From contig CAVSGP010000006.1 of assembly GCA_963727505.1 (NCBI GenBank), forward strand, positions 128,001-192,000: a stretch of DNA of 64,000 nt. The letters run 5' to 3'. This stretch comes from an uncultured Trueperaceae bacterium (GTDB taxonomy: Bacteria > Deinococcota > Deinococci > Deinococcales > Trueperaceae). Position numbers and translations under genes: made by a program. Numbering within the stretch: the first letter of the stretch is position 1; each line of letters starts with the position of its first letter. Positions 1 through 64,000 of the stretch are shown here, piece after piece. Below the pieces are notes generated by a model. The model saw nothing but the letters and a program-made list of their open reading frames with translations, was not told where the DNA came from and did no database searches.

Positions 1-1
1 A

Positions 2-2167
<2,166 letters not shown>

Positions 2168-2192
2168 GGGCGGCACACGGCAGCGCTCGCGC

Positions 2193-2924
2193 TCAACGGT
2201 CCTTGTGCACTCCCAGGTAGAGCGCTCCGATGTCTTCGCGCCTCAGGAGCTCCCGGGCGGGTCCCTCGAAGCGCACGCTGCCGTTCTCCAGCACCACGCC
2301 CCGGTCGACGTGCTCCAGGGCCTGCCGGGCGTTCTGCTCGACCATCAGTACCGAAGTCCCGGTCCGGCAGATGTCCGTGACGGTCTCGAAGATGAAGCGC
2401 ACCATGCCGGGCGAGAGCCCGGCCGACGGCTCGTCGAGCAGCAGCAGATCGGGCTCGGGCATGAGCGCGCGTGCCATGGCCAGCACCTGGCGCTGCCCGC
2501 CCGAGAGCGTCCGCGCCTGCTGTCGGCGCCGCTCGCTCAGTAGCGGGAACAGCTCGAAGAGCTCGCGGATGCGCTTCGCGGCGCCGCGGCCGAGCTGCGC
2601 CCCACCCATCTCCAGGTTCTCCTCGACAGACATCGACCCGAAGACGTTGCTGATCTGCGGGACGTAGCCGATGCCACGTCGAACGACCGCCTCGGTGGGG
2701 AGCCCGGTGACGCGGTGCCCTGCCAGCCGCGCTTCGCCTCCGGTCACGCTGGCCAGCCCCACCAGCGCCTTCATCAACGTGCTCTTGCCGGCACCGTTGG
2801 GGCCGAACACCAGCAGCTGCTCGCCCTCCAGAACGCTCAGCGACACCCCGAAGAGGATCTGCAGCGCGTCGTAGCCCGCATCCAGGGCATCCACCTCGAG
2901 TAGCGGCCGGCCGCTGGCGCTCAC
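2193..2924 (-). CDS. Branched-chain amino acid-type ABC transporter ATP-binding protein (LivF-like)
   Basis: [24 protein letters not shown]. The GTG start at 2924 overlaps the upstream TGA (GTGA). Confidence 0.93.
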   Translation of the reverse strand: MSASGRPLLEVDALDAGYDALQILFGVSLSVLEGEQLLVFGPNGAGKSTLMKALVGLASVTGGEARLAGHRVTGLPTEAVVRRGIGYVPQISNVFGSMSVEENLEMGGAQLGRGAAKRIRELFELFPLLSERRRQQARTLSGGQRQVLAMARALMPEPDLLLLDEPSAGLSPGMVRFIFETVTDICRTGTSVLMVEQNARQALEHVDRGVVLENGSVRFEGPARELLRREDIGALYLGVHKDR

Positions 2925-3760
2925 GCCGCGCCCCCCAGGTAGGCTTCGAGCACGCGCTCGTCGCGCTGCACCTCCTCGGGCGTGCCCTCGGCGAGGACGC
3001 TTCCCTGGTGCATCACGACCACGCGGTCGCACAACTGCATGATGAGGTCCATGTCGTGCTCCACCACCAGCACCGTCACGCCCCCGGCATGGACGTCGCG
3101 GATGCGCGCCATCAGGGTGCGCGTGAGCGTCTGGTTCACGCCCGCGGCGGGCTCGTCGAGCATCAGCAGGCGTGGCTCCGTCATCAACGCGCGTCCCAGG
3201 GAGAGCAGCTTGCGTTGCCCGCCGGAGAGCTCGCGTGCCGCCCGTCCGGCCACGCGCTCGAGGCCGAGGAAGGCGAGCAACTCCGAGGCGCGCGCCTGCA
3301 GCACCCGCTCACGCGTCCGGGCCGCACGCCCGAGCACCAGCCCGCCCAGCAGGGTCTCGCCGGGATGGCGCGTGCCGCCGGCCAGCAGGTTCTCCCAGGT
3401 CGACATGTCGGGGAAGATGCGCGGCGTCTGGAAGGTGCGCGCCACGCCGGCGCGGGCGATGAAGTCGGGAGCGCGCCCGGTGAGCGGCCGGCCGGCCATG
3501 CGCACCGTGCCCCGATCGGGCCGCGTCACGCCGGTCACGAGGTCGAACAGCGTCGACTTGCCCGCGCCGTTGGGACCGATCAGGCCGGTGATGGAGCCCT
3601 GCCGGACCGCGAAGCTGGCGCCGGCGACCGCCATCAGGCCGCCGAAGTGCTTCTGCAGGCCCTCGACCGACAGCAGCGCATCGGCGCCCGCGGACCCGGC
3701 GCCCGCGGGCCCGACACCCGCTTGGCGCGTGCGCGTCGGCGTCCCTGCGCCCGCACTCAC
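2921..3760 (-). CDS. ABC transporter ATP-binding protein (LivG-like)
   Basis: [30 protein letters not shown]-terminal VLEAYLG. GTGA overlap with the upstream gene. Confidence 0.93.
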   Translation of the reverse strand: MSAGAGTPTRTRQAGVGPAGAGSAGADALLSVEGLQKHFGGLMAVAGASFAVRQGSITGLIGPNGAGKSTLFDLVTGVTRPDRGTVRMAGRPLTGRAPDFIARAGVARTFQTPRIFPDMSTWENLLAGGTRHPGETLLGGLVLGRAARTRERVLQARASELLAFLGLERVAGRAARELSGGQRKLLSLGRALMTEPRLLMLDEPAAGVNQTLTRTLMARIRDVHAGGVTVLVVEHDMDLIMQLCDRVVVMHQGSVLAEGTPEEVQRDERVLEAYLGGAA

Positions 3761-4839
3761 AGGGTACCCTTCCCGGGCGGTGCGTCGCCCGTCTCTTCGC
3801 CGCCTGTGGCGTTGGCTCCGTCGGAGTCGGCGCTGGTCGGGGCGTGGCGCCCGCGCAGCCCCGCCCGCCGCCGCGGGCGCCGTGGCCGTTCGGGCAGCAT
3901 CCCGCGCGGGAAGAAGCGCACCACGCCGATGAGTAGCAGCCCGATGAGCACGAAGCGCAGCGACGGCACGAAGCTGGGGTTGCGCCGCGTGAGCCCGGAC
4001 AGCAACGGGATGTCGCCCAGGAAGCGGGTGCCCTGGGTGATGGCCATCAGGGCGAGCGAGCCCAGCAGGGCGCCATAGGCATTGCCGGAGCCGCCCATCA
4101 GCACCGCCAGCCACACCTGGAAGGTCACGATCGGCACGAACTGGCCCACGTGCACCACACCCAGCGAGTGCGTCCACAGGCTTCCGGCGAAGCCCGCCAG
4201 GGCGCCGCCCACGGCGAACGCGCCCAGCTTCAGCGCCGGCGTGCGCTTGCCCAGTGAGCGCGCGGCGACCTCATCGTCGCGCACCGAGCGCAGCGCGCGC
4301 CCGTAGGGGGACTCGGTGAGGCGCACCGTCAGCGCCAGCAGCACCGCGACCACCACCGCCGTCGCGGCCAGGTAGGCGTACGGGTAGACCGACGCCGGGA
4401 TGACGGTGTCCTTTAGCGGTTGCGGCACGTTCGAGATGCCGAACTCGCCACGGGTCAGCCAGTCCTCGTTGGTGAGCACGCTGCGCACGATCTCGGCCAT
4501 GGCGAAGGTGGCGATCGCCAGGTAGTGCGACGACAGCCGCACGCTGGTGACGCCGATCAACAGCGCCAGCAGCCCCCCCGCCACGCCGGCGAGCAGGAAG
4601 CCCACCGGCACCGGCCAGCCCAGGCCGATCTGGTAGTGGGCGCCGGCCTGCAGGTAGGCGGCGCTGCCCTTGGGAGGCAGCGTCAGGAGCGCACTGGTGA
4701 AGGCGCCGATCGCGAAGAAGGCCACGTGCCCGAAGTTCAGCAGCCCGGTGACGCCGTACTGCAGATTGAGGCCGAGCGCCAGCAGACCGTAGATCAGCGC
4801 CAGTGTCAGCAGCCCCACCAGGAAGGGCAGCAGCGCCAT
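3757..4839 (-). CDS. ABC transporter permease (LivM-like)
   Basis: Hydrophobic; LNLQYGVTGLLNFGH, YLAIAT, SPYGRALRSVRDDE, MGGSGN motifs. Confidence 0.93.
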   Translation of the reverse strand: MALLPFLVGLLTLALIYGLLALGLNLQYGVTGLLNFGHVAFFAIGAFTSALLTLPPKGSAAYLQAGAHYQIGLGWPVPVGFLLAGVAGGLLALLIGVTSVRLSSHYLAIATFAMAEIVRSVLTNEDWLTRGEFGISNVPQPLKDTVIPASVYPYAYLAATAVVVAVLLALTVRLTESPYGRALRSVRDDEVAARSLGKRTPALKLGAFAVGGALAGFAGSLWTHSLGVVHVGQFVPIVTFQVWLAVLMGGSGNAYGALLGSLALMAITQGTRFLGDIPLLSGLTRRNPSFVPSLRFVLIGLLLIGVVRFFPRGMLPERPRRPRRRAGLRGRHAPTSADSDGANATGGEETGDAPPGKGTL

Positions 4840-5699
4840 CAGAAGGCCCCCCGCAGGATGCCGCGCGGCCTCAGCAGCAGCACCAGCACCAGGATCAGGA
4901 AGGCGAAGGCGTGGCCGTAGTCGGGCGAGAGGTAGGTGGTGCCGAGCTCGATCCCCAGCCCCACCACCAGCGATCCCAGCATGGCGCCGTAGGGGTTGCC
5001 GATGCCGCCCAGCAGCACCGCCGAGAACACGACCAGCAGGAAGCTCCAACCCATGACCGGCTGAACGGCGATCTGCGTCATGGCCAGCAGCACGCCGCCG
5101 AGGCCGCCGATGGCGGAGCTCAGGAACCAGGTCGCGGCCAGCACGCGCGCCGTGGAGATGCCCGAGGCCCGGGCCAGGGCGGGGTTGTCGCTGGTAGCGC
5201 GCATCATCTTGCCGATGCGGGTGAGCGTGAGCAGCAGGTGCACGCCGATCATCGCCAGCAGCGCCACGACCACCACCAGAACAGGCACCTTCGGCACGAA
5301 CAGGGCGCCGACGTGCCACGGGCGCATCAGCGGCAACGGGAAGCGGATGGGATTGGAGCCGGCGAACATCCTGACCACGTTCTGCAGCACGAATGCCAGG
5401 CCCACGCTGGTGACGAGCAGCGGCAGGAAGCCGCGGCTCATGAGCGGGTCGAAGAAGACCCGAGCGAGCGCGACGCCGGCGACGCCGACCGCCACCATGG
5501 CGACAACGATCGCCAGCGGCAGCGAGAGCCCCAACGCCACGCCCAGGACCGCGAAGTAGGCGCCGAGCGTGAGGAACTCGCCGTAGGAGAAGTTGATGAA
5601 GCGGGTCACGCCGTAGGACAGCGACAGGCCCACGGCACTGAGGCTGATCACGGCTCCGGTGGCGACCCCGAAGATGAGGGTCTGGAGGAAGGCGGTCAT
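4839..5699 (-). CDS. ABC transporter permease (LivH-like)
   Basis: GLSLSYGVTRFINFSYG, GKMMRATSDN, LLGGIGNPYGA, RPRGI motifs. Confidence 0.93.
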   Translation of the reverse strand: MTAFLQTLIFGVATGAVISLSAVGLSLSYGVTRFINFSYGEFLTLGAYFAVLGVALGLSLPLAIVVAMVAVGVAGVALARVFFDPLMSRGFLPLLVTSVGLAFVLQNVVRMFAGSNPIRFPLPLMRPWHVGALFVPKVPVLVVVVALLAMIGVHLLLTLTRIGKMMRATSDNPALARASGISTARVLAATWFLSSAIGGLGGVLLAMTQIAVQPVMGWSFLLVVFSAVLLGGIGNPYGAMLGSLVVGLGIELGTTYLSPDYGHAFAFLILVLVLLLRPRGILRGAF

Positions 5700-5726
5700 G
5701 CGGGCGCGATCAGGCGCCAGGCAAGA

Positions 5727-5746
5727 GCCCCGGCCATCGCCGGGGC
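5727..5746. other. GC-rich hairpin after the substrate-binding protein gene (probable mRNA stabiliser)
   Basis: GCCCCGGC-CATC-GCCGGGGC between the SBP and permease genes, with no U-tract. Confidence 0.45.
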
Positions 5747-5768
5747 CCCCGCCTGGGTGTGGGACGCG

Positions 5769-7001
5769 TTACTGGAGCGCGCTGGCCGGGAGGATGGTGA
5801 CATCCGTCCAGGCGCCGTCCTTGACCTGTCGGATGGCGAAGGGCGCGGTGATGTTGCCGTAGGCATCGAAGTCGATCGGCCCCACCAGACCCTGGTAGTT
5901 GATCTCCTTGCCGGCCTCCAACGCCTTCTTGCCGGACGTGTAGTCGGTGACCTGGACCTTGCCGTCGCCGGGGTCGGCGACCGCGCGGATGTTCTGCGTC
6001 ACCGTGGTGCGGTTGACGGCGCCGTCCTTGATCTGGGCGCGCAGCATGGCCAGCGCCAGCACGTTCATCGCGTCGTAGGTGTTGGTGCCGAAGATCTGCA
6101 CGTCCTTGCCGCTGTAAGCCTTGAAGCGCTGCTTGAAGGCGTCGTTACGGGCGGCCGATTCCGGGGAGGCGACCTCCTCCAGGCCGTAGATGCCGTTGGC
6201 GAGCTGCGGCGTCGCGAGCTTGATGAAGTCGGCGTTGGTCTGGTCCTGGGTCACGAACCAGGTGCCCTGGTAGCCGGCCTGGAAGGCCGCCTGCATGATG
6301 CGCACCGAGTCCTCGGGGGTGCCCACCAGCACGATCACGTCGGGATTGTGCGAGAGGGCGTCCTGCACCTCGGAGCGGTAGCTCGGCTTGCCCGGCGCGT
6401 ACTCGAGCGTCGCCTTCGCGGGCATGCCGTACTTCTCGAACGAAGTCTGCAGCGGGCTCTCGAACGACACCATGGCCGGCGACTTGGCGACCATCAGCAC
6501 CGGCGACGTGAAGGCCTGCGCACGCGCCAGGTACTTTGCGTCGGTGGCCGCGCGAGCGATGGCCCGCCCGCCCAGCGAGTCCGACGGAACGGTTCGGAAG
6601 AAGACCTTCGTGCCCGCCCTGTCGAGCTCGGTCGTGCCGGCCGTGGGGGAGACCATCGGCACGCCGGTGTCCTGGATGAGCTGCTTGGAGCCCGAGAACG
6701 ACAGCGAGGTCGGACCCAGCAAGGCGACGGCGTTGTCGACGTTGATGAGCTTCTGTGCGGCGGTGAAGCCGGCGTCCACGGTGCCCTCGGTGTCGCCCTG
6801 ACTGAAGACGATGTCACGCCCGCCGATGCCGCCGGACTGGTTCACCTCGTCGGCGATCATCTGGGCCACGGGCTGGACGTTCGCTCCCACCCAGTCGTAC
6901 TGACCGGTGAACGGGAGCAGGATGCCGACCTTGATCGAACCCCCCTGTGCGAGGGCGACGGTGGTCAGAACCGCAGCGAGCAACGTGATGGCGCGTCTCA
7001 T
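5769..7001 (-). CDS. ABC transporter substrate-binding protein (LivK/Peripla_BP_6-like)
   Basis: Signal peptide MRRAITLLAAVLTTVALA, IKVGILLPFTG, FFRTVPSD, YDAMNVLALA, GPIDFD. GGAGG RBS upstream. Confidence 0.92.
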   Translation of the reverse strand: MRRAITLLAAVLTTVALAQGGSIKVGILLPFTGQYDWVGANVQPVAQMIADEVNQSGGIGGRDIVFSQGDTEGTVDAGFTAAQKLINVDNAVALLGPTSLSFSGSKQLIQDTGVPMVSPTAGTTELDRAGTKVFFRTVPSDSLGGRAIARAATDAKYLARAQAFTSPVLMVAKSPAMVSFESPLQTSFEKYGMPAKATLEYAPGKPSYRSEVQDALSHNPDVIVLVGTPEDSVRIMQAAFQAGYQGTWFVTQDQTNADFIKLATPQLANGIYGLEEVASPESAARNDAFKQRFKAYSGKDVQIFGTNTYDAMNVLALAMLRAQIKDGAVNRTTVTQNIRAVADPGDGKVQVTDYTSGKKALEAGKEINYQGLVGPIDFDAYGNITAPFAIRQVKDGAWTDVTILPASALQ

Positions 7002-7150
7002 GGGACCTCCTGACATCGACGTGGATACCTGGGACCTGCTGCGTGCAGGGCGGAGGGAGTGGACCTTCGCGACGGAAGGGTTTGCGTGGGAGTCTAGCAC
7101 GGCGGCCGTCCGGCGCGACGGGCTCAGCGCCGGGGGCGGGCGCGACGCGC

Positions 7151-9118
7151 TCAGCGCACTTCGCTGCCGTCGGGAAGGTCGGCCTCCAGCGTGGCCACGC
7201 TGAGGTTCCCCGCCTCGTCCTCCGCGGCCAGGATCATCCCCTCGGAGCGCACGCCGCGTAGTGTCACCGGCTTGAGGTTGGCCACCAGGATGAGCTTCTT
7301 GCCGACGAGGTCGCCGGGCGCGTAGTGCTCCCGGATGCCCGAAACCACGGTGCGGGTCTCCGGGCCCATGCGGACGGTGAGCACCAGCAGCTTGTCGGCG
7401 TTGGGGTGGGGCTCGGCCTTCTCGACGGTGACGACCCGGAGCTCGACCTGCCCGAAGTCGTGGATGGAGATCTCCGCTTTGTGCTCCAGCGGCTCGGACT
7501 CGGGCTCGGCCATGGCCTTCTCGAGGGCCTCCAGATCGATGCGTGGGAACAGCGGTTCGCCGGGAGAGGACTGCGTGCCGGCGGGCACCAGCCCCCACTG
7601 CGCCGCGCTGTCGAGTTCGAAGGGGACGCGCTTGATGCCGAGCTGCTTGCGCAGCTCGCGTGCCTTGCCCGGGATCACCGGCTCGAGCAGGATGCTGGCG
7701 CAGCGCAGCGCCTCCACGCAGGTGTTGAGCACGGTGTCGAGGCGCCCCGCCTGAGCGGGGTCCTTGGCGAGTTCCCAGGGGGTGGTCTCGCTGATGTACT
7801 TGTTGGCCTTGCGCACCGCTTCCATCACGGCCTCCAGCGCGCGGTCGAACTGGAGGTCGTCGAAGCGCTGCCGCACCAGCGCCGGCAGGCCGGTGAAGCT
7901 GGCCTTGAGTTCCTCGTCCAAGGGCTCGAGGGCGCCCGCGGCAGGGACCACCCCGTCGCGGTAGCGTGCCAGCATGCCGAGGGTGCGGTTGAGCAGGTTG
8001 CCCAGGTCGTTGGCCAGGTCGGAGTTGATGCGCTCGGCGATGCCCGCTTCGCTGAAGCTGGCGTCGAGACCGAAGTTCATGTCGCGCAGCAGGTAGTAGC
8101 GGAAGGCGTCGTTGCCGTACTTCCGTTGCAGGTCGAGCGGCCGGATGACGTTGCCCAGCGACTTGCTCATCTTGCGTTCGTTGACGAGCCAGTAGCCGTG
8201 CACGTTGAGGTGGTGGTACAGCGGGATGCCCGCCGCCTTGAGCATGATCGGCCAGAACAGGCCGTGGGGCTTGACGATGTCCTTGGCGATGAAGTGCTCC
8301 ACGTGCGGCCAGTAGCGTTCCTCCAGACCCCTGGAGGCGAGCGCCGAGTAGTAGTTGATGAGGGCGTCGAACCACACGTAGGTGACGTGCTCGTCGTCCC
8401 ATGGCAGCGGGATGCCCCAGGGCACGCGCTTGCGCGGCCGGCTGATGGAGAGGTCGCCGATCGGCTCGCGCAGCATGGCGAGCACTTCGTTGCGGTAGCG
8501 CTCGGGGCGGATCAGCTCGGGGTTCTCCTCGAGCGTCTCGCGCAGCCACGGCCGGTACTTCTCCATGCGGAAGAAGTAGTTCGCCTCGGTCCGGTACTCG
8601 GGGGGCTCGTCGGACTCCGGGCACTTGCCGTCGACGATCTCCTTCTCGGTCACGAAGCGCTCGGCGCCGACGCAGTAGAGGCCGGAGTACTCGCCGTAGA
8701 AGATGTCGCCGTTGTCGTAGACGCGTTGCAGGACGTCGCGCACGACCTTCTGGTGGCGCTCCTCGGTGGTCCGGATGAACTCGTCGTACTGGATGCCGAG
8801 TCGATCCCAGGTCGCGCGGAACTGCGCCGCCACGTCGTCGACGTACTGCTGCGGGGTCTTGCCCGCCTTCTCCGCGGCCTTGGCCACCTTCTCGCCGTGC
8901 TCGTCGGTGCCGGTGAGGAAGAAGGTGTCGTCGCCCAGCAGCCGATGGAAGCGCGTGACGACGTCGACCAGCGTGGTGGTGTAGGCGTGGCCGATGTGCG
9001 GAGCGGCGTTGACGTAGAAGATCGGGGTGGTGGCGTAGAAGCTGCCGCCTCGACGTTTCTCCTCGGCCTCGCTCTGCCGTTCGGGGCGTGCGTCCGCAGG
9101 GGTCTCGACTGTCTCCAT
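7151..9118 (-). CDS. metG: Methionine--tRNA ligase with C-terminal tRNA-binding domain
   Basis: TTPIFYVNAAPHIGH, GTDEHG, YVWFDAL, KMSKS, NSDLANDLGNL and an OB-fold C-terminus (PHPNADKLL...SEGMIL). GGAGG RBS upstream. Confidence 0.97.
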   Translation of the reverse strand: METVETPADARPERQSEAEEKRRGGSFYATTPIFYVNAAPHIGHAYTTTLVDVVTRFHRLLGDDTFFLTGTDEHGEKVAKAAEKAGKTPQQYVDDVAAQFRATWDRLGIQYDEFIRTTEERHQKVVRDVLQRVYDNGDIFYGEYSGLYCVGAERFVTEKEIVDGKCPESDEPPEYRTEANYFFRMEKYRPWLRETLEENPELIRPERYRNEVLAMLREPIGDLSISRPRKRVPWGIPLPWDDEHVTYVWFDALINYYSALASRGLEERYWPHVEHFIAKDIVKPHGLFWPIMLKAAGIPLYHHLNVHGYWLVNERKMSKSLGNVIRPLDLQRKYGNDAFRYYLLRDMNFGLDASFSEAGIAERINSDLANDLGNLLNRTLGMLARYRDGVVPAAGALEPLDEELKASFTGLPALVRQRFDDLQFDRALEAVMEAVRKANKYISETTPWELAKDPAQAGRLDTVLNTCVEALRCASILLEPVIPGKARELRKQLGIKRVPFELDSAAQWGLVPAGTQSSPGEPLFPRIDLEALEKAMAEPESEPLEHKAEISIHDFGQVELRVVTVEKAEPHPNADKLLVLTVRMGPETRTVVSGIREHYAPGDLVGKKLILVANLKPVTLRGVRSEGMILAAEDEAGNLSVATLEADLPDGSEVR

Positions 9119-9157
9119 GTGGTCCTCCGAGGTTCGGCCGGGAAACGCCCGTGTGCC

Positions 9158-9188
9158 AAGAAAGAAGGGCGCCGTCCAGACGGCGCCC
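9158..9188 (-). terminator. Intrinsic terminator-like hairpin inside the metG 5' leader
   Basis: Minus strand GGGCGCCGTC-TG-GACGGCGCCC followed by TTCTTTCTT, about 40 nt upstream of the metG start. Confidence 0.75.
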
Positions 9189-9211
9189 ATGACCCTTCCG
9201 AGCGCACCCGC

Positions 9212-9253
9212 TCAGTCGGATCCAGGGCGGCATCCCGTCATTCGCCGGTTCAT
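9212..9253 (-). CDS. Putative metG leader peptide MNRRMTGCRPGSD
   Basis: The ATG lies 7 nt downstream of a TAGACT -10 box (9261-9266). Two Met codons; the ORF ends just before the terminator. Confidence 0.5.
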   Translation of the reverse strand: MNRRMTGCRPGSD

Positions 9254-9409
9254 GGCAACGAGTCTAGCAGACGGCGCGGGTGACCTTCGATCCACGGGCA
9301 GGTGGGCGGCGCGCGAGCCGATGCGCCCTGCCCGGCCGGTGGCGCGCAACCGGCCGGGGTCGTCGCCCGCAGTGAGGGCGTCCCGTGGTCGTGGTGGCAC
9401 AATGGGGGC

Positions 9410-12561
<3,152 letters not shown>

Positions 12562-12630
12562 GGGTGCCCTCGCCGGGCAGGTGCCGTGTGTGCACACGCG
12601 TTCGGACGACTCGCCCCGTACAATGACGGC

Positions 12631-13005
12631 ATGAGCATAGATCCCGACGACCGCGTTCTCGAGGCGCGCACCGCAGTCCTGCGGGCCGCCGTTCCGGCCG
12701 GCGTGCGGGTGAGTTTCGGTGATGGACGCCGTCGAAGCGACCTGACGCTGGCGCTGCTTCGGGGCGAGCGGCTGTCCGTCCTGATGCTGGCGCCGCGCCT
12801 GCTCGAACAGCTCCCAGCCGACATCGAGATCGTGCGTAGCGCCCACGTCGGCCAGAGCTACGAGCTGATGATGGCGCTCACCGAGAGGATCGACCAGCAG
12901 CCGCTACGTTCGCCCGAGCGGCGCGCCAAGCTGCGCCAGCTCGCCGAAGAGCCGATACCGGACGACGAGACCGCGACGCTCCTCGACGCCGGCGACCCTG
13001 CCTGA
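12631..13005 (+). CDS. Hypothetical protein
   Basis: TACAAT 6 nt before the ATG (leaderless pattern); globular-looking 124 aa. Confidence 0.7.
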   Translation: MSIDPDDRVLEARTAVLRAAVPAGVRVSFGDGRRRSDLTLALLRGERLSVLMLAPRLLEQLPADIEIVRSAHVGQSYELMMALTERIDQQPLRSPERRAKLRQLAEEPIPDDETATLLDAGDPA

Positions 13006-13083
13006 GGGTCGCGCGAACGGCCGATAGGCCTGTCCAGCACAAGGGTGCGTGCTTTCGGCGGCAGCCAGCGGAGAGCGCCGCAT

Positions 13084-13118
13084 AGCCTATTGCATAGGCT
13101 GCAACTCCGTGCTAGACT
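13084..13118 (+). promoter_or_regulatory. Sigma70-type promoter with palindromic operator over the -35
   Basis: TTGCAT (13090-95), 17 bp spacer, TAGACT (13113-18), preceded by TGc. Perfect inverted repeat AGCCTAT-TGC-ATAGGCT at 13084-13100. Confidence 0.75.
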
Positions 13119-13192
13119 CCCTGCCCGGGGATGAAGTTCCCCATGCGGCGGCCCCCAGGGCCCCAGCCCATGTCATCAGGGAGGTGAGGTCG

Positions 13193-13357
13193 ATGATCCA
13201 GAACACCTGCGTGCACGTTTCGGGGCTCGCTCGTTGCGCTGTCGACCTGCGTCCCCCCGCCGACGTCGCCCGTAAGGGCACCGAGGTGGCCGGCCGGGGC
13301 GCCGGTGTGCGCCGCTCGCTCGAGGAGGGTCCCCCGCGGGACCGAGGGTCTGCCTAG
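13193..13357 (+). CDS. Putative leader peptide (54 aa, ends GPPRDRGSA)
   Basis: Strong SD GGGAGGTGA before the ATG. The stop codon sits within alternative hairpins about 30 nt upstream of a terminator. Confidence 0.6.
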   Translation: MIQNTCVHVSGLARCAVDLRPPADVARKGTEVAGRGAGVRRSLEEGPPRDRGSA

Positions 13358-13386
13358 CAGACTCCCGTCCGACACCCGATGTCGGC

Positions 13387-13417
13387 CCTCGGCGAGCCCT
13401 TCGCCGAGGCTTTTTTT
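13387..13417 (+). terminator. Intrinsic terminator/attenuator
   Basis: CCTCGGCGA-GCCCT-TCGCCGAGG-C-TTTTTTT. Confidence 0.88.
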
Positions 13418-13462
13418 GGCCCCAGTCCGCCATCACCCCATGAAGGAAACGAGGAGGTTTCG

Positions 13463-13606
13463 ATGAACAGCTTCATGCTTCTGCAACGAATCCGCGCCCG
13501 CGCCGGCCAGCTCCGGCGCGAGCCCACGGCCGAGCGTCTGCGCCGTGCCGGATATGCCGACGGCGAACGCCGGCCCCGCATCACGCGACACTGGGCCAAC
13601 CGCTAG
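13463..13606 (+). CDS. Small Arg-rich hypothetical protein (47 aa)
   Basis: SD GAGGAGG; MNSFMLLQRIRARAGQLRREPTAERLRR... Confidence 0.6.
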   Translation: MNSFMLLQRIRARAGQLRREPTAERLRRAGYADGERRPRITRHWANR

Positions 13607-13673
13607 CCCGCCGCACGGCCAGCAACGCGTGCGGCACGGCTCCAGAAGGCAGCGACGCCCTGAGGAGGGCAGC

Positions 13674-13925
13674 ATGAACGGATGGTATTTCGGCGCAACC
13701 GTCGCCGCACGCGAACGCATGAAGGACTTCCGGCGCCAGGCCGACGATGCCCGGGCCGCACGCAACGCACGGCACCAGGCAGGTACCCTCGGCGGCCTGG
13801 TTCTGGCCCGCCGCAGGGCCGCGACGGCGCTGTACCGGCTCGCCGACGCGCTCGCGCCACGGTCGGTCTCCGGTCCCGAGCCGATGCGCGGGGCACGTGA
13901 CGTCGGAGGACGCCCGGTCGTCTGA
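13674..13925 (+). CDS. Small Arg/Ala-rich hypothetical protein (83 aa)
   Basis: [39 protein letters not shown]...RRRAATALYRLADALAP. Confidence 0.7.
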   Translation: MNGWYFGATVAARERMKDFRRQADDARAARNARHQAGTLGGLVLARRRAATALYRLADALAPRSVSGPEPMRGARDVGGRPVV

Positions 13926-13991
13926 TCCTTGACCGTTCGGCAACGCCTCGGCTCCCGTCCGACCGGGAGAGGGGCACCGCCGGGACGGAAC

Positions 13992-14028
13992 GGAAGGGCC
14001 CGCAGCCTCGAAGGCTGCGGGCCCTTCC
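13992..14028. terminator. Perfect 17-bp hairpin between convergent genes
   Basis: GGAAGGGCCCGCAGCCT-CGA-AGGCTGCGGGCCCTTCC. Confidence 0.75.
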
Positions 14029-14065
14029 ACGAGGGGTACGGCCGCAGGGAGTGCTCAGGGAGCGC

Positions 14066-14347
14066 TCAGCGGTCGCCTCTCATCAAGCGCTCCAACCAGA
14101 ACGAGCGCGTGGGGAAGGCGGCGAAGGGGTTCTCGATGCGGGCGGGCTCGCCGTGGAAGCGGCGCAGCATGGCCTCGACCCGCGCGACATCGAGCTCCGC
14201 AGAAGCGCGTGTCGCGGTGGCCCTCGCGGGGGCGCGCCCCGCGATCCGGCCCGGCCCGTTGTGGGGGCGCGGGCGCTCGGGAGCGCGTTCGCTCCCTGGC
14301 AGTGGCATCCCGGCCAGCGTACGGAGGACGGTGGGCAAGGACCTCAT
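14066..14347 (-). CDS. Hypothetical protein
   Basis: TACCCT 6 nt before the ATG; the C-terminal half looks folded (ELDVARVEAMLRRFHG...FWLERL). Confidence 0.5.
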   Translation of the reverse strand: MRSLPTVLRTLAGMPLPGSERAPERPRPHNGPGRIAGRAPARATATRASAELDVARVEAMLRRFHGEPARIENPFAAFPTRSFWLERLMRGDR

Positions 14348-14450
14348 GACCGCAGGGTAGGGCTCGGTCGCTTTCGGTTCTCTTACCGGGGCAAGTGAGG
14401 CCGTCACCGACGCGCGTGCGTCGCTTCGGTCGCGATCGTCGCGGGTGCGG

Positions 14451-14518
14451 TCGGTGCGATTCCAGTCGCTGCGATTCCAGTCGCTGCGATTTCAGTCGCT
14501 GCGATGTCCGTCGGTGCG
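14451..14518. repeat. 15-bp tandem repeat, about 4.5 copies
   Basis: TCGGTGCGATTCCAG / TCGCTGCGATTCCAG / TCGCTGCGATTTCAG / TCGCTGCGATGTCCG / TCGGTGCG. Confidence 0.9.
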
Positions 14519-14851
14519 GACGCGGTCGAGGATGCGTTGTACCTCGCGCCAGCGGAGGTCACGACGCATCGACCCGGTGGTGACGAACGCGAAGGGATCG
14601 CGTCCCCGGAAGCGCGCGATCATCAGGTCCCAGCTCATACGCCTGCGGCTCATGGGTCGGTAGAGCACGGCCGACGCCCCAAGGTCGTTGTCGAAGCGGT
14701 AGATGCGTTGCCGCCATTCCTCGAAGAGACGTGCGAGGTCGGCGTAGGCCCGGTCCAGGGCGTCGTCGGCCAACAGGCGGTAGGGCCCCTCGTACACCAG
14801 GTGGTCGGCGTGGCGATCCTCGAACTCGAACAGCAGCTCCGACGCTTCCAT
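14492..14851 (-). CDS. Hypothetical protein
   Basis: TAGAAT 5 nt before the ATG; MEASELLFEFEDRHADHLVYEGPY... with typical codon usage. Confidence 0.7.
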   Translation of the reverse strand: MEASELLFEFEDRHADHLVYEGPYRLLADDALDRAYADLARLFEEWRQRIYRFDNDLGASAVLYRPMSRRRMSWDLMIARFRGRDPFAFVTTGSMRRDLRWREVQRILDRVRTDGHRSD

Positions 14852-14962
14852 GGTCGATTCTAGGCAGGGGTGAGGGCGCGACACCGTGACATCGTCGACG
14901 CTTCGACGCTTGCCGGCGGCTGCGCCGGCGCGTACGCGGGCGCTCAGGACGGCGCTCACGAC

Positions 14963-15826
14963 TCACGACAGCGCCAGCAGTGTCACTCCCAGGACCATGC
15001 CGAACGCCCCCGCCATGCGCCGGGATCCCTGTCCCTCGGCGAGCAGGCGCGTTCCCATCAGCGTGCCCACCAGGATGCTGATCTCGCGTGCAGGCGCCAC
15101 CAGGCTGATAGGCGTGAAGGTCATGGCGGTGAGGACCAGGATGTACGCCAGCGGACTCAGTACGGCGATGCCCCAGGCCGCTCCGCGACTGTCGCGCCAG
15201 GCCTGCGCCACCGCCGCCCGGCCCCGCCATGCGACGGGGGCCAGCAGCAGCGCACGGCCGGCCTCCGAGAGGTAGCTGTACAGGAGCGGTGACGCGCCCA
15301 GGTGGGCGACGGCATATCCGTCCCAGACCGTGTAACCGCCGATGAACAGGCCGGTCGTGAGGCCGTAGACGAGCGCAGGGCGGCCGCCCCCGCTCGGCGC
15401 GCCGCGCGCGCCGCTGCCCGTGAGCACGAACACGCTCAACACGATCAGGATTCCCCCGGCGATCCCGAGGGTGCCGGGCCGCTCCCCCAGAACGGAGATC
15501 GCCAGCAGCGCTGCTAGTGCGGGTCCGCTGCCGCGGGCAAGCGGATAGACCAGCGACAGGTCGCCCACCCGATACCCGCGCTGGAGCGTGACGAAGTAAG
15601 CGACGTGGAGGACGCTGCTCACGAGCGCGAAGAGCACCGCCATGGGCCGCAGCGTCGGGTGCGCCAGCAAGAGGTAGGCGACTACCGCAGGGGCGTAGGC
15701 CACCAGCGTGAGAGTGGCGAAGAGCCAGACGAACTCGGCGCCTCCCTGCGCGCGTTTGGCGAGCAAGTTCCAGCTCGCGTGCAGCAGGGCGGCGGCGAGC
15801 ACGAGGCCCAGGGCGAGGAGCGTCAC
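14963..15826 (-). CDS. EamA/DMT family transporter
   Basis: About 10 TM segments; AALLHASWNLLAK, GDLSLVYPLARG, VAPAREISI. Confidence 0.92.
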   Translation of the reverse strand: MTLLALGLVLAAALLHASWNLLAKRAQGGAEFVWLFATLTLVAYAPAVVAYLLLAHPTLRPMAVLFALVSSVLHVAYFVTLQRGYRVGDLSLVYPLARGSGPALAALLAISVLGERPGTLGIAGGILIVLSVFVLTGSGARGAPSGGGRPALVYGLTTGLFIGGYTVWDGYAVAHLGASPLLYSYLSEAGRALLLAPVAWRGRAAVAQAWRDSRGAAWGIAVLSPLAYILVLTAMTFTPISLVAPAREISILVGTLMGTRLLAEGQGSRRMAGAFGMVLGVTLLALS

Positions 15827-15848
15827 GCGCCGTCGCCGCGGCCGGGGC

Positions 15849-16307
15849 CTAGGCTTCCTCCTCCAGCGTGCGGCTCAAGTACGCGTCCAGGTCGGCATGA
15901 ACCGTGCGCAGCACGGTCTCGACCCAGGCGTCGCGTTCGAAGGCCAGCAGGCGAAGATCCCAGATGTCGGCAGAGAGCTCGGAGCCGGACACCGGCTCGA
16001 GCAGGAAGCTGCCGCTCGACGGCCGCATGTAGGTCTGCGAGCGCAACTCGGTCTCGTACGCCCAATGGGCGACCGTCACGAAGTCGTAGCTCGAGCCCTG
16101 ATGCACGGAGATGAACCCGACGCCGTAGCGATCGGGGGTGGTCGCCGGCTGAGGCAGCGACGCGAGTGCGGTGTCGCGAGCGGCTTCCAACAGCGCGTCG
16201 AGCGGCTCCTTGCTGTGGTGCAGGATGTTGTAGACCTTGAGCCGCCAACCCTTCGCTTCCTTCAGCCCGACGAAGCGGATGCGGCGGGGTCGGTAGGGAA
16301 CCTCCAT
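15849..16307 (-). CDS. Hypothetical protein
   Basis: TAAGAT 6 nt before the ATG; YRPRRIRF...GWRLKVY...GVGFISVH...IWDLRLLAFERDAW. Confidence 0.8.
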   Translation of the reverse strand: MEVPYRPRRIRFVGLKEAKGWRLKVYNILHHSKEPLDALLEAARDTALASLPQPATTPDRYGVGFISVHQGSSYDFVTVAHWAYETELRSQTYMRPSSGSFLLEPVSGSELSADIWDLRLLAFERDAWVETVLRTVHADLDAYLSRTLEEEA

Positions 16308-16358
16308 GCCGCCATCTTACGGGGTCGGCCACCCTCTCCGACTGGCATACTGCGGGGC

Positions 16359-17006
16359 ATGGCTACCATCGTCGCGCTCTATGCCGGCCGGATCGAGACC
16401 AGGGAGATGGCGGGTCGCGAAGCTTCCACCGCCATCGGCAAGACGCCCGCGCATGGAGCGGTGCGGCTGGGCGCGCTGGGGTTGGAGGGCGACCAGCAGG
16501 CGGACACCAAGAACCACGGCGGTCCCGACCGGGCCGTGTGCGTCTACGCCGACGAGCGTTACGCCTACTGGCAGGAGCGGCTGGGGCGTGCGCTGCCGAC
16601 GCCCGCTTTCGGCGAGAACGCCAGGGTCGCAGGTCGGCTGGAGGAGGACGTCGTGCTGGGCGAGGTCTGGCAGGTCGGCGGCGTCCGGCTGCAGGTCACC
16701 GAGCCACGCGTGCCCTGCTGGATTCCCGCCGCGCACAACGGCGAGCAGCGTCTCACGGCGTGGATGTCGCAGACGGGCTACACCGGCTACCTGATGCGCG
16801 TGCTGGCCACGGGCATGCTCGAGCCGGGGTCGGCGATCGAGGTGGTCGAGCGCCCACCGCGCCCGCTCTCGGTCATGGAGCTCAACCGCGTGTACTTCCG
16901 CGATCGCGACGATGTCGACGGTCTGCGCCGCGCGCTGGCGTGCGACGGACTGCTCCCCGACTGGCGCGTCTCGCTCGAGGACCAGCTCCGACGCGCGGGC
17001 GGGTGA
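16359..17006 (+). CDS. MOSC domain protein (YiiM-like) with C-terminal 3-alpha region
   Basis: GLEGDQQADTKNHGGPDRAV, FGEN, QVTEPRVPCW, TGYLMRVL. Confidence 0.92.
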   Translation: MATIVALYAGRIETREMAGREASTAIGKTPAHGAVRLGALGLEGDQQADTKNHGGPDRAVCVYADERYAYWQERLGRALPTPAFGENARVAGRLEEDVVLGEVWQVGGVRLQVTEPRVPCWIPAAHNGEQRLTAWMSQTGYTGYLMRVLATGMLEPGSAIEVVERPPRPLSVMELNRVYFRDRDDVDGLRRALACDGLLPDWRVSLEDQLRRAGG

Positions 17007-17085
17007 GGCGGGCAACCGGACCCGGCCGCCCGCCTCCGCTGCGCCCGCCCCCAGCCCTGGCGCATGGGACTCCTGCTCATGGGAA

Positions 17086-17112
17086 CGCCCCGCAGGACGG
17101 ACCTGCGGGGCG
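17086..17112. terminator. Hairpin between the convergent MOSC and ilvE genes
   Basis: CGCCCCGCAGG-ACGGA-CCTGCGGGGCG. Confidence 0.55.
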
Positions 17113-17140
17113 GCGCCGTTGAGGCGAGCGGAGCTCCTGT

Positions 17141-18094
17141 TCAGTCCACGTAGGTGAGCCAGGCGTCGAACTCCCCGATGCGGCCCTGGACCACGTCGAG
17201 GTAGGTCTTGCGCATGGTGAGTGCGAACTCGCCGGCCACCCCGTCGCCGATGGGGCGGCGATCGATCGAGGCCACCGGCGTCACCTCGGCCGCGGTGCCG
17301 ACCATGAACACCTCGTCGGCCGTGTACAGCTCGTCGCGCGTCGCCATGGTGTTCTGCACCTCGGTGCCCATCCACTGAGCGATGCGGATGACGCTGTCGC
17401 GGGTGATGCCGCGCAGATTGACGGAGTGCGCGATGGGGTAGAGGATGCCGTCACGGACCATGAACAGGTTCTCGCCCGAGCCCTCCGCCACGAAGCCCTG
17501 CTCGTCGAGCAATAACGCCTCGTCGTAGCCGTTGGCCCTGGCTTCCTGGTTGGCCAACACGGAGTTGACGTAGTTGCCGCCCGCCTTCGCCTTGGTGGGC
17601 ATGATGTCGCCGGAGCTGCGGCGCCACGAGCTCGTCATGAGCGCCACGCCCTTCTGCACGCCCTCGTCACCGAGGTAGGTTCCCCAGGGCATGGTGGCCA
17701 CCATGAAGTGCACGCGGTTGCGGCCGGGGTTCACGCCCAGCGACTCGGCGCCGTACCAGAGCAGCGGACGGATGTAGCAGGACTTCCGCTGGTTCGCCCG
17801 GATCGTCTCCAGGATGGCGTTGTTGATCTCGTCGGCGGTCACGGGCGAGCGCATGCCGATGATCTTGGCCGAATCGAGGAAGCGCTTGGTGTGCTCGGGA
17901 AGCCGGAAGACTGCGGCGCCGCGCTCGGTCTCGTAGGCGCGGATCCCCTCGAACACGCTGGTGCCATAGTGCATCGCGTGCGTGAGGACCGAGACCTTGG
18001 CTTCCTCGGGGGCGACCAGGCTGCCTTCGAACCAGATCAGGCCGCTGTCCACGGCCGAAGTGCTGGAAGGTGCGGGTTTGGATGGAACCGCCAT
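17141..18094 (-). CDS. ilvE: Branched-chain amino acid aminotransferase
   Basis: HAMHYGTSVFEGIRAY, YIRP, KAGGNY, EGSGEN, GITR, GTAAEV. AGGAGG RBS. Confidence 0.96.
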   Translation of the reverse strand: MAVPSKPAPSSTSAVDSGLIWFEGSLVAPEEAKVSVLTHAMHYGTSVFEGIRAYETERGAAVFRLPEHTKRFLDSAKIIGMRSPVTADEINNAILETIRANQRKSCYIRPLLWYGAESLGVNPGRNRVHFMVATMPWGTYLGDEGVQKGVALMTSSWRRSSGDIMPTKAKAGGNYVNSVLANQEARANGYDEALLLDEQGFVAEGSGENLFMVRDGILYPIAHSVNLRGITRDSVIRIAQWMGTEVQNTMATRDELYTADEVFMVGTAAEVTPVASIDRRPIGDGVAGEFALTMRKTYLDVVQGRIGEFDAWLTYVD

Positions 18095-18250
18095 GCGAAC
18101 CTCCTGGAATGCTGCTGCCATCATAAGGCTCGAGGTCGCGCCGGCCACCGCCGCCGAACGACAACCGGACACCTGCCGAGCCTGTTCTGAACGGCCCTCG
18201 ACCGAGCGCCGGACGCCCGCCCGCGGGTCGACCGCGGGTACACTACCGGC

Positions 18251-19231
18251 ATGAACCTCCTGGTGACCGGCGGCGCCGGCTACATCGGCAGCATCACGGC
18301 GGAGCGGCTGCTCGAGCGCGGCCATCGCGTGGTCGTCCTCGACAACCTCTCGACCGGGCACCGGGACGCCGTCCCGAGGGGAGCCGCCTTCGTGGAGGGG
18401 GATGTCGCCGACCCCGAGCGGGTGGGCGCCGCCCTCGAGGAGCACGGCGTGGAGGCGGTGCTGCACTTCGCCGCGGTCTCGCTGGTGGGCGAGTCGATGG
18501 AGCGCCCACTCGCGTACTTCCGCAACAACACCGCCGGTAGTTTGGCGCTGCTCGAGGCCATGCTGGCCCGCGACGTGCGGCGCTTCGTGCTGTCGTCCAC
18601 CGCAGCGCTGTTCGGTACGCCCGAGAGCGTACCCATCCCCGAGGAGGCGGAGGTTCGCCCGGAGAGCGTCTATGGCGAATCGAAGGCCCTCATCGAGCGC
18701 ATGCTCCACTGGCTGCAACGCACCGCCGGACTGGGCTACGCCTCGCTCCGGTACTTCAACGCCGCCGGCGCCAGTCCTCGACTGGGGGAGGACCACCGTC
18801 CCGAGACGCACCTCATCCCGCTGGTGCTCCAGGTAGCGGCCGGTCGGCGCGAGCGCATCGCGGTGTTCGGCGAGGACTACCCCACGCCCGACGGCACCGC
18901 CGTGCGCGACTACATCCACGTGCTCGACCTGGCCGAGGCGCACGTGCTGGCGGTGGAGACGCTGGCGCCGGGCGAGGCGCGCGCCTACAACCTCGGGAAC
19001 GGCAACGGCTTCTCGGTGCGCGAGGTCATCGAGGTGTGCCGTCGCGTCACGGGACGCCCCATCGACGACCGGGCCGCGCCGCGCCGCGCCGGCGATCCGC
19101 CGGCGCTGGTCGCCGACGCCCAGCGCATCCGCCGCGAGCTCGGCTGGCAGCCGCAGCATACGGACCTGCAGGCCATCGTGGCCTCGGCCTGGGCCTGGGC
19201 GCAGGCGCATCCGGACGGGTATCCCACCTGA
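18251..19231 (+). CDS. galE: UDP-glucose 4-epimerase
   Basis: GGAGYIGS, YGESK, LRYFNAAGA, ETHLIP, DGTAVRDYIHV. Confidence 0.96.
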   Translation: MNLLVTGGAGYIGSITAERLLERGHRVVVLDNLSTGHRDAVPRGAAFVEGDVADPERVGAALEEHGVEAVLHFAAVSLVGESMERPLAYFRNNTAGSLALLEAMLARDVRRFVLSSTAALFGTPESVPIPEEAEVRPESVYGESKALIERMLHWLQRTAGLGYASLRYFNAAGASPRLGEDHRPETHLIPLVLQVAAGRRERIAVFGEDYPTPDGTAVRDYIHVLDLAEAHVLAVETLAPGEARAYNLGNGNGFSVREVIEVCRRVTGRPIDDRAAPRRAGDPPALVADAQRIRRELGWQPQHTDLQAIVASAWAWAQAHPDGYPT

Positions 19232-19404
19232 AGGAAGGCCCAAGATCCCGGGTGCCGGTTCTCATGCCCCCATGTGTTATGACTATCCGGTCACAGCAGA
19301 GCCCGCCGTTCGCGCCCAGGACGGGCGCCGGCTCGCGCGGGCCCGAGAACGCGGGCGCCCGCTCGCAAGGCGCCATGCTAAGCTGTGCTGATTTGGAGAA
19401 TGCC

Positions 19405-20010
19405 ATGAGACGACTCGTGTTCTCGCTCGTGCTGGTGCTGGCGTCGGCGGCGTTCGCCCAACAGAGTGCCGAACTGAGCGGCATCGTGAAGAGTGAGCAG
19501 ACGCTTCCGGACGGCACGAGGGTTGCCATCCATGTGGTCGACAACAACAACGTGTGGGGTCTCGAGGTCGCCAGCGTGGCGCCCGTCGGCGGGACCTTCA
19601 AGCTCATCGCGAAGCCCATCCCCCAGGACCAGCTCCGTCCCTTCCTCAGCGGTTCCGTTTTGCTGCCCGGCCTGCAGAACGAGTACACCGTCACCCCGGT
19701 CGACACCAACGCCGGCGACCAGGTGAACTTCGCGGTCGGGCGCATCAACATGTACGTCGACAAGAACGGTAACGGCGTGTTCGACCGCGTCACCGACCCC
19801 TGGTTCATCGGGGTGCCTAGCCTGGAGAAGCCCGTCGGCTTCTTCAGCCTGCTCTACGTCGATCGCGCCGCGGTCCTGACCGGAGGCGGCACCACGCTGC
19901 AGCTCAAGCCGGGGTGGAACGTCTTCACTGTGCGCTTCCCCGGAGACAAGCCGGTGTACGCGGTGCAGCCGAGCGTCACCGACATAGCCCTGGATGTGTT
20001 CCTGCCCTGA
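19405..20010 (+). CDS. Secreted hypothetical protein
   Basis: Signal peptide MRRLVFSLVLVLASAAFA; beta-rich; YVDKNGNGVFD (EF-hand-like loop) and LKPGWN motif. Confidence 0.85.
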   Translation: MRRLVFSLVLVLASAAFAQQSAELSGIVKSEQTLPDGTRVAIHVVDNNNVWGLEVASVAPVGGTFKLIAKPIPQDQLRPFLSGSVLLPGLQNEYTVTPVDTNAGDQVNFAVGRINMYVDKNGNGVFDRVTDPWFIGVPSLEKPVGFFSLLYVDRAAVLTGGGTTLQLKPGWNVFTVRFPGDKPVYAVQPSVTDIALDVFLP

Positions 20011-20077
20011 CCAGCGGCCGGCGTGATGCCGTGCTCGCCGACAGTCACGGCCGAGCGCGTCCTGCTACGCTTGGTCC

Positions 20078-20548
20078 ATGAGTGTTTACGAGGGGACCTT
20101 CCAGGCTTCCGGCCTGCGCTTCGGCATCGTCGCCAGTCGCTTCAACGATCTCGTCACCCGCAGGTTGCTGGAGGGGGCCCGTGACGGCCTGAGGCGTCAT
20201 GGCGTCGACGACGCCTCGGTCGACGTGGCGTGGGTGCCTGGAGCCGCGGAGATCCCCTTGACCGCCAAGCATATGGCCGAGACCGGTCGCTACGCCGCGG
20301 TGCTCACCGTGGGGGCGGTCATCCGCGGTGCCACCAGCCACTACGACGTGGTCTGCTCCATGGTCTCCGGTGGCGTGTCGCGCGCGGCGCTCGACACCGG
20401 CGTGCCGATCGTCTTCGGCGTGCTCACCACGGACACGCTCGAGCAGGCATTGGAGCGCGCCGGGAGCAAGGCCGGCAACAAGGGCTTCGAGGCGGCCATG
20501 GCCGCTCTGGAGATGGCCACGCTGCTCGGGTCGCTGGACCAGGGGTAG
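20078..20548 (+). CDS. ribH: 6,7-dimethyl-8-ribityllumazine synthase
   Basis: [35 protein letters not shown]. Confidence 0.97.
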
Positions 20549-20593
20549 CGCGACGCGCCCGCGAGTGGGCAGCGGCGCGAGAGGAGGGTGAGG

Positions 20594-21373
20594 ATGGGAC
20601 GGTTCGGTCTGGCACAGGTGGCGGTCCTCCTGGCGTACATGGGTACCGTGGCCGTGAACGCACTGGCGGTCCTCCTACCGATCGGCGGGAGGACCACGCA
20701 GGAGGTCTCCGCGCTCTACCCGGCGTTGTTCGTGCCCGCGGGGTACGTGTTCTCGATCTGGAGTGTGATCTACCTCGGTCTGGCGGCGTACGCCGTGGCG
20801 CAAGCCGTGCCGCCGCTGCTGCGCGACGACCGGGTGCGCTCGGTGGCCTGGTGGTTCGTGCTGTCCGGCGTGCTGAACAGCGTGTGGCTGGTGCTCTGGC
20901 AGACGCTCCGCATCTACTGGACGGTACCGGTCATGCTGGCCCTGCTGCTCACGCTCATCGCCATCTACCGCGGCCTGCGTGTCGGTCGCGGCGCCGGACC
21001 GGCCGAGACCTGGCTGGTCCGCCTGCCCTTCAGCATCTACCTGGGATGGATCAGCGTCGCTACCATCGCCAACGTCAGCGACGCCCTGCTCCACGCGCAG
21101 TGGGGCGGCTGGGGGCTCTCCGACGTGGCCTGGGCCGTGATCATGCTGGCGGTCGCCACCCTGCTCGGGATCGTGATGCTGCTCCGCGAGCGCGACATCG
21201 CCTACGCCCTGGTGCTGGTCTGGGCTTTCGTAGGGATCGCGGTGGCGCAGCGCCCGGAGCCCGTGGTCGCCGGCGCGGCGCTGGCGGCGGCGGTGGTGGT
21301 CGCACTCGCCGTCTTGACCCTCGGCACGCGCAGGCGCAGCGGTGCCCGGTCGCCGGCGCGACGCGCTGCCTGA
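20594..21373 (+). CDS. TspO/MBR-like tryptophan-rich membrane protein
   Basis: FVPAGYVFSIWSVIY, PFSIYLGWISVATIAN; multiple TM helices. Confidence 0.8.
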   Translation: MGRFGLAQVAVLLAYMGTVAVNALAVLLPIGGRTTQEVSALYPALFVPAGYVFSIWSVIYLGLAAYAVAQAVPPLLRDDRVRSVAWWFVLSGVLNSVWLVLWQTLRIYWTVPVMLALLLTLIAIYRGLRVGRGAGPAETWLVRLPFSIYLGWISVATIANVSDALLHAQWGGWGLSDVAWAVIMLAVATLLGIVMLLRERDIAYALVLVWAFVGIAVAQRPEPVVAGAALAAAVVVALAVLTLGTRRRSGARSPARRAA

Positions 21374-21403
21374 GGGCACCTCCGGCGGTATACTTCGCTC
21401 GAG

Positions 21404-21787
21404 GTGAGCGAAGAGCCAAAGCACACCTACACCGCGCTGGAGATCGTGCAGGAGTTCTTCCCGGCGACGCCGGCGCGGTTGGTCCCCCGCGACCACGCCT
21501 ACAGGCTGGAGCGTGACGGGAGCGGCGATCTGCGTGTGATGGACGCCGCCGGGACCGAGCGGCTGCGCATGACGCCGGTGGAACGCGCCGGGAGCGATGT
21601 TGCACACGTGTGCTGCGACCTGTGCCACACAAGCTCGCCGCGCGAACACCTGCATCTGATGCGCTCCGAGGTGCCCGGCTCGGGCGGGCGCCGTTTCCGC
21701 TACCTCATGGCCTGCCGGGATACCGACGGTTGCGAGGCGCGCCGCTTCGACGACGCCAGCGTCGAGGTGCTGCTCGGCACGCGCTGA
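21404..21787 (+). CDS. Small Cys-rich protein, possible treble-clef zinc finger (FBP_C-like)
   Basis: CCDLC...ACRDTDGC; TATACT upstream. Confidence 0.65.
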   Translation: MSEEPKHTYTALEIVQEFFPATPARLVPRDHAYRLERDGSGDLRVMDAAGTERLRMTPVERAGSDVAHVCCDLCHTSSPREHLHLMRSEVPGSGGRRFRYLMACRDTDGCEARRFDDASVEVLLGTR

Positions 21788-21859
21788 CCCCGGCTTCCCG
21801 TTTCCGCTCCGGCTTCGCCGATCTTCGGACGCCCCGACGCGCCGTTCGCGCGGTCTCGG

Positions 21860-22690
21860 CTACCCCTGCACGCGTTCCGAACGCAGTTGGAGCGCCTTCG
21901 TGCGCTCGGGGAAGTGGCGTGTCAGCCTCGCCTTGCGCAAGTTCTCGCGCGCGATCCAGAGCCCGTCCCCGTCGCCACTCGCGAGCAGCTCCTCCAGCAG
22001 CGCGAAGCCGGACTCCGGTCTGGCGACGATGACCACGCTCAGGGTGTAGCCCAGCGCCTGCCGCAGCGTACGGACCGCGTTCGAGGTGCGGTTGCCGGAC
22101 GCGAACAGGCGCGTCACGATCTCGCGGTGCAGCGTGACGGCTGCGTCGGCGATCTCGCCGATCGCCAGGACCGCCGGTTCGGCGAGGGCCGCCGCCACCG
22201 CGCGGAGCTCCAGCGGGCGACCTTCCTGCACCCAACTCTCGAGCGCCGTCAGGGTCGTCTCGCGGCGCGCCAGCAGCAGGCGCTGCAACCCCATCGCCGC
22301 GGCCTCATGCAGGCGCCAGCGCGGATCGGCCGCTGCGCCGCGCGCGATGTCGAGGGCGGCCGCCGTGCGGTCTTCGACGAGGCACGCCACCGCAGCGGCG
22401 CCCAGGGTGCCGCAGAACGCCACGAACTCGCCGGGATCATTCACCGGTGCGCGGTGGGCCGACAACGCCGCCAGGCTGCTGCACAGATCCCACCAGGGCG
22501 CTGGCTCCTGCGCCGCGCGGCCGGCGACCTCCTCGGCGAACGCCGCGGCCAGCTCCAGGTTGGCGCGCGGGCCCGGAAGGTGGCTGTACTCCAGGAGCAC
22601 GCTCCTCACAGGGGCGTCGGCGAGCGAGTTCCGGTAGCGGTCCAAGGCGGCGAGGAGCGCCGCGGTCTCGGGTCGTGGCCGCGTAGGCAT
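21860..22690 (-). CDS. HEAT-repeat-like helical hypothetical protein
   Basis: SHLPGPRANLELA, AADPRWRLHEAAAMGLQ, LRQALGYTLSV, WIARENLRKARL. Confidence 0.8.
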   Translation of the reverse strand: MPTRPRPETAALLAALDRYRNSLADAPVRSVLLEYSHLPGPRANLELAAAFAEEVAGRAAQEPAPWWDLCSSLAALSAHRAPVNDPGEFVAFCGTLGAAAVACLVEDRTAAALDIARGAAADPRWRLHEAAAMGLQRLLLARRETTLTALESWVQEGRPLELRAVAAALAEPAVLAIGEIADAAVTLHREIVTRLFASGNRTSNAVRTLRQALGYTLSVVIVARPESGFALLEELLASGDGDGLWIARENLRKARLTRHFPERTKALQLRSERVQG

Positions 22691-22915
22691 GCCTCAGTTT
22701 GGCGCCCCGACGCTCCCCGGGGGCCTGCCCAGGTCACCGCAGGTCGCGCTCGCGGGGCCGCGCTGCGTCCCCTGGAAGTCCACGGTCGGGGCCGAAGAGG
22801 GTCCATACGCACTAAGCTGGCTCGAGGCTCGCCGCCCCGACCCACGGCGGGCCGGCATAGAAGCGGAGCGGCCGATGCGGCCGCATCCATGGGCGGGAGA
22901 GGGACGGTGCCGGCG

Positions 22916-24034
22916 ATGCCTGAGGAGCCGCCACGCGACGGAACGCGCCTGGGCCGCGAGCGCCTGCTGGAGCACTGGCAGGACGAGGGGGATTCTGCCT
23001 TCCTCTACGACCACTTGGCCCGACGCATGAAGGACGGCGAGACGCGCGCGACGCTCGAGCGCCTGGCACAGGACGAGCGCGCGCACCAGCAGGTGTTCGC
23101 GTCGCTGCTGGGCGAGGTCCCACGGTTCGCGCCCTCGGCGCGCACGCGTATGCTGCTGCTCGGTTCCCGGATGCTTGGGCCGCGGCTGGTGCTGGCGCTG
23201 GCCACCAACGAGGAGGGGGCCGAGGTCGCGCGCTTCCTGCAGGAGGCGCAGGACGGCGTCGACGAGCCGTGGGTGCAGCGGCTGGCACGTGAGTCGGCCC
23301 ACCATGCCAGCGTGCTCGCGCGCCTCAGCGGCACCTCGGGCGATCCCTGGCACCATGTCGACTCCGGCGGTCGCCTGCGGAACCTCGTCTACGGCTTCAA
23401 CGACGGACTGACCGCCAATTTCGGACTCATCGCCGGCATGCTGGGCGCCGCCATCCAGCGCGACGTGGTGTTGCTGAGTGGCTTCTCGGGGCTGCTGGCG
23501 TCTTCGCTGTCGATGGCGGCGAGCGGCTATCTGGCCTCCCAGAGCCAGCGCGAGGTCGACGCCAACGAGATCAACACCCAGCGCGCCGAGCTGATGCTCT
23601 TCCCCAGGCGTGAGGAGGACTACCTCGCAGGCCTCTACGAGGAGAAGGGGCTCACCGAGGACGAGGCGCGCAGTGCTGCGCGCCGCGTCATGGCCGACCC
23701 CGAGGTGGCGTTGCGCGAGCTGGCGCGCGAGAAGCTCAAGATCAGCGAGGAGGCCGATCCCCCACTGGTGGAGGGCGCGACGACGGGGCTGGCGACGGTG
23801 TTCGGGGCGCTGGTGCCGATCGTGCCGTTCTTCTTCGGAGGTGGGGCGGTGGCCGCCTGGAGCGCGTTCGCCCTCGCCATGGCGATGCACTTCGTGGTGG
23901 GCGCGGCGCGGAGCGTGTTCACCGGCCGGCCCTGGTTGCGCAGCGGCTTCGACATGTTCGTGGTCGGACTGGGCGTCGCCGCCTTCGGGTACCTCCTGGG
24001 CTACCTGCTGACCGGCATCTTCCCGACCGGCTGA
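22916..24034 (+). CDS. VIT1/CCC1 transporter with N-terminal ferritin-like domain
   Basis: N-terminal ExxH motifs (DERAH, ESAH); LRNLVYGFNDGLTANFG, SMAASGYLA. Confidence 0.92.
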   Translation: MPEEPPRDGTRLGRERLLEHWQDEGDSAFLYDHLARRMKDGETRATLERLAQDERAHQQVFASLLGEVPRFAPSARTRMLLLGSRMLGPRLVLALATNEEGAEVARFLQEAQDGVDEPWVQRLARESAHHASVLARLSGTSGDPWHHVDSGGRLRNLVYGFNDGLTANFGLIAGMLGAAIQRDVVLLSGFSGLLASSLSMAASGYLASQSQREVDANEINTQRAELMLFPRREEDYLAGLYEEKGLTEDEARSAARRVMADPEVALRELAREKLKISEEADPPLVEGATTGLATVFGALVPIVPFFFGGGAVAAWSAFALAMAMHFVVGAARSVFTGRPWLRSGFDMFVVGLGVAAFGYLLGYLLTGIFPTG

Positions 24035-24140
24035 CGGCGGCGGCCGGGCGCGGCTGCTAGGGTGGGGCCACGATGCGAGTTCCACCCCACGTACACGCGA
24101 CTTCCGGTGCCGGCACGCGCCGCCACCGTACGGCCGCCTG

Positions 24141-24434
24141 ATGGGCCGCTTCCGCGCCTCCTCGCTGGGATCGGGCGCCATCATCCTGGCGGTGCTGCTG
24201 CTGATCCTGCACCGCAACGGCACCGGCTTGCTGTTCCTGGTCGTCGGGGGCGGGCTGTTGTGGTACGGCCGCAACCAGCGCCAAGCACAGGAGCGCTCCA
24301 CGCAGGAAGGCGAGGGCGCCGACGCCGGTGCCGAGGGTGAGGTGGTCGCCGGTGGCTCGGTTGCGGATGGCTCCGACGCGGATGGCTCCGAAGAGGACAC
24401 CGATGCGCGGCGCCCGCACGACGGCGAGGCCTGA
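24141..24434 (+). CDS. Small membrane protein with acidic tail
   Basis: Two hydrophobic segments followed by an E/D/G-rich tail. Confidence 0.6.
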   Translation: MGRFRASSLGSGAIILAVLLLILHRNGTGLLFLVVGGGLLWYGRNQRQAQERSTQEGEGADAGAEGEVVAGGSVADGSDADGSEEDTDARRPHDGEA

Positions 24435-24468
24435 ACCGGGCGCGCCGAGCACCCTCCCCGCCTGTTCA

Positions 24469-24545
24469 CCCTGGGCGCCCGTCCGCCCTGCACACCCTTC
24501 GGTCCTGCGCGCCCGTCCGCCCTGCGCGCCCGTCCGCCCTGCGCG
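24469..24545. repeat. 17-bp intergenic tandem repeat, about 4.5 copies
   Basis: CCCTGGGCGCCCGTCCG / CCCTGCACACCCTTCGG / TCCTGCGCGCCCGTCCG / CCCTGCGCGCCCGTCCG / CCCTGCGCG. Confidence 0.85.
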
Positions 24546-24616
24546 TCGCCGGCGAGGTAAGAAGGCCGTTAGTCGGCCGCTGCTAGGCTTCTACCATGAA
24601 GGAAGGGTCTCGCCCC

Positions 24617-24865
24617 ATGAAGCGCTGCTCGGACACCGAGCTGGAGGCGATGGTGACGCGCTACGAACGCGCGCTGTTCGCCGGGACCTCCAGCCACCGT
24701 GACGTGGTGAAGCTGATCGCGGCCGAACAGGAGATCCTGCGCCGCGAGGCCAAGCGCGTCAAGCAGACGGTGAACGAGGAGCGCCGGGCCCGCACGGTCT
24801 CGAGCAGCGAGGGCTGGCTCTCGGTCACGCCCGAAGCAGCGCCCAAGCAGCGCCGGCCGAACTGA
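24617..24865 (+). CDS. Small helical hypothetical protein
   Basis: MKRCSDTELEAMVTRYERALF...; purine-rich SD upstream; alternative start at 24596. Confidence 0.7.
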   Translation: MKRCSDTELEAMVTRYERALFAGTSSHRDVVKLIAAEQEILRREAKRVKQTVNEERRARTVSSSEGWLSVTPEAAPKQRRPN

Positions 24866-24925
24866 GCGCCCGGTCCTGAAGGGCCGCCACCGGGACGTCG
24901 TTGCTTCCCGCGCCGAGCCCGCCCG

Positions 24926-26647
24926 TCAGTGCGGCGAAGTGACGCCCGAGCCCTTCTCGTTCGACAACGCCAACCCCACCACCACGGGATCGTGATCCGA
25001 CGCCCGGTAGGGCGTCCGTGGCGCCGGCACGAACGCCGGCGCGTGCCCGAAGGCGCCGACCAGGGCGGACTCGTCGGCGTCGATGTGCCAGATGGCGGAC
25101 CCTGCGAGCTGCGGCGCCAGCGCGGGGCTCGCCAGCAGGTAGTCGAGCGTCCCGGAACGGCCGGCGTAGACGTAGCTGTAGCGGTCGCGCGCGGGCAAGG
25201 TGTGCGCAGCGTCGACGAAGCCGGCGCCCTCGAACAGCCGCAGTGGCGGCTCGGCGGCGTAGCTGTTGAGGTCGCCTGCCAGCAGCACGTCCCGGTCCCC
25301 GGTGGTGCGCTGCAGGTGGGCGACGAATTCGAGGACCGCCTGCGCCTGTGCGCTGCGGCGCAGGTTCCAGCAGCCCGAGCCGCGGTCGATGTCTCCGGCC
25401 GCGGGACAGCCCCCCTTCGACTTGAGGTGCAGCGCCACCAGCGTGAACACACCGCCGCCGCGCTGCCGGAAGGTCGCGGCCACCGGCGCGCGTTCGAACA
25501 GCGGACGGGGATCGCTGGCGCTCGCCACGAGCTCGAGCGCCGACGGCCGGTAGAGCACCGCCTGCTTGATCCGGTCGCCACCCACGCCGCGGGCCGGGTC
25601 GGCGACCGCGGCATACACGTTGCCGCCGAGGCGCGCGTTGAGCGCCGCCAGGAGGGCGTTCTCGCTGCGCATGCCGTCGTTCTCGACCTCCTGCAAGGCG
25701 ATCGCGTCGGCGTCCAGGCCGGCCAGGGCGGCGACCAGCTTGGCGCGCTGCAGCGCGCGCTGGCCGGGGCTGCGCGCGCCGCGCTGGCCGAGGGTGGTGA
25801 AGTAGTTGTGGACGTTGAAGGTGGCGATCCGCAGGGTGCCCCCGACGGGCGGTGGGGCCGCGGGGCGGGGGTTGGTGGCGACGAGCCGCGGCGCGGTCAC
25901 CGGCTCGAGCCGGTAGCGGTCGATCCCCGCCGCATTCACCACCGCCGTGACGTCGCGGACGCTGTCTCCCACGCGCGGTGGACGCCCGGTCCGGAGCAGG
26001 TAGGGGACCGGCGTCGGGTCGCGTCGCCGGCTGCCGTCGTCCAGCACGATGCCTCCCGGAGTCGATGCGGCCGTGCCCGAGCCTTGCGTGGCTGCGAACA
26101 GCCTCGCGGCGGCCAGCCCGAGCTCCCCGTCGCGCGCCAGCGGGTACACGTCGGTGACGACCAGCGGCCCCGGGAGCGTCACCAGCATGCCTTCGAGCGC
26201 CTCCCAGGCGGCGGGTCCGTCGACCGGCAGGCGCACGATCCTTGGTGGCGGGAGCGCGGCGCTGCCGCAGCGCTCCAGCCGCGAGACCGAGCTGAGCTGC
26301 GTCATGCCGCCCGTCTCCCGCACGTTGCCGGCGACCCGGACCGCGTCGCCGGGACCGGGCGAACGCGCGCCGCCGGCGATCCTCACGAAGAGCCCGTCGG
26401 ACGTCGCGGGGTCGCCGTCACCGACCGCGTCCTGTAGGAAGAAGCCCTCCAGACCGTCGGCGCCGGGGAAGGCGGCGGTCACGACGCCCTGCACGGTGAC
26501 GTCCCTTCCGGCCAGGGGCGAGGACGGGCCGTCACCCTGGACGGCGGCGATGGCGGTGATGCCGGTGCCGACCGGACAGCCGGCGATGGCAGGGGTACCG
26601 GCCGCCAGCAGCGCCGCCAGCACGAGTCCCCGCAGCAGGCGTGGCAT
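24926..26647 (-). CDS. ExeM/NucH family extracellular endonuclease
   Basis: Signal peptide, OB-fold (VQGVVT...GFFLQD...TSDGLFV), WEALEGMLV, EEP domain (FNVHNYF, LQEVEN, HLKSKG, GDLNSY, ASDHDPV). Confidence 0.93.
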   Translation of the reverse strand: MPRLLRGLVLAALLAAGTPAIAGCPVGTGITAIAAVQGDGPSSPLAGRDVTVQGVVTAAFPGADGLEGFFLQDAVGDGDPATSDGLFVRIAGGARSPGPGDAVRVAGNVRETGGMTQLSSVSRLERCGSAALPPPRIVRLPVDGPAAWEALEGMLVTLPGPLVVTDVYPLARDGELGLAAARLFAATQGSGTAASTPGGIVLDDGSRRRDPTPVPYLLRTGRPPRVGDSVRDVTAVVNAAGIDRYRLEPVTAPRLVATNPRPAAPPPVGGTLRIATFNVHNYFTTLGQRGARSPGQRALQRAKLVAALAGLDADAIALQEVENDGMRSENALLAALNARLGGNVYAAVADPARGVGGDRIKQAVLYRPSALELVASASDPRPLFERAPVAATFRQRGGGVFTLVALHLKSKGGCPAAGDIDRGSGCWNLRRSAQAQAVLEFVAHLQRTTGDRDVLLAGDLNSYAAEPPLRLFEGAGFVDAAHTLPARDRYSYVYAGRSGTLDYLLASPALAPQLAGSAIWHIDADESALVGAFGHAPAFVPAPRTPYRASDHDPVVVGLALSNEKGSGVTSPH

Positions 26648-26794
26648 GGCGTAGTCTACCGGCCGGCGCGGGGCGGCCGGATCCCGTTGGCGGTCGCGAG
26701 CGCGCGTTCGGGACTCCGACTCGACCCCGGTGCCGTCGCTTGCCGTTCCCGTGCCGCTCAGAAGATCGCGGGACGCGCCGCTGTAGGCTGGGGC

Positions 26795-27478
26795 ATGCCG
26801 ATCCGCGACGACTTCATCCTGCGCATGCTCGACCAGGTGGGCGAGGCGATCGCCCGCGTGCTCACCGGCCGAAGCCCGGGCGCGGAGCAGATGGCGGAGC
26901 AGGAGCTGACCAGCGCCTACCAGGAGCTCACCGGGTCCGGCCGGGCGCTGGTGGCGCGACTCTCCTCGGAGCAACTGCTGGCCATCCTGGGCGCGCCCGC
27001 GCGCTTCCATCGCGAACGCGGCTACGTGCTGGCCAGGCTGCTGGAGGTCGACGCCACGCTGATCGAAGAGAGCGGCGGGGAAGAAGATGCCGCGGCGGCC
27101 GCGCGCCTGAAGTCGCTCGACCTCTTCCTGGAGTCGGCTCGGGCCGGCCTGGACGAGGAGGACCTGGGCGAGCGTGTCGCCGGTCTGCGGGAAGCGCTGG
27201 CCGCGCTGCATCTCCCCGAGGCCAGCCACTGGCGGGTCTTCGAGTACGTTGCGGACGAGGGCCGCTACGCGGCGGCCGAGGACCTGCTCTTCGAAGGGCT
27301 CGAGCGCTTCGGCCCTGCCCACGCCGTCGCCGAGCGCGGCCGCGCCTTCTACCGCGCCCTGGACGCCCTGGCGGACGCCGACCTGGAGGCCGGCGCGTTG
27401 CCGCGGACCGAGGTGGGCGAGGGCCGGACGACGTTCGAGGCCGAGCTGGAACGCGCTCCGAGCGAGGAGACGCGGTGA
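26795..27478 (+). CDS. Conserved helical protein (DUF6483-like)
   Basis: RDDFILRMLDQ, GRYAAAEDLLF, FYRAL...DLEAGALPRTEV; TAGGCT 5 nt before the ATG. Confidence 0.75.
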   Translation: MPIRDDFILRMLDQVGEAIARVLTGRSPGAEQMAEQELTSAYQELTGSGRALVARLSSEQLLAILGAPARFHRERGYVLARLLEVDATLIEESGGEEDAAAAARLKSLDLFLESARAGLDEEDLGERVAGLREALAALHLPEASHWRVFEYVADEGRYAAAEDLLFEGLERFGPAHAVAERGRAFYRALDALADADLEAGALPRTEVGEGRTTFEAELERAPSEETR

Positions 27479-28665
27479 GTGCGGCGCCGCTCGGTCGCTG
27501 GGCCTCGACGCGGGCGCGGGCGATGCCCGCCAGTATGTTCGCCACCATGGACGCCGCCAAGGCCGAGGCCCGCGCGGCGGGCAGGGACGTCATCGACCTC
27601 TCGATCGGCTCCTCCGACCTGCCGCCGCCCCGAAGCGCCGTCGACGCACTGCGCCGCACGGCGGACGACCCGTCGGCCTATGGCTACTGTCTCCAGGCGT
27701 GCACGCGGCCGCTGCGCGAGGCGGTGGTCCGCTGGTACGCGCGCCGCTACCCCGCCGCGCCCGCCCTCGATCCCGATCTCCACGTGCTTCCCCTGATCGG
27801 GTCGCAGGAGGGGCTCGCCCACCTGCTTCTGGCCGTCGCGGATCCCGGCGACACCGTTCTGATGCCCGATCCGGCGTATCCCTCGTACTTCGGCGCCGCC
27901 GCACTGGCCGGCGTGGAGCGCGTGGCGATGCCGCTGCTGGAGGAGAACGGGTTCCTGCCCGACCTCGCGGCCGTGCCCGGAGAGGCCGCCGCGAAGGCGC
28001 GTGCGATGGTGCTCAGCTACCCCAACAACCCCACGGCCGGCGTGGCGGACGCGGCGTTCTTCGACCACGCCATCCGCTTCGCGGCGGAGCGCGGGATGTT
28101 GCTGGTGCACGACTTCCCCTACGTCGATACGGTGTTCGGCGACTACCAGGCGCCTTCGCTGCTGGCGCGGCCGGGCGGGCTGGCGACCGGCATCGAGCTC
28201 TACTCGTGCTCCAAGAGCTTCCACCTGGCCGGGCTGCGGATGGGCTGGGCCGTGGGGCACGAGGATGCCATCGCCGCGCTCGCCCGCGTCAAGGGCGCCA
28301 TCGACTTCAACCAGTACCTCGGCGCGCAGCGCGCCGCGATCGCCGCGCTCGAGCAACCGCGCGAGCACCGCCGTGCCGACGCCGAGCGCTTCCGGCAGCG
28401 TCGCGACGCGCTGGTCGAAGCCTTGAACGCCTCCGGCTGGGAGACGCCCGCGCCGCGGGCCAGCATGTACGTTTGGACACGCCTGCCCGCCGGCCGCAGC
28501 GACTCCTTCGCCTTCTGCCTCGAGCTGGTGAGGGGCGCCGGCGTCGCGCTGGCGCCCGGGCGCGCCTTCGGGGAGCGTGGCGAGGGTTACGTGCGTTTCG
28601 CCCTGGTGCAGGAGCCCGAGCGCTTGCGCGAGGCGGTGGAGCGCATCCGCCGGTCGCTCGACTGA
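27475..28665 (+). CDS. Class I/II PLP-dependent aminotransferase (DapL/AlaC-like)
   Basis: IDLSIGSSD, GSQEGLAHL, YPNNPTA, HDFPY, SCSKSFHLAGLRMG, GEGYVRFAL. Confidence 0.93.
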   Translation: MSAAPLGRWASTRARAMPASMFATMDAAKAEARAAGRDVIDLSIGSSDLPPPRSAVDALRRTADDPSAYGYCLQACTRPLREAVVRWYARRYPAAPALDPDLHVLPLIGSQEGLAHLLLAVADPGDTVLMPDPAYPSYFGAAALAGVERVAMPLLEENGFLPDLAAVPGEAAAKARAMVLSYPNNPTAGVADAAFFDHAIRFAAERGMLLVHDFPYVDTVFGDYQAPSLLARPGGLATGIELYSCSKSFHLAGLRMGWAVGHEDAIAALARVKGAIDFNQYLGAQRAAIAALEQPREHRRADAERFRQRRDALVEALNASGWETPAPRASMYVWTRLPAGRSDSFAFCLELVRGAGVALAPGRAFGERGEGYVRFALVQEPERLREAVERIRRSLD

Positions 28666-28672
28666 GCGGCGC

Positions 28673-29317
28673 TCACGGGGGTCCGATGCGCTCGCTCGTC
28701 CCCTCGGGAGCCGCATCTGCGGTGTCGGCGGACGCGCCCTCGCCGGCCGCGCTCTCCCTGGCGACGCGCACCGGCGGCTCTTCGTCGCGCCGACGCACCT
28801 CCCACAGCCCCTGGAGGTTGATGCCGAAGTGTGCCACCACCGCCGGCACCAGGCTGCCGGTTGTCAGGGTGAGCGCGCCGAACGTCAGGCCCGCGACCGC
28901 GGCGAACGCCGGGTAGGCCCAGGCGCGGCGCGGCACCGGGTGGAACAGCCCGAACAGCAGCGCCTGTGCCACCAGCCCCAGCAGCGGCATCAACGCACCC
29001 CGGAAGAACAGCTCCTCCGCGCCGGCGGTGGCGGCGGCCAGCAGCAGCGCCGTCCACGCCGGGAGCGCCACCGAGCGGAGCGCGCTCTCCAGCAGCCGGC
29101 TGGCGTAACGGAACGACGGCAGGGTCCGTTCCAGCAACCAGGCGGCGCCCAGAAGCAGGAGGGCGGTGAACATGCCGGCGAGGATCTGCTCGCCGAGACC
29201 GATGCGCGCGGCGTAGGGCCACGGGCGCAGCAGCAGCCAGACGCCGCCCAGGACGCCGAGCGCCAGGCTGGGCAGGAAGAGCAGGGCGCGGCGCAAGGGG
29301 CTCGTCACGGTCCCCAC
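28673..29317 (-). CDS. CPBP/CAAX family intramembrane metalloprotease
   Basis: EELFFRG, FGLFH, AHFGIN motifs. Start uncertain (29308 or 29317). Confidence 0.9.
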   Translation of the reverse strand: MGTVTSPLRRALLFLPSLALGVLGGVWLLLRPWPYAARIGLGEQILAGMFTALLLLGAAWLLERTLPSFRYASRLLESALRSVALPAWTALLLAAATAGAEELFFRGALMPLLGLVAQALLFGLFHPVPRRAWAYPAFAAVAGLTFGALTLTTGSLVPAVVAHFGINLQGLWEVRRRDEEPPVRVARESAAGEGASADTADAAPEGTSERIGPP

Positions 29318-30651
29318 CCCTGCGCTTCGGCGTAGTGGCGCAGCAGCGCCTCGGCGTCCTCGGTCGTGGCGATGTCGCCGACCGCTTCGGCCTCGCGCAG
29401 GAGCCGCAGGGCCTCGCCCACCCGCGGGCCGGGCGGGATGCCGAGCAGGCGCATCACCGTCTCGCCGTCGAGCAGCGGCGCCGCCGCCGTTGGCTCGTCC
29501 AGGATGGCGAGCACGCGGGCCAGCGCCAGCCTGTACGCCTGCCGGCGGCCCTCGCTGGCGAGAGGACCGCGGGCGGCCTCGCGGTCGGCGATCATCAGCT
29601 TCAGGAGGTCGGGCAGGAGCGTCCCGCGGCGGTGCACGAAGCGCCGCGCCTCACGCTCGCCCCGGGGTAGCGGAAGCATGTGGTAGCGCACCAGCGACCC
29701 GACGCGGTCGGCGAGGGCGCGGGGTTGATGCAGCCGCGCCAGCGCCGTCTGGGCCAGCCGCTGCCCGAGCCGCGCGTGCCCGTAGAAGTGGATGCGCCCG
29801 TCCTCGCCGGGCCCGCGGGTGGCGGGCTTGCCGATGTCGTGCAGGAGCGTGGCCCAGCGCAGGGCGGCATCCGCTTCGGGGAAGCCCTGCACGAGCTGGT
29901 TCAGCGCCTCCAGCGCATGCCGTAGCACGTCGAGATGGTGGAAACCGCCCTGCTCGACGCCGCGGCAGGCGGCGAGCTCGGGCAGCAGCACGTCGAGCAG
30001 GCCGAGCTCGTCGGCCAGCGCCAGGCCGCGGGCGGCGGCCGGGTGGAGGAGAAGCAGGTCGAGCTCGTCGCGGATGCGTTCCCACGCAGGAAGCGGGTGC
30101 GTGCCCTCGGCCTGTCGCCGCGCCAGGCGCCGCACCGCGTCGCGCGTCGCGGGCTCGAGCGTCAGCTCGAGCGTGACGGCGAGCCGCACGCCGCGCAGCA
30201 GGCGCAGCGGGTCGTCGGCCAGCGAGGCCTCGGAGGTCATGCGCAACCGCCGCGCGCGCAGGTCGCGCACGCCGCCGAGCGGGTCGTGGACACGGCCGTC
30301 GAGCCCGGCGGCGACCGCGTTGACGGTGAAGTCCCGGCGCCGCAGGTCGGCCTCGAGGCCGACCGTCAGCGGTGCGTAGTCGCAGGTGAGCGCGCCGGCC
30401 ACCACGCGCCAGTGGCCGCGTTCGGCGTCGAGGGCGAAGGCGCTGGCGTCGATGCCGGTGGCCGCCAGGGCCTCCGCCGCGCGCCGCGCCTCGTCCTCGG
30501 GCCGCTCCACCAGCCAGTCGACGTCGCGCGGCTCGCGGCCCGCCAGGGCGTCACGAACAGCGCCCCCCACCAGGAAGCCGCGATGGGGGAGCGGCGTAGA
30601 CTGGGGCATGGCGATGCGCTCCGGGGGCGACGAGCGGCGCAGCCAGCGCAT
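29305..30651 (-). CDS. Class II tRNA nucleotidyltransferase with HD domain (probably CC-adding)
   Basis: LVGGAVRD...DVD, DLRRRDFTVNA, DDPLRLLR, ERIRDEL, LLHDIGKP, PGPRVGE. Confidence 0.9.
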   Translation of the reverse strand: MRWLRRSSPPERIAMPQSTPLPHRGFLVGGAVRDALAGREPRDVDWLVERPEDEARRAAEALAATGIDASAFALDAERGHWRVVAGALTCDYAPLTVGLEADLRRRDFTVNAVAAGLDGRVHDPLGGVRDLRARRLRMTSEASLADDPLRLLRGVRLAVTLELTLEPATRDAVRRLARRQAEGTHPLPAWERIRDELDLLLLHPAAARGLALADELGLLDVLLPELAACRGVEQGGFHHLDVLRHALEALNQLVQGFPEADAALRWATLLHDIGKPATRGPGEDGRIHFYGHARLGQRLAQTALARLHQPRALADRVGSLVRYHMLPLPRGEREARRFVHRRGTLLPDLLKLMIADREAARGPLASEGRRQAYRLALARVLAILDEPTAAAPLLDGETVMRLLGIPPGPRVGEALRLLREAEAVGDIATTEDAEALLRHYAEAQGWGP

Positions 30652-30687
30652 GGCTCCAATTACAGCACGCGCGGCCGGGGGCCGCCG

Positions 30688-31317
30688 GTGAGCCTGCGCG
30701 TTGGTCTGACGGGGAACATCGGTTCCGGCAAGTCGAGCGTTGCACGCCTGCTGCGGGAGCGGGGGGCGGCGGTCATCGATGCCGACGCGCTGGCCCGCGA
30801 GGCCACGCAGGACCCGAAGGTGCTCGAGGGCATCGCCCGCGACCTCGGCTCCGAGCTGGTGCGAGGCGGGAGGCTCGACCGCGCCGCCACGGCGCGCCGG
30901 GTGTTCGCCGATCCCTCGGCGCGGAGCCGGCTGAATGCCATCGTGCACCCCTGGGTACGTCGCGCCTCGGCCGAGCGCGCTGCGGCCCTCGAGGACGCCG
31001 ATCCGGCGCCGCCGGTGATCGTGTTCGACATCCCGCTGCTCTACGAGAACGGGCTCGAGCTCGGCCTGGACGCAGTCCTCGTGGTGGACGCGGCACTGGA
31101 GGCGAGGGTGGAGCGGGTGCGGGCGCGCAGCGGCCTCGACGCCGCCGAGGTCCGCGCTCGCGACGCGGCGCAGATGCCGCTGTCCGACAAGGTGGCGCGC
31201 GCCGACTTCGTGGTGGACAACAACGCTTCGCCCGAAGCGTTGCGCGACCAGGTCGACGCCCTGTGGCGTAGGCTGCTGGCGCACGCCGGGCAGGGAGGAA
31301 CCGATCGGGACCCGTAG
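30688..31317 (+). CDS. coaE: Dephospho-CoA kinase
   Basis: VGLTGNIGSGKS, IDAD, LNAIVHP, DIPLLYE, QMP. Confidence 0.96.
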   Translation: MSLRVGLTGNIGSGKSSVARLLRERGAAVIDADALAREATQDPKVLEGIARDLGSELVRGGRLDRAATARRVFADPSARSRLNAIVHPWVRRASAERAAALEDADPAPPVIVFDIPLLYENGLELGLDAVLVVDAALEARVERVRARSGLDAAEVRARDAAQMPLSDKVARADFVVDNNASPEALRDQVDALWRRLLAHAGQGGTDRDP

Positions 31318-31512
31318 GAGCGCGACCGTGCCGAACCCCACGCGGCCGGCTGGCTCCCTCCAGGCGTACGGCCACCCCGGCGCAGTGCCGGGGTGGCCGT
31401 GAGGCTCCGATCGAACGGGGGAACCCTCCGGTCCGGACCTGAAGGTCCGAACCTTCACGTGCCGATCATCGGGTGCGGACCCTCGTGCGGGATCCGCTGA
31501 GCGCCGACGCGC

Positions 31513-33261
31513 CTACCAGCTCACCTGGGTCAAGCCTTGCCCGGTGATGGTGCCGCCGGAGGTCTGCTGGTCGCTGTAGCTGCCGCCGAGGTGGCCTGCC
31601 ACGAAGTCGATGAACTTCTGCAAGGCGTCCGTGGCGGCCTGCACCTTGGCGATGTCGAGATTCTGCGAGCCGCTCATGCCCGCGAAGGTCTGGATCCCGG
31701 TCACCAGCGACGCGCTGCTGTTCTGCATGCTGGCCTTGGCGTCGGTCAGAGTGAAGCTGTGGGCGTCCGAGGCCACCATCGAGCGCATGCTGGCGAGGGT
31801 CGCGGGCAGGGTGCCGGTGCTCTGCGCGGCCTGCAGCACGTCGTCGAGCGCCTTGTTGCTGGTGCCGATGAAGGCCTGGCCGTTCGATACCGCGTACGAG
31901 ATCTTCACGGTCGGGGCGAGGGTGACGGTGGTGACGGTCACGTTGCCGACCTGGTGGGTGTCGGCCGGGGCCGGTGCGCTGTTGCCCGACGGGTTGGTGA
32001 AGCTGGCGAGCCGCGTGTCGAGCTTGGTGAACAGGTCGCTCAGGCCCTTGGTCGCCGCCGCATCGTCGCTGCTCTTCAACACGAACACGGTGGACCCCAG
32101 CACGTCGGTGCTGGGCATGCCGGCCTGTTGCGGTGCCGGCGAGGGGGTCGCGATGATGCCCACGTTGCCGCCCGACCAGGCGAAGAGGTCGGCCTTGAGG
32201 TCGATGCCGACCATGCCCTGGACGAACTGGTTCAGATCCGTCACGCCGAGCTGCGGTTCGCTGGCGACGAGGCCGCCGAGGTAGTCCCACCAGGCGCCCA
32301 GGTCGAGCGCGCTGCTGCTGACGCTGAGGGTGTCGGCGGGGGCGAGCCCCAGTGGGTCGGTCGAGGCCGGGCTGGACGAGGACAGCAGGGCGTACAGGGC
32401 CGGGTCCTTGTCGGACGGGCCCAGCAGCCGCAGGCTGTGCGTCTCGACGCCGTCCGCCGTGATCACGGTGACGCCGCCGCTGGTGCCGATGGTGGTGAGC
32501 GCGTTGGCGACGCGCTGCGCCAGGGCGTCCATGCCCTGGGCGGCCAGGAGGGGCTGCACCATGGAGGCGACGGGAGCGAGGTCGACGTAGGTCATGATGT
32601 TCCCGCCCCTGAGGGTGCCGAGGGTCGCCTTGTAGCCCGCGCTGTCGGTGAAGGACGGCTCGCTGGCGCCCTGCTGGCGGCGGAGCACGCCGCGAAGGGC
32701 GTCGGGGTTGTTCGACAAGGCCACGAGGGCGCCGTCCTGGGCGTAGGCGACCTGCGTGGTGGCGCCGTTACCGTCGTCGACCGTGGAGACGTAGAAGTCG
32801 ATCTTGCCCTCGGTGAGCTTCTGGACGCCGGGCTGGCCGGCCTCCTTGGCGAGCAGCTTGGCGGCCGCCTGCTGCGCCTTGGCGTCCGCGTGGGCCACGA
32901 AGACCACGGCCGGGAGCGGGTTGCCCTGGCGAAGGGCGATCGCGAGGTAGGCCTCGTTGCCGAGGAGGTCCAGCGCGCCGAGCCCCTTCAGCTCCGCGGG
33001 CATCTGGCTCAGGTTGGGTAGGTTCGCCGACTGTTCGGCCTGCTTCTCGGCGGACGCGAACGCGTCCTGGAAGGCCTTCGCGACTCCAAGCCGCTCGAAC
33101 TCGTCGAGGAACGGCTGGATCTTGGCCTGCTGGCCGCTGAGCCCCTGCACTCCGATGGCTGCCACGGTGTCGGGCGGCAGCAGGGAGCGCAGCGACTGGG
33201 CCAGTGCACCCGAGAACGCGGCGAGAACGAGGGCGACGAGTACGGTGCTGACGCGCTTCAT
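31513..33261 (-). CDS. Secreted hypothetical protein (DUF3352-like)
   Basis: Signal peptide MKRVSTVLVALVLAAFSGALA; internally duplicated alpha/beta pattern (LLPPDT / LAPADT); GGAGG RBS. Confidence 0.75.
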   Translation of the reverse strand: MKRVSTVLVALVLAAFSGALAQSLRSLLPPDTVAAIGVQGLSGQQAKIQPFLDEFERLGVAKAFQDAFASAEKQAEQSANLPNLSQMPAELKGLGALDLLGNEAYLAIALRQGNPLPAVVFVAHADAKAQQAAAKLLAKEAGQPGVQKLTEGKIDFYVSTVDDGNGATTQVAYAQDGALVALSNNPDALRGVLRRQQGASEPSFTDSAGYKATLGTLRGGNIMTYVDLAPVASMVQPLLAAQGMDALAQRVANALTTIGTSGGVTVITADGVETHSLRLLGPSDKDPALYALLSSSSPASTDPLGLAPADTLSVSSSALDLGAWWDYLGGLVASEPQLGVTDLNQFVQGMVGIDLKADLFAWSGGNVGIIATPSPAPQQAGMPSTDVLGSTVFVLKSSDDAAATKGLSDLFTKLDTRLASFTNPSGNSAPAPADTHQVGNVTVTTVTLAPTVKISYAVSNGQAFIGTSNKALDDVLQAAQSTGTLPATLASMRSMVASDAHSFTLTDAKASMQNSSASLVTGIQTFAGMSGSQNLDIAKVQAATDALQKFIDFVAGHLGGSYSDQQTSGGTITGQGLTQVSW

Positions 33262-33442
33262 GGGACCTCCGCTGGGGTGTCGATGTGACCTTGGCGCCGT
33301 GCGTCACGGCGCGTTCCCAACCACTATACGGGCCACCGCCGGGCGCACACGGCGCGTGTGTCCCATCGCACGACATGCCCTGCTGTGGGTGTGATCCGTC
33401 CGCCGGGGAGCGCCTACCGGCTGCGCTCCCCGGCGCGTGCGA

Positions 33443-35470
33443 TCAGGCGCGGCGCGTGCGGGTCAGGCTCTCGCGGGCGGCGTCGACCACGTGTTGTGCC
33501 GTGAAGCCGTACTCCTTCATCACACGTGCGCCGGGCGCGGACCGCCCGAAGCGGTCGACGCCCAGGATGACGCCGGCGTCGCCGGCGTAGCGCTCCCAGC
33601 CGAGGGAGGCGCCGGCCTCCACGGTGACGCGCGCCTTCACGGAAGCCGGCAGGACCGCCTCCCGGTAGGCGGCGTCCTGCGCTTCGAACAGCTCCCAGCT
33701 CGGCAGGCTGATGACGCGCGCGCGCACGCCCTCCTCGGCCAGCGTCTGCTGCGCCTCCAGGCAGAGCGCCACCTCGGAGCCGGTGGCGATCAGGAGGGCG
33801 TCGGGATCGCCGTCGCCGTCCTCCTGCGAGAGTACGTAGCCACCCTTGGCTACGCTGCCTGCGGGCACGTCGAGCACGGGCACGTTCTGGCGGGTGAAGG
33901 CGAACGCGACGGGCCCGGTGCGGTGCTGCATGGCGGTCGCCCACGCCTGCGCCGTCTCGTTCGGGTCGGCCGGGCGGATCACGGTGACGTTGGGGATCGC
34001 GCGCAGCGCCATGAGCTGGGCGATCGGCTGATGGGTAGGGCCGTCGCCGCCGAGGCCGATACTGTCGTGGGTGAACACGTAGAGCACCGGCTGGCCCATG
34101 AGGGCCGACAGGCGCAGGGCCGGGCGCAGGTAGTCGGAGAAGATCAGGAACGTGGCCACGAAGGGGCGCACGCCGCCGTGCAGGCTGAGCCCGTTGGCGA
34201 TGGCCGCCATGCCGTGCTCGCGGATGCCGAAGTGCAGGATGCGGCCGCCGTACGAACCACGTGCGATGGAGGCGGCGCCCACGATGTCGGTGTGGTTGGA
34301 CCCGGCCAGGTCGGCCGATCCGCCGATCAGCTCGGGTACCCGGGGCGCCAGGGCGTTGATCGCCTGCTGCGAGGCCTTGCGGGTCGCTAGCTGGGTGCCC
34401 GGTTCGAAGGTCGGCAGGTCGGCGTCGAAGCCCTCCGGAAGGTCGCCGGACAGGGTCCGTTCGAGCTCGGCGGCGAGGTCGGGGTGCGCCTGCCGGTAGC
34501 GCTCCATGAGCGCCTGCCATGCCTGCTCGGCGCGCTGCCCCTCCTCCTGGACGGCCCGGTAGTCCTCCGCGACGTCGTCGGGCACGGTGAACGGCTCCCA
34601 ATCGATGCCGAGGTTCTCCTTGGCAGCCTTCGCTTCCTCGTCGCCGAGGACGGAGCCGTGCACGGCGGACGTTCCCTGCTTGTGGGGTGCGCCGTAGCCG
34701 ATGATGCTGCGCACGCGGATGAAGCTGGGGCGCAGCACCTCCCGCCGGGCCTCGGATACGGCTGCCTGCAAGGCCGCCACGTCGTTGGCGTCGTCGACGG
34801 AGGCAACATGCCAGCCGTAGGCCCGGTAGCGCTCCAGGACGTCCTCCGAGAACGTGATGTCGGTGGAGCCGTCGATGGAGATGTCGTTGTCGTCGTAGAG
34901 CACGATCAGCTTGCCGAGACCGTGGTGGCCGGCGAAGGAAGACGCCTCGCTGGACACGCCCTCCATGATGTCGCCGTCGGATGCGATGACGTAGGTGTGA
35001 TGGTCGATCACGTCGAAGCCGGGTTGGTTGAAGCGCGCGGCCAGGTGGGCCTCCGCCAGCGCCATGCCGACGGCCGTGCTGATGCCCTGCCCGAGCGGGC
35101 CGGTGGTCGTCTCGACGCCGGGGGTGTGGCCGTACTCCGGGTGGCCGGGCGTCTTGCTGCCCCACTGGCGGTAGTGCTCGAGCTCGGCCATGGAGAGGTC
35201 GTAGCCCGTCAGGTGCAGGAGGCTGTACTGGAGCATCGAGCCGTGACCCGCCGACTGGACGTAGCGGTCGCGGTCGGGCCAGGCTGGATTCCTCGGATTG
35301 TGCTTCATCGCGTACCGGTACAGCAGGTAGCCGACCGGGGCCATGCCCATCGGCATGCCCGGGTGGCCGTCGCCCGCCGCCTGGGTGGCGTCGATGACGA
35401 GCGCTCGGATGGCGTTGATCGCACGCTGCTGGAGCGTGTCGTTGCTGCCCGTGGTGATGTTGTCGGTCAT
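33443..35470 (-). CDS. tkt: Transketolase
   Basis: [53 protein letters not shown]. Confidence 0.98.
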
Positions 35471-35584
35471 GCTGCCTCCTCGTCGGGGCGCGGGGCCGAA
35501 CCGCTCCCGACCGACCCACCATAGCAGCGGCGGTCCGGGGCGCAGGTCACGTCGTCCACGCGTTCCCGAGCGGTCGAGCGGTCT

Positions 35585-36088
35585 TCAGGCCGTGCTCGCT
35601 TCGGCGTCCCCCTTGCGTTCGCGTCGCCGCAGGATGTCCTGCCGGACGCGCTCACCGGTCTCCCAGTGGCGCTTCTCCAGCGCGGTCTCCACCCGGAGCT
35701 GTGGCACGGGGGTGGGCCGGCCGTCCTCGCCGATGGCCACGAAGTTGAGGTGGCCGATGGTGCACAGCCGGCGCTCGCCGGTGATGGGGTTCTCGCCGTG
35801 CACCTCGCTGCGCACGATCATGCTGGTCCTCCCCGTCCAGGCGACGCGGCTCTTGAGCTCGACGATCTCGCCGACGTAGATGGGGTTGCGGAAGTCGACC
35901 GGCTCCGTCGAGGCCGTCACCGATGCCTGACGGCAGAAACGCACGCAGGCGACGCTGGCGTTGATGTCCATCCACTGAAGCACCACCCCGCCGAAGAGGG
36001 TACCGAGCGGGTTGACCTGGTTCGGGAACACCGTGTCGACGGTGACCACCCAGTCGGACACACGGATCTCGCTGGGGTCGATGGGCAC
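35585..36088 (-). CDS. Acyl-CoA thioesterase (hotdog fold, YciA-like)
   Basis: VFPNQVNPLGTLFGGVVLQWMD, VTAS, GRTSM, FVAI; TATACT 6 nt before the GTG. Confidence 0.92.
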   Translation of the reverse strand: MPIDPSEIRVSDWVVTVDTVFPNQVNPLGTLFGGVVLQWMDINASVACVRFCRQASVTASTEPVDFRNPIYVGEIVELKSRVAWTGRTSMIVRSEVHGENPITGERRLCTIGHLNFVAIGEDGRPTPVPQLRVETALEKRHWETGERVRQDILRRRERKGDAEASTA

Positions 36089-36093
36089 GGTTT

Positions 36094-36145
36094 CAGTATA
36101 GAGGGCCGGTATAGGGGGCCAGTACAGAGGGCCAGTACAGAGGCG
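36094..36145. repeat. 13-bp tandem repeat x4 in the divergent promoter region
   Basis: CAGTATAGAGGGC / CGGTATAGGGGGC / CAGTACAGAGGGC / CAGTACAGAGGCG. Confidence 0.88.
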
Positions 36146-36229
36146 CGGGCTCCCGGCGTTCGCGTTGGCCCCTTGTATACTCGGCGGCGACGCGGGAGCA
36201 CCACCCCCGCGGCTCGTGGAGGTTGAACC

Positions 36230-36817
36230 ATGGCAAGCCGAGCGCTCTCGACGACGCTCATCCAGCGGATCCTTCCCGACCGGCGAGACCGCAGCGCCTT
36301 GCGGGCCGCCCTGCAGGTCGTGGTCGGCGTGGCCTTCCTGGCCGCGCTGGCGCAGGTGCGCCTGCAGCTCGGTCCGGTGCCCTTCACCGGCCAGACGCTC
36401 GGCGTGCTGCTCCTGGGCACCGCGTACGGCCTCGGCCTCGGCGCCCTCACCACGGCGGCCTATGTGGCGCTGGGAACGCTCGGCCTGCCACTGTTCACCG
36501 GCTGGCAGGGGGGCCTCGCCCACCTGATGGGACCGACCGGCGGCTACCTGATCGGCTTCGTGCTGGCTTCGGCGCTGCTGGGCTGGCTGGCTCAGCGCGG
36601 ATGGGACCGGAGCTACGGCCGCACCGTCGGCGCCATGCTGTTGGCCGAGCTCGCCATCTATGTGCCGGGTCTGCTGTGGCTGCACGGCGTGCTGGGCGGG
36701 AGCTGGGCGCAGACGCTGGCCCTGGGACTGGTGCCGTTCCTGATCGGGGACGCGGTCAAGATGCTGCTGGCCGTAGGGTTGCTGCCGAGCGCCTGGCGGG
36801 CGCTGGGCGAGCGCTGA
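36230..36817 (+). CDS. bioY: Biotin transporter BioY (ECF S component)
   Basis: PVPFTGQT, GLPLF, GPTGGYLIGF, PFLIGDAVK. Confidence 0.95.
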   Translation: MASRALSTTLIQRILPDRRDRSALRAALQVVVGVAFLAALAQVRLQLGPVPFTGQTLGVLLLGTAYGLGLGALTTAAYVALGTLGLPLFTGWQGGLAHLMGPTGGYLIGFVLASALLGWLAQRGWDRSYGRTVGAMLLAELAIYVPGLLWLHGVLGGSWAQTLALGLVPFLIGDAVKMLLAVGLLPSAWRALGER

Positions 36818-36825
36818 GCGAGCGC

Positions 36826-37710
36826 ATGGCGAAGGGCGGCGCGGACGCCGAATCCGGGGCGCGTGCTGGTGCCGGCGCGGCCGCCGCTGCGGTGACCGAT
36901 GGAGCTGTGGCGCGAACGCAGCAGCGCGCGCGAACGCGCTTCGCCGCGTCGGCGCAAGCCTACGTGAACAGCGTGACGCACGCCCGGGGGGACGAGCTCC
37001 CGCGCCTGGTGGAGGCGGCGCGCTCGCGCCTGGGCGACCTCACGGGGTGCCGTGCGCTCGACGTCGCCACCGGCGGCGGGCACACGGCGCGGGCCCTGGC
37101 CGCGGCCGGCGCGCATGTCACCGTCTCCGACCTGACGCCCGAGATGCTCGCCGCCGCCGAGACGCACCTTCGTGAGGCGGTGCCGGGTGCGGCGTTGGAC
37201 TTCGTGGTCGCCGCCGCCGAGGCACTGCCCTTCGCAGACGGTGCGTTCGAGATCGTGAGCTGCCGCATCGCGGCGCACCACTTCGGCGACCCGCGTGCCT
37301 TCCTGGCCGCGGCGCGGCGCGTGCTGGCGCCCGGCGGGGTGTTCCTGCTGGTGGACAACGTGGCGCCGGAGGACCCGCGGCTGGGCGAGGCGATGAACGA
37401 GGTCGAGCGCCTGCGCGACCCGAGCCACGTGGAGGCCTACCGGGTGTCCACCTGGATGCGCTGGCTGGGGGAGGCGGGGCTCGAGCCCTACCTGCTCGAG
37501 CGCTTCTGGCGCGTCAAGCCGCTGGCCTCGTGGCTGCGGCGGGCCGACACCTCACCGGAGAACGAGACGGCGCTGCGGGCGTTGCTCGAGGGTGCCGACG
37601 AGGCGGTGCGGCGCTACCTGGTCGCGCCGGACGCCGGGGCGGGCAGGGCGTCCGAGCCCGAGCTCCGGCACGAGGTCATGCTACTGGCTGCGTCCGCGGG
37701 ACCGGTCTGA
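36826..37710 (+). CDS. Class I SAM-dependent methyltransferase (YafE-like)
   Basis: ALDVATGGGH, AEALPFADGAF, RIAAHHF, LRDPSHV. Confidence 0.92.
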   Translation: MAKGGADAESGARAGAGAAAAAVTDGAVARTQQRARTRFAASAQAYVNSVTHARGDELPRLVEAARSRLGDLTGCRALDVATGGGHTARALAAAGAHVTVSDLTPEMLAAAETHLREAVPGAALDFVVAAAEALPFADGAFEIVSCRIAAHHFGDPRAFLAAARRVLAPGGVFLLVDNVAPEDPRLGEAMNEVERLRDPSHVEAYRVSTWMRWLGEAGLEPYLLERFWRVKPLASWLRRADTSPENETALRALLEGADEAVRRYLVAPDAGAGRASEPELRHEVMLLAASAGPV

Positions 37711-38345
37711 GCCGACGTCGACGCGAGGGCGCGCTGTACCCTGGCGTCCCGAACGACGGAAACGCGCTCCCCAGCCTGAGCCGGGGAGCGCGCCGGTAAC
37801 CCGCCAGAATCTCGAGGGAACCCTGAGGTTCCTTCTGAACTCAAGAAGGCGGTCCTGAGTTACCCTCGACGGGTACCTCCACTGGTCTCTTTACTCGTAT
37901 GTATTAGGACCACCTCCTTTCCGTGGTGCGTCTACTATACCCCTGGATCGCGTCGCTGTCACGGGTTGGGGCTCACCGGGGGCTGTAGGCGATGACGTGC
38001 GCGCGGGCGCCCGGCGGAGACGGCGACCGCATGGCCCGAGGCAATGTGAAGCGGTGTCCGGACGATTCGAGGCGGGTTGGGAAGCGTTCGACGTGGTTGT
38101 CCTACACAGCGTGAGCGCTCTGGAGGACATCTGCCTCTTACCGTCGTGCCGGGCCAGGTGGATGGTGGCCTTGCGTTGCCTGACGCCAGCAAGTCGGTTT
38201 GGGGAGGGGGTGTGCTCGTCACCTGCGTGTTCTCAATGGGTTTTCAGGGAGAGCGTCAGGCGGACGGGCACGTGCTGGCGTGTCGGTGGCCCCGTGGTTC
38301 TCCTGACGGAGAGACCATCTCGCCGATGCAGAAGGGGGACCCGAA

Positions 38346-40025
38346 GTGTTGCGACCGTTCGGAACTCGGAATCGACGCCCAGCTGTCAGCCGTCTTCCCG
38401 TCCAGATTGTGGTCTCGGCGCTCGCGGTGGCAGCCCTCGCGCCTGTCGTATCGGCGCAGGCGTCTCCCACGGCATCGCAGCCGCCGAGTGAGCACGTGAT
38501 CTCCGCGGACGAGACGGTCGTCGACACCGACGCCGGCAGGTTGATGGGGGCTCGCTACGAGGGCATCTATGACTTCCGCGGTGTTCAGTACGCGCAAGCC
38601 GAGCGCTTCATGCCGCCCGAACCAGTGACGCCTTGGGATGGGATCAAGCCCGCCGTGCACTACGGGCAGAACTGCCCGGTCCCACCGATGACGTCGGTGG
38701 CCAACGGGGAGTTGTTCAATCCGCATCGCTACCTGCCGGAGAGCGAGGATTGCCTGTTCCTGAACGTATGGACGCCCGGCATCAACGACGGCGTCAAGCG
38801 CCCAGTCATGGTGTGGATCCATGGCGGTGGGTTCACGAACGGCTCGGGCATCGAGCAGGTCGTGTACGACGGCCACAACCTCAGCAAGCGGGGGGACGTG
38901 GTCGTCATCTCCCTGAATCACCGGCTCAACGTACTGGGCTTCCTCGACCTGTCCGCCTACGGTCCTGCCTACAGGTACTCCGGCAATGTGGGCATCATGG
39001 ATCTGGTTGCTGCGCTTCAGTGGGTGCACGACAACGTCGCGGCGTTCGGCGGCGATCCCGACAGCGTGACGATCTGCGGGCAGTCGGGCGGCGGCGCGAA
39101 GGTCGCGGCGCTCATGGGCGACCCGGCGGCCGAGGGGCTGTTCGAGAAGGGCATCGTTGAGAGCGGCGTCTGGGGCACTCTGTTCGCCGATCAGGCTTCT
39201 GCGCACCTGGTGGCGAAGTACACACTGCAGAATCTCGGGCTGACCGGTGATCAGGTCGATCGGTTGCGGGCTATCTCCTACGGCGAGCTCCTCGCTGCAG
39301 GGACGAAGGCCTTGACGCAGGTCGCCGATGCTGGGGCGGGGAGCTCGCGTTGGACTCCGGTGCTGGATGGGGATTACTTCCCTGTCATCCCGATCGGCGA
39401 TGCTTGGGCTCCTCAGGCGAAGGACATCCCGCTTCTGATCGGCAACGTCCTGAACGAGTTCCAGACGATCGTCACGAAGGATCCGGGGGACCTCTTCGCT
39501 GACAACAAGGATGATTGGAGCAACCAGAAGGTTCGCGAGATGTTGGCGAAGCGCTTCGGTGACAAAGCGGATGCGGTGGCGAAGGCGTTCCTCGCGGCCT
39601 ATCCGAACAAGACGCTCGCGGACGCCTACTTCCTGGACACGCTGTTCCGGCCGGGAACGATCCTCTGGGCGGACGCGAAGGCGCGACAGGGCGGAGCTCC
39701 GGTCTACAGCTACATGTTCACCAAGGAGTCACCGGTGATGGGCGGGATTGGCATGGCGTACCACTGCTCCGAACTGCCGTACGTGTTCGACAACGTTGGG
39801 TTGGTCCCGCAAGCGACCGGGGGAGACGCCGCAGCGTTCGCGCTGGCGGACAAGGTGAGTTCGGCCTGGGTGAACTTCGCTCGCGCCGGGAATCCCAGTG
39901 CCAGGGGTCTTCCTGATTGGCCGGCGTATACCTTGGGCACCAGGGCGACGATGATCCTGGACGACGTCAACCGGGTTGCCGACGATCCTGACGGGGCGTT
40001 GATGAAGGCAGCCGGCGCCCTCTGA
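38346..40025 (+). CDS. Type B carboxylesterase/lipase, probably secreted
   Basis: SEDCLFLNVWTP, WIHGGGF, GQSGG nucleophile elbow, AYHCSEL. N-terminal signal-like segment; start uncertain. Confidence 0.93.
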   Translation: MLRPFGTRNRRPAVSRLPVQIVVSALAVAALAPVVSAQASPTASQPPSEHVISADETVVDTDAGRLMGARYEGIYDFRGVQYAQAERFMPPEPVTPWDGIKPAVHYGQNCPVPPMTSVANGELFNPHRYLPESEDCLFLNVWTPGINDGVKRPVMVWIHGGGFTNGSGIEQVVYDGHNLSKRGDVVVISLNHRLNVLGFLDLSAYGPAYRYSGNVGIMDLVAALQWVHDNVAAFGGDPDSVTICGQSGGGAKVAALMGDPAAEGLFEKGIVESGVWGTLFADQASAHLVAKYTLQNLGLTGDQVDRLRAISYGELLAAGTKALTQVADAGAGSSRWTPVLDGDYFPVIPIGDAWAPQAKDIPLLIGNVLNEFQTIVTKDPGDLFADNKDDWSNQKVREMLAKRFGDKADAVAKAFLAAYPNKTLADAYFLDTLFRPGTILWADAKARQGGAPVYSYMFTKESPVMGGIGMAYHCSELPYVFDNVGLVPQATGGDAAAFALADKVSSAWVNFARAGNPSARGLPDWPAYTLGTRATMILDDVNRVADDPDGALMKAAGAL

Positions 40026-40228
40026 ATCGGAGCAGGTAGCGCCGGGCGGCGGGGGCCGGCGGTGCTGAAGCGGGTCGAATGGATCGAAGGACGGTTTCGG
40101 TCGACCATCGCGACGTCTGGCCGGCCGGCTTGAGGTCGGCCGGCGTTCGGGAGGTTGCGGGCACCGTTCCTGACAATGGAGCGGGCCGGCCACGAGGGCC
40201 GGCCCGCAAGCACGAGCGCGCGTGTGGC

Positions 40229-41686
40229 TCAGGGTTTGAAGACGAGGTAGCGGTAGTTGGTTTCGTCGGCGACGATCAACGCCTGGTCGGTCAGGAGGAA
40301 CCCTGCCGGGTAGTAGAGCGTGCGCGCGGTGGGGGTGCCGGCCGTGTTTGTCTGGCCGTCGTCGTTCTCGGTGACGTGCGTGAAGTCACTCTGGCCGAGC
40401 ACGTGAGCGGCGCTGGCGCCGTTCGTCGTGGGGATGCCGTCGAAGATCAGCACGCGGTTGTTGTCCGCATCGGCGACGAAGAGCTGGTTGCCGTTGCTCG
40501 CGAGGAAGTATGGAGTGTACATCCCGGCTGCGCCGGCAGCGGAAGCGTTGCTGGTCATGTCGGGCTGACCCACGACCACGTCGGCGGGCTGGGAGTTGCT
40601 GGTGGGGAAGGTGTTCCAGATCAGGACCCGGTTGTTGGCCTGATCAGCCACGATGAGGCGGGTGCCGTCCGACCAGACATCGCTCGGGTAGTCCAGCGTC
40701 GCGGCGGTGGCGTTGGTGCTATCGCTGCCGGCGCCGGCGTTCGCGTAGCAGCTGGTGAAGCTGCTCTGACCGAGCACGAGGTCGGGGGTGGCGCCGTTGC
40801 TGGTGGGGATGCTGTTGTAGATGAGCACCCGGTTGTTGTCGCTGTCGGCGACGATGAGCTTGCCGTTCACCGTGAAGATGCTCTCCGGGTCGTAGAGGCC
40901 CGTGGCGCTGCATGCGTTACCGCTGTTGCCGAAGGCGGTCTGGCCGACGACGAGGTCCGCCGGCGCCTGGGTAGTGGTCGGCACCGTGTTCCAGATGAGC
41001 ACGCGGTTGTTACTGTATTCGTCCACGAGCAGTTTACCGCCCGCGCTCATCACGGTCTGTGCCCCGTCCATGCCATCGGCGGTCGAGCTGGTGGCGGACG
41101 AGGTCAGGTTGGCCTGGCCGAGCACGAAGTCGGCACTGGCGCCGTTGCTGGTCGGGATGCCGCTCGAGAAGCCGAGCACCCGGTCGAAGCCATAGTCAGG
41201 GAGGTACAGCACGCCGTTGACGAGTGCCGGGTTGCCGTAGGGGTCCCCCACCGACGTCGCGGTCGCCGAGCCGGCTGCGGTGTTGGTGGACATGTCGGGT
41301 TGTCCGATGACCACCGAAGCGTTCTGGAAGTCGGTAAAGCTGAGGAAGGGGTAGACCAGGGTGAGCGTGATGGTCGAGGTACCGGCCCCCGAGGTGGCGG
41401 TGACCACGATGCTGTTGCTGCCGTCGGCCAGCGTGAGCGGTGCACTGAAGCTACTGCTGGTGTGGGTCGTGCCGCTGACGGCCGCGCCGTTGAGCTTCAC
41501 GCTCACGGCCGTGGCGGGACCGCCGCTGAGGGTGCCGGCGAGCGTCAGGCTGCGGCTCCCGACGATGCGTTGGCCGTCGGTGTTGGATGTCACGCTGATG
41601 GACACTTTGCTCGACGTCGAACAGCCGGCCAAGACCAGGGCCAATCCGAGAAGGGAAGCGTAGGCGAGTAGTTTCGGTCGCATCAT
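40229..41686 (-). CDS. Lipoprotein with Ig-like domain and NHL-type beta-propeller repeats
   Basis: Lipobox LAGC; about 6 repeats of [A/P]DxV[LV]GQ...P...L.VAD..NNRVLI[WFY]; GGAGG RBS. Confidence 0.9.
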   Translation of the reverse strand: MMRPKLLAYASLLGLALVLAGCSTSSKVSISVTSNTDGQRIVGSRSLTLAGTLSGGPATAVSVKLNGAAVSGTTHTSSSFSAPLTLADGSNSIVVTATSGAGTSTITLTLVYPFLSFTDFQNASVVIGQPDMSTNTAAGSATATSVGDPYGNPALVNGVLYLPDYGFDRVLGFSSGIPTSNGASADFVLGQANLTSSATSSTADGMDGAQTVMSAGGKLLVDEYSNNRVLIWNTVPTTTQAPADLVVGQTAFGNSGNACSATGLYDPESIFTVNGKLIVADSDNNRVLIYNSIPTSNGATPDLVLGQSSFTSCYANAGAGSDSTNATAATLDYPSDVWSDGTRLIVADQANNRVLIWNTFPTSNSQPADVVVGQPDMTSNASAAGAAGMYTPYFLASNGNQLFVADADNNRVLIFDGIPTTNGASAAHVLGQSDFTHVTENDDGQTNTAGTPTARTLYYPAGFLLTDQALIVADETNYRYLVFKP

Positions 41687-41947
41687 ATGTTGCCTCCAGA
41701 ACGCACGTTTTCGGCATGCTAGCATCCTCGGGGGCGCGGCTCGAAGGATCGAGGAATCACTCCCTGCCGAAGTGCCTGAATTGTGAGTGTTCCCTCACTT
41801 CAAGATTCGACCCCCGGTGCGACAGGGCGTCTCTAGATGAGCACTCTCCATGGATGTGCTGATCGAAGGAGCTCACCAGGCAGAGCCTCGAGCACATTGG
41901 GCCGCGCGTCGGGCGCCGCGACGGGTGCCGCGACACCCGCAGCGGCC

Positions 41948-43207
41948 TCAGTAGAGCAGTGCCAGCGCCGAGGGATCCTCCACCAGCTCCAGCAGCCGGT
42001 CGGCCCACGCCGCCGCCGCGCCGAGCTCGACGCGGGAACGGTCGAACGCCAGGCGCAGGGTCAGCGCGGTACGGACCTCCGGAGCGCCGTTGACGGCGAG
42101 GACGCGTTCGGCCAGCCTTCCAGCGACCAGGCTCACGACGCCCTCGTGCGGCGCGCTCTCGCCGGACAGCTCGGTGCGAGCGCGGGTGAGGTCGAGCAGC
42201 GAGAGCGCGGGAACGGATCCCGTCTCCGCCGGCCCGGCATCCCGCGCGGCAGCAGCCTCCCTTGCGCTCACGACGGCGGTCAGGCCGGCCGATGCGGCGT
42301 CTTCGAGGTGTGCGTCGCTCAGGGTGCCGTCTGCCACGCGGCGGTATCGCAGGCCGTGCGGGGTGCCTGCGTGGGTTTCGACCAGCGGGTTGCGCGCCCA
42401 CACGGCGGCCAGGAACCGCGCCAGCAGGTCGCCGACGTCGACCCCCGCGGTTTCGCCCGCCCCGCCTGTCGGCGTCCGGCTTTGCGCCCAGGCCACGACG
42501 GCCAGCAGCGGCGCGGCGTCGACCTCGCGGACGAACTCGGTCCAGCTTCCGGGTGCGCGCGGAACGCCGGCGGAGGTCGGGGAGGGGCGGATACCCCGCT
42601 CCGCCTCGCGCAGCACGTCGGCGGCCAGCACGGCGCCCTCCGGCCCGCTCCCCTCCAGCACGGTCACGTCCAGTCCGCGCTCCGACGCCAGACGCCGCGC
42701 CTTCGGGGACGCCGGGGTGAGGCGGTACGGGCCGGGGCGGTCGCTGGCGGCAGAGGGAGAAGTTCGTTGCGTGCCGGCCATCGCTGGGGTGCGGGTGGTG
42801 GTGGGCGCGCCCGTGGTGGGCGCCCCCGTGGTGGGCGCCCCCGTTCCGGGCTCCAGGGGGCCGTTGGCCCCCGGTCGCGGGGTCCCGGCCGGGGCCCGCT
42901 CGGGCGTGGCGGCGTCCGGTGTGGCGGCGTCCGGCTTTGGGGAGCGCGCGGAGGTATCCGCAGCCTCCCCTTCCGCGAGGATCACCGCGATGACGCTCCC
43001 CACCTTCACCTCGTCACCGGCGGCCGCGGTGACGCGCGCGAGCGTGCCGCTGGCGGGCGCGTCGAGCTCCATGGTGGCCTTGTCGGTCTCGACCTCCATG
43101 ATGGGCTCGCCCTCGTGGACCTGCTCGCCCTCCTGCTTGAGCCAGTTGAGGAGTACGGCGGTGTCCTGGTTCATCCCCAGGACCGGCATGATGACGTCCT
43201 TGGCCAC
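41948..43207 (-). CDS. Lipoyl-domain/E3-binding E2-like protein with degenerate catalytic domain
   Basis: Lipoyl motif EVETDKA, subunit-binding domain ASPKARRLA...GSGPEGAV. C-terminal LRLAFDRSRVELG replaces the canonical DHRxxDG. Confidence 0.85.
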   Translation of the reverse strand: MAKDVIMPVLGMNQDTAVLLNWLKQEGEQVHEGEPIMEVETDKATMELDAPASGTLARVTAAAGDEVKVGSVIAVILAEGEAADTSARSPKPDAATPDAATPERAPAGTPRPGANGPLEPGTGAPTTGAPTTGAPTTTRTPAMAGTQRTSPSAASDRPGPYRLTPASPKARRLASERGLDVTVLEGSGPEGAVLAADVLREAERGIRPSPTSAGVPRAPGSWTEFVREVDAAPLLAVVAWAQSRTPTGGAGETAGVDVGDLLARFLAAVWARNPLVETHAGTPHGLRYRRVADGTLSDAHLEDAASAGLTAVVSAREAAAARDAGPAETGSVPALSLLDLTRARTELSGESAPHEGVVSLVAGRLAERVLAVNGAPEVRTALTLRLAFDRSRVELGAAAAWADRLLELVEDPSALALLY

Positions 43208-43246
43208 GGCTCTCCTCTCGGGTCTAAGCGGGGCGCCTGGCGCGCA

Positions 43247-44629
43247 TCAGTGCTTGCCGTCCGGCCCGACGGCACCGGTGTCGGCGACGACCGGCGTGCC
43301 GGGCACGCCGGGCTTGCCTTCGGGGAAGATGCGGCCGTTGTTGTAGTTCGACTCGGTCTCCCGGATGCCGGGGAGGTCTCCGAGGGCGGTGTAGTACTTG
43401 GGCCCGGCGACCATGAGGTCCTCGGCGGGGAAGCGGCTGATGATCTCGCAGCCGTCCTTGGTCACCACCAGCTCCTCCTCGATGCGGGCGGCGGACCAGC
43501 CATCGCTGGCGGGCCAGAAGGTCTCGAGCGCGAACACCATGCCTTCTTCGATGACCTCGGGGTGGTCGAAGGAGAACAGGCGGCTGAAGATGGGCTTCTC
43601 CCAGATGTTGAGGCCGAGACCGTGGCCGTACTGCAGGGCGAAGGCGAGCTCTTCGTTGGGGAAGCCGAACTCCTGGGCCTTGGGCCAGATCGACACCACC
43701 TCGGCGGTGGTGACGCCGGGCTTGATGAGGCTGATGGCGTGGTCGAGCAGGTCGCGGCACTTGGCGTAGGCGTCGACCTGCGCCTGGCTGGCGCTGCCGA
43801 CGGCGAAGGTGCGGTAGTAGCAGGTGCGGTAGCCCATGTAGCTCTGCAGGATGTCGAAGTAGGCGGGATCGCCGGGGCGCAGCATGCGGTCGGACGCCAC
43901 GTGCGGGTGGGGGTTGCAGCGCTCGCCGCTGATGGCGTTGACGCCCTCGACCATCTCGCTTCCGTTCCGATACAGGAAGTCGCTGACGAGTCCGACCAGT
44001 TCGTTCTCGCGGACACCCGGGCGGAGGTGCTCGTAGAGATGGTCGTAGGCGGCGTCGACCATGCCCGCGGCGTGCGTGAGCAGGCTGATCTCGTCGACGG
44101 TCTTGATCTTGCGCGCCTCCAGCATGAGCTGCTGACCGTCGATGACGGTGATGCCCGCCTTCTGCAGGGCGAACAGCACCGGCGGCTCGACGATGTCGAT
44201 GGCGACGGGGTCGCCGGCGAGGCCGCGCTGGTCGAGCTCGTCCTTGATCCAGCGCGCCACCTTCTCGGCGCGGCCCATCTCGGGACTGATGGTGCCGCGC
44301 AGCATGGAGACGCCGGGGCGCGAGCGCTTCTCGCCGTCGAGCCACGGGGCGTAGAGCTGGTGGTGCTTGGCCGCCGAGCCGAAGTCCCACAGGATGGGTT
44401 CGTCGCCCTGCGGCAGCAGCGTGAAGCGCGCCACCTTGTCCTGCGCCCAGGTGCCGATGTGGGTGCTGGTGATGTAGCGGACGTTGTTCATGTCGAAGCA
44501 CAGCAGCGCTCCGGCCTCGGACTCTGCCAGTACCTTCTTGATGCGTGCCAGTCGTTCCGTGCGGAGGCGCTCGAAGTTGATGCGCTCCTCCCAGTCGACC
44601 GCCATGACGCCGTGTGTGTGAATGGCCAT
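43247..44629 (-). CDS. M24 (Xaa-Pro peptidase/creatinase fold) hydrolase
   Basis: NVRYIT, ARKIKTVDEI, GYRTCYYRTF, GHGLGL, FALET, RIEE. Confidence 0.9.
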   Translation of the reverse strand: MAIHTHGVMAVDWEERINFERLRTERLARIKKVLAESEAGALLCFDMNNVRYITSTHIGTWAQDKVARFTLLPQGDEPILWDFGSAAKHHQLYAPWLDGEKRSRPGVSMLRGTISPEMGRAEKVARWIKDELDQRGLAGDPVAIDIVEPPVLFALQKAGITVIDGQQLMLEARKIKTVDEISLLTHAAGMVDAAYDHLYEHLRPGVRENELVGLVSDFLYRNGSEMVEGVNAISGERCNPHPHVASDRMLRPGDPAYFDILQSYMGYRTCYYRTFAVGSASQAQVDAYAKCRDLLDHAISLIKPGVTTAEVVSIWPKAQEFGFPNEELAFALQYGHGLGLNIWEKPIFSRLFSFDHPEVIEEGMVFALETFWPASDGWSAARIEEELVVTKDGCEIISRFPAEDLMVAGPKYYTALGDLPGIRETESNYNNGRIFPEGKPGVPGTPVVADTGAVGPDGKH

Positions 44630-44675
44630 CAGGAATCCGCCTCCCTCGTAAGGGGTCTGTTGCGCTCCCGGCGAA

Positions 44676-45695
44676 TCAGCCGGGCAGGCACATCTCGCGC
44701 GCGAGCGCGGTGAGCTGCTTCGGGGTGGGGACGGTGACGTCCTCGAGGACGGGGGAGAAGGGCACGGGCACGTCCATCGCCCCGAGCCGGCGAACCGGCG
44801 CATCGAGGTAGTAGAACGCGCCGTCGGCGATGACGGCGGCGAGCTCGGCACTCGCGCCGTAGCTGCGGTGCCCTTCGTCGACCACCACGACCCGGCCTGT
44901 CTTGCGGGCCGAGTCGATGAGGGTGTCTGCGTCGAGCGGGGCGAGCGAGCGCGGGTCGACGACCTCGGCGGAGATGCCGTGGGCCTCGAGTTGTTCGGCC
45001 GCCTGCAGTGCGACCAGGACCATGCTGCTGGTGGCAACGAAGGTGATGTCGGTGCCCTGGCGCTTGATGTCGGCCTGCCCGAGCGGGATGAAGACGTCAC
45101 CCTCGGGGACGGGCCCCTTGTCCTGGAAGCTGAGCTTGTCCTCGATGATGACGACGGGGTTGTCGTCGCGGATGGCGGCCTTCATGAGGCCCTTGGCGTC
45201 GTAGGGCGTGGCGGGCAGCGCCACCTTCAGGCCGGGGACGTGGCTCACCCAGGCGTGGAGGCTCTGGCTGTGCTGGGCGGCGCTGCGCCTGGTGGCGCCG
45301 AGGGTGGTCCGGAGGACCATCGGCACCTTGAGCTTGCCGCCGGACATGTAGTGGGTCTTGGCGGCCTGGTTCACGAGCTGATCCATCACCAGCGTCAGGA
45401 AGTCGCCGAACATGAGGTCGACCACCGGGCGCATGCCGGTCATGGCGGCGCCGACGGCCAGGCCGGTGAAGCCGGCCTCGCTGATGGGGGTGTCGCGGAC
45501 GCGTTCGGGACCGAACTCCTCGACGAGCCCCGAGAGCACCTTGAAGGGGGTGCCGGCCTCGGCCACGTCTTCGCCCAGGATGAAGACGCTGGGGTCGCGG
45601 CGCATCTCCTCGGCGAGCGCCTCGTTCACGGCCTGGGAGAAGGTGATGGTGCGCGCCTGACTCTCCTCGGAGAGCGTTCGGCTAGGCGTAGACAT
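44676..45695 (-). CDS. TPP-dependent dehydrogenase E1 beta subunit (AcoB/PdhB-like)
   Basis: GEDVA, RVRDTPISE, NQAAK, AQHSQSL, PGLKV, SARKTGR. Confidence 0.95.
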   Translation of the reverse strand: MSTPSRTLSEESQARTITFSQAVNEALAEEMRRDPSVFILGEDVAEAGTPFKVLSGLVEEFGPERVRDTPISEAGFTGLAVGAAMTGMRPVVDLMFGDFLTLVMDQLVNQAAKTHYMSGGKLKVPMVLRTTLGATRRSAAQHSQSLHAWVSHVPGLKVALPATPYDAKGLMKAAIRDDNPVVIIEDKLSFQDKGPVPEGDVFIPLGQADIKRQGTDITFVATSSMVLVALQAAEQLEAHGISAEVVDPRSLAPLDADTLIDSARKTGRVVVVDEGHRSYGASAELAAVIADGAFYYLDAPVRRLGAMDVPVPFSPVLEDVTVPTPKQLTALAREMCLPG

Positions 45696-46722
45696 GCAGC
45701 GTGACCTCGCTCTCGTCGGGGTAGGGGGCGTCGAGTCCGAACGACACCGCTTCGTCGGCTTCGGCGCGGACCTCGGTCTCCACCGTTTCGAGCTCCGCGG
45801 CGGTGGCGATCCCCTGCTCCTGCAGCCAGGTGGCGTACAGGGTGAGGGGGTCGCGTTCGCTCTTCCAGTGCGACTCCTCGTCCTTGGAGCGGTAGTAGTC
45901 GCGCTGGATGTCGCCGACGTGGTGCCCGTAGTAGCGGTAGGTGTGCGCCAGCAGGAACGAGGGTCCGTCGCCTTTGCGGGCGCGCTCGACCAGCTCGTGG
46001 GCCACGGTGCTCACGGCGGTGACGTCCTGGCCGTCGACTTCGGCGGTGTGGATGCCGAAGGCGCGCGGCCGGTCGAGGATGGCGCCGGCGGTGGTCTCCT
46101 CGAAGTGGGTGTATTCGTTGTAGAGGTTGTTCTCGCAGACGTAGATGACGGGGAGCTTCCAGAGCTGTGCCATGTTCATGACCTCGTAGAGCAGGCCCTG
46201 GCCGAGCGCGCCCTCCCCGAAGAAGCACACCGCCACCCGGTCGGTGCCCTGCAACCTGGCCGACAGCGCCGCGCCGGTGGCGATGCCTGCCGAGCCGCCG
46301 ACGATGGCGTTGGCGCCGAGGTTGCCGTTCTCCTGGTCGGCGATGTGCATGCTGCCGCCCTTGCCGCGGTTGTAGCCGGCGGCCTTGCCCAGCAGCTCGG
46401 CGAACATCAGGTCGAGCCGGGCGCCCTTGGCGATGCAGTGGCCGTGACCGCGGTGGGTGCTGGTGATGTAGTCCTCGCGGGTCAGGGCGTCGCATACGCC
46501 GACGGCGACGGCCTCCTCGCCGGCATACATGTGCGTGAGGCCGGGCATCTTGGCGGTGAGGTAGAGGTCGTTGGCGTGCTCCTCGAACACGCGGATGCGC
46601 ATCATCTGGCGGTAGGTGAAGAGGTGGCGCGGGGGGTCGGCATCGGCGGATACTCCGGCCCCCGGTGCCTTCCCGCCCGCCTTGGGATTCGTCGGCTTGT
46701 TCGCTGTGGATCGACCCGTCAC
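45682..46722 (-). CDS. TPP-dependent dehydrogenase E1 alpha subunit (AcoA/PdhA-like)
   Basis: STHRGHGH, GKGGSMH, FFGEGA...ENN, TYRYYGH; GAAGGAG RBS before the GTG. Confidence 0.95.
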   Translation of the reverse strand: MTGRSTANKPTNPKAGGKAPGAGVSADADPPRHLFTYRQMMRIRVFEEHANDLYLTAKMPGLTHMYAGEEAVAVGVCDALTREDYITSTHRGHGHCIAKGARLDLMFAELLGKAAGYNRGKGGSMHIADQENGNLGANAIVGGSAGIATGAALSARLQGTDRVAVCFFGEGALGQGLLYEVMNMAQLWKLPVIYVCENNLYNEYTHFEETTAGAILDRPRAFGIHTAEVDGQDVTAVSTVAHELVERARKGDGPSFLLAHTYRYYGHHVGDIQRDYYRSKDEESHWKSERDPLTLYATWLQEQGIATAAELETVETEVRAEADEAVSFGLDAPYPDESEVTLHVYA

Positions 46723-46774
46723 GCAGTGCTCCTTCCCCGTGGAGCGGTACCCGGTCGGGGCCGCGGTTGGCGGC

Positions 46775-47524
46775 TCAGGCGGCGTCACCGTCCAGCTCGT
46801 CTTCGCGATCGTCGGCTTTCCGTTTCGTCTTCTCGAGCGCCAGCCGGCTGTCCTCGCGCACCTGTGCGAGGTGGGCCAGCATCGCGCTCCTGGCGGCGTC
46901 CGCGTCCCCGGCCTCGATGGCGACGAGGAGGGTGCGGTGGTGGCGCTGGCCGCGCATCGGGCCTCCGCTCACCTGGAAGATGTGCCCACGCAGCTCCTGC
47001 AGAAGGTCCACCACCGAATCGAGCAGGCGGGGGACGAAGTGGTTCTGGGTAGCGACGGCGAGCGCGATGTGGAAGCGGTTGTCCGCCTCGATGAAGGTCT
47101 TGGCGTCGTCCAGCGCGTCGTCCATGTCGTGGACGGCGGCGCGCAGGACCTCGAGATCGGCAGCGGTCCGGCGGAGCGCGGCGCGGGCGGCGATCTCGGG
47201 CTCGAGCAGCTCCCGAACTTCGACCATCTCCTCGGCCCGTTCCTCGGACGCGAACCCCATCATGAGCCGCAGCGACTGCTTCAGCGCGTTGACGGTGCCG
47301 TCGACGACGAACGTGCCCTGGCCGCGGCGTACCTCGACCAGGCCGTTCTGGATGAGCGTCTTCATGGCCTCGCGGATGACGGTCCGGCTGACGCCGTAGC
47401 GCTCCCCCAGGCTACGCTCGTTGGGCAGCTGGTCCCCACTGGTCAACTCGCCAGAGAGGATCAATTGGCGAATCCTCTCCACGACCTGTTCGTAGAGCTT
47501 GCGGTGTTGAAGCACATCCGTCAT
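46775..47524 (-). CDS. FadR/GntR family transcriptional regulator (FCD domain)
   Basis: GDQLPNERSL...GVSRTVIREA...GQGTFV; EVRELLE, DNRFH, HL motifs. Confidence 0.95.
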   Translation of the reverse strand: MTDVLQHRKLYEQVVERIRQLILSGELTSGDQLPNERSLGERYGVSRTVIREAMKTLIQNGLVEVRRGQGTFVVDGTVNALKQSLRLMMGFASEERAEEMVEVRELLEPEIAARAALRRTAADLEVLRAAVHDMDDALDDAKTFIEADNRFHIALAVATQNHFVPRLLDSVVDLLQELRGHIFQVSGGPMRGQRHHRTLLVAIEAGDADAARSAMLAHLAQVREDSRLALEKTKRKADDREDELDGDAA

Positions 47525-47569
47525 ATTGTAAACCCATGCATAAGATGCAATCTCTTGCAGGAGGTATGG

Positions 47570-47821
47570 TGGTAATACCTCTTTTGGAATGGTGCGAACC
47601 TAGCACGCCTCCGAGCGCTCTGTCAAGAATTTTCGAGGGCTCGAGGGGTTTGACACACCCCCTCTGTTGTGCTAACGTTGGCCGCGTCCACAACTTGATT
47701 CTGTAGGTCTTGCGATTCCTTGCGAGCCGAGCCGATCCCCCGCCGAGGAGCGGGGCGCCGGCGCAACCAAAGGGGTGGTCCAGGCGCCCGAAGCGATTCT
47801 TACCGTCCGGTGGTATGACCA
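47570..47821. promoter_or_regulatory. Back-to-back sigma70 promoters and FadR-type operators
   Basis: Plus strand TTGACA(47650)-N17-TAACGT(47673). Minus strand TTGACA(47621-26)-N18-TAGGTT(47597-602). Both have TGn extended -10 elements. Operators TGGT-AAT-ACCT (47570-80) and TGGT-ATG-ACCA (47811-21). Confidence 0.8.
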
Positions 47822-47950
47822 CCACACCACTAATAGTTATCGAGCGCGTGTTCGCGTGTCCGGAGGGGCAGGGGCCACCGCTCGCGCCGTCGCACGGGCA
47901 AGCGAGTGCGCGTGCCGCATGGTCTCGCACCGCGTGGAGGAGAACCTGAC

Positions 47951-48829
47951 ATGGCAAGAATAGGATTCGTGGGCCTCGGGGTGATGGGCGGCCGCGTGGC
48001 CAAGCGACTGCTGGACGCGGGGCACACCGTCACGGGTTACAACCGTACGCGTTCGAAGGCGCGCTGGCTGGAGGACGCCGGCGTGGCCTGGGGCGACACT
48101 CCCCGGGCGGTCGCCGAGGCATCCGACGTCGTGTTCACCATGGTGACCAACACGACCGCCCTGGAGGCCGTGACACAGGGCGAGGACGGCGTGCTCGCTG
48201 GGCTCGCTCCGGGCAAGATCTACATCGACATGAGCACGGTCAGCCCGGCCTATAGCCAGGGACTCGCCGCGCAGGTCAAGGAGCGTGGCGCCACCATGCT
48301 CGACGCGCCGGTGTCCGGCAGCGTGGAGACGCTCGAGCAGGGCAAGCTCACCTTCATGGTGGGCGGCGAGCGCAGCGACTTCGAGAAGGTAGAGCCCATC
48401 CTGCTGGACGTGGGCCCGAAGGCGACCCACGTCGGCGCCAACGGCCTGGCGGTCACCATGAAGATCGCCACCAACCTGAGCCTGGCCGTGCAGATGCTGG
48501 CCTTCAGCGAGGGCCTGTTGCTGGCCGAGCGTAGCGGGATCAAGCGGGAGACGGCCGCCGAGGTGCTGCTCAACAGCGTCATCGCGTCCCCGATGGTCAA
48601 GTACCGCGGCCCCTTCGTCCTCCAGATGCCGGAGGAGGCCTGGTTCGACGTCAACATGATGCAGAAGGACATGAACCTCGCCCTCGAGCTGGGCCAGGAG
48701 GTCAACGTGATGCTCCCCACCACGGCCGCGACCAACGAACTGCTGACCGCCGCCCGCGGGCTGGGGCTCGACAAGCAGGACTTCGCCATCGTCTTCGAGG
48801 TGCTCGCGCGCCTCTCCGGGGGGAGCTGA
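47951..48829 (+). CDS. NAD(P)-dependent oxidoreductase, beta-hydroxyacid dehydrogenase family
   Basis: IGFVGLGVMG, IDMSTVSP, LDAPVSGS, KIATN, MQKD. Confidence 0.95.
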   Translation: MARIGFVGLGVMGGRVAKRLLDAGHTVTGYNRTRSKARWLEDAGVAWGDTPRAVAEASDVVFTMVTNTTALEAVTQGEDGVLAGLAPGKIYIDMSTVSPAYSQGLAAQVKERGATMLDAPVSGSVETLEQGKLTFMVGGERSDFEKVEPILLDVGPKATHVGANGLAVTMKIATNLSLAVQMLAFSEGLLLAERSGIKRETAAEVLLNSVIASPMVKYRGPFVLQMPEEAWFDVNMMQKDMNLALELGQEVNVMLPTTAATNELLTAARGLGLDKQDFAIVFEVLARLSGGS

Positions 48830-48833
48830 GTCG

Positions 48834-50324
48834 ATGGCCGCCGAGAGGCTGCGCCGCGATTCGGGAGAACGCCGGGAAGCCGCCGCCGGGGGGCAACCCA
48901 GGCTGGGCGAGTTCGGTTGCTACGTCGCCGGCCAGTGGGTGCGTACCGGCGACCGGCTGGAGGTGCTCAGCCCCTTCGACGGCAGCCTGGCGGCCGTGGT
49001 GCACCGGGCCGGCCCGGAGCAGATCGAGGCGGCCATCGCGCAGGCCACGGCGGCGTTCGAGACTACCCGGCACATGCCGGTGTGGAAGCGCTCGGAGGCG
49101 CTGGAGGCGATCAGCGCCGGTATCCGGGAGCGCCGCGAGGACCTCGCGCAGACCATCGCCCTGGAGGCCGGCAAGCCGGTCGCGGCGGCGCGTGGCGAGG
49201 TCGACCGGGCGGTGTTCACCTTCAAGGTCGCGGCCGAGGAGGCCAAGCGCATCTACGGTGAGATCGTGCCGCTCGACTGGATCCCCGGTCTGGAGGGACG
49301 CGAGGCACAGGTACGCCATGTCCCGCTGGGCCCGGTGGCGGGCATCAGCCCCTTCAACTACCCGCTGAACCTGGTGGCGCACAAGGTCGCGCCGGCGCTG
49401 GCCGCCGGTGACGCCATCGTGCTGCGCCCCGCCAGCCAGACGCCGCTGAGCGCGCTGAAGCTCGCCGACATCGTGCAGGGATCCGGTTTCCCGGACGGCG
49501 CCTTCAGCGTCGTGCCCAGCCGCACGGCCGACGCCGCGCCGCTCGTCGAGGACGAGCGTATCCGGCTGCTGACGTTCACGGGCAGCCCCGCGGTGGGCTG
49601 GTCGCTCAAGAGCCGGGCCGGACGCAAGCGCGTCACGCTGGAGCTCGGCGGGAACGCCGGCGTCATCGTGCACGCCGATGCCGACGTGGCGTACGCAGCG
49701 GAGCGCGTGGTCTGGGGAGGGTTCCAGTACTCGGGCCAGTCGTGCGTATCGGTGCAGCGCGTGTACGTGCACGAGGACGTATACGACGCATTCCGGGACG
49801 CGCTCGTGCCGCAGGTGGAAGCGTTGAAGCTGGGCGACCCCCTCGACGAGGCGACCGACGTCGGCCCCGTCATCGATGCCGACGCCGCCGAGCGGATCGA
49901 GGCGTGGGTGCGTGAGGCCACCGAGGGCGGCGCCCGCCTGCTCGCCGGTGGTGCCCGCCAGGGCAATCTGTGGCCGCCGACGGTGCTGGAGGACGTCACG
50001 CCGGCGATGAAGGTATGCAACCAGGAGGTCTTCGCGCCCATGATCGGGCTGTACCGCTACGCCGACGTGCACGAGGCGATCGACGCCGTCGACGCCAGCG
50101 ACTTCGGCTTGCAGGCGGGTCTGTTCACCAACGACTGGCGCGTCATCCGCGAGGCCTTCGACCGCATCGAGGTGGGCGGCCTGAACATCAACGACGTATC
50201 GACGTTCCGCGTCGACCACATGCCCTATGGCGGCGTCAAGCAGTCCGGGGCGGGGCGCGAGGGACTGCGCTACGCCATCCAGGAGATGAGCGAGATGAAG
50301 CTTCTGACGCTCAATCCCAGGTAG
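48834..50324 (+). CDS. Aldehyde dehydrogenase family protein
   Basis: ISPFNYPLNL, FTGS, TLELGGN, GQSC, EVFAP, MPYGGVKQSG. Confidence 0.95.
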   Translation: MAAERLRRDSGERREAAAGGQPRLGEFGCYVAGQWVRTGDRLEVLSPFDGSLAAVVHRAGPEQIEAAIAQATAAFETTRHMPVWKRSEALEAISAGIRERREDLAQTIALEAGKPVAAARGEVDRAVFTFKVAAEEAKRIYGEIVPLDWIPGLEGREAQVRHVPLGPVAGISPFNYPLNLVAHKVAPALAAGDAIVLRPASQTPLSALKLADIVQGSGFPDGAFSVVPSRTADAAPLVEDERIRLLTFTGSPAVGWSLKSRAGRKRVTLELGGNAGVIVHADADVAYAAERVVWGGFQYSGQSCVSVQRVYVHEDVYDAFRDALVPQVEALKLGDPLDEATDVGPVIDADAAERIEAWVREATEGGARLLAGGARQGNLWPPTVLEDVTPAMKVCNQEVFAPMIGLYRYADVHEAIDAVDASDFGLQAGLFTNDWRVIREAFDRIEVGGLNINDVSTFRVDHMPYGGVKQSGAGREGLRYAIQEMSEMKLLTLNPR

Positions 50325-50479
50325 CTGGGGTCGAGCCGATCGTGCTAGGCCCAATCCTGGAGGGAGGTGAGCGGATTCTCCTGACCCATCAGCATGTGGA
50401 GGGGCACGGAGCACGGATAGGACGCGTACTCCTGTTCGACATCGACGAAGGAAGACCGGAAGACGTAGGAGGTTGAGAG

Positions 50480-51670
50480 ATGTTCAAGAGATTCGTACTC
50501 GTGGTCGCGGCTGCGCTGTTCGCCGTGACGGGCTTGGCGATGGCCCAAGGTCCCATCAAGATCGGGATCTCGCTTCCCCTGACCGGTATGTTCTCGCAAC
50601 CGGGCGGAGCTGCCCAGAAGGGGTACCAGGTCTGGGCCAAGATCGTGAACGACAACGGTGGCCTCCTCGGTCGCCAGGTGCAGCTCGACATCAAGGACGA
50701 CGCCAGCGACCAGAACACCATCGTTTCGGACTACAACCGTCTGATCACACAGGACAAGGTCGACCTCGTGCTCGGCACGTTCTCGTCGCTGCTGAATCTG
50801 CCCGCGTCGGCGGTGGCCGAGAAGTATCGCATGCTCTACGTCGAACCGGCCGGCGGCGCGCCGAAGATGTTCGACCGCGGCTTCCAGTACCTGTTCTTCG
50901 CGCAGCAGGCAACGGCCAACCACCAGGGTGACCAGTTCGTGAAGTGGGTGTTGTCGCTGCCGGCGGACCAGCGGCCCAAGACGGCGGCCTACCCCACGCA
51001 GGACGATCCGTTCACCAAGCCCGTGATCGAAGGCATCCGCACGCAGCTCGAAGCTGCGGGCATCAAGACCGTCTACCAGACCACATATCCGCCCGATACC
51101 TCGAACTTCGACACCATCGCCAGCGCCATCAAGAACAGCGGCGCCGAGCTGGTTGCCGAAGGCGCCGTCTTCCAGGACGGCGTGAGCATCATCCGCTCGT
51201 TCCAGAAGCTGGGGTACAGCCCCAAGGTGTTGTTCGAGACCTCGGCGCCCTCCGAGAGCGAGCAGTTCTCCAGCGGCATCGGGATGGCCAACACCGAGGG
51301 CATCTTCTACGCCGTGAGCTGGAATGCGCAGCTCCCCACCAACATGAACAAGAAGTTCGTCGACACCTATCAACAGATGTTCGGCGCTGGGCAGATCCCG
51401 GCCGAGGACGCGGCCGACGCCTTCGCCACGGCGCAGGTGATGCAGAAGGCGGTCGAGGCCGTGGGATCGCTGGATCAGGCCAAGCTCAAGGACTGGCTGC
51501 ACGCCAACAGTGTCGACACGATTCTCGGCAACCTCTCCTGGGACGAGACCGGCGCGCCGCAATCGGCGTTCCTGCTGGCGCAGTGGCAGAAGGGCAAGGC
51601 GGAGATCGTGTTGCCGCGTGACGTCGCCACCTCGCCGACGATCACCTTCCCGAAGCCTGGATGGCAGTAA
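50480..51670 (+). CDS. ABC transporter substrate-binding protein (LivK-like)
   Basis: Signal peptide; IKIGISLPLTG, NGGLLGRQV; AGGAGG RBS. Confidence 0.93.
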   Translation: MFKRFVLVVAAALFAVTGLAMAQGPIKIGISLPLTGMFSQPGGAAQKGYQVWAKIVNDNGGLLGRQVQLDIKDDASDQNTIVSDYNRLITQDKVDLVLGTFSSLLNLPASAVAEKYRMLYVEPAGGAPKMFDRGFQYLFFAQQATANHQGDQFVKWVLSLPADQRPKTAAYPTQDDPFTKPVIEGIRTQLEAAGIKTVYQTTYPPDTSNFDTIASAIKNSGAELVAEGAVFQDGVSIIRSFQKLGYSPKVLFETSAPSESEQFSSGIGMANTEGIFYAVSWNAQLPTNMNKKFVDTYQQMFGAGQIPAEDAADAFATAQVMQKAVEAVGSLDQAKLKDWLHANSVDTILGNLSWDETGAPQSAFLLAQWQKGKAEIVLPRDVATSPTITFPKPGWQ

Positions 51671-51687
51671 GCCCCACCTCGAGGCGT

Positions 51688-51717
51688 GGGCGGGACCCCT
51701 TCCGGGGGGTCCCGCCC
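51688..51717. other. GC-rich hairpin after the SBP gene (probable mRNA stabiliser)
   Basis: GGGCGGGACCCC...GGGGTCCCGCCC. Confidence 0.5.
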
Positions 51718-51785
51718 CGCCCTAGAGTTCTCCCGGCGCTCGGCGCCGGCATCCGCGCGCCGACCTCCGGCCGTCGAGGAGACGC

Positions 51786-52667
51786 ATGACACTGTTGGTC
51801 CAGACGATCCTCCTGGGGCTGCTCATCGGGGGGGTCTACGCCCTGTTCGCGTCCGGTCTCACCCTGGTGTTCGGGGTGATGGGAATTGTCAACGTCGCGC
51901 ATCCGGCGTTCCTGGTGCTCGCCGGATTGTTCACCTACGAGCTGTGGTCGCGCCTCGGCATCGATCCGTTGCTGCTCACCGTGGTCACGACCCCGTTGAT
52001 GTTCGCTCTGGGCTGGTTGGTCTACAAGGGGCTCATCGCGAGGGTGCGCTCTGGACCGGTCTCGATGTCGGTGGTGTTGACCTTCGGCCTGGCCATCGCG
52101 CTCGAAGGCGCCATGGGCATGACGTGGGGGAACCGCTTCTTTTCCGTCACGCCCCCCTATTTCAACCAATCGTTCCACCTCGGGGTGCTGGTGCTACCCA
52201 AGGCCCAGGTCTTCGGCTGCATCGCTTCCGTGGTGGTCCTGTTGCTGCTCTATCTGTTGCTGACGCGCACCTGGGTCGGACGGGCGATCCGCAGCGCTTC
52301 GGAGAACCCGGAAGGCGCCCATCTCGTTGGCATCGACATCGGCACGGTGGCCGCCCTGACGTTCGCCATAGGCGCCGCCACGGCCGGCGTGGGCGGGTCC
52401 GTGATGGCCATCATGTACCCGATCTTCCCGGCCTCCCAGTACGTGTGGATCTCCCGCACCCTCGGCATCATCGTGCTGGGTGGCATGGGGAGCCTTCCCG
52501 GCGCCGTGGTGGGGGCGCTGATCCTGGGCGCCGCCGAGACCCTGACGGCCACCTACATCTCCACGCAGTGGGCGGTGGTGGTCTTCTACCTCGTCATCCT
52601 GGTGGTGCTCATGGTGCGGCCGGAGGGATTGATGGGCGCCCGGGTCCGGAAGGACGTGGTGGCATGA
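51786..52667 (+). CDS. ABC transporter permease (LivH-like)
   Basis: GLTLVFGVMGIVNVAH, GRAIRS, LGGMGSLPGA, RPEGL. Confidence 0.93.
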   Translation: MTLLVQTILLGLLIGGVYALFASGLTLVFGVMGIVNVAHPAFLVLAGLFTYELWSRLGIDPLLLTVVTTPLMFALGWLVYKGLIARVRSGPVSMSVVLTFGLAIALEGAMGMTWGNRFFSVTPPYFNQSFHLGVLVLPKAQVFGCIASVVVLLLLYLLLTRTWVGRAIRSASENPEGAHLVGIDIGTVAALTFAIGAATAGVGGSVMAIMYPIFPASQYVWISRTLGIIVLGGMGSLPGAVVGALILGAAETLTATYISTQWAVVVFYLVILVVLMVRPEGLMGARVRKDVVA

Positions 52668-54523
52668 CCGGCTCCCCGAAGCCGGCGGCGGCACGCCGAT
52701 CCGTCCTCACCTGGCGTAACGCGCTGTTTGCGGTGGCGGGTCTGGCCCTCGTCGCCTACCCGCTGGTGCGGCCAGGCGATCAGTACCAGCAGACCGTGCT
52801 CATCCTCATCTTCTTGCTCGGTGTGATGGCGACGGGCTGGAACGTCATCGCCGGCTTCACCGGCTACGTGTCGCTGGGGCAGAGCGCCTTCCTGGGGCTG
52901 GGCGCATATACCGTCGGACTGCTGACGCGCGTCGTGCATGTCTCGCCGTTCCTCCTGGCGCCGCTCGGCGGCATCGTGGCGGCGCTGGTGGCGGCGCTGC
53001 TCGGCTCGACCATCATGCGCACCCGCGAACACGCCTACGTCATCATCACCATCGCCTTCCTGTTCCTCATGCAGGCCATCGGTCTGAACGCCCCCGGGTT
53101 CACCGGCGGTTCCGATGGCATCACGCTTCCGCTCCCCCCATGGGGGCTCGGCATCGGCAACATGCCGTTCTACTACGCACTGTTCGGCCTCATGCTGCTG
53201 TCGGTCCTGATGACGTGGTGGATCCGCCGTACCAAGTTCGGCATGGGGCTTGTGGCGATCCGTGAGGACGAGGACAAGGCGGCGGCCATCGGCGTGCGGA
53301 CCAGCGTCTACAAGATCCTGGCCACCATCGCCAGCGGCGTGCTCATCGGCGTGGCCGGCGGCGTGTACGCCTACTTCCTGACGTTCATCGATCCGCGAGG
53401 CATGTTCGCGATCCTGGTCAGCGTACAGATCGTCCTCGCGACCCTCATCGGGGGTTTGGGGAGCATCTGGGGGCCGGTCCTGGGCGCGTTCCTGGTGGTG
53501 CCCATGAACGAGGTCACCAACGGCATCGTGGCCGCTCAGGGTGTCCACCTGTTCGTGTTCGGGCTGGTGCTCATGGCGGTCGTGATGTTCCTGCCGCGGG
53601 GACTCCTCCCCACCGTGCGCGGCTGGGTGGATCGCCGACGTGGCACCACTGTCGCGTTCGAACGCAGGCAGAGCGTGCCGAAGGTGGTGGAGCTGAGCGC
53701 CCCACCGGCGGCCGCCGCGCAGGGTCGATGGGCCGGTCGCAGCGACCGCACCCGTCCGCTGCTCGAGATCGATGGGTTGGTGAAGCGCTTCGGTGGCATC
53801 ACCGCCGTGGACGACTGCTCGTTCAGCGTCGCCGAGGGCAGCCTGACCGGCCTCATCGGCCCCAACGGGTCGGGCAAGACCACGGTGTTCAACCTCGTCA
53901 GCGGGATGATGCGCGCCAACGAGGGCTCCATCCGGCTGGACGGCGAGCGGATCGATGCGCTGCAACCCTGGGACCGGGCGTACCGCGGGCTGGGGCGCAC
54001 CTTCCAGAGCACCCGGCTCTTCCCCAAGCTGACCGTGATGGAGAACGTGGTGGCGCCGCTGAAGAGCTTCCAGTGGAACCTGCTGCCGGCCGACGCCGTC
54101 AGCGGACCCGAGGCCCGGCGGGGGATGGAGCTGCTCGACTTCGTGGGGCTGGCGGACTTCGGGCAGCAGCCCGCGTGGCAGCTCTCCTTCGGGCAGAAGA
54201 AGCTGGTCGAGCTGGCGCAGCTCCTCATGCTCGAGCCCCGCCTGATCCTGCTCGACGAGCCGGCAGGCGGCATCAACCCCGGCCTGATCGAGCGCATCTC
54301 CGACACCATCCGTGCGCTCAACAAGCAGGGCCTCACCTTCGTGATCGTGGAGCACAACATGCCGATGGTCCTCGACCTGTGCGATTCGATGCTGGTGATG
54401 GCGCGCGGCAGCGTCATCGCGAAGGGGAGCCCCGACGAGATCCAGAGCAACCCAGTAGTGCTCGACGCCTACCTGGGCGAGGACTGGAACCGCGAGGCCG
54501 AGCTCGAGGAGGCGAGGGCCTGA
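52664..54523 (+). CDS. Fused ABC permease/ATP-binding protein (LivM-LivG)
   Basis: N-terminal [22 protein letters not shown]-terminal [27 protein letters not shown] overlap with the upstream gene. Confidence 0.93.
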
Positions 54524-55257
54524 TGGCGGCCGTTCTCGAGATGACGGGCGTGGTGTCGGGCTACAACGGGGCTCGTGTCCTGCAGGGCGTCGATCTGGCG
54601 ATCGAGTCCGGCGCCATCACCTGCGTGGTGGGTCCGAACGGCGCGGGCAAGTCGACGCTGCTCAAGACGGTGAGCGGCGTGTGCCGCGTGATCGAGGGGT
54701 CGATCCGCCTCAACGGCTCGGAGTCGCTCGCGACCCTGTCGCCCAGCCAGATCCTGGCACGCGGGGTGGTGCAGGTGCCGCAGCAGAACGCCCTGTTCCC
54801 CAGCCTCACGGTCAAGGACAACGTGCTGATGGGCGCCTACATCCTGCGAGGCAAGCCGGGGCTGGTACGCAAGCGCTACCGGGAGGTCGAGGATCTCATC
54901 CCGCTGGTGCACGACCGCGCCTCGGACAAGGCGGGCAACCTGTCGGGCGGGCAGCGGCGCGCCGTCGAGTTCGCGCGCAGCCTCATGCTCGATCCCAGCC
55001 TGGTGCTGCTCGACGAGCCCTCGCTGGGCTTGGACCGAAAGAGCCTGAAACAGGTGTGGGACCTCATCGCCGGGATGCGCGACCGCGGCCGCACCATCCT
55101 GTTGGTGGAGCAGAACGTCCGGCTGGGCCTGGGTTCGGCCGATTACGGGGTGGTGCTGGAGGGCGGGCGCGTGCGCCTCGAGGGCCCGGCCCGGGAGGTC
55201 CTCGAACATCCCGAGATCGCCGATCTCTACCTCGGCGGCACCGTCCGGGATGCCTGA
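54523..55257 (+). CDS. ABC transporter ATP-binding protein (LivF-like)
   Basis: [24 protein letters not shown]. Confidence 0.93.
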
Positions 55258-55350
55258 GCGCGGGAAGCGGGTACGTCGCCCCCGCCGGAGCGGCCGGCGA
55301 CGCCGCCCGCGGCGCCCCTCCGCCGCGGGGATGCGGCCCCCTCTCCGGAG

Positions 55351-56304
55351 GTGGGTGCGGTGACGGGCGTGCTGTGGGCGGCCGTGGCAGGTGTTGCCTA
55401 CGGCGTGTTCCAGGCCGTGAACCGCGGCACGCTCGTCGACATGGACGTGCTGGAGTCCACCTTCCTCCAGCTCCTGGTGAGCTCGTTGGTGCTGGTGGTG
55501 CTGGTGCTCGGGCTGCGCGGCGTGACGCTGGGGCAGATCCCGGCCGCCGCCGTGCTGTACTTCGGCCTGGCGGGCCTCGTCCACTTCGTGGGCGGCTGGA
55601 CGCTCCTGAACCGCAGCCAGAAGCTGCTGGGGGCGGCCCGCACCAGCCCGCTGCTGGCGTCGGTGCCGCTCTTCGGCACGGCCCTGGCGCTCGTCGTCCT
55701 GCGCGAGGTTCCGAGCCTGGCGGCCGTGGCGGGCATGACCACCATCGTCGCGGGCGTCTACGTGGTGCAGCTCGACCGGGCGCGCCGCTTGGCGCGTGCG
55801 GCCGCGGCCGCCGGGTCGGCCGGCGCCGACGGGTCGACCGGTGGCTGGAGGCGGGCGCTGGCGTCGTCGCGCTTCGGGCTCGGCGCGGCTCTGTGCTGGT
55901 CGATCAGCCCGCTGTTCATCCGGCGCGGGCTGGACGCCATGGACGCGCCCATGGTGGGGGTCACGCTCGGGTTGCTCGCCGCAACGCTGGCCTACGGGGG
56001 GATCCTCGCCGTCCGCCGCCGCGCCCCGTGGCGCGGCGTGCCGGCGCGGGCCATGAGCTGGAAGATCGTCGCCGGCGTACTGGTGGGGTTCGCGACCTGG
56101 ACCCGCTGGTACGCCCTGTCGCTCAACCCCGTTACGGTGGTGCTCAGCCTCGGCCTGCTCTCCGTGCCCACCGTCATCGCCCTGGCCCCGCTGCTGGCGG
56201 GCCGCCACCTGGAGCAGGTGACCCGCGCCGTGGTGCTGGGCTCGGCGCTGGTCGTGGTGGGTGCGCTGGTGCTGGTCGCCCCCGGCGTGAGGAGTTCGAT
56301 GTGA
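55351..56304 (+). CDS. EamA/DMT family transporter
   Basis: About 10 TM segments in two repeats; GAARTSPL, LREVP. Start at 55351 or 55360. Confidence 0.88.
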   Translation: MGAVTGVLWAAVAGVAYGVFQAVNRGTLVDMDVLESTFLQLLVSSLVLVVLVLGLRGVTLGQIPAAAVLYFGLAGLVHFVGGWTLLNRSQKLLGAARTSPLLASVPLFGTALALVVLREVPSLAAVAGMTTIVAGVYVVQLDRARRLARAAAAAGSAGADGSTGGWRRALASSRFGLGAALCWSISPLFIRRGLDAMDAPMVGVTLGLLAATLAYGGILAVRRRAPWRGVPARAMSWKIVAGVLVGFATWTRWYALSLNPVTVVLSLGLLSVPTVIALAPLLAGRHLEQVTRAVVLGSALVVVGALVLVAPGVRSSM

Positions 56305-57309
56305 ACGTAGACGTCCATTGCCACGCCATCGTCCCTGAGATGCTGCGAGGGGCGGGTGGCGACGAGCCCTGGCGACCGTCGGTCACGTGGGAGGACGGCG
56401 CGCAGGTGGTGGCCTACCGCGGCAAGAGGATCCGTTCCGCCGTCCGTGAGTTCGTACGGGTCGATCAGATGCTGGAGGAGGCGGCAAGCGAAGGCGTCGA
56501 CCACGTGGTGCTCTCGCCGTGGGTCAACTTGCTCCCCTTCGAGCCTCGCGGTGGACGAAGCGCTGGCGGTATGCGGGCTGCAGAACGAGGCGCTGTCCCG
56601 CGCGGCCCGGGCCCATCCGGGGCGGGTGAGCGGGCTCGGCGCCGTGCCGCTGCAGGACCCGGAACGCGCCGCCGAAGAGCTGGAGCGCGTCATGGGCCTG
56701 CCGGGGATGCTCGGCGTCGAGACCAGCGCCAGCGTGCAGGGCGCCTACCTCGGCGACGACCGCTTCCTGCCCTTCTGGGAGGCCGCCGAGCGCCTCGGAG
56801 CGCTGGTGTTCGTCCATCCGACCACCAAGGGCTTCGGGCTGCCGGTGTTCGAGGACTACTACATGTGGAACACCGTCGCCAACCCCATGGAGACCGCGGT
56901 CACCGCCGCGCACATGGTGATGGCGGGCGTGATGGAACGCCATCCGGAGCTCCGGGTGCTGCTCGCACACGGCGGCGGAGCGCTGCTGGCGCTGCGTGGC
57001 CGGCTGCGCCACGCGGCCTCCTTCCAACCGCAGGCGCGAGCGCGACTCGAGGGCTCCTTCGACGACTCGCTCCGGCGCTTCTATTACGACACCGTCACCT
57101 TCGACGGCGAGCTGCTCCGTTCGCTCGTCGATTACGTCGGTCCCGAGCGCGTGCTGCTCGGGACCGACCGGCCCTTCGACATGGGCACCGCCCGGTCGGT
57201 CGAAGAGGTGCGTGCCCTGCAGCTTCCCGAAGCGCAGGAGCGGGAGCTGCTGGGCGGCAACGCCGAGCGCCTGTTCGGACTGTCGGCCACCGTCACGGCA
57301 GGGCGATGA
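56301..57309 (+). pseudogene. Amidohydrolase_2 (ACMSD-like) with a +1 frameshift near 56544
   Basis: N-terminal VDVHCH in one frame; VPLQDP, FVHP, AHGGG, YYDT, LGTDRPF in another. Total length 1009 nt = 3n+1. Confidence 0.85.
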
Positions 57310-57349
57310 GCGTGCGAGTCCATCGCTCCATGACGCGGAGGGTGCCGGC

Positions 57350-58930
57350 ATGAGCGAGGCTTTCGACGTCGTCGTCGCCGGGGCCGGGCATAACAGTCTG
57401 GTCACGGCGGCCTACCTCGCCAAGGCGGGGTTCCGATGCCTGGTGCTGGAGTCGCGTCACGAGGTAGGGGGCGACACCAACACCGAGGCACTCACCCTGC
57501 CCGGCTTCCGCCACGACGCCTGCTCGACGGCGCACACGTTGCTGCAGAGCAGCCCGCTGCTGCGTGACGACGAGCTGGACCTCGAGCGCTACGGGCTCAC
57601 CTACCTCCACCCCGACCCGGTGGTGCACGTTCCCTTCCCGGACGGCACCTCGATCACGCAGTGGCGCGACCCGGAACGCACGGCCGCGGAGCTGGCGCGC
57701 TTCTCCGAGCGCGACGCGGCCGCCTACCTGCGGGCGCTGGCCGAGTACGAGGAGGTGGCCCCGTTGTTCGGGCGCCACCGCTACACCCCCATCGGCTGGG
57801 GGCCGTCGCTGGCCGAACGGCTGGCCGAGCACCCGCACGGCAACCGCTGGCTGCGACGCCAGGCCATGAGCGCCTGGGACATCATCGAGGACACCTACGA
57901 GAGCGAACGGGTCCGTGCGTTCATGCTGTGGATGGCCTTCATGACGATGCAGCCGCCCGAACGGCCCGGCACCGGCCGGCTGGCGTACTCCCTGATCTAC
58001 GGCCGTCAGAAGCACAGCTGGACCCTTCCCAGGGGCGGCTCGGGCTCGCTGCCCGCGGCGCTGGCGCGGCTCATCGAGGATCGGGGCGGGGTCATCCTGA
58101 CCGACCGTCGAGTGCGCCGGCTGCTGCTCGAGCACGGGCGCTGCATCGGCGTTCAGACCGAGGACGGCGAGGAGCACCGCGCGACGAGGGCCGTGCTCTC
58201 GACCATCCACATCAAGCACCTGGTCGGCATGGCTCCGGCCGCGGCCTGGGGCGAGGACTTCCTCTACGGCGTGCGCACCTGGAAGGCGGGGGTGTCGATG
58301 TTCGTCACCCACTACGCCACCACCGAGCCGCCGCAGTTCGCGGTGGAGGGCGGCACCCTGACCGCCTCGGCCAGCGGTACGCCGGGCTCGGTGGCGCGCA
58401 TGCTGCGCGTCGCGCCCGAGTTCCGCCGCGGCACCGTGGCCGACGACGACCCCGTGCTGCTGGTGCTGTGCCAGACCGTAGCCGACCCCTCGCGCGCGCC
58501 GGAAGGCAGGCACACCCTGAAGGTGGTCGGGTTCCAGCCCTACGAGCTCGCCGAGGGCGCCGAACGCTGGGACGCCCTCGAGGAGGAGGTGTCGGAGGCC
58601 AACCTGGCACAGCTCCGGCGCTACGCCCCCAACCTCACCGAGGACACCATCCTCGCACGGGTGATCGAGAGCCCGCTGGGGCTGGAGCGCTTCAACGAGC
58701 ACAACTGGCACGGCTCCTGCCACGGCGGCGACGCCTCGCCGGCGCAGTCCGGCGCGCTGCGCCCCGCGCCCGGCTGGGCGGACCACCGTACGCCGATCGA
58801 GGGGCTCTACCAGACCGGCGCCACCACGCATCCCGGAGGGTCGGTGTCCGCCGGGCCGGGTCGCAACGCGGCCATGGTCATGCTCCGGGATCTAGGAACC
58901 AGTCTCGAGGAGGTCGTGCAGCGTGCCTGA
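57350..58930 (+). CDS. FAD-dependent oxidoreductase, phytoene desaturase-like family
   Basis: VVVAGAGHNSL, PRGGSG, RTPIEGLYQTGATTHPGGSV. Confidence 0.92.
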   Translation: MSEAFDVVVAGAGHNSLVTAAYLAKAGFRCLVLESRHEVGGDTNTEALTLPGFRHDACSTAHTLLQSSPLLRDDELDLERYGLTYLHPDPVVHVPFPDGTSITQWRDPERTAAELARFSERDAAAYLRALAEYEEVAPLFGRHRYTPIGWGPSLAERLAEHPHGNRWLRRQAMSAWDIIEDTYESERVRAFMLWMAFMTMQPPERPGTGRLAYSLIYGRQKHSWTLPRGGSGSLPAALARLIEDRGGVILTDRRVRRLLLEHGRCIGVQTEDGEEHRATRAVLSTIHIKHLVGMAPAAAWGEDFLYGVRTWKAGVSMFVTHYATTEPPQFAVEGGTLTASASGTPGSVARMLRVAPEFRRGTVADDDPVLLVLCQTVADPSRAPEGRHTLKVVGFQPYELAEGAERWDALEEEVSEANLAQLRRYAPNLTEDTILARVIESPLGLERFNEHNWHGSCHGGDASPAQSGALRPAPGWADHRTPIEGLYQTGATTHPGGSVSAGPGRNAAMVMLRDLGTSLEEVVQRA

Positions 58931-59981
58931 CAAGAAGATCGAGTCCGCCGTTCTCAACTGGGCCCCGCGCTTCACATCGCAGGGCGTCGACTACAACGAC
59001 TTCGTGCGGGTCACCGCGGGTCTGGAGCGCTGGGACGACTGGCTCGACGCCTGGAGCGCCAACGGCGACACGCACGCCGAGCTCGCCGAGCAGGCCGAGG
59101 AGCGGGGGCGCACGCTGTCGGCCGGGGAAGCCTGGGTGCGCGCCGCGCTGAGCTACCACTTCGCCAAGTTCGTGTGGATGGTCGACATGGCGAAGTACCG
59201 CGCGGCCGCGGACCGCGCGGTGAACGCGTTGCGCCAGGCGCACCGCCTGCTCGACCCCAGTGCCGAGCGTCTCGAGGTGCCGTTCGAGGGCGGCAGGATC
59301 GTCGGCAACTTGCGGCGGCCGGCCGGCATCCCGCGGCCGCCGCTGGTGCTGCTCCTGCCCGGCCTCGACTCCACCAAGGAGGAGTTCTTCAACTGGGAGA
59401 ACGTGTTCCTGGCGCGCGGTATGGCGACGCTGTCGCTCGACGGGCCCGGCCAGGGCGAGACCGGCTACCACACCGTGATCCACCCGAACTACGAGGTCGG
59501 CCCGGCGGCGATGCTCGACCATCTCGCCGGCCGCGGCGACCTCGACCTCGAGCGCGTCGGCGTGGCCGGCGTATCGCTGGGCGGGTACTACGCCCCGCGC
59601 ACGGCCGCTTTCGAGCCGCGCATCAAGGCCGTATGCGCCATCGGCGGGCCCTACAACTTCGGCGAGTTCTTCGCCGAGCGTCCCGCCATCTCGCGCGAGA
59701 CCTTCCTCCACCATTCGGGCACCGACAGCCTGGAGGCGGCCCAGGCGGTCGCCAGCCGACTCAGCCTGGAGGGGGTGGCGGAAAGGATCGCGCAACCCTT
59801 CCTGGTGATCTTCGGCAAGCTGGACCGGCTGGTGCCCTACCAGCAGGCGGAGCGGGTGGCGGCCGAGGCCCCCAACGCGCAGCTGGTCATGTATCCCGAC
59901 GGCAACCACGTCTGCAACAACCTGCCCTACAAGTACCGCCCCCTGGCCGGGGACTGGATGGCGGAGCGGCTACGTGGTTGA
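58923..59981 (+). CDS. Alpha/beta hydrolase, 2,6-dihydroxypseudooxynicotine hydrolase-like
   Basis: PGLDSTKEE, DGPGQGE, GVSLGG (Ser), D-L-V, GNHVCNN (His). Confidence 0.88.
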   Translation: MPDKKIESAVLNWAPRFTSQGVDYNDFVRVTAGLERWDDWLDAWSANGDTHAELAEQAEERGRTLSAGEAWVRAALSYHFAKFVWMVDMAKYRAAADRAVNALRQAHRLLDPSAERLEVPFEGGRIVGNLRRPAGIPRPPLVLLLPGLDSTKEEFFNWENVFLARGMATLSLDGPGQGETGYHTVIHPNYEVGPAAMLDHLAGRGDLDLERVGVAGVSLGGYYAPRTAAFEPRIKAVCAIGGPYNFGEFFAERPAISRETFLHHSGTDSLEAAQAVASRLSLEGVAERIAQPFLVIFGKLDRLVPYQQAERVAAEAPNAQLVMYPDGNHVCNNLPYKYRPLAGDWMAERLRG

Positions 59982-61178
59982 CCGGTTCACCAATGGCGAG
60001 ATGGCGCGGCGCTGGGGCATCGCGCGCGACCTCATGGACGAACACGAGCTGGACGCCCTGCTCCTGTTCGGGAACTCGGGGGTGAACCGCCACAACGAGG
60101 CCAACGTCTTCTGGCTCTCCAACCACCTCGACCTGCACCACTGCTACCTGATCGCGCCGCGCGACGAGGGTCTGCCGGCCGCCCTCTACACCGGGCTGAC
60201 CAACCACGTCCCCAACGCCAGGCAGGTCAGCGACGTGCCGGACATCGCCTGGGGCGGCTATGACCCCGCCGCCACGGTGGCCGCCCGCCTGCGCGAACAG
60301 GGCCTCGGGAGTGCACGCCTCGGGCTGGTCGGCGTCAACGCCACCTTCGGCATGGGCATGCCCTACGCGCACCTCCGGACGCTGCGCGAGGCTCTGCCGG
60401 GACTGAGCGTCGTCGACGTCACCCGCGCCTTCGCGGCGCTCCGCGCCGTCAAGTCGGGCGAGGAGATCGCCTGGCTGCGCAAGGCGGCGAGCTTCACCGA
60501 CCGCACCATCCGCGCCCTGCAGGCCGAGGTCCGGCCCGGGATGCCGGAGTACGCCCTGCTCGACATCATCGAGCACGCCTACCGCGCCGACGGGGGCCAG
60601 CCCCACATCGCGTTCCTGCGCTCCATGCCGATGGACGCACCCAACGGCTGCCTGCCGGCACAGAATCCCTCGGACCGGCGCATCGAGCACGGGGACGTCA
60701 TCATCACCGAGATCAGCGCCTCCTGGTGGGGCTACTCCGGCCAGATCCACCGGCCGGTGTTCGTGGGGGCCGAGCCCACCCCGCCGTGGCAGCGCATGTT
60801 CGACACCGCTCGGGAGGCCTACCAGCGTATGGCCGAGGTGATCCGTCCGGGCGCCAGCGAGGGCGACGTCATCCGCGCCGCATCGGTCATCGGCGAGCGC
60901 GGCTACGCCATCTACGACGACCTCATCCACGGCTACGGGGTCGACATCCATCCACCGCTCGTCGACCGCTCGTGCTGCCGTTACTGGCCCTGGGACGATG
61001 CTCGTCCCGCGCCTGCCGGGCGCCGGTTCGAGGCCGGCATGGCCATCGTGATCCAGCCCAACCCGATCACTCCCGACGAGCGCATGGGGCTGCAGCTCGG
61101 CGCGCTCACGGTCGTCACCGGAGCCGGGGCCGAGTCGCTGCACAGGTCCCGTTCGAGCCGGTGGTGACGACGGCATGA
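59974..61178 (+). CDS. M24-fold hydrolase (creatinase-like); C-terminal frameshift likely
   Basis: RAVKSGEEI, TEISASWWGYSGQIHR, IHGYG, IQPNP. The in-frame stop is at 61167; an alternative-frame tail VPFEPVVTTA* ends at 61178, overlapping the next ATG. Confidence 0.85.
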
Positions 61179-62221
61179 GCTCCGCCGCGCGCCCGAGCGG
61201 CTCGGACCGCGGCGACGCGGGGGCCCGCTGGGCGTCGGCCTGGTCGGGGTGGGGCGCTGGGGCGTGCGGCTCGGCGCGGCACTGCGGCGCGCCGAGGGCG
61301 TGAAGCTCATCAGCTGCTACGCGCGCACGGCCGAGGCGCGCGGAGGCGGCGGCTCGGGAGCTCGGGTGCAACGCCGCGGCCACGCTGGAGGCGCTGCTGG
61401 ACGACCCGCGGGTCGAGGCGGTGGTCGTGGCGACCCCCAACGCCAGCCACGAGGCCATCACGCTGGCCGCCGCCGCGCGCGGCGTGCACGTGTTCGTCGA
61501 GAAGCCGATCGCCCCCGACGAGGCGGCCGCCCGCGCCATGGCGGCGGCTTGCGAGCGCGCCGGCGTGACGCTGCAGGTGGGCCACGCCTTCCGGCGGCTG
61601 GGTGCGTCGCGCGCCGCGCACCGGATGGTGCGCTCGGGCGCGCTCGGCACGGTGGTGCTCGCCGAGGCCAACTTCTCGCTGCCCGGCGCGTTCGCGCCCG
61701 GCAACTGGCGCTCCCAGCGGGCGACGCTGCCGGGCGGCCCCATGACGCAACTCGGTGTTCACCACGCCGACACCCTGCAGGCATGGCTGGGCCCGGCGGT
61801 GCGGGTCCGGGGCTCGTTGGGGCACGTGGCCGCGGACGCCGATATCGACGACGTGGCCGTTGCGGTGCTGGAGCACGGCTCGGGCGCCCGCTCGGTCATC
61901 GCCTGTAGTTACGTCTCGCCCAAGACCTATCGCATCCGGCTCTACGGCACGCGCGCCAACCTGGAGCTGCGCACCGCGATGGCGCTGTGGCCGGAGGCCG
62001 AGCGCATGGACGCGGGGACCACCCTGACGCTGGAGATGGACGGCGGCTCCCGGCGGGTGCCGTTCGCGGTGCGCGACATGCTGGTCGACGAACTGGAAGC
62101 CTTCGGGCGCTGCGCACGGTCGGGGGAGGCGCCCGAGACCGGCGCCGAGGAGGGCATCGCGGCGCTGCGCGTCATCCTCGGCGTGTTGCCGGCGGAGGCG
62201 GCCCGCGAGGTCGCGCGCTGA
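61175..62221 (+). pseudogene. Gfo/Idh/MocA oxidoreductase with two compensating frameshifts
   Basis: The Rossmann motif LGVGLVGVGRWG lies in a different frame from both the ATG (61175) and VVVATPNASH / VFVEKPIA / GVHHAD. Breaks are near 61220 and 61341. Confidence 0.82.
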
Positions 62222-62311
62222 ACGGCTGCGTGGCAGGGAGCGCGCTAGGAATGGGGCACGACCGAGATGTTCCGGGGCAGGCGCGAGCAGCGCGCCGGAA
62301 GGAGTGACGCC

Positions 62312-62941
62312 ATGGAGAAGCAACGCATCAGCTACGTGGATCCCAAGACGCTCGAGGACCCGAAGATGCTCGAGGAGCTACAGCGCTGCGCCCGCGAGGG
62401 CACGCCCCGGCCCGAGAGCTCCGCGGTGCGCGCCCACGTGCCCGCGGTGTTCTGGTCGTTCGCGAACAGCTGGCGCGACGTGTTCAAGCACGGCGTGTGC
62501 GACCACGCCATCAAGGAGCTGTGCAGGGTGTACGTGTCGCGGTCGGTGAAGTGCGAGTACTGCGGCAACCAGCGCTCCATGACGGCGGCCAGGGACGGTC
62601 TCGAGGAAGAGGACTACCGCGCGCTGATGGAGTTCGAGAGCGCAGGCCGCTACGACGACCGTCAGAAGGCCGCGCTGTCGCTGGCCCAGGCCATCGCCTG
62701 GCACTCCGACCTGAGCGACGAGGACTGGGCACGGCTTCACCGGCACTTCAGCGAGCCCGAACTGGTGGAGCTGGGCTACTTCATCGGCCTGACGCTCGGC
62801 CAGCAGAGCTTCCTCAGGCTGCTCAACATCGGGCACCACGAGGTGCTGGATCTCGGGGACGCCTCGCTGGCGCCCGGGTTCGAGACCAAGGAGGAGATGG
62901 CCGAGACGCGTGCGTCGGAGGACTACTGGGCCCGCAAGTGA
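62312..62941 (+). CDS. Carboxymuconolactone decarboxylase/AhpD-like protein
   Basis: DHAIKELCRVYVSRSVKCEYC (CxxC), LHRHFSEPELVEL; GAAGGAG RBS. Confidence 0.88.
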   Translation: MEKQRISYVDPKTLEDPKMLEELQRCAREGTPRPESSAVRAHVPAVFWSFANSWRDVFKHGVCDHAIKELCRVYVSRSVKCEYCGNQRSMTAARDGLEEEDYRALMEFESAGRYDDRQKAALSLAQAIAWHSDLSDEDWARLHRHFSEPELVELGYFIGLTLGQQSFLRLLNIGHHEVLDLGDASLAPGFETKEEMAETRASEDYWARK

Positions 62942-62944
62942 GGG

Positions 62945-64000
62945 CTACTCCGGCAACACCATCTGGATCGCCTTCACGCGGCTGAAGTTGCGCATCGCTT
63001 CGAGGAAGTCCTTCTTGCGACCCACGCCGCTGCGCTTGTAGCCGCCGAAGGGTAGCCCCAGCTCACCGGTGTTGACGCGGTTGACCGACACGACCCCGGC
63101 CTCGATGCGGGTGGCCATGCGGTGGGCGACCCCCAGGTCGCGGGTCCAGACCCCGCTGGTGAGTCCGTAGTCGACGGCGTTGACGATGGCAACGGCCTGA
63201 TCCTCGTCGGCGAACGGCAGGACGCCGGCGACGGGACCGAAGACCTCGGACGTCATGATCTCGGCGTCGGCCGCTGCCTCCGTCACCACCGTGGGCGCGA
63301 TCCAGAAGCCGCCCTTCAGGCGCGCGTCCGACGGCAGGTCGGCGTGTGCGGGGATGCAGGCCCCGGCGGCGGCGGCGCGCTCGAGGGCGCCCTGCACCTT
63401 CTCCTGCTGGCGCTTGCTGACCATCGGCCCCACGATGGAGCGTTCGTCGAAGCCCTCGCCCACGTAGAGGCCGGCCACGGCGGAGGTGAAGCGCTCCATG
63501 AAGGACGGGTAGATCGACTCGTGCACCAGCACCCGCTCGCTGCCCGAGCACGCTTGCCCGCTGTTGAAGAAGGCGCTGCGCACCATGCCCTCCACGGCCT
63601 TGTCGAGATCCGCGTCGGGGAAGATGATGGAGGCGTTCTTGCCGCCGAGCTCCATCATGGTGGGCAGGATGCGCTTCGCCGCGGCGGCCAGGATCTTCTC
63701 GCCGGTGAGGTCGGAGCCGGTGAAGGCGATGAAGTCGATGCCGCGGTGCGCCACGAGCTGCACGCCGGTCTCGACGCCGCCCGTGACCACGTTGAGCACG
63801 CCCGGCGGCAGGACGTCGGCCGCCAGCTCGGCGATGCGCAGCGATGACAGGGGCGTCTCGGGCGCGGGCTTGAGGACAACGGTGTTGCCGGTGGCGAGCG
63901 CCAGCGCCGCGAAGTCGGCGGTGTGCATGGGGGGCCAGTTCCAGGGGATGATGACGGCGACCACCCCGTAGGGCTCGTAGACGATCTTGCGCATCTCCGT
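62945..64000 (-). CDS. Aldehyde dehydrogenase (5'-truncated by window edge)
   Basis: EPYGVVAVIIPWNWP, FTGS, MELGGK, GQAC, EVFGP, PFGGYKRSG. Confidence 0.95.
   Translation of the reverse strand, partial: TEMRKIVYEPYGVVAVIIPWNWPPMHTADFAALALATGNTVVLKPAPETPLSSLRIAELAADVLPPGVLNVVTGGVETGVQLVAHRGIDFIAFTGSDLTGEKILAAAAKRILPTMMELGGKNASIIFPDADLDKAVEGMVRSAFFNSGQACSGSERVLVHESIYPSFMERFTSAVAGLYVGEGFDERSIVGPMVSKRQQEKVQGALERAAAAGACIPAHADLPSDARLKGGFWIAPTVVTEAAADAEIMTSEVFGPVAGVLPFADEDQAVAIVNAVDYGLTSGVWTRDLGVAHRMATRIEAGVVSVNRVNTGELGLPFGGYKRSGVGRKKDFLEAMRNFSRVKAIQMVLPE

Follow-up and report, generated by a model that had tools for sequence, protein, structure and literature searches.

Organization of the cassette

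The window, by which we mean the whole 64,000-nucleotide stretch of DNA analysed here (C6:128001-192000), comes from a genome of 3.26 Mb with a GC content of 70%. After proS and a 124-aa uncharacterised gene, and before a convergent gene, lies a cassette that comprises an extended -10 promoter with an operator-like motif, an SD-led uORF, an intrinsic terminator and two small genes, mp1 and mp2. Its features are listed below by position in the window, with the strand and the basis of each assignment.

13080-13099, forward: operator-like motif over the -35 element (G-n-ATA ... TTGCATA); conserved in 33-34 promoters
13090-13118, forward: sigma-70-type promoter (TTGCAT, 17 nt, extended -10 TGcTAGACT); sequence and recurrence in mp1 loci
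13127-13142, forward: predicted 5' leader hairpin; folding
13179-13195, forward: SD and start codon of the uORF, predicted partner of the anti-SD at 13241-13255; folding and cognate-pair test
13193-13357, forward: uORF, 54 aa, SD GGAGGT; sequence and relatives
13241-13255, forward: predicted anti-SD within the uORF, a putative self-lock of the start; cognate-pair test
13314-13325, forward: conserved antiterminator strand (codons R-S-L-E-E), partner 13387-13397; covariation and folding
13327-13343, forward: hairpin P2, spanning the E-G-P-P-R-D codons; pairing in 94% of cells, both-side changes at one pair
13346-13364, forward: hairpin P3 over the uORF stop codon; both-side changes in four of seven pairs
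13369-13385, forward: hairpin P4; 92% of cells paired, no both-side changes
13387-13417, forward: intrinsic terminator, stem and U7; sequence and relatives
13463-13606, forward: mp1, 47 aa with 13 Arg, pI 12, N-terminal helix and family-invariant tail Y-x-D-x-E-R-x-P-R-xxx-H-W-x-N; alignment and AlphaFold
13610-13635, forward: hairpin just past the mp1 stop; folds in 10 close relatives, register less fixed in some
13674-13925, forward: mp2, 83 aa with 15 Arg, pI 11.7, long helix, broad unnamed small-protein family; profile and AlphaFold
13992-14028, unstranded: perfect 17-bp hairpin between convergent genes, likely the 3' end of the operon; sequence and relatives

The uORF, the terminator, mp1, mp2, the hairpin at the stop codon, the 17-bp hairpin and a 9-bp complementarity discussed below all lie where an earlier note on this DNA had placed them. 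Neither strand of the 17-bp hairpin carries a U-tract. No Pfam or NCBIfam family was found for the uORF, mp1, mp2 or the neighbouring genes, and the open-access papers that we searched contain no description of the locus. The genes that flank the cassette (12631-13005, and 14069-14347 on the minus strand) are syntenic in close relatives and also lack a Pfam or NCBIfam match. Close to the 3' end of a convergent uncharacterised gene there are 4.6 copies of a 15-nt tandem repeat (14450-14518).

Distribution and conservation

The cassette is real and conserved. DNA matches to it are present in seven of nine genomes of the same genus and in several other genera, and the operator-promoter pattern occurs in 48 of 128 genomes of the family compared with none for a reversed control pattern, so that the arrangement is far above chance. 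With a broad profile, mp1 was detected in 74 of 127 other family genomes and in none of 236 genomes from five other Deinococcota families. Many of the family genomes are incomplete MAGs, and a missing mp1 is therefore to be read as not found, not as absent. The named homologues of mp1 carry the labels Trueperaceae, Deinococcales or Truepera, and it is by these protein labels that we refer to the family as Trueperaceae. The tallies for the mp1 profile and the operator each include one match from a single unpublished genome (G260), on which no claim rests.

A total of 59 mp1 loci were analysed, leaving out that of G260, a spurious match within a 978-aa frame (L078) and two weak second matches. 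For two of them (L023 and L031) the automatic uORF call was replaced by a candidate with a stronger SD, and L057 was dropped from the uORF composition and anti-SD tests. Both a uORF and a terminator are found in 25 loci, 24 of which also have the operator. A further 19 have a uORF with no detected U-tract terminator (four with the operator), five have the operator-promoter and no uORF, and ten have neither. The full uORF-terminator unit is thus missing from 34 of the 59 loci, and the attenuator is missing in the cultured Truepera radiovictrix, in which mp1, mp2 and the operator are all present. Among the matches listed, there was no second copy of the cassette in the window's own genome, and a scan of genome contigs gave at least two Truepera loci and one weak 16-residue match.

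The promoter and the operator-like motif

The promoter had been described in the earlier note as near-consensus, which is not borne out: the -35 hexamer TTGCAT agrees at only three of six positions, a promoter scan found no promoter and the form is that of an extended -10 promoter, which was matched in 49 of the 59 mp1 loci. Judging from the promoter spacing, transcription would start at about 13125. An operator-like motif over the -35 element is conserved. The window's own 7-bp palindrome around this element is specific to the window, being matched at 0.70 there compared with a mean of 0.28 over 34 promoters, and the conserved motif lies in another register. This motif is nearly invariant among 33-34 promoters and can be described either as a direct repeat with a period of 12 bp or as a dyad whose centre lies immediately ahead of the -35 element.

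In the window's genome the best site for the motif scores 22.8 bits and the runner-up 14.5. Of the 48 positive genomes among the 128 searched, 47 have one copy and one has two. No regulon sharing the promoter motif was found, and a dedicated regulator may act here. The mp1 loci L061 and L063 are duplicates or remnants, the former with a second operator-promoter.

The uORF and its predicted start lock

Across the family the uORF varies between 25 and 62 codons and its peptide sequence is not conserved. Within the close clade its C-terminus follows the RNA stems, and it differs between clades. The uORF would be translated from its SD. A stretch located 40-80 nt past the start is complementary to the SD and start of the same uORF, with a cognate test giving p=0.003 over 20 representatives. 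When individual loci were compared with codon shuffles, p was at most 0.05 in 18 of 43, the window itself giving p=0.12. This predicted anti-SD is kept in lineages that have no intrinsic terminator. No known riboswitch or T-box came near the Rfam gathering score in the leader; a fluoride riboswitch was considered and rejected, the match being weak, partial and limited to one hairpin (12.9 bits against a cut-off of 34).

Three genera, g6, g9 and g12 (loci L028-L033, L035-L037, L041, L043, L047-L049 and L076), keep the promoter, a short uORF and the anti-SD and lack the operator and the U-tract terminator; the spacer there is 135-240 nt long. None of the 33 genomes of these genera has the operator. 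Their leaders are candidates for a Rho-dependent or translational version of the system, and Rho is present in the window's genome. Spacer C-richness is alike in terminator-less and terminator-bearing leaders, so Rho dependence is unsupported.

The terminator and the antiterminator

Despite the variable length of the uORF, in 22 of 25 loci the terminator stem lies 21-37 nt from the stop codon. In a permutation test over 11 clade representatives picked by the analyst, the last 45 nt of the uORF paired best with the terminator arm of the same locus (p=1e-5); with a control window upstream, the same test gave p=0.04. Shuffle tests of the duplex in single loci reached p<=0.05 in only five of 25.

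In 14 close relatives, four of them from metagenomes, the strand 13314-13325 and the terminator arm close a predicted four-way junction around the three hairpins P2, P3 and P4. In this alignment 93% of cells are paired and there are 23 both-side changes, a level reached by none of 500 shuffles. These changes are mostly in the inner hairpins, the closing helix being nearly invariant: seven of the 11 antiterminator pairs never vary within the clade and only one changes on both sides. Conservation of the antiterminator itself is thus indicated mainly by the cross-clade test. All 14 close relatives place the anti-strand in one common frame, and three different stop codons occur among them. The EGPP.D motif near the end of the uORF largely tracks hairpin P2 and is explained by the inner hairpins of the junction.

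The antiterminator proposed earlier was a different helix, 13342-50/13384-92. Although the complementarity exists, this helix has only 83% of cells paired in the 14 close relatives, where shuffles did as well in 188 of 500 cases, and it folds at -40.8 kcal/mol compared with -53.3 kcal/mol for the four-way junction. A separate promoter for the downstream genes, against which the earlier note had asked its attenuator model to be checked, was sought between the terminator and mp1; no promoter-like match was present in any of the 25 loci.

A small share of the words (0.07) was found in one RNA run from the rhizosphere. In it a relative's contig covers the equivalent of 13175-13423 at a depth of 11 and ends at the U-tract, and another covers 13471-13770 at a depth of 2.5. 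Since these contigs come from one study with no DNA control, they were not counted as evidence.

Folding models and ribosome position

In the local domain of the window the modelled antiterminator junction (-53.3 kcal/mol) is more stable than the terminator fold (-50.7 kcal/mol). At equilibrium the terminator is favoured in the fold of the whole leader (MFE; P 0.97). In models of the nascent RNA the terminator arm is paired with the uORF, with a probability of 1.00 in the window and above 0.5 in 22 of 25 loci, and the junction is predicted to be able to form before the 3' arm of the terminator is made. Because it is only in the local domain or in the nascent chain that the antiterminator prevails, the model has to rely on kinetics.

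The ribosome was modelled as a 30-nt mask on the local fold. For the window, the predicted probability of the terminator is 0.09 when there is no ribosome or when its A site is at codon -24, and 0.85-0.99 when the A site lies in codons -16 to 0. Among the 25 loci, 13 (including the window) switch fold with ribosome position, while 12 prefer the terminator even with no ribosome. The probability of the terminator is below 0.5 in 13 of 25 loci with no ribosome and in none with a ribosome at codon -10 or -8. A ribosome scan on truncated nascent RNA was blurred in the close clade by non-specific pairing.

These models bear on two further claims of the earlier note. That a ribosome at the stop codon favours termination holds for the window (0.96) and fails in four of 25 loci (P<0.5). 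That stalling on the Pro-Pro motif gives read-through is not supported. The two Pro codons are at -8 and -7, where a ribosome covers the conserved anti-strand and the predicted probability of the terminator is 0.99; a pause there consequently predicts termination. In addition, only 11 of the 25 terminator-bearing uORFs contain the motif.

The products mp1 and mp2

Four residues of the mp1 tail are invariant over 34 diverse sequences, and synonymous variation at these residues indicates selection at the protein level. The mp2 profile retrieved 659 representatives at E<=1e-3 and is found in 52 of 121 genomes of the order. The N-terminal helix of mp1 weakly resembles that of mp2 (probability 43%, E 2.5e-4). 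AlphaFold predicts single helices for both, with pLDDT values of 68 for mp1 and 79 for mp2, and the predicted score of an mp1-mp2 complex (0.00) speaks neither for nor against such a complex. A Foldseek search with the two models gave no matches, and the best VIA Z score of 4.1 was uninformative. Sequence searches of the PDB found nothing below E 0.1, the ESM Atlas gave only unnamed clusters with no usable named match, and none of 98 mp2 homologues was above the cut-off for a Pfam or NCBIfam family. That the tail of mp1 might resemble RbpA or the WhiB7 AT-hook was considered and has no Pfam support. It is also unlikely that mp1 is a stop-dependent arrest peptide, because the tail motif is internal in nine of the 59 loci. 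An ABC ATPase gene follows mp1 in 16 of 59 loci (flanks of 0.1-2.6 kb); the window's own genome has no orthologue of it.

The inspected examples of the mp2 family head or face operons with DUF4097/DUF2089, ABC-2, HTH_20/DUF5937, BTAD, XRE-STAND or TetR genes. Four further mp2-like genes occur in the window's genome (C15:102424-102639, L148; C2:237169-237450, L150; C8:74745-74960, L149; and C9:525848-526021, all of G000). One clear member (E 1.6e-5) heads a DUF4097/SHOCT/DUF2089 operon, and the weak members are found facing an XRE-STAND-TPR regulator or ahead of an ABC-2 exporter and a histidine kinase. Promoters with AT-rich -35 repeats precede mp2-like genes in other families of the Deinococcota, and many of these genes stand before genes of the SHOCT/DUF4097 type (L120-L122, L124-L128, L135, L136, L138, L140 and L141); the repeats are a candidate DUF2089 operator. 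Tandem mp2 paralogues are present in L051, L068, L069, L071 and L073. In nine loci (L045, L052, L054-L056, L058, L059, L075 and L077) mp1 has an Arg-rich C-terminal extension and neither a uORF nor mp2 is present; in two genomes these are second copies. A small hairpin at 13657-13670 in the window would cover the SD of mp2.

Our tentative guess is that mp1 and mp2 may be trans-acting stress factors and that mp1 might bind the ribosome or another RNA machine through its invariant basic-aromatic tail.

Interpretation and alternative explanations

In our view, the data described above are probably best explained by a whiB7-like attenuator that responds to general translation stress and controls mp1-mp2. 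Ribosomes that load promptly and pass through the last ~16 codons of the uORF would cover 13314-13325 and the inner hairpins. With this strand covered the terminator would fold and only the leader of ~290 nt would be made, and a pause at Gly-Pro-Pro would reinforce termination. If the first ribosome stalled in roughly the first 30 codons, 13314-13325 would pair with the 5' arm of the terminator as the four-way junction. If no ribosome loaded, the anti-SD at 13241-13255 would lock the start and the junction would likewise form. Once it had formed mp1-mp2 would be transcribed, so that slow translation or scarce ribosomes would switch the genes on. The operator over the -35 element likely gives a second, protein-based control. 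The signal is likely to be a general one (ribosome-targeting antibiotics, uncharged tRNA or ribosome shortage) and not one amino acid or a nascent-peptide motif. No amino acid stands out as a clear sensor in the terminator-bearing uORFs, and by analogy a general translation sensor of the kind described for whiB7 fits best.

Cysteine makes up 3.8% of the terminator-bearing uORFs compared with 0.6% of the ORFs of the genome. It occurs in all 25 of these uORFs, where shuffles lead one to expect 17 (p=0.001), and in 19 of 20 representatives. Both Cys codons of the window (6 and 15) are upstream of the anti-strand, as would suit an attenuator in which stalls at early Cys codons give read-through, and a Cys leader before cysS is reported from Deinococcus deserti in the available text of PMC4007540. 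However, in-frame TGY triplets (40) are not above those in the other frames (36 and 42), most uORFs have only one or two Cys, whose positions are not fixed and which are hardly ever in tandem, and the regulated genes are not sulfur enzymes. We consider tuning by cysteine improbable. The preference for the terminator in the whole-leader fold, together with the persistence of the operator in the five loci that have no uORF, would also suit a nearly constitutive terminator, with an abundant leader RNA or the uORF peptide as the product, mp1-mp2 expressed from a fixed leak and control mainly at the operator. Such an arrangement does not account well for the joint change of anti-strand and terminator arm across clades or for the fixed distance from stop to terminator; moreover, the uORF peptide is not conserved and the leader has no Rfam family match. 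This explanation also seems improbable to us.

Two further explanations place the trigger elsewhere. An RNA-binding protein (possibly mp1 or mp2) or a ligand might stabilise the four-way junction, the uORF being incidental. The near invariance of the terminator arm and anti-strand within the close clade and the very basic character of both proteins are in keeping with this, but it is the uORF and its spacing that are conserved across the family and not the sequence or the junction, and the mp1 tail stays conserved in terminator-less lineages; we regard this as very unlikely. Even less probable, in our judgement, is that nascent-peptide or Pro-Pro arrest, reporting on EF-P or proline status as the adjacent proS might suggest, triggers read-through through helix 13342-50/13384-92. 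Eleven of the 14 close relatives have the motif, the third positions being varied, and proS is upstream in many genera. Apart from the lack of support for the helix and the termination predicted for a ribosome on the motif, which occurs in fewer than half of the terminator-bearing loci, the first Pro and the Asp sit in P2, the Asp is replaced by Gly or Ala in three relatives with the stem still largely pairing, and the cassette has its own promoter. A general attenuator remains our preferred reading. One may extend it further, to a double-locked sensor of ribosome availability (a self-locking start, a four-way-junction antiterminator and a Pro-Pro brake that enforces termination) that drives a new family of ribosome-binding stress microproteins, with the tail of mp1 staying fixed while evolution exchanged the control layer among intrinsic-terminator, terminator-less and operator-only forms. 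As a whole this extension is unlikely.

Comparison with known attenuators

Nascent-peptide arrest leaders include the SecM, TnaC and RAPP types. No arrest-type C-terminal motif conserved at the protein level was found in the uORF. The cassette would share with attenuators of the trpL/hisL type the principle that ribosome position selects the terminator or the antiterminator. Those leaders are short and rich in one amino acid and precede genes for synthesis or synthetases; in Deinococcus they are leaderless. The uORF described here, by contrast, is SD-led, 25-62 codons long and free of tandem control codons. For D. deserti, 14 leader-peptide attenuators, which are leaderless, are predicted in the available text of PMC4007540. 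The available text of PMC11550727 describes uORF-dependent antitermination under a ribosome-targeting drug for Listeria rli53/lmo0919; there a known resistance gene is controlled, while the window's operon contains no resistance gene.

A closer parallel in its product is the duf1127-1 leader of Sinorhizobium meliloti, where, according to the part of PMC12218461 available, attenuation controlled by a uORF and induced by tetracycline governs a small, functionally uncharacterised Arg-rich protein. In the absence of ribosome loading its RBS pairs with C-rich uORF codons, which may be compared with the anti-SD predicted here. The same text describes that attenuator as Rho-dependent and acting at the uORF start, unlike the present one, and no match to the DUF1127 Pfam domain was found in mp1 or mp2. 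By analogy, the terminator-less lineages of the family might resemble the S. meliloti leader more. Taken with that case, the cassette suggests that small Arg-rich proteins were recruited independently to translation stress.

The closest comparison is with whiB7/wblC of the Actinomycetota, and the proposal of the earlier note that a uORF attenuator of this type precedes an undescribed microprotein operon is supported by the uORF and terminator at a fixed distance and by cross-clade covariation. In the available parts of the whiB7 reports (bioRxiv 10.1101/2023.06.02.543512; PMC11550727; 10.1101/2025.10.10.681568), efficient translation of the uORF gives termination. As far as these sources go, both systems have a long, sequence-variable uORF that contains the antiterminator, an intrinsic terminator just downstream, a regulated product of small size and a promoter element that is conserved. 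The Trueperaceae cassette differs in belonging to another phylum, in products that have neither Cys nor a WhiB Pfam match, in a uORF that is not enriched in Ala (14.4% compared with 13.0%), in a promoter motif shared by no regulon, and in its four-way-junction antiterminator and predicted SD self-lock. If our interpretation is correct, general translation sensing of the whiB7 type extends to the Deinococcota, a phylum for which the published leader peptides that we found are short sensors of amino acids. The leader that would achieve this is compact and portable. Its output would be a family-specific microprotein with an invariant tail, and it would provide the first regulatory clue for the large unnamed mp2 family, whose members stand first in operons, next to regulators of various kinds and to modules for export or the envelope.
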